This document shows positions 1 to 7,987 of a stretch of 7,987 nt of DNA, in pieces (positions within the stretch are counted from its first letter, which is position 1; every line of letters begins with the position of its first letter). Source of the stretch: Octopus sinensis. Taxonomy: Eukaryota. The position numbers and the translations under genes were made by a program. Where the stretch lies: positions 1-7,987 of the forward strand of contig NW_021828588.1 of assembly GCF_006345805.1 (NCBI RefSeq). The letters are read 5' to 3'. The notes below the pieces were generated by a model that was not told where the DNA came from, did no database searches, and worked only from the letters and a program-made list of their open reading frames with translations.

Positions 1-473
1 ACACTCCCCAAATGGGCTAACACTCCCCAAATGGGGTAACACTCCCAAAATGGGATAACACTCCCCAAAAGGGCTAACACTCCGAAAATGGGCTAACACT
101 CCCCTAAGAGGTTAACACTCCCAAAATGGGTTAACTCTCCCCAAAAGGGTTAACACTCCGAAAATGGGCTAGCGCTCCCAAAATGGGTTAACACTCCCCA
201 AAATGGGTTAACACTCCGAAAATGGGCTAGCACTCCCAAAATGGGTTAACACTCCCCAAAAGGGTTGACACTCCCAAAAAGGGTTAACACTCCCCAAATG
301 GACTAACACTCCGAAAGTAGGCTAACACTCCCCAAAGGGGCTCCCAAATTGGGTTAACACTCCCCAAAAGGGTTAACACTCCAAAAATCGGCTAACACTC
401 CCCGAAGGGGTTAACACTCTCATAATGGGCTAACACTCCCAAAATGGGTAAACACTTCGAAAATGGGTTAACA
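1..473. repeat. 19-bp minisatellite, about 25 units (consensus ACACTCCC(C/A)AAATGGG(T/C)TA), continuing beyond the left window edge
   Basis: Units read directly at 1, 20, 39, 58, 77, 96, 115, 134, 153, 172, 191 (20 bp), 211, 230, 249, 268, 287, 306, 325/341 (two shortened units), 357, 376, 395, 414, 433 and 452. There are no unique spacers. Confidence 0.95.
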
Positions 474-869
474 ATTCTCTGCACACATATCTCATTAAGA
501 TTTTCTCAATTGCTCAACCATTTCTGTGATGACTTTAGCCTCTAGCCACTATCCCATCGCTTGTGTTTCACCTCCGATTGCAACGGCTTACTCTCGTATC
601 CTTTATCTCTTCGTTATCTCGCTGCACAATCTCCATATCTAAATGTGCACATTTCGCAGTGATAATGCACAATCACATTCCGTTGATATGCATCGGTAAT
701 TTTACATGTAACAATTAAGATGAATAAACGAGCAAGTAACAGCTGCAATATTAAGAAAGTCTGTCTGTGTGTCTGACTACCTGTGCACTTTTGGGTGTAT
801 ATAGACACTTCTGTCTATATATAGATGTATAAGGATGTGTGTATTTCACTATATCTCACTCAGGGTGTA

Positions 870-1432
870 TACTCTTTTACTCTTTCACTTGTTTCAGTCA
901 TTTGACTGCGGCCATGCTGGAGCACCGCCTTTAATCGAGCAACTCGACCCCGGGACTTATTCTTTTGTAAGCCCAGTACTTATTCTATCAGTCTTTTTGC
1001 CAAACGCTAAGTGACGGGGAACATAACACACCAGCATCGGTTGTCGAGCAATGCTAGTGGGACAAACACAGACACACAAACACACACACGCATATATATA
1101 TATATATACATATATATATATGACTTGTTTCAGTCATTTGACTGCGGCCATGCTGGAGCACCGCCTTAATCGAGCAACTCGGGGGACAAACACACACACG
1201 CATATATATATACGTATATATGTACGTCTCTGTGTGTATATATATATATATATATAATATATATATATATACACGACGGGCTTCTTTCAGTTTCCGTCTA
1301 CCAAATCCACTCACAAGACTTTGGTCGGCCCGAGGCTATAGTAGAAGTCACTTGCCCAAGGTTCCACGCAGTGGGACTGAACCCGGAGCCATGTGGTTGG
1401 TTAGCAAGCTACTTACCACACACCCACTCCTG
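870..1432 (-). mobile_element. tRNA-derived SINE, family A, copy 1 (full length, with internal partial duplication)
   Basis: Near-identical to 4564-4795 and 6347-6752. On the minus strand it reads: tRNA-like head with B-box-like GGTTCAGTCCC, CORE-like ACCTTGGGCAAGT, internal TG/TA microsatellite, and a 3' tail of (AAAAGAGT)n. Confidence 0.9.
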
Positions 1433-1690
1433 TGTATATGCATCTATATCCATATATGTGGGTGTATGTGTGAGTTTGTACATCTCTGTGTGTATATATA
1501 CATTTATATGTGTCTATATGCTTGCATGTATGTATGTGTTTGACTGTACATCTCGAGGGGTATATATGTATTTGTATCCGTATATCTGAATGGATGTGTG
1601 TAGGTATTTGACTGTATATCTCTTAGTGTGTGTATAACATTTATATCTGTATATGTGTATGGCTGTATGCATGTTTGTGTGTCTGTGGGT
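1433..1690. repeat. Degenerate TG/TA low-complexity tract
   Basis: Interrupted tgta/tatg/tgtg motifs throughout. Confidence 0.75.
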
Positions 1691-1731
1691 GTAACAACAG
1701 ACTGACATGACGGAAATAAAAAGCAAAAAAA

Positions 1732-2146
1732 GTGTGTGTGTGTGTATGTTTTTGTGTGTGTGTATGTGTGTTTTTGTGTGTGGTTGTGTGTGTGTGTGTA
1801 TGTGCGTGCGTGCGTATGTGTGTGTGTTTGTGTGTGTGTGTGTTTTTGTCTATGTGTGTGCGCATACGTGCGTGTGTGTGCGTACGTGCGTGTGTGTGAG
1901 TGCGTGTGTGTGTGAGTGCGTGCGTATGTGTGTGTGTTTGTGTGTGTGTGTGTGTTTTTGTCTATGTGTGTGCGCATACGTGCGTGTGTGTGCGTACGTG
2001 CGTATGTGTGAGTGCGTGTGTGTGTGTGTTTGTGGTGTGTGTGTGTGTGTGTGTTTTTGTGTGTGTGTTGTGTGTGTTGTGTGTGTGTGTTGTGTGTGGC
2101 GCGCATACGTGCGTGTGTGCGTGTGCGTACGTGCGTATGTGTGTGT

Positions 2147-2184
<38 letters not shown>

Positions 2185-2283
2185 CGTGTGTGTGTTTGTG
2201 TGCGTGTGTTCCTATCTGTATGTGTTAATATCTGTGTTTGTGTGAGTGAACGCGCGCGCGCGTATTTGCGTGGGTGTGTGTGT
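1732..2283. repeat. Compound (TG)n microsatellite with TGCG/TACG interruptions and internal block duplications
   Basis: Alternating purine-pyrimidine tract. The cassette cgcatacgtgcgtgtgtg recurs at 1861, 1973 and 2102. Confidence 0.95.
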
Positions 2284-2504
2284 GGACACGCCCATGCCTG
2301 TCCGTTCATGTTTCAAGCAAGGTTGGTCTGCCATTTCAGGAAGTAAATTAGAAATATTTGGCGCCAAACAAACCGGCGCTCTTTCACAGCATTAGGTTGC
2401 ACCGAGTCTTTTAATCGACGTCTAACACAACCCTGTCAAGATATTCATCAACGTGAATTGCATATCTACACCAGGTATTGAGTTCTTTTCATTTTGTCCC
2501 TACT

Positions 2505-2752
2505 TAGACATCTGTGCATAATTTTTTATAATATAAATGTAAACAGATGTGACTGTGTGTGTACCGTTGGCGATTTTCTTCCCTCTGTTTTCCCTTCTCT
2601 GGATCTTTCCTTCTCCTATGTTTCCGATGAAGGGCTCCGCTCGAAACGTTAAACCCTTCTTCTTCCCTTCTTTCCTGAGCGTCCAATAATTCTATATTTG
2701 TACCACGTCCTCGCGTTGTTGTGTTTTTTTGTGCTGTCTTTTTGGATTAACT
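2505..2752 (+). mobile_element. Probable Penelope-like (pLTR-type) repeat fragment carrying a hammerhead motif; boundaries approximate
   Basis: Contains a minimal hammerhead motif (2620-2654) in a pyrimidine-rich context and ends at ggattaac directly against a (TA)n array. Minimal hammerheads are established features of Penelope-like element terminal repeats. The family assignment is inference. Confidence 0.5.
2620..2654 (+). ncRNA. Minimal type I hammerhead ribozyme motif (U4C core variant)
   Basis: GTTT-CCGATGA-A-GGGC-tcc-GCTC-GAAA-CG-TT-AAAC. Stem I is GTTT/AAAC, stem II is GGGC/GCTC (one G-U), and palindromic ACGT replaces stem III. The triplet is GUU with predicted cleavage at 2650/2651. 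Confidence 0.7.
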
Positions 2753-2772
2753 TATATATGTGTATATATATA

Positions 2773-2803
<31 letters not shown>

Positions 2804-2818
2804 CATACATATATATTA

Positions 2819-2850
<32 letters not shown>

Positions 2851-2912
2851 CGTATGTATATATATATGTATATATAATATATATGTATATATATATGTAT
2901 ATATTATATATG

Positions 2913-2943
<31 letters not shown>

Positions 2944-3026
2944 GTATATATATTATATATGTATATATATATATAGATATATATATATTATATATGTATA
3001 TATAATAGATATATGTATATATATAG

Positions 3027-3070
<44 letters not shown>

Positions 3071-3093
3071 TAATATATATACATATAATATAC

Positions 3094-3129
<36 letters not shown>

Positions 3130-3131
3130 AC

Positions 3132-3196
<65 letters not shown>

Positions 3197-3286
3197 CATA
3201 CGTACATACATACATACTACATATACATATGCGTACATACGTACATACATACATACATACATACATACATACATACATACATACAT
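2753..3286. repeat. Long (TA)n array with (TATG)n and (TACA)n segments
   Basis: Directly visible. It accounts for all the Y/I/M-rich ORFs in this interval. Confidence 0.97.
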
Positions 3287-3341
3287 GCTGCTTTCATTCA
3301 TAAACAAATAGGCATATGCGCACATGTTTGTATACACAGAA

Positions 3342-3412
3342 ACACACACACACACACAGAGTCATAGATTAATGTGTGTGTGTGTGTGTGTATTTGTATG
3401 TGTGCATATGTG
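3342..3412. repeat. (CA)n and (TG)n microsatellites
   Basis: (CA)n at about 3342-3358 and (TG)n at about 3373-3391, followed by degenerate TG. Confidence 0.85.
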
Positions 3413-3420
3413 TGGAAAGA

Positions 3421-3567
3421 TACATTATTTACATTTGACGGAAATTTGTCCTCATCTTGTTTGTTGTTAACACAACGTTTCGGCTAATATACCCTCCAGC
3501 CTTTATCAGGTGTCTTGGGGAAATTTCGAACTTGGGTTCTCATTTCTATGGTATTTTTCGATGTTTA

Positions 3568-3601
<34 letters not shown>

Positions 3602-3674
3602 TACTCAGGTCACTGCCTAGAATCGATCTCGGAATCTTGGGGTTAGTAGCCCGCGCTCTTAACCACTATGCCCG
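3421..3674 (-). mobile_element. Left arm of palindrome: tRNA-headed, hammerhead-bearing SINE-like element
   Basis: Reverse complement of 3675-3946, about 90% identical outside the microsatellite by manual alignment. It lacks 7 nt (TGGCGTA) near the A box, has a degraded B box (GAGATCGATTCT), and has an (ATT)n tract at about 3566-3604. Confidence 0.85.
3469..3514 (-). ncRNA. Minimal type I hammerhead motif (G8A lesion)
   Basis: The minus strand reads GACAC-CTGATAA-A-GGCTG-gagggtatat-TAGCC-GAAA-CG-TT-GTGTT, with stem I GACAC/GTGTT and stem II GGCTG/TAGCC. Confidence 0.65.
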
Positions 3675-3682
3675 CGGGCATA

Positions 3683-3737
3683 TGGCGTAGTGGTTAAGAG
3701 CGCGGGTTACTAACCCCAAGATTCCGAGTTCGATTCC
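3683..3737 (+). promoter_or_regulatory. Type 2 RNA polymerase III internal promoter (A box and B box)
   Basis: A box TGGCGTAGTGG (3683-3693) fits TRGCNNAGYGG. B box GAGTTCGATTCC (3726-3737) fits GTTCRANNC. Spacing is tRNA-like. The first downstream T4 run is at 4055-4058. Confidence 0.75.
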
Positions 3738-3852
3738 TAGCAGTGACCTGAACAATAATAATAACAACAACAACAACAACAACAATAATAATAATAATAA
3801 TAACATCGAAAAATATCTTGGGAATGAGAACTCAGGTTCGAAATTTCCCCAA

Positions 3853-3898
3853 GACACCGCATGAAGGCTGGAGGGTATATCAGCCGAAACATTGTGTT
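3853..3898 (+). ncRNA. Minimal type I hammerhead motif (degenerate core)
   Basis: GACAC-CGCATGA-A-GGCTG-gagggtatat-CAGCC-GAAA-CA-TT-GTGTT. Stem II is a perfect 5-bp helix. The core lesions differ from those in the left arm. Confidence 0.55.
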
Positions 3899-4060
3899 AA
3901 CAACAAACAAGATGAGGGGAAATATCCGTCAAATGTAAATAATGTACATAATTCCTCATCTCTTAAATATTTAAGTGTGAAAAGATGCAGAAATAATGAA
4001 ACATGCAAACCGATACATACTCAGATGCGTTATATAACATGGCGTACACGAAACTTTTAG

Positions 4061-4146
4061 CCCTTGAGTCACTTTGTAAGGATTTCCCTGGGTGGTCCAA
4101 CGGCTTGTGAGTAAATTTGGTCGACGAAGACTGTATGGAAGCCCGT
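4061..4146 (+). mobile_element. Old, diverged fragment related to SINE family A
   Basis: ccaacggcttgtgagtaaatttggtcgacgaagactgtatggaagcccgt (4097-4146) aligns to the family A sense sequence ccaaagtcttgtgagtggatttggtagacggaaactgaaagaagcccgt (reverse complement of about 1276-1324). Confidence 0.7.
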
Positions 4147-4231
4147 AACATTATAACTATTTTTCAGATGATGTAGGTGCCAATTATATCGGAATTTCAA
4201 ATGAAAAAAAAATGGTAGGCTTGCAGAACTG

Positions 4232-4360
4232 GCCTTCCGTTGGTTACGACGATAAGGGTTCCAGTTGAGACGATCAACGGGGCAGCCCGCTCCTGAAATT
4301 ATCGTGCAAGTGACTGAGTATTCCACAGACGCGTATACTTTTAACGTAGTTCTTAGGGCC
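4232..4360 (+). mobile_element. Probable diverged SINE body fragment
   Basis: GC-richer island (gggttccagttga...gatcaacgg...gtgcaagtgactgagtattccacagac...ttaacgtagttct) resembling an interspersed octopus repeat recalled from memory. There is no second copy in the window to confirm it. Confidence 0.4.
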
Positions 4361-4563
4361 CGCACTCATACATGCTGACACAGGTCACATATATACTCAC
4401 AAAATGAAAGTTGAAATTTTGGGAAAAGAAAATGGGTCATATGTATTAGTATGTATGTCTGCACACCGGTCAATCTTCTTTTCCCGGCATAATCGTGATC
4501 TACACAACCTGAACGGTATTTGTAGAGGATTTCATAATTAGATACTCATTTTTCTGAAAGTTA

Positions 4564-4795
4564 TACTCTTTACTCTTTTACTCTTTTACTTGTTTCAGTC
4601 ATTTGACTGCGGCCATGCTGGAGCACCGCCTTTAGTCGAGCAAATCGACCCCGGGACTTATTCTTTGTAAGCCCAGTACTTATTCTATCGGTTGCTTTTG
4701 CCGAACCGCTAAGTAACGGGGACGTAAACACACCAGCATCGGTTGTTAAGCAATGCTAGGGGGACAAACACAGACACACAAACATATACACACAC
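4564..4795 (-). mobile_element. SINE family A, copy 2 (3' half only; tRNA head missing)
   Basis: Matches 6347-6578 from the (ACTCTTTT)n tail to the internal CA/TA microsatellite, then stops. Confidence 0.9.
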
Positions 4796-4805
4796 TAGGC
4801 TTACA

Positions 4806-4873
4806 AAGTACTAGGCTTACAAAGAATAAGCCCTGGGATCGATTTGCTCGACTAAAGGCGGTGCTCCAGCATG
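4806..4873 (+). mobile_element. Inverted 68-bp fragment of SINE family A
   Basis: Reverse complement of 4614-4681 with 64/68 identity. Confidence 0.9.
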
Positions 4874-4886
4874 TGCGTGTGCGTAT

Positions 4887-4934
4887 ACACACACACACAC
4901 ACACACACACACGCACGCACACACATATACACAC
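4887..4934. repeat. (CA)n microsatellite
   Basis: Directly visible. Confidence 0.9.
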
Positions 4935-5400
4935 GTATGTTGTACTTATTGTCGACGATTGCTTCCAAGACATGTGCGTCTCAACTGGAAAAGCGACATA
5001 GCAAGGAGAAACATTCCGAAATATAACAATATCTGTTTCAACACACGACTTCACATAAAAAATCTTGCACAACAAATATACAAACGTACATTAAAAAAAA
5101 AATTATTTGTTAATATCTAATTTAATAAATGATTTCTACATATTGTCACATACATTTTGATTGATTTTTCACTTCAGTATCGCTTTGTAAATGTTCTGTT
5201 TTTTAAAATTTTTTTTAACAATTTTCTGATACTAAAATATGCTAGCAGAGACCCTTGTTAGTCGAGTGAATTGGCTAAATTTTGTAGTTTGTTCTCTTCA
5301 TTTATTAAAACAGGTAGAGATTGAATAGGTAGGTATAACATCTAATATTTTCCCGTTTTTTAAAGTGAAACGTATCTGCTTGAATATATTTGGCGGTTTA

Positions 5401-5826
5401 AGGCGGCGAGCTGGCAGACACGTTAGCGCGCCGGGCGGAATGCTTAGCGGTATTTCGTCTGTCGTTACGTTCTGAGTTCAAATTCCGCCGAGGTCGACTT
5501 TGCCTTTCATCCTTTCGGGGTCAATAAATAAAAGTACCAGTTTCGCACTGGGGTCGATGTAATCGACTTAATACCTATGTCTGTTCTTGTTTGTCCCCTC
5601 TGTGTTTAGCCCCTTGTGGGTAATAAAGAAATAGAAAGAAATAGATATTTCGTCTGTCGTTACGTTCTGAGTTCAAATTCCGCCGAGGTCGACTTTGCCT
5701 TTCATCCTTTCGGGGTCGATAAATAAAAGTACCAGTTTCGCACTGGGGTCGATGTAATCGACTTAATCCCTTTGTATGTCCTTGGTTGTCCTCTCTGTGT
5801 TTAGCCCTTGTGGGCAATAAAGAAAT
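5401..5826 (+). mobile_element. tRNA-derived SINE family B: full unit (5401-5634) plus 5'-truncated tandem unit (5646-5826), inside one 12-bp TSD
   Basis: Head GGCGGCGAGCTGGCAGA and B box GAGTTCAAATTCC (5474-5486). Central GTCGACTTTGCCTTTCATCCTTTCGGGGTC domain and tail AAAGAAATA. Direct repeat ATATATTTGGCG at 5384-5395 and 5827-5838. Homologous to 7452-7681. Confidence 0.9.
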
Positions 5827-5840
5827 ATATATTTGGCGCT

Positions 5841-5985
5841 TTATTTATTTATTTATTTATTTAAAGGAGTGGAAGGTAGATAGATAGATAGATAGATAGA
5901 TAGGTAGGTAGGTAGATAGATAGGTAGGTAGGTAGGTAGGTAGATAGATAGATAGACAGATAAGCAGATGAATAGACAGACAGAT
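5841..5985. repeat. (TTTA)n followed by (TAGA)n/(TAGG)n/(CAGA)n tetranucleotide microsatellites
   Basis: (TTTA)n at about 5841-5863 and the TAGA/TAGG array at about 5876-5985. Confidence 0.9.
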
Positions 5986-6256
5986 GTGAGTGAGGGCATA
6001 TCAACAAACCTCTTCTATATTGAAAACACTGCACCTGTTTTTTTAACGGATTTATACAATTAATCCACCCCTTTCTTTAGAAAAGAATATACCCGCTTAA
6101 CCATACTTGTGTATTTATTTTATCTTATTTATTTATCGTTTTTTTTTTTGACAGTATCAGTTACTGGACAGCGGCCATGCTGTAGCCTGCTTTCATAGAT
6201 TTTCTCCCATTTCATTTCTTTACGTTGAGGAAACGTCTCTTAGGCCTGTAAAATTG

Positions 6257-6897
6257 GGCCTATATTTCATACCTGATTTGGGCCTATTGCCTATTAAAAT
6301 AGGCCTATATTTTATACCTGGTCTTGAACTATTGCCTATTGAAATAACTCTTTTACTCTTTTTACTCTTTTACTTGTTTCAGTCATTTGACTGCGGCCAT
6401 GCTGGAGCACCGCCTTTAGTCGAGCAACTCGACCCCGGGACTTATTCTTTGTAAGCCCAGTACTTATTCTATCGGTCTCTTTTTGCCGAACCGCTAAGTG
6501 ACGGGGACGTAAACACACCAGCATCGGTTGTCAAGCAATGCTAGGGGGACAAACACAGACACACAAACATACACACATATATATACATATACATATATAC
6601 GACAGGCTTCTTTCAGTTTCCGTCTACCAAATCCACTCACAAGGCATTGGTCGGCCCGGGGCTATAGCAGAAGACACTTGCCCAAGGTGCCACGCAGTGG
6701 GACTGAACCCAGAACCATGTGGTTGGTTAGCAAGTTACTTACCACACAGCCATACATGATCTGGGCCTATTGCCTATTAAAATAGGGCTATATTTTATAC
6801 CTGGTCTTGAACTATTGCCTATTAAAATAGGCCTTTTTACCAAAGAAAATGAGGTCTATATTTCACATCTAGCCTAGATCCATTGCCTCTTGAAACA
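6257..6897. repeat. 45-bp minisatellite interrupted by a SINE
   Basis: Units at 6257-6301, 6302-6346, 6751-6784 (partial), 6785-6829 and 6853-6897 (degenerate). Consensus is approximately GGCCTATATTTYATACCTGRTYTKGRMCTATTGCCTATTAAAATA. Confidence 0.85.
6347..6752 (-). mobile_element. SINE family A, copy 3 (near full length)
   Basis: Minus strand: A-box-like TGGCTGTGTGG (6752-6742), B-box-like GGTTCAGTCCC (6709-6699), CORE-like ACCTTGGGCAAGT (6688-6676), internal microsatellite, and three AAAAGAGT tail units. Confidence 0.92.
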
Positions 6898-6991
6898 TGG
6901 CCCCTTTTCACTCTGCTTAAGACACTCATGGATTAGGTGGACATGTTAAATTGGACGGATTCTACGTTTTTAATTCAATTAAGGATCAGGT

Positions 6992-7220
6992 AGAGGTCTT
7001 GAGAAAGAGGGCTTTGCTGGCTATTTGAAACATCAGCGTCTGAAAAGATTCTGAAAGTCTAGATATGGTAGCAGCAGGATTTGACTGGCCTGCGGTGGTC
7101 ACCCGATTCTGCCCACTGATGTGTCTCAACAGAACGAAATCACGTGATGTGGGGATTCTGGTACCCATGACAGAGAAATTCCGTCTGCTATTATCTATGT
7201 GTGTGCATTTATGCTCGGGC
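6992..7220 (+). pseudogene. Possible decayed L1/Tx1-like ORF2 endonuclease remnant
   Basis: Peptide fragments occur in the expected order across frames: RGL..., LDMVA, KSRDVGILV (compare KSRGVAILI-type motifs of L1-clade APE endonucleases) and FRLL...IYA. It is frameshifted and too short between motifs, so the call is weak. Confidence 0.3.
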
Positions 7221-7353
7221 GATTATGAGAGAGGATCTCCCAAGGGCCAATTACGCAGCATTCGGTGTTCTTTCAAGGCATCCATGTTAAGTTGGATATG
7301 AAGATTAACTTTTGGTATTAACACTGCTACTTCCGGCCCTAATAATTGATACT

Positions 7354-7804
7354 AATTTCAGATTTTTGACACAAGGCCAGCAATTTTGGGTGAGGGTTAG
7401 GATTAGACGATTACATCGAACCCATTACTCGGCTGGTACTTATTTTATTAAAGGCAGCGAGCTGGCAGAAACGTTAGCATGCCGGGCGAAATGCGTAGCC
7501 GTATTTCGTCTGCTTATGTTCTGAGTTCAAATTCCGCCGAGGTCGACTTTGCCCTTCATCCTTTCGGGGTCGATTAAATAAGTACCAGTTGCGCACTGGA
7601 GTCGATATAATCGACTTAATCCGTTTGTCTGTCCTTGTTTCTCCTCTCTGTGTTTAGCCCCTTGTGGGCAGAAAAGAAATAGGTACTTATTTTATCAACC
7701 CCAAAAGGATAAAAGGCAAAGTCGACCACGGTGCAATCTGAACTCAGAACGTGAATTACGGACGAAATGCTATAAAGCATTTTGCCCGGCATGCTAACGA
7801 TTCT
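7354..7804 (-). mobile_element. Older, diverged family B-related SINE split by a nested younger copy (pieces at about 7354-7448 and 7696-7804)
   Basis: Removing 7449-7695 restores ...gattacatcgaaccc...ctggtacttattttat|caaccccaaaaggataaaaggcaaagtcgacc...gaactcagaacgt...gcccggcatgctaacg, which is collinear with the reverse complement of family B. Confidence 0.85.
7452..7681 (+). mobile_element. SINE family B, full-length younger copy with 14-bp TSD
   Basis: Homologous to 5401-5634 and flanked by GGTACTTATTTTAT at 7435-7448 and 7682-7695. Confidence 0.93.
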
Positions 7805-7816
7805 TTTCTGTTATGG

Positions 7817-7987
7817 GCATAAGGACTGAAGTTTTGGAGGAAGGGGCCAGTCGATTGCATTGAGCCCGGTGTTTCACTGGTACTTATTTAATCGACCCCG
7901 AAAGGATGAAAGGCAAAGTCGACCTCGGCGGAATTTGAACTCAGAACGTAACGGCAGACGAAATACGGCTACGCATTTCGCCCAGCC
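7817..7987 (-). mobile_element. SINE family B-related copy, reaching the right window edge
   Basis: 7876-7983 is the reverse complement of 7484-7589 with two substitutions and a 2-nt indel. 7817-7875 resembles the 3' end type of the older copy at about 7368-7434. Confidence 0.9.

Follow-up and report, generated by a model that had tools for sequence, protein, structure and literature searches.

The window analysed here is a 7,987-nucleotide stretch of Octopus sinensis DNA (contig NW_021828588.1, positions 1 to 7,987). It carries a putative hammerhead motif inside a dispersed repeat, and a second family with similar motifs lies further along. The features that matter for what follows are these:

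2541 to 2752, + strand: dispersed, very high-copy, non-coding repeat of ~210 nt that carries the hammerhead motif, delimited by run depth and loose ends
2620 to 2623, + strand: stem I 5' arm as read from the sequence, pairing with 2651-2654; pairing in trans is predicted in a dimer
2624 to 2630, + strand: core box C3-A9 (C3 at 2624, C4 at 2625, G5-A9 at 2626-2630), with U at position 7 (2628)
2631, + strand: extra A between A9 and G10.1, a published feature of minimal hammerheads of Penelope-like elements (PLEs; PMC4209133)
2632 to 2642, + strand: stem II, 2632-2635 with 2639-2642, 4 bp (G-C, G.U, G-C, C-G) and a 3-nt loop
2643 to 2650, + strand: G12-A14 (2643-2645), palindrome A15.1-C-G-U16.1 (2646-2649) and U17 (2650), with cleavage predicted after 2650
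2651 to 2654, + strand: stem I 3' arm, 4 bp with the 5' arm, three of them A-U
2753 to 3290, no strand: (TA)n-type microsatellite directly 3' of the repeat, recognized by its sequence and by AT-rich loose ends
3469 to 3514, - strand: minimal hammerhead of a second family, in the left arm of the 3421-3946 inverted repeat (G8A; 30.8 bits)
3853 to 3898, + strand: damaged minimal hammerhead of the second family, in the right arm (core positions 3-4 and palindrome altered; 14.4 bits)

The 35 letters that a sequence-only reading had quoted for the motif are present at 2620-2654 exactly as it gave them. The layout of this segment is that of a minimal type I hammerhead of the Penelope type, in which the self-complementary 2646-2649 takes the place of helix III. 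Compared with the strict hammerhead consensus of PMC3088659, C3, G5, A6, G8, A9, G12, A13, A14, A15.1, U16.1 and H17 are all present, with no variant above 6% across the four sequencing runs described below, and the pairs U2623-A2651 and G2632-C2642 are formed; U4 of that consensus is replaced by C at 2625. Neither the stem I 5' arm (2620-2623) nor 2643-2650 has a listed variant at or above 4% in any of the four runs, and a C-to-T variant at 2654 (7-11% of family depth) keeps stem I paired as a G.U.

A minimal-hammerhead descriptor that allowed one core mismatch found two sites in the window (+2624 and -3509). In 400 dinucleotide shuffles of the window, used as a control, the mean was 0.0075 sites; one site occurred in 3/400 shuffles and two sites in 0/400. 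An Rfam scan of the window gave no hammerhead match at 2620-2654 at E<=10, and the folding free-energy z-score of the motif, -0.63, was not significant. The Rfam miRNA matches in the window are microsatellite artefacts.

We estimated the abundance of the host repeat from the contigs of 4 of 24 listed sequencing runs (three organism labels), which were placed on 2290-2752 (2,991-13,855 contigs per run); runs with a small share do not enter the evidence. Depth summed over 2610-2657 was 0.9-4 million, while that of the unique flank was 47.6, 23.8 and 2.9, and 0 in run X8. The repeat/flank ratio was ~7x10^4 in run X1 and ~1.7x10^5 in X2; as summed depth is not a copy number, we take the abundance as an order of magnitude only. 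The copies of the repeat likely number in the tens of thousands at least. The idea that this second repeat might prove single-copy is thus refuted by a depth ~10^5 times that of the flank, and the repeat is real. At 2407-2408, within the unique flank, two neighbouring bases in run X1 depart from the window sequence, which X2 matches.

The repeat had been thought to extend over 2505-2752. Its 3' end at 2752 stands, but over 2498-2529 depth equals or nearly equals that of the flank, which puts the true start at ~2541/2547. This 5' edge is uncertain by ~6 nt; in each of the four runs, loose ends of heterogeneous AT-rich letters (agreement 0.47-0.56) accumulate before 2547. Loose ends also pile up behind 2727-2740, and behind 2740 they are AT-rich in all four runs. 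At 2752 the repeat abuts the (TA)n tract, which is likely its insertion target; a microsatellite insertion bias is described for PLE clades (PMC8557442). The repeat is solo in the window. Head-to-tail joints were found in 2 contigs among thousands (2735 to 2557; 2729 to 2558) and no strand-changing joints were listed among the placed contigs; tandem joints are rare, though short contigs may hide some.

Known classes of repeat were considered as identities for the unit. A tRNA-derived SINE was rejected, as no pol III A and B boxes matched on either strand within 2541-2752 and ARAGORN found no tRNA. An autonomous PLE was rejected because there is no RT plus GIY-YIG ORF beside the unit within the window: tblastn of the window with six PLE-like queries (E<=1e-4) gave no RT/EN homology, and the window's ORF list held nothing PLE-like by eye. 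A tandem non-LTR retrozyme was rejected since the copy is solo and tandem joints are rare. An exact 21-nt stretch of the family had 0 matches in metagenome, prokaryote-genome and viral contigs, and blastn of the family against phages returned no match.

Across the family, U at position 4 (2625) accounts for just 22.1, 21.9, 14.9 and 18.4% of depth in the four runs, and the majority state is C. The sequence-only reading had noted that this copy has U4C and may be impaired; with C4 in the majority, U4C is not decay of the window copy. At position 7 (2628), C makes up 90-98% of family depth and the window copy has U. At 2633, A makes up 98-99.7%, so that the window copy's G.U 2633/2641 is otherwise a Watson-Crick A-U and stem II of the family is fully Watson-Crick. 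Changes in the family's stems are either G.U-compatible (2633, 2654) or of CpG type at 2-6% (2638, 2639); no two-sided compensatory stem change was seen within the family.

The U4 minority is not just CpG decay, because G2626A, the CpG partner change of position 4, reaches 1-4%, whereas the control CpG 2638/2639 changes symmetrically (5.5% and 5.8% in X1, for example). We infer a U4 subfamily of ~13-19% beside the C4 majority; the two forms coexist at ~1:4 to 1:6. C4 and C7 occur together in at least ~60-82% of depth, a lower bound obtained by arithmetic. The U4 share was 18.4% in X8 versus 21.9% in X2, which bears the same organism label; that X8 is an RNA run is a guess.

The features of the motif had been taken for an unusual, lineage-specific variant. 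They are, however, those of the metazoan PLE minimal hammerhead consensus of PMC4209133, namely a conserved nucleotide between 9 and 10.1, a G10.1-C11.1 pair and a palindromic 15.2-16.2; the window motif matches them with A2631 as the extra base, G2632-C2642 and a palindrome without helix III. According to the same source (Cervera & de la Pena 2014), a single PLE motif of this type gave no cleavage and dimers had low activity.

The same signature is found with other stems in metagenomes. Scanning metagenome contigs, with C or U allowed at positions 4 and 7, yielded at least 121 loci, 41 of which had only 300-nt flanks. Stem II and stem I, each of at least 3 bp, were both formed in 40 of the 121 metagenome matches listed, compared with 0/33 matches in viral contigs, a chance control whose pattern was narrower (U4/U7 only). 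Pfam placed RVT_1 in locus L058 and GIY-YIG in L108 and L069; overall, 25 ORFs of at least 150 aa from 40 chosen loci comprised 3 with RT or GIY-YIG, 5 with host or other families and 17 with none. Six PLE-like protein pieces from metagenome loci served as tblastn queries (E<=1e-4), and all 25 resulting rows, self-matches included, lay on the motif's strand. RT/GIY-YIG-like coding sequence ends 25-195 nt upstream of the motif in at least 10 metagenome loci. The paired stems together with this coding context indicate that the signature is PLE-associated and widespread, not lineage-specific.

A covariance model built from 37 metagenome motifs ranked 2619-2655 first in the window (35 bits), followed by 3469-3514 (30.8 bits) and 3853-3898 (14.4 bits); this ranking is partly circular, as the scan pattern derived from the signature itself. 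Together with depth, it supports the earlier proposal of a Penelope-type minimal hammerhead in a second multi-copy family; between this family and the 3421-3946 element the stems are unrelated.

Nine animal-derived metagenome contigs have a stem II region like that of the target (L039, L052, L071, L096, L135, L144, L050, L070 and L121), and the motifs of L052, L135 and L144 resemble the target near stem II at 87-92% over 24-30 nt. Five of the nine (L039, L070, L096, L121 and L144; L052 unchecked) have an inverted partial copy at most 400 nt upstream. Several of the nine read C4/C7.

Positions 4 and 7 among the 40 well-paired metagenome motifs listed are UU in 30, UC in 6, CC in 3 and CU in 1. 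C7 thus occurs with C4 in 3/4 and with U4 in 6/36 (Fisher p 0.03), a weak result, as n is 4 and the test ignores relatedness; L050 and L070 share an assembly and seem to be relatives. A relaxed rescan for these two positions gave 1 further motif. Alignment A2 was set aside for counting covariation, as pairing had been the criterion for choosing its rows. In the full-length hammerhead structure, U4 and U7 are in contact. Our literature search found nothing that supports 4-7 covariation or could be used on this contact. Variants of PLE hammerheads are reportedly treated by Lunse et al. (RNA Biol 14:1499), who may already list C4 variants. The literature searched, which leaves aside that paper and one supplement of PMC4209133, contained no description of a C4-majority PLE family. 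Among publications on hammerhead ribozymes and octopus, none describes the repeat as far as title and start of abstract go, and the main text of a 2026 octopus repeat annotation mentions neither ribozyme nor hammerhead.

Folding of the window copy does not favour the active form. The hammerhead fold of the monomer has -2.9 kcal/mol versus a minimum of -5.1 kcal/mol, that of the dimer -3.9 versus -19.9 kcal/mol, and in the 212-nt context the predicted probability of the hammerhead stem pairs is ~0. Part of this distance from the minimum arises because the core's own GAAAC is complementary to the 5' arm and C3. Indeed, 2620-2624 is complementary to 2643-2647 (G12-C15.2), and the inactive hairpin predicted from this pairing is more stable than the hammerhead fold. 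Both segments are without listed variants in the family. In such models, the hairpin could act as an off-switch.

We think it probable that the locus holds a Penelope-like minimal hammerhead in a ~210-nt repeat that is likely a non-autonomous derivative spread by a PLE RT/GIY-YIG protein, and in which C4 likely leaves a weak or vestigial ribozyme. The repeat unit would be transcribed on the + strand. Without stem III, a monomer could not be expected to form an active core; two RNAs of the same family would pair via the ACGU palindrome, swap stem I arms into a double hammerhead and cut after U2650. Cutting would be slow, or dependent on a bound protein, given U4C, a stem I of 4 bp rich in A-U, and alternative folds of higher stability. 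A PLE protein acting in trans would nick AT-rich or (TA)n DNA and reverse-transcribe the repeat RNA. Since ribozyme cleavage was unneeded for insertion in one PLE tested in vitro, a repeat with a weakened core could still amplify.

That PLE is the one from Anolis, whose hammerhead is reported to cleave only with protein and to be dispensable for insertion in vitro (PMC11167929). In a further source, the function of PLE hammerheads is called unclear, with the remark that hammerheads may parasitise PLEs (PMC8557442). Weak or protein-dependent cleavage by the repeat RNA, modelled as above, is most likely and would fit both the Anolis PLE and this remark. The most likely way of spread is that a PLE protein moves the repeat in trans into AT-rich sites, in keeping with the proposal that animal retrozymes derive from pLTRs (10.64898/2026.07.22.740005). 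As no autonomous partner or ORF junction was found in the window or in the metagenome, prokaryote and viral contigs, the case for a PLE origin rests on the motif type, the microsatellite flank and the rare tandem joints.

Other readings of the locus have to be weighed against this one. A chance resemblance inside an ordinary SINE-like repeat would account for the lack of an Rfam hammerhead match, the folding z-score of -0.63 and the deviation at U4. It is already largely refuted, and we hold it to be very improbable, given the shuffle rate of 3/400, the agreement with every other published feature of PLE minimal hammerheads (PMC4209133), a stem II that is more perfect in the family than in the window copy, and the near-identical matches (87-92% over 24-30 nt) to well-formed motifs in L052, L135 and L144. 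More deserving of attention, though still unlikely, is that the window holds the 3' remnant (a solo pLTR) of an autonomous PLE with extreme 5' truncation, and not a member of a defined non-autonomous family. Most PLE insertions are described as 5'-truncated, keeping one terminal repeat (10.64898/2026.07.22.740005; PMC8557442), and in other animals the motif lies 25-195 nt behind the end of an ORF (at least 10 loci); here, ~80 nt precede the core. Depth also climbs over 2546-2610, not in one step; this gradual rise, however, may stem from the window copy's differences at 2578-2589. Furthermore, the loose ends gather at a single point, before 2547, and are heterogeneous and AT-rich with no shared upstream ORF sequence, and tblastn of the window found no GIY-YIG-like coding remnant upstream.

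Slightly less probable again is that C4 with C7 forms a fully functional core variant that replaces the U4-U7 contact, so that homodimers self-cleave and process or circularise the RNA as a retrozyme does. The joint occurrence of C4 and C7 in at least ~60-82% of family depth speaks for this, as do the association of C7 with C4 among the listed motifs (3/4 vs 6/36, p 0.03), the existence of rare head-to-tail copies, and the scarcity of other change, the remaining core positions and stems having no variant at or above 4% save CpG-type and one G.U-compatible change. Conservation among inserted copies, however, reflects only the source element, and the Fisher test ignores relatedness (L050 and L070 share one assembly) at n=4. 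U4C is a natural variant of an infectious viroid, yet it is reported to lower activity in vitro considerably (PMC3088659), and competing folds dominate here. Tandem joints occur in only 2 contigs among thousands, the possible RNA run X8 is not enriched for either state (U4 18.4% vs 21.9% in X2), and no literature support was found for 4-7 covariation.

The second family bears on a further proposal. The 3421-3946 element is an inverted pair with arms that are 90% complementary. Its unit on the + strand has an A-box-like match at 3683-3694, a B-box-like match at 3728-3736, then an (AAT/AAC)n tract and then the hammerhead at 3853-3898; singly the box matches are not above chance, and their spacing is tRNA-like. 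The sequence suggests a SINE with a tRNA head and a PLE-type hammerhead tail, in a PLE-like inverted arrangement; ARAGORN called no tRNA in 3421-3946. The signature had been described as common to the palindrome motifs. The shared features are there, but neither motif alone shows the signature whole: both are damaged, and it is seen complete only by combining them.

It had also been suggested that the two families cleave as heterodimers via their shared ACGU palindrome. The same 4-nt palindrome does occur in both, and an intermolecular stem III would be possible. By the geometry inferred for the double hammerhead, however, each core needs the 5' stem I arm and the 3' arm from different RNAs, and cross-family arms give 1 consecutive pair (5' arm of this family with 3' arm of the other) and 0 (the reverse), in contrast to 4 and 5 within families. 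The heterodimer fold has -1.4 versus -16.8 kcal/mol for the misfold, and among the 22 listed arm types with this palindrome, at least 3 bp at both cores are reached in only 6/231 pairs. The suggestion is therefore hardly tenable; on this model, the choice of partner would depend on stem I and not on the palindrome.

Elsewhere in the window, Rfam matches Hammerhead_1 weakly at 7110-7155 (+), with 19.3 bits (gathering 34) and E 0.97. The layout there is that of a classical type I hammerhead whose helix III is short and palindromic and whose A9 is changed, possibly a third, decayed hammerhead family. A satellite with a 19-nt unit is repeated in tandem over 1-470. Several direct and inverted copies represent two other dispersed repeat families, one at 875-1426, 4576-4814 and 6360-6752 and the other at 5400-5830 and 7450-7987.

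Taken as a non-autonomous PLE derivative, the repeat bears on the question of what PLE hammerheads are for. The signature that drew attention to it is already in print and hence ordinary; the C4 majority is the family's one oddity. Because of that majority, most copies in the family would escape descriptors that insist on CUGANGA. We regard it as improbable, but worth stating, that this repeat, as one of the most abundant in its animal group, spread from source elements with a C4/C7 core and that C4/C7 is a working substitute for the U4/U7 contact which arose in several PLE families and is missed by such descriptors, or else that the family amplified after its ribozyme was silenced. In the latter case, nature itself would have tested whether hammerheads help PLEs or merely ride on them. 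A high-copy family in which U4 and C4 forms coexist allows both cores to be compared directly.

Compared with known systems, the motif, by its sequence, matches the PLE minimal hammerhead in all but U4. With the metazoan PLE motifs of PMC4209133 it shares type I, a 4-bp helix I, the extra nucleotide between 9 and 10.1, the G10.1-C11.1 pair, the palindrome and the occurrence mostly as dispersed single motifs. It differs in the C4 majority of its family, in a helix II of 4 bp versus 7-8 bp in Schistosoma families, and in the apparent abundance of the family (~10^5 times flank depth), which is higher than the 2,000-9,000 per genome reported there. Those motifs lie in pLTRs; no PLE-like ORF was found beside the window repeat.

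Animal non-LTR retrozymes (PMC7229834; 10.64898/2026.07.22.740005) are likewise non-coding, measure 200-300 nt and carry a type I hammerhead; they are proposed to lack autonomy and to be moved by PLEs, and a section title gives up to 120,000 of them in axolotl. They form tandem arrays with mostly canonical hammerheads, in contrast to the window repeat, which has a minimal motif and is solo, with tandem joints in 2 contigs. The Poseidon element PAc of Anolis carolinensis (PMC11167929) also has a hammerhead with stems I and II only and AT-rich insertion sites; it is, however, autonomous and its hammerhead cleaves with the help of protein, whereas the window motif is known from sequence alone. 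Finally, the viroid U4C hammerhead cited in PMC3088659 carries the identical change in its core, which nature tolerates. In the viroid, the change is one variant of an RNA replicon, and tertiary contacts are suggested to offset it; in the window family, a genomic repeat, it is the prevailing state, and loop-loop contacts are not evident.

Follow-up and report, generated by a model that had tools for sequence, protein, structure and literature searches.

A head-to-head pair of short octopus repeats with Pol III-type heads and Penelope-like ends, likely placed by one insertion

How did two copies of a short repeat come to lie in opposite orientation in the genome of Octopus sinensis, meeting exactly at their 5' ends with no spacer between them? 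Two independent insertions, a fold-back during one insertion, copying of a ready-made dimer, an assembly error and priming from both strands of one target site would each leave different traces at the ends, the centre and among the relatives of the pair. These traces were analysed within a stretch of 7,987 nucleotides, called the window below.

Structure of the inverted pair

The outer parts of the two arms, at 3421-3565 (minus strand) and 3802-3946 (plus strand), aligned in inverted orientation without a gap and were identical at 131 of 145 positions. The heads were identical at 65 of 71 positions, so that the whole pair has 196 of 216 aligned bases in common and differs by 20 substitutions. 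An earlier note on this DNA had described mirrored arms of about 90% identity with differing simple-repeat tracts around a perfect 16-bp centre, and all three features were confirmed, the centre at 3667-3682 with its axis at 3674/3675. Each arm consists of a head with Pol III A and B boxes, an (AAT)n tract and a 3' module similar to the one in Penelope-like elements (PLEs), in this order. In the left arm (minus strand) the head occupies 3605-3674 and the tract 3565-3600 (TRF period 3, 12 copies); in the right arm (plus strand) a tRNA-like head at 3675-3750 is followed by an (AAT/AAC)n tract at 3751-3803, and the two tracts are unlike each other by TRF and by sequence. Both 3' modules, those at 3421-3565 and 3802-3946, match translated relatives. 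The monomer is non-coding and about 270-300 nt in size, and its reading frames are short and broken up by simple repeats. The arms are truly inverted, but the mirror image is not kept beside the centre: 7 nt of the right head at 3681-3687 (equivalently 3683-3689), which sit between two similar 6-mers, are missing from the left head near its 5' end, and perfect symmetry therefore stops at 16 bp, 8 bp on each side.

These differences bear on whether the pair is real. PLE inverted structures are reported to trouble short-read assembly (PMC8557442), but an assembly or fold-back read artefact is hardly credible here, given the number of substitutions, the unlike tracts, the 7-nt indel and a target-site duplication (TSD) that encloses both arms. 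The arm divergence had already been held against an artefact, and the indel and the TSD agree with that argument.

The boxes were compared with A and B box consensus sequences that we take to be the standard ones. In the right head both boxes are exact (A box 3683-3693, B box 3728-3737), and this is the only A and B box pair at tRNA spacing in the window; none of 200 shuffles had one. The left head has one mismatch in its A box and two in its B box. Of the divergent Pol III heads proposed earlier, the right one is thus intact and the left one degenerate, and two working promoters at the present day are unlikely because the left boxes have decayed. A Pol III transcript started at the right head would extend outward as far as the first T4, at 4055, and would yield no hairpin. 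Neither Rfam nor ARAGORN called a tRNA in the head, and a cloverleaf was absent from its predicted fold. The one tRNA match was weak, to a phage tRNA (E=2); the head may resemble tRNA-Arg.

A minimal type I hammerhead motif was detected in each 3' module, at 3469-3514 (minus strand) by a descriptor scan and at 3853-3898 (plus strand) by a relaxed scan. No dinucleotide shuffle out of 3000 passed the scan for the left motif, even when two core changes were tolerated, and 0 of 5000 shuffles passed that for the right one. The layout in each arm is a 5-bp stem I, the core, one bulged base, a 6-bp stem II, GAAA and a 4-nt palindromic stem III, which fits the metazoan PLE ribozyme consensus given in the supplement of PMC4209133. 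A single core substitution (3504) was found in the left motif, with a predicted cut after 3474, and the right motif has two core substitutions (3859 and 3860) and one in stem III (3891), with a predicted cut after 3893. The substitutions are complementary: where the hammerhead of one arm is changed, that of the other is intact. Stem II and an outer stem of the right hammerhead form in the predicted fold. Rfam missed the motifs of both arms, and no intact hammerhead core was found anywhere in the window. To judge from the sequence, both are decayed minimal motifs of PLE type; as both cores are broken, this single inserted copy is probably an inert, dead fossil.

Two further hammerhead-like sequences were seen elsewhere in the window. 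An unrelated minimal motif at 2620-2654 (plus strand), with one core change, 4-bp stems I and II and a palindromic stem III, is probably the end of another PLE-derived repeat. A weak Rfam Hammerhead_1 match at 7110-7155 (plus strand; 19.3 bits, E 0.97), with a longer palindromic stem III, is a possible third PLE-type ribozyme remnant.

The window holds several other repeats. Positions 1-473 are a 19-bp tandem satellite of about 25 copies with 78% matches. An interspersed repeat is present in three copies that are 90-96% alike (870-1134, 4565-4794 and 6347-6617), and the middle copy is immediately followed by an inverted fragment of the same type (4806-4873), where a 16-bp duplication lies at 4794-4824. 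Each copy of another repeat (1242-1426 and 6569-6752, 90% alike) comes after a copy of the 870-type repeat. A SINE-like family occupies 5397-5827, 7448-7682, 7676-7804 and 7849-7986; it includes a tandem duplication of 195 bp, and several of its copies near the end of the window are inverted.

Relatives, tail and target-site duplication

Relatives were sought by comparing a translation of the right arm (3803-3985) with proteins, and 53 were found at E<=1e-3. Four more came from a profile search of longer proteins; with one chance match (P0026, 6,813 aa) dropped, 56 were left. Near-duplicate cluster members are not among the 56, and an antisense match of P0038 (24% identity) was disregarded. 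The relatives are spurious translations of repeat copies: 53 of the 56 are without a Pfam family, and no reverse transcriptase (RT) or GIY-YIG domain was found in any of them. With frames that are short and interrupted and no such domain among its relatives, the element was rejected as an autonomous PLE. The named relatives are all from Octopus (O. bimaculoides P0001, P0020 and P0059; O. sinensis P0056). Two word-index protein searches with the minus-sense frame gave 2 and 11 candidates and no match. No match to a 25-mer of the element was found in prokaryotic genomes or to the element in phage and plasmid collections, and eight prokaryotic matches to an 18-mer were set aside as chance, none extending past 32 bases.

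A close and a more distant sister family were separated by a crude motif rule, which misfiles about four proteins. In P0035 the 3' part of the head, a simple-repeat tract and the 3' module lie within one copy, and the window is thus not alone in having this anatomy. The sister family (P0002, P0003, P0008, P0045 and others) has the hammerhead-and-tail module in common and a different upstream part, is often tandem in units of about 43 residues, and could represent the partner PLE's pLTR or a further derivative.

An inverted piece running directly into a forward copy was found in 5 of the 56 relatives (P0003, P0005, P0013, P0016 and P0051, the last counted because it resembles the inverted parts of P0003 and P0005), and 10 of the 56 have copies in tandem. 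The tandem cases are all from the sister family, as are four of the five inverted ones. The junctions of the five are truncated and vary in position, within or just upstream of the 3' module. The head was included in only 2 of 60 proteins. The RefSeq model P0020, the sole relative that covers the 5' end, matches in frame across the axis at 7 of 9 residues, and the chance of its two residues beyond the axis is about 7e-4. A further 5'-to-5' junction with the register of the window copy is suggested by this single case. The host-gene parts of P0020, P0056 and P0059 had no match to the window, and orthology of the P0020 locus with the window locus is unlikely. All three of these Octopus gene models, a dystrobrevin, an uncharacterised 368-aa protein and a WD40 protein, start with element-derived residues, which is exonisation or annotation error.

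The recurrence of the junction in the one relative that could show it is what would be expected if the palindromic dimer were itself a master element, copied as a unit. We consider this improbable. In the five other inverted pairs the junctions are different and truncated, a Pol III transcript begun at the right head would run away from the left arm, and a recurring junction is equally expected wherever two full-length cDNAs meet.

The right end of the element had been drawn at 3946. The translation of the next 24 nt (3947-3970, plus strand, end uncertain within 3970-3976) matches P0001 at 8/8, P0013 at 7/8, P0022 at 6/8 and P0014 at 5/8 residues, and this part is, on the strength of these translated matches, family sequence and the counterpart of the PLE one-sided tail. 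The boundary at 3946 was thus set too short. The tail was seen at 5/8 or better in 4 of 27 close relatives, and six of the 27 (P0004, P0009, P0011, P0023, P0038 and P0040) diverge right past the short end point; the remainder break off, are spliced, have an intermediate form or were put in the wrong family by the motif rule. The end points and junctions of the relatives are seen indirectly, through translations obtained with a query that included the tail, and frameshifts could mimic short ends, so the counts show that there are two end points and not how frequent each is. Two more residues are common to the carriers, so that the tail of the family would measure about 30 nt, against 24 nt in the window copy. 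Tail positions 3954-3961 pair with 3910-3917 of the body (z -2.38; 5/200 shuffles). The left arm ends at the short end point and the right arm carries the tail.

Beyond the tail, the sequence 3972-3986 repeats 3407-3421 in direct orientation with 13 of 15 matches (11 of 12 in the core, 3410-3421 versus 3975-3986); the last base of the left copy is shared with the end of the left arm. When the left flank was compared with 15,944 positions on the two strands of the window, the right copy was its best match apart from itself. Within a box defined by the end point of the relatives, 15 of 3000 shuffles reached its score; within a wider box, 6 of 400 shuffles and 0 of 60 other places did. The earlier note had seen no TSD, and it escaped notice because the right boundary had been drawn short of the tail: at 3946 none was found (best score -8). 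Nor was a copy found at the centre, where the best match was 7/12.

One TSD pair round the whole unit makes it likely that one event placed both arms. Two independent SINE insertions, or a MITE-like DNA transposon that duplicated TA, are by comparison very improbable. The arms do differ by about 9%, and the inverted region has TA at both its ends (3421-3422/3945-3946); however, the single TSD encloses both arms with no copy between them, and the sequence past 3946 is element and not target DNA. A MITE in particular was rejected since the terminal inverted repeats are not directly flanked by target DNA: the element continues, and the TSD lies further out.

Origin and age of the pair

The single integration event and the link to Penelope-like elements proposed earlier are both supported, on more grounds than the note had, by the one TSD pair, the one-sided tail and the PLE-type hammerheads. 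Inverted partial copies, cited in the same note as known for such insertions, are indeed a published, regular feature of them (PMC3846280, PMC8557442). A PLE-type single insertion is very probable. Against it count the imperfect TSD, longer than 8-10 bp, and a tail of 24 nt that is shorter than the published 30-40. No autonomous PLE with the shared 3' module was found among the protein matches, and five short motifs of the element had no match in the PLE supplement of PMC8557442.

As to how one insertion gave two arms, we consider it likely that a PLE enzyme inserted the repeat with cDNA primed from both cut target strands. The PLE GIY-YIG endonuclease would cut the two strands 12-15 nt apart, adjoining a (TG)n tract. 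Each free 3' end would then prime reverse transcription on repeat RNA, one at the tail end and the other at an internal start about 24-30 nt upstream; on this proposal, the tail is found on one arm only because the two primed starts differ. Both cDNAs would reach the 5' end of the RNA and become linked at that point, through a template jump or through annealing at the self-complementary centre, and hence no spacer would be left. The template may have been one RNA copied twice, or two RNAs. The arms would have been near-identical at birth and would then have decayed independently, and the 7-nt loss on the left may be a slip between the two similar 6-mers, during or after insertion. Mobilisation by a PLE and the order of these steps are inferred.

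The main competitor is also a single PLE-driven insertion, in which the second arm arose by fold-back or self-priming, the cDNA (or an antisense RNA) turning at its palindromic 5' end. Self-priming has been put forward for PLE head-to-head junctions with palindromes (PMC3846280), the perfect 16-mer centre suits it, the 7-nt asymmetry could mark a turn through the 6-bp near-repeat, and it explains the TSD, the hammerheads and the family identity equally well. By itself, however, it gives no reason for the second arm to stop at the short end point of the family instead of at the tail end or a random position, and a turn with zero loop would be sterically unlikely. Purified PLE protein, moreover, extends both strands (PMC11167929). 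The fold-back or template switch favoured earlier thus keeps some probability and is in our view unlikely. Priming from both strands is the better fit because the two outer ends match the two end points of the family, and because purified PLE protein cleaves as well as extends the two target strands, with reverse transcription starting at two sites between which the genomic tail lies (PMC11167929, with PAc of Anolis, predicted to be a dimer). We hold this model with moderate confidence; joining of two cDNAs is not reported for any PLE in the parts of the literature consulted. For the formation of inverted copies and tails, self-priming is proposed in PMC3846280, and the later steps are left unvalidated in PMC11167929.

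For the long RNA hairpin expected on read-through, the predicted fold has 231 bp paired, including helices of 45 and 40 bp. Weak Rfam miRNA matches were found in the element and are due to the hairpin. A cruciform at the present day is unlikely because perfect symmetry covers only 16 bp round a GC-rich centre.

The substitutions between the arms correspond to a Jukes-Cantor distance of 0.099 +/- 0.023, and the divergence of the TSD copies (2/15) is close to that of the arms. Each arm has three private amino-acid changes relative to the named relatives (3:3). With about 0.05 per arm, and on a published scale in which 0.065 corresponds to 18 My (PMC13282606), the insertion would be, very roughly, 14 My old.

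Comparison with known systems

PLE insertions have been described in which the 5' copy is inverted, one end has a tail of 30-40 bp, the TSDs measure 8-10 bp and the junction has palindromes (PMC3846280, PMC8557442), the short TSDs being reported for rotifer PLEs such as Pen2a_Av of Adineta vaga (PMC3846280). The octopus locus resembles the inverted-pLTR insertions in its head-to-head 5' copy, the extension at one end, the TSD round the unit and the palindrome at the junction, as well as in the minimal hammerhead, the adjoining simple repeats and the tandem copies among its relatives. Since this geometry is published as a regular feature of PLE insertions, the head-to-head arrangement is less strange than it seemed. 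In contrast to such insertions, the octopus element has no ORF, its arms are short whole monomers with Pol III A and B boxes and not pLTRs, the junction lies at the 5' ends of both copies, and TSD (12-15 versus 8-10 bp) and tail (24 versus 30-40) differ in length.

Non-autonomous PLE derivatives are already known, and so are Pol III SINE-like elements with hammerheads, namely Sm-alpha and Sj-alpha; pairs of hammerheads on opposite strands, 100-700 bp apart, have been reported in Schistosoma (PMC4209133). By description, Sm-alpha is similarly a short non-coding retroposon in which a type I hammerhead comes after a tRNA-related Pol III promoter. Unlike the octopus element, it is described as tandem repeats freed by an active ribozyme, and the accounts of it drawn on here assign it no PLE partner, one-sided tail or inverted-pair insertion. 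Animal non-LTR retrozymes are likewise non-autonomous, carry a type I hammerhead and are proposed to be PLE derivatives moved in trans (bioRxiv 10.64898/2026.07.22.740005). They form tandem arrays with at least two complete hammerheads, whereas the octopus locus is an inverted pair in which both cores are broken, and assignment to the retrozymes was rejected for this reason; in the main text of that preprint, a tRNA or Pol III head has 0 occurrences.

The A and B boxes at tRNA spacing, the short non-coding interspersed copies and the TSD are those of a tRNA-derived SINE, and the hammerhead near the 3' end, the tail at one end and the inverted and tandem copies are those of a PLE-mobilised element. 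Ohshima and Okada reportedly described the tRNA-derived octopus SINEs OK, OR1 and OR2 in 1994. The present element is like these in belonging to the genus Octopus, by its named relatives, and in having a tRNA-like head with A and B boxes. OR1 or OR2 has been listed as a CORE-SINE (PMC4824008, PMC4758252). Compared by description, the octopus element differs from CORE-SINEs, which have a CORE domain of about 60 bp following the head, in that only the simple repeat (AAT/AAC)n lies between its head and 3' module. In the literature searched, no paper was found on a SINE that joins a tRNA-type head to a PLE end and inserts with PLE geometry; the family may be recorded in Repbase, Dfam, Ohshima and Okada 1994, Lunse et al. 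2017, supplement file 1 of PMC4209133 or the bioRxiv supplements.

We tentatively suggest that the locus represents an abundant class of octopus SINEs, with a tRNA-type Pol III head and a Penelope pLTR end, that are moved by PLEs and whose full-length copies are routinely exact 5'-to-5' pairs since both target strands prime cDNA, one from each of the two PLE start sites. SINEs are normally described as parasites of LINEs; if the suggestion is true, this rule would be widened to PLEs, with a possible reading of schistosome Sm-alpha in the same terms. Thousands of short, datable copies would then be a natural record settling the origin of PLE inverted repeats and tails: because the element is short and has a fixed 5' end, the rival PLE models can be counted in existing genomes. 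Such pairs would also give long double-stranded RNA on read-through, as predicted here.

Among known systems, the element works like a PLE-mobilised SINE and not like an autonomous PLE, a retrozyme or a MITE. Its palindrome is expected PLE behaviour, and what is of interest is that a Pol III head is combined with a PLE end and that the junction is exactly 5' to 5'.
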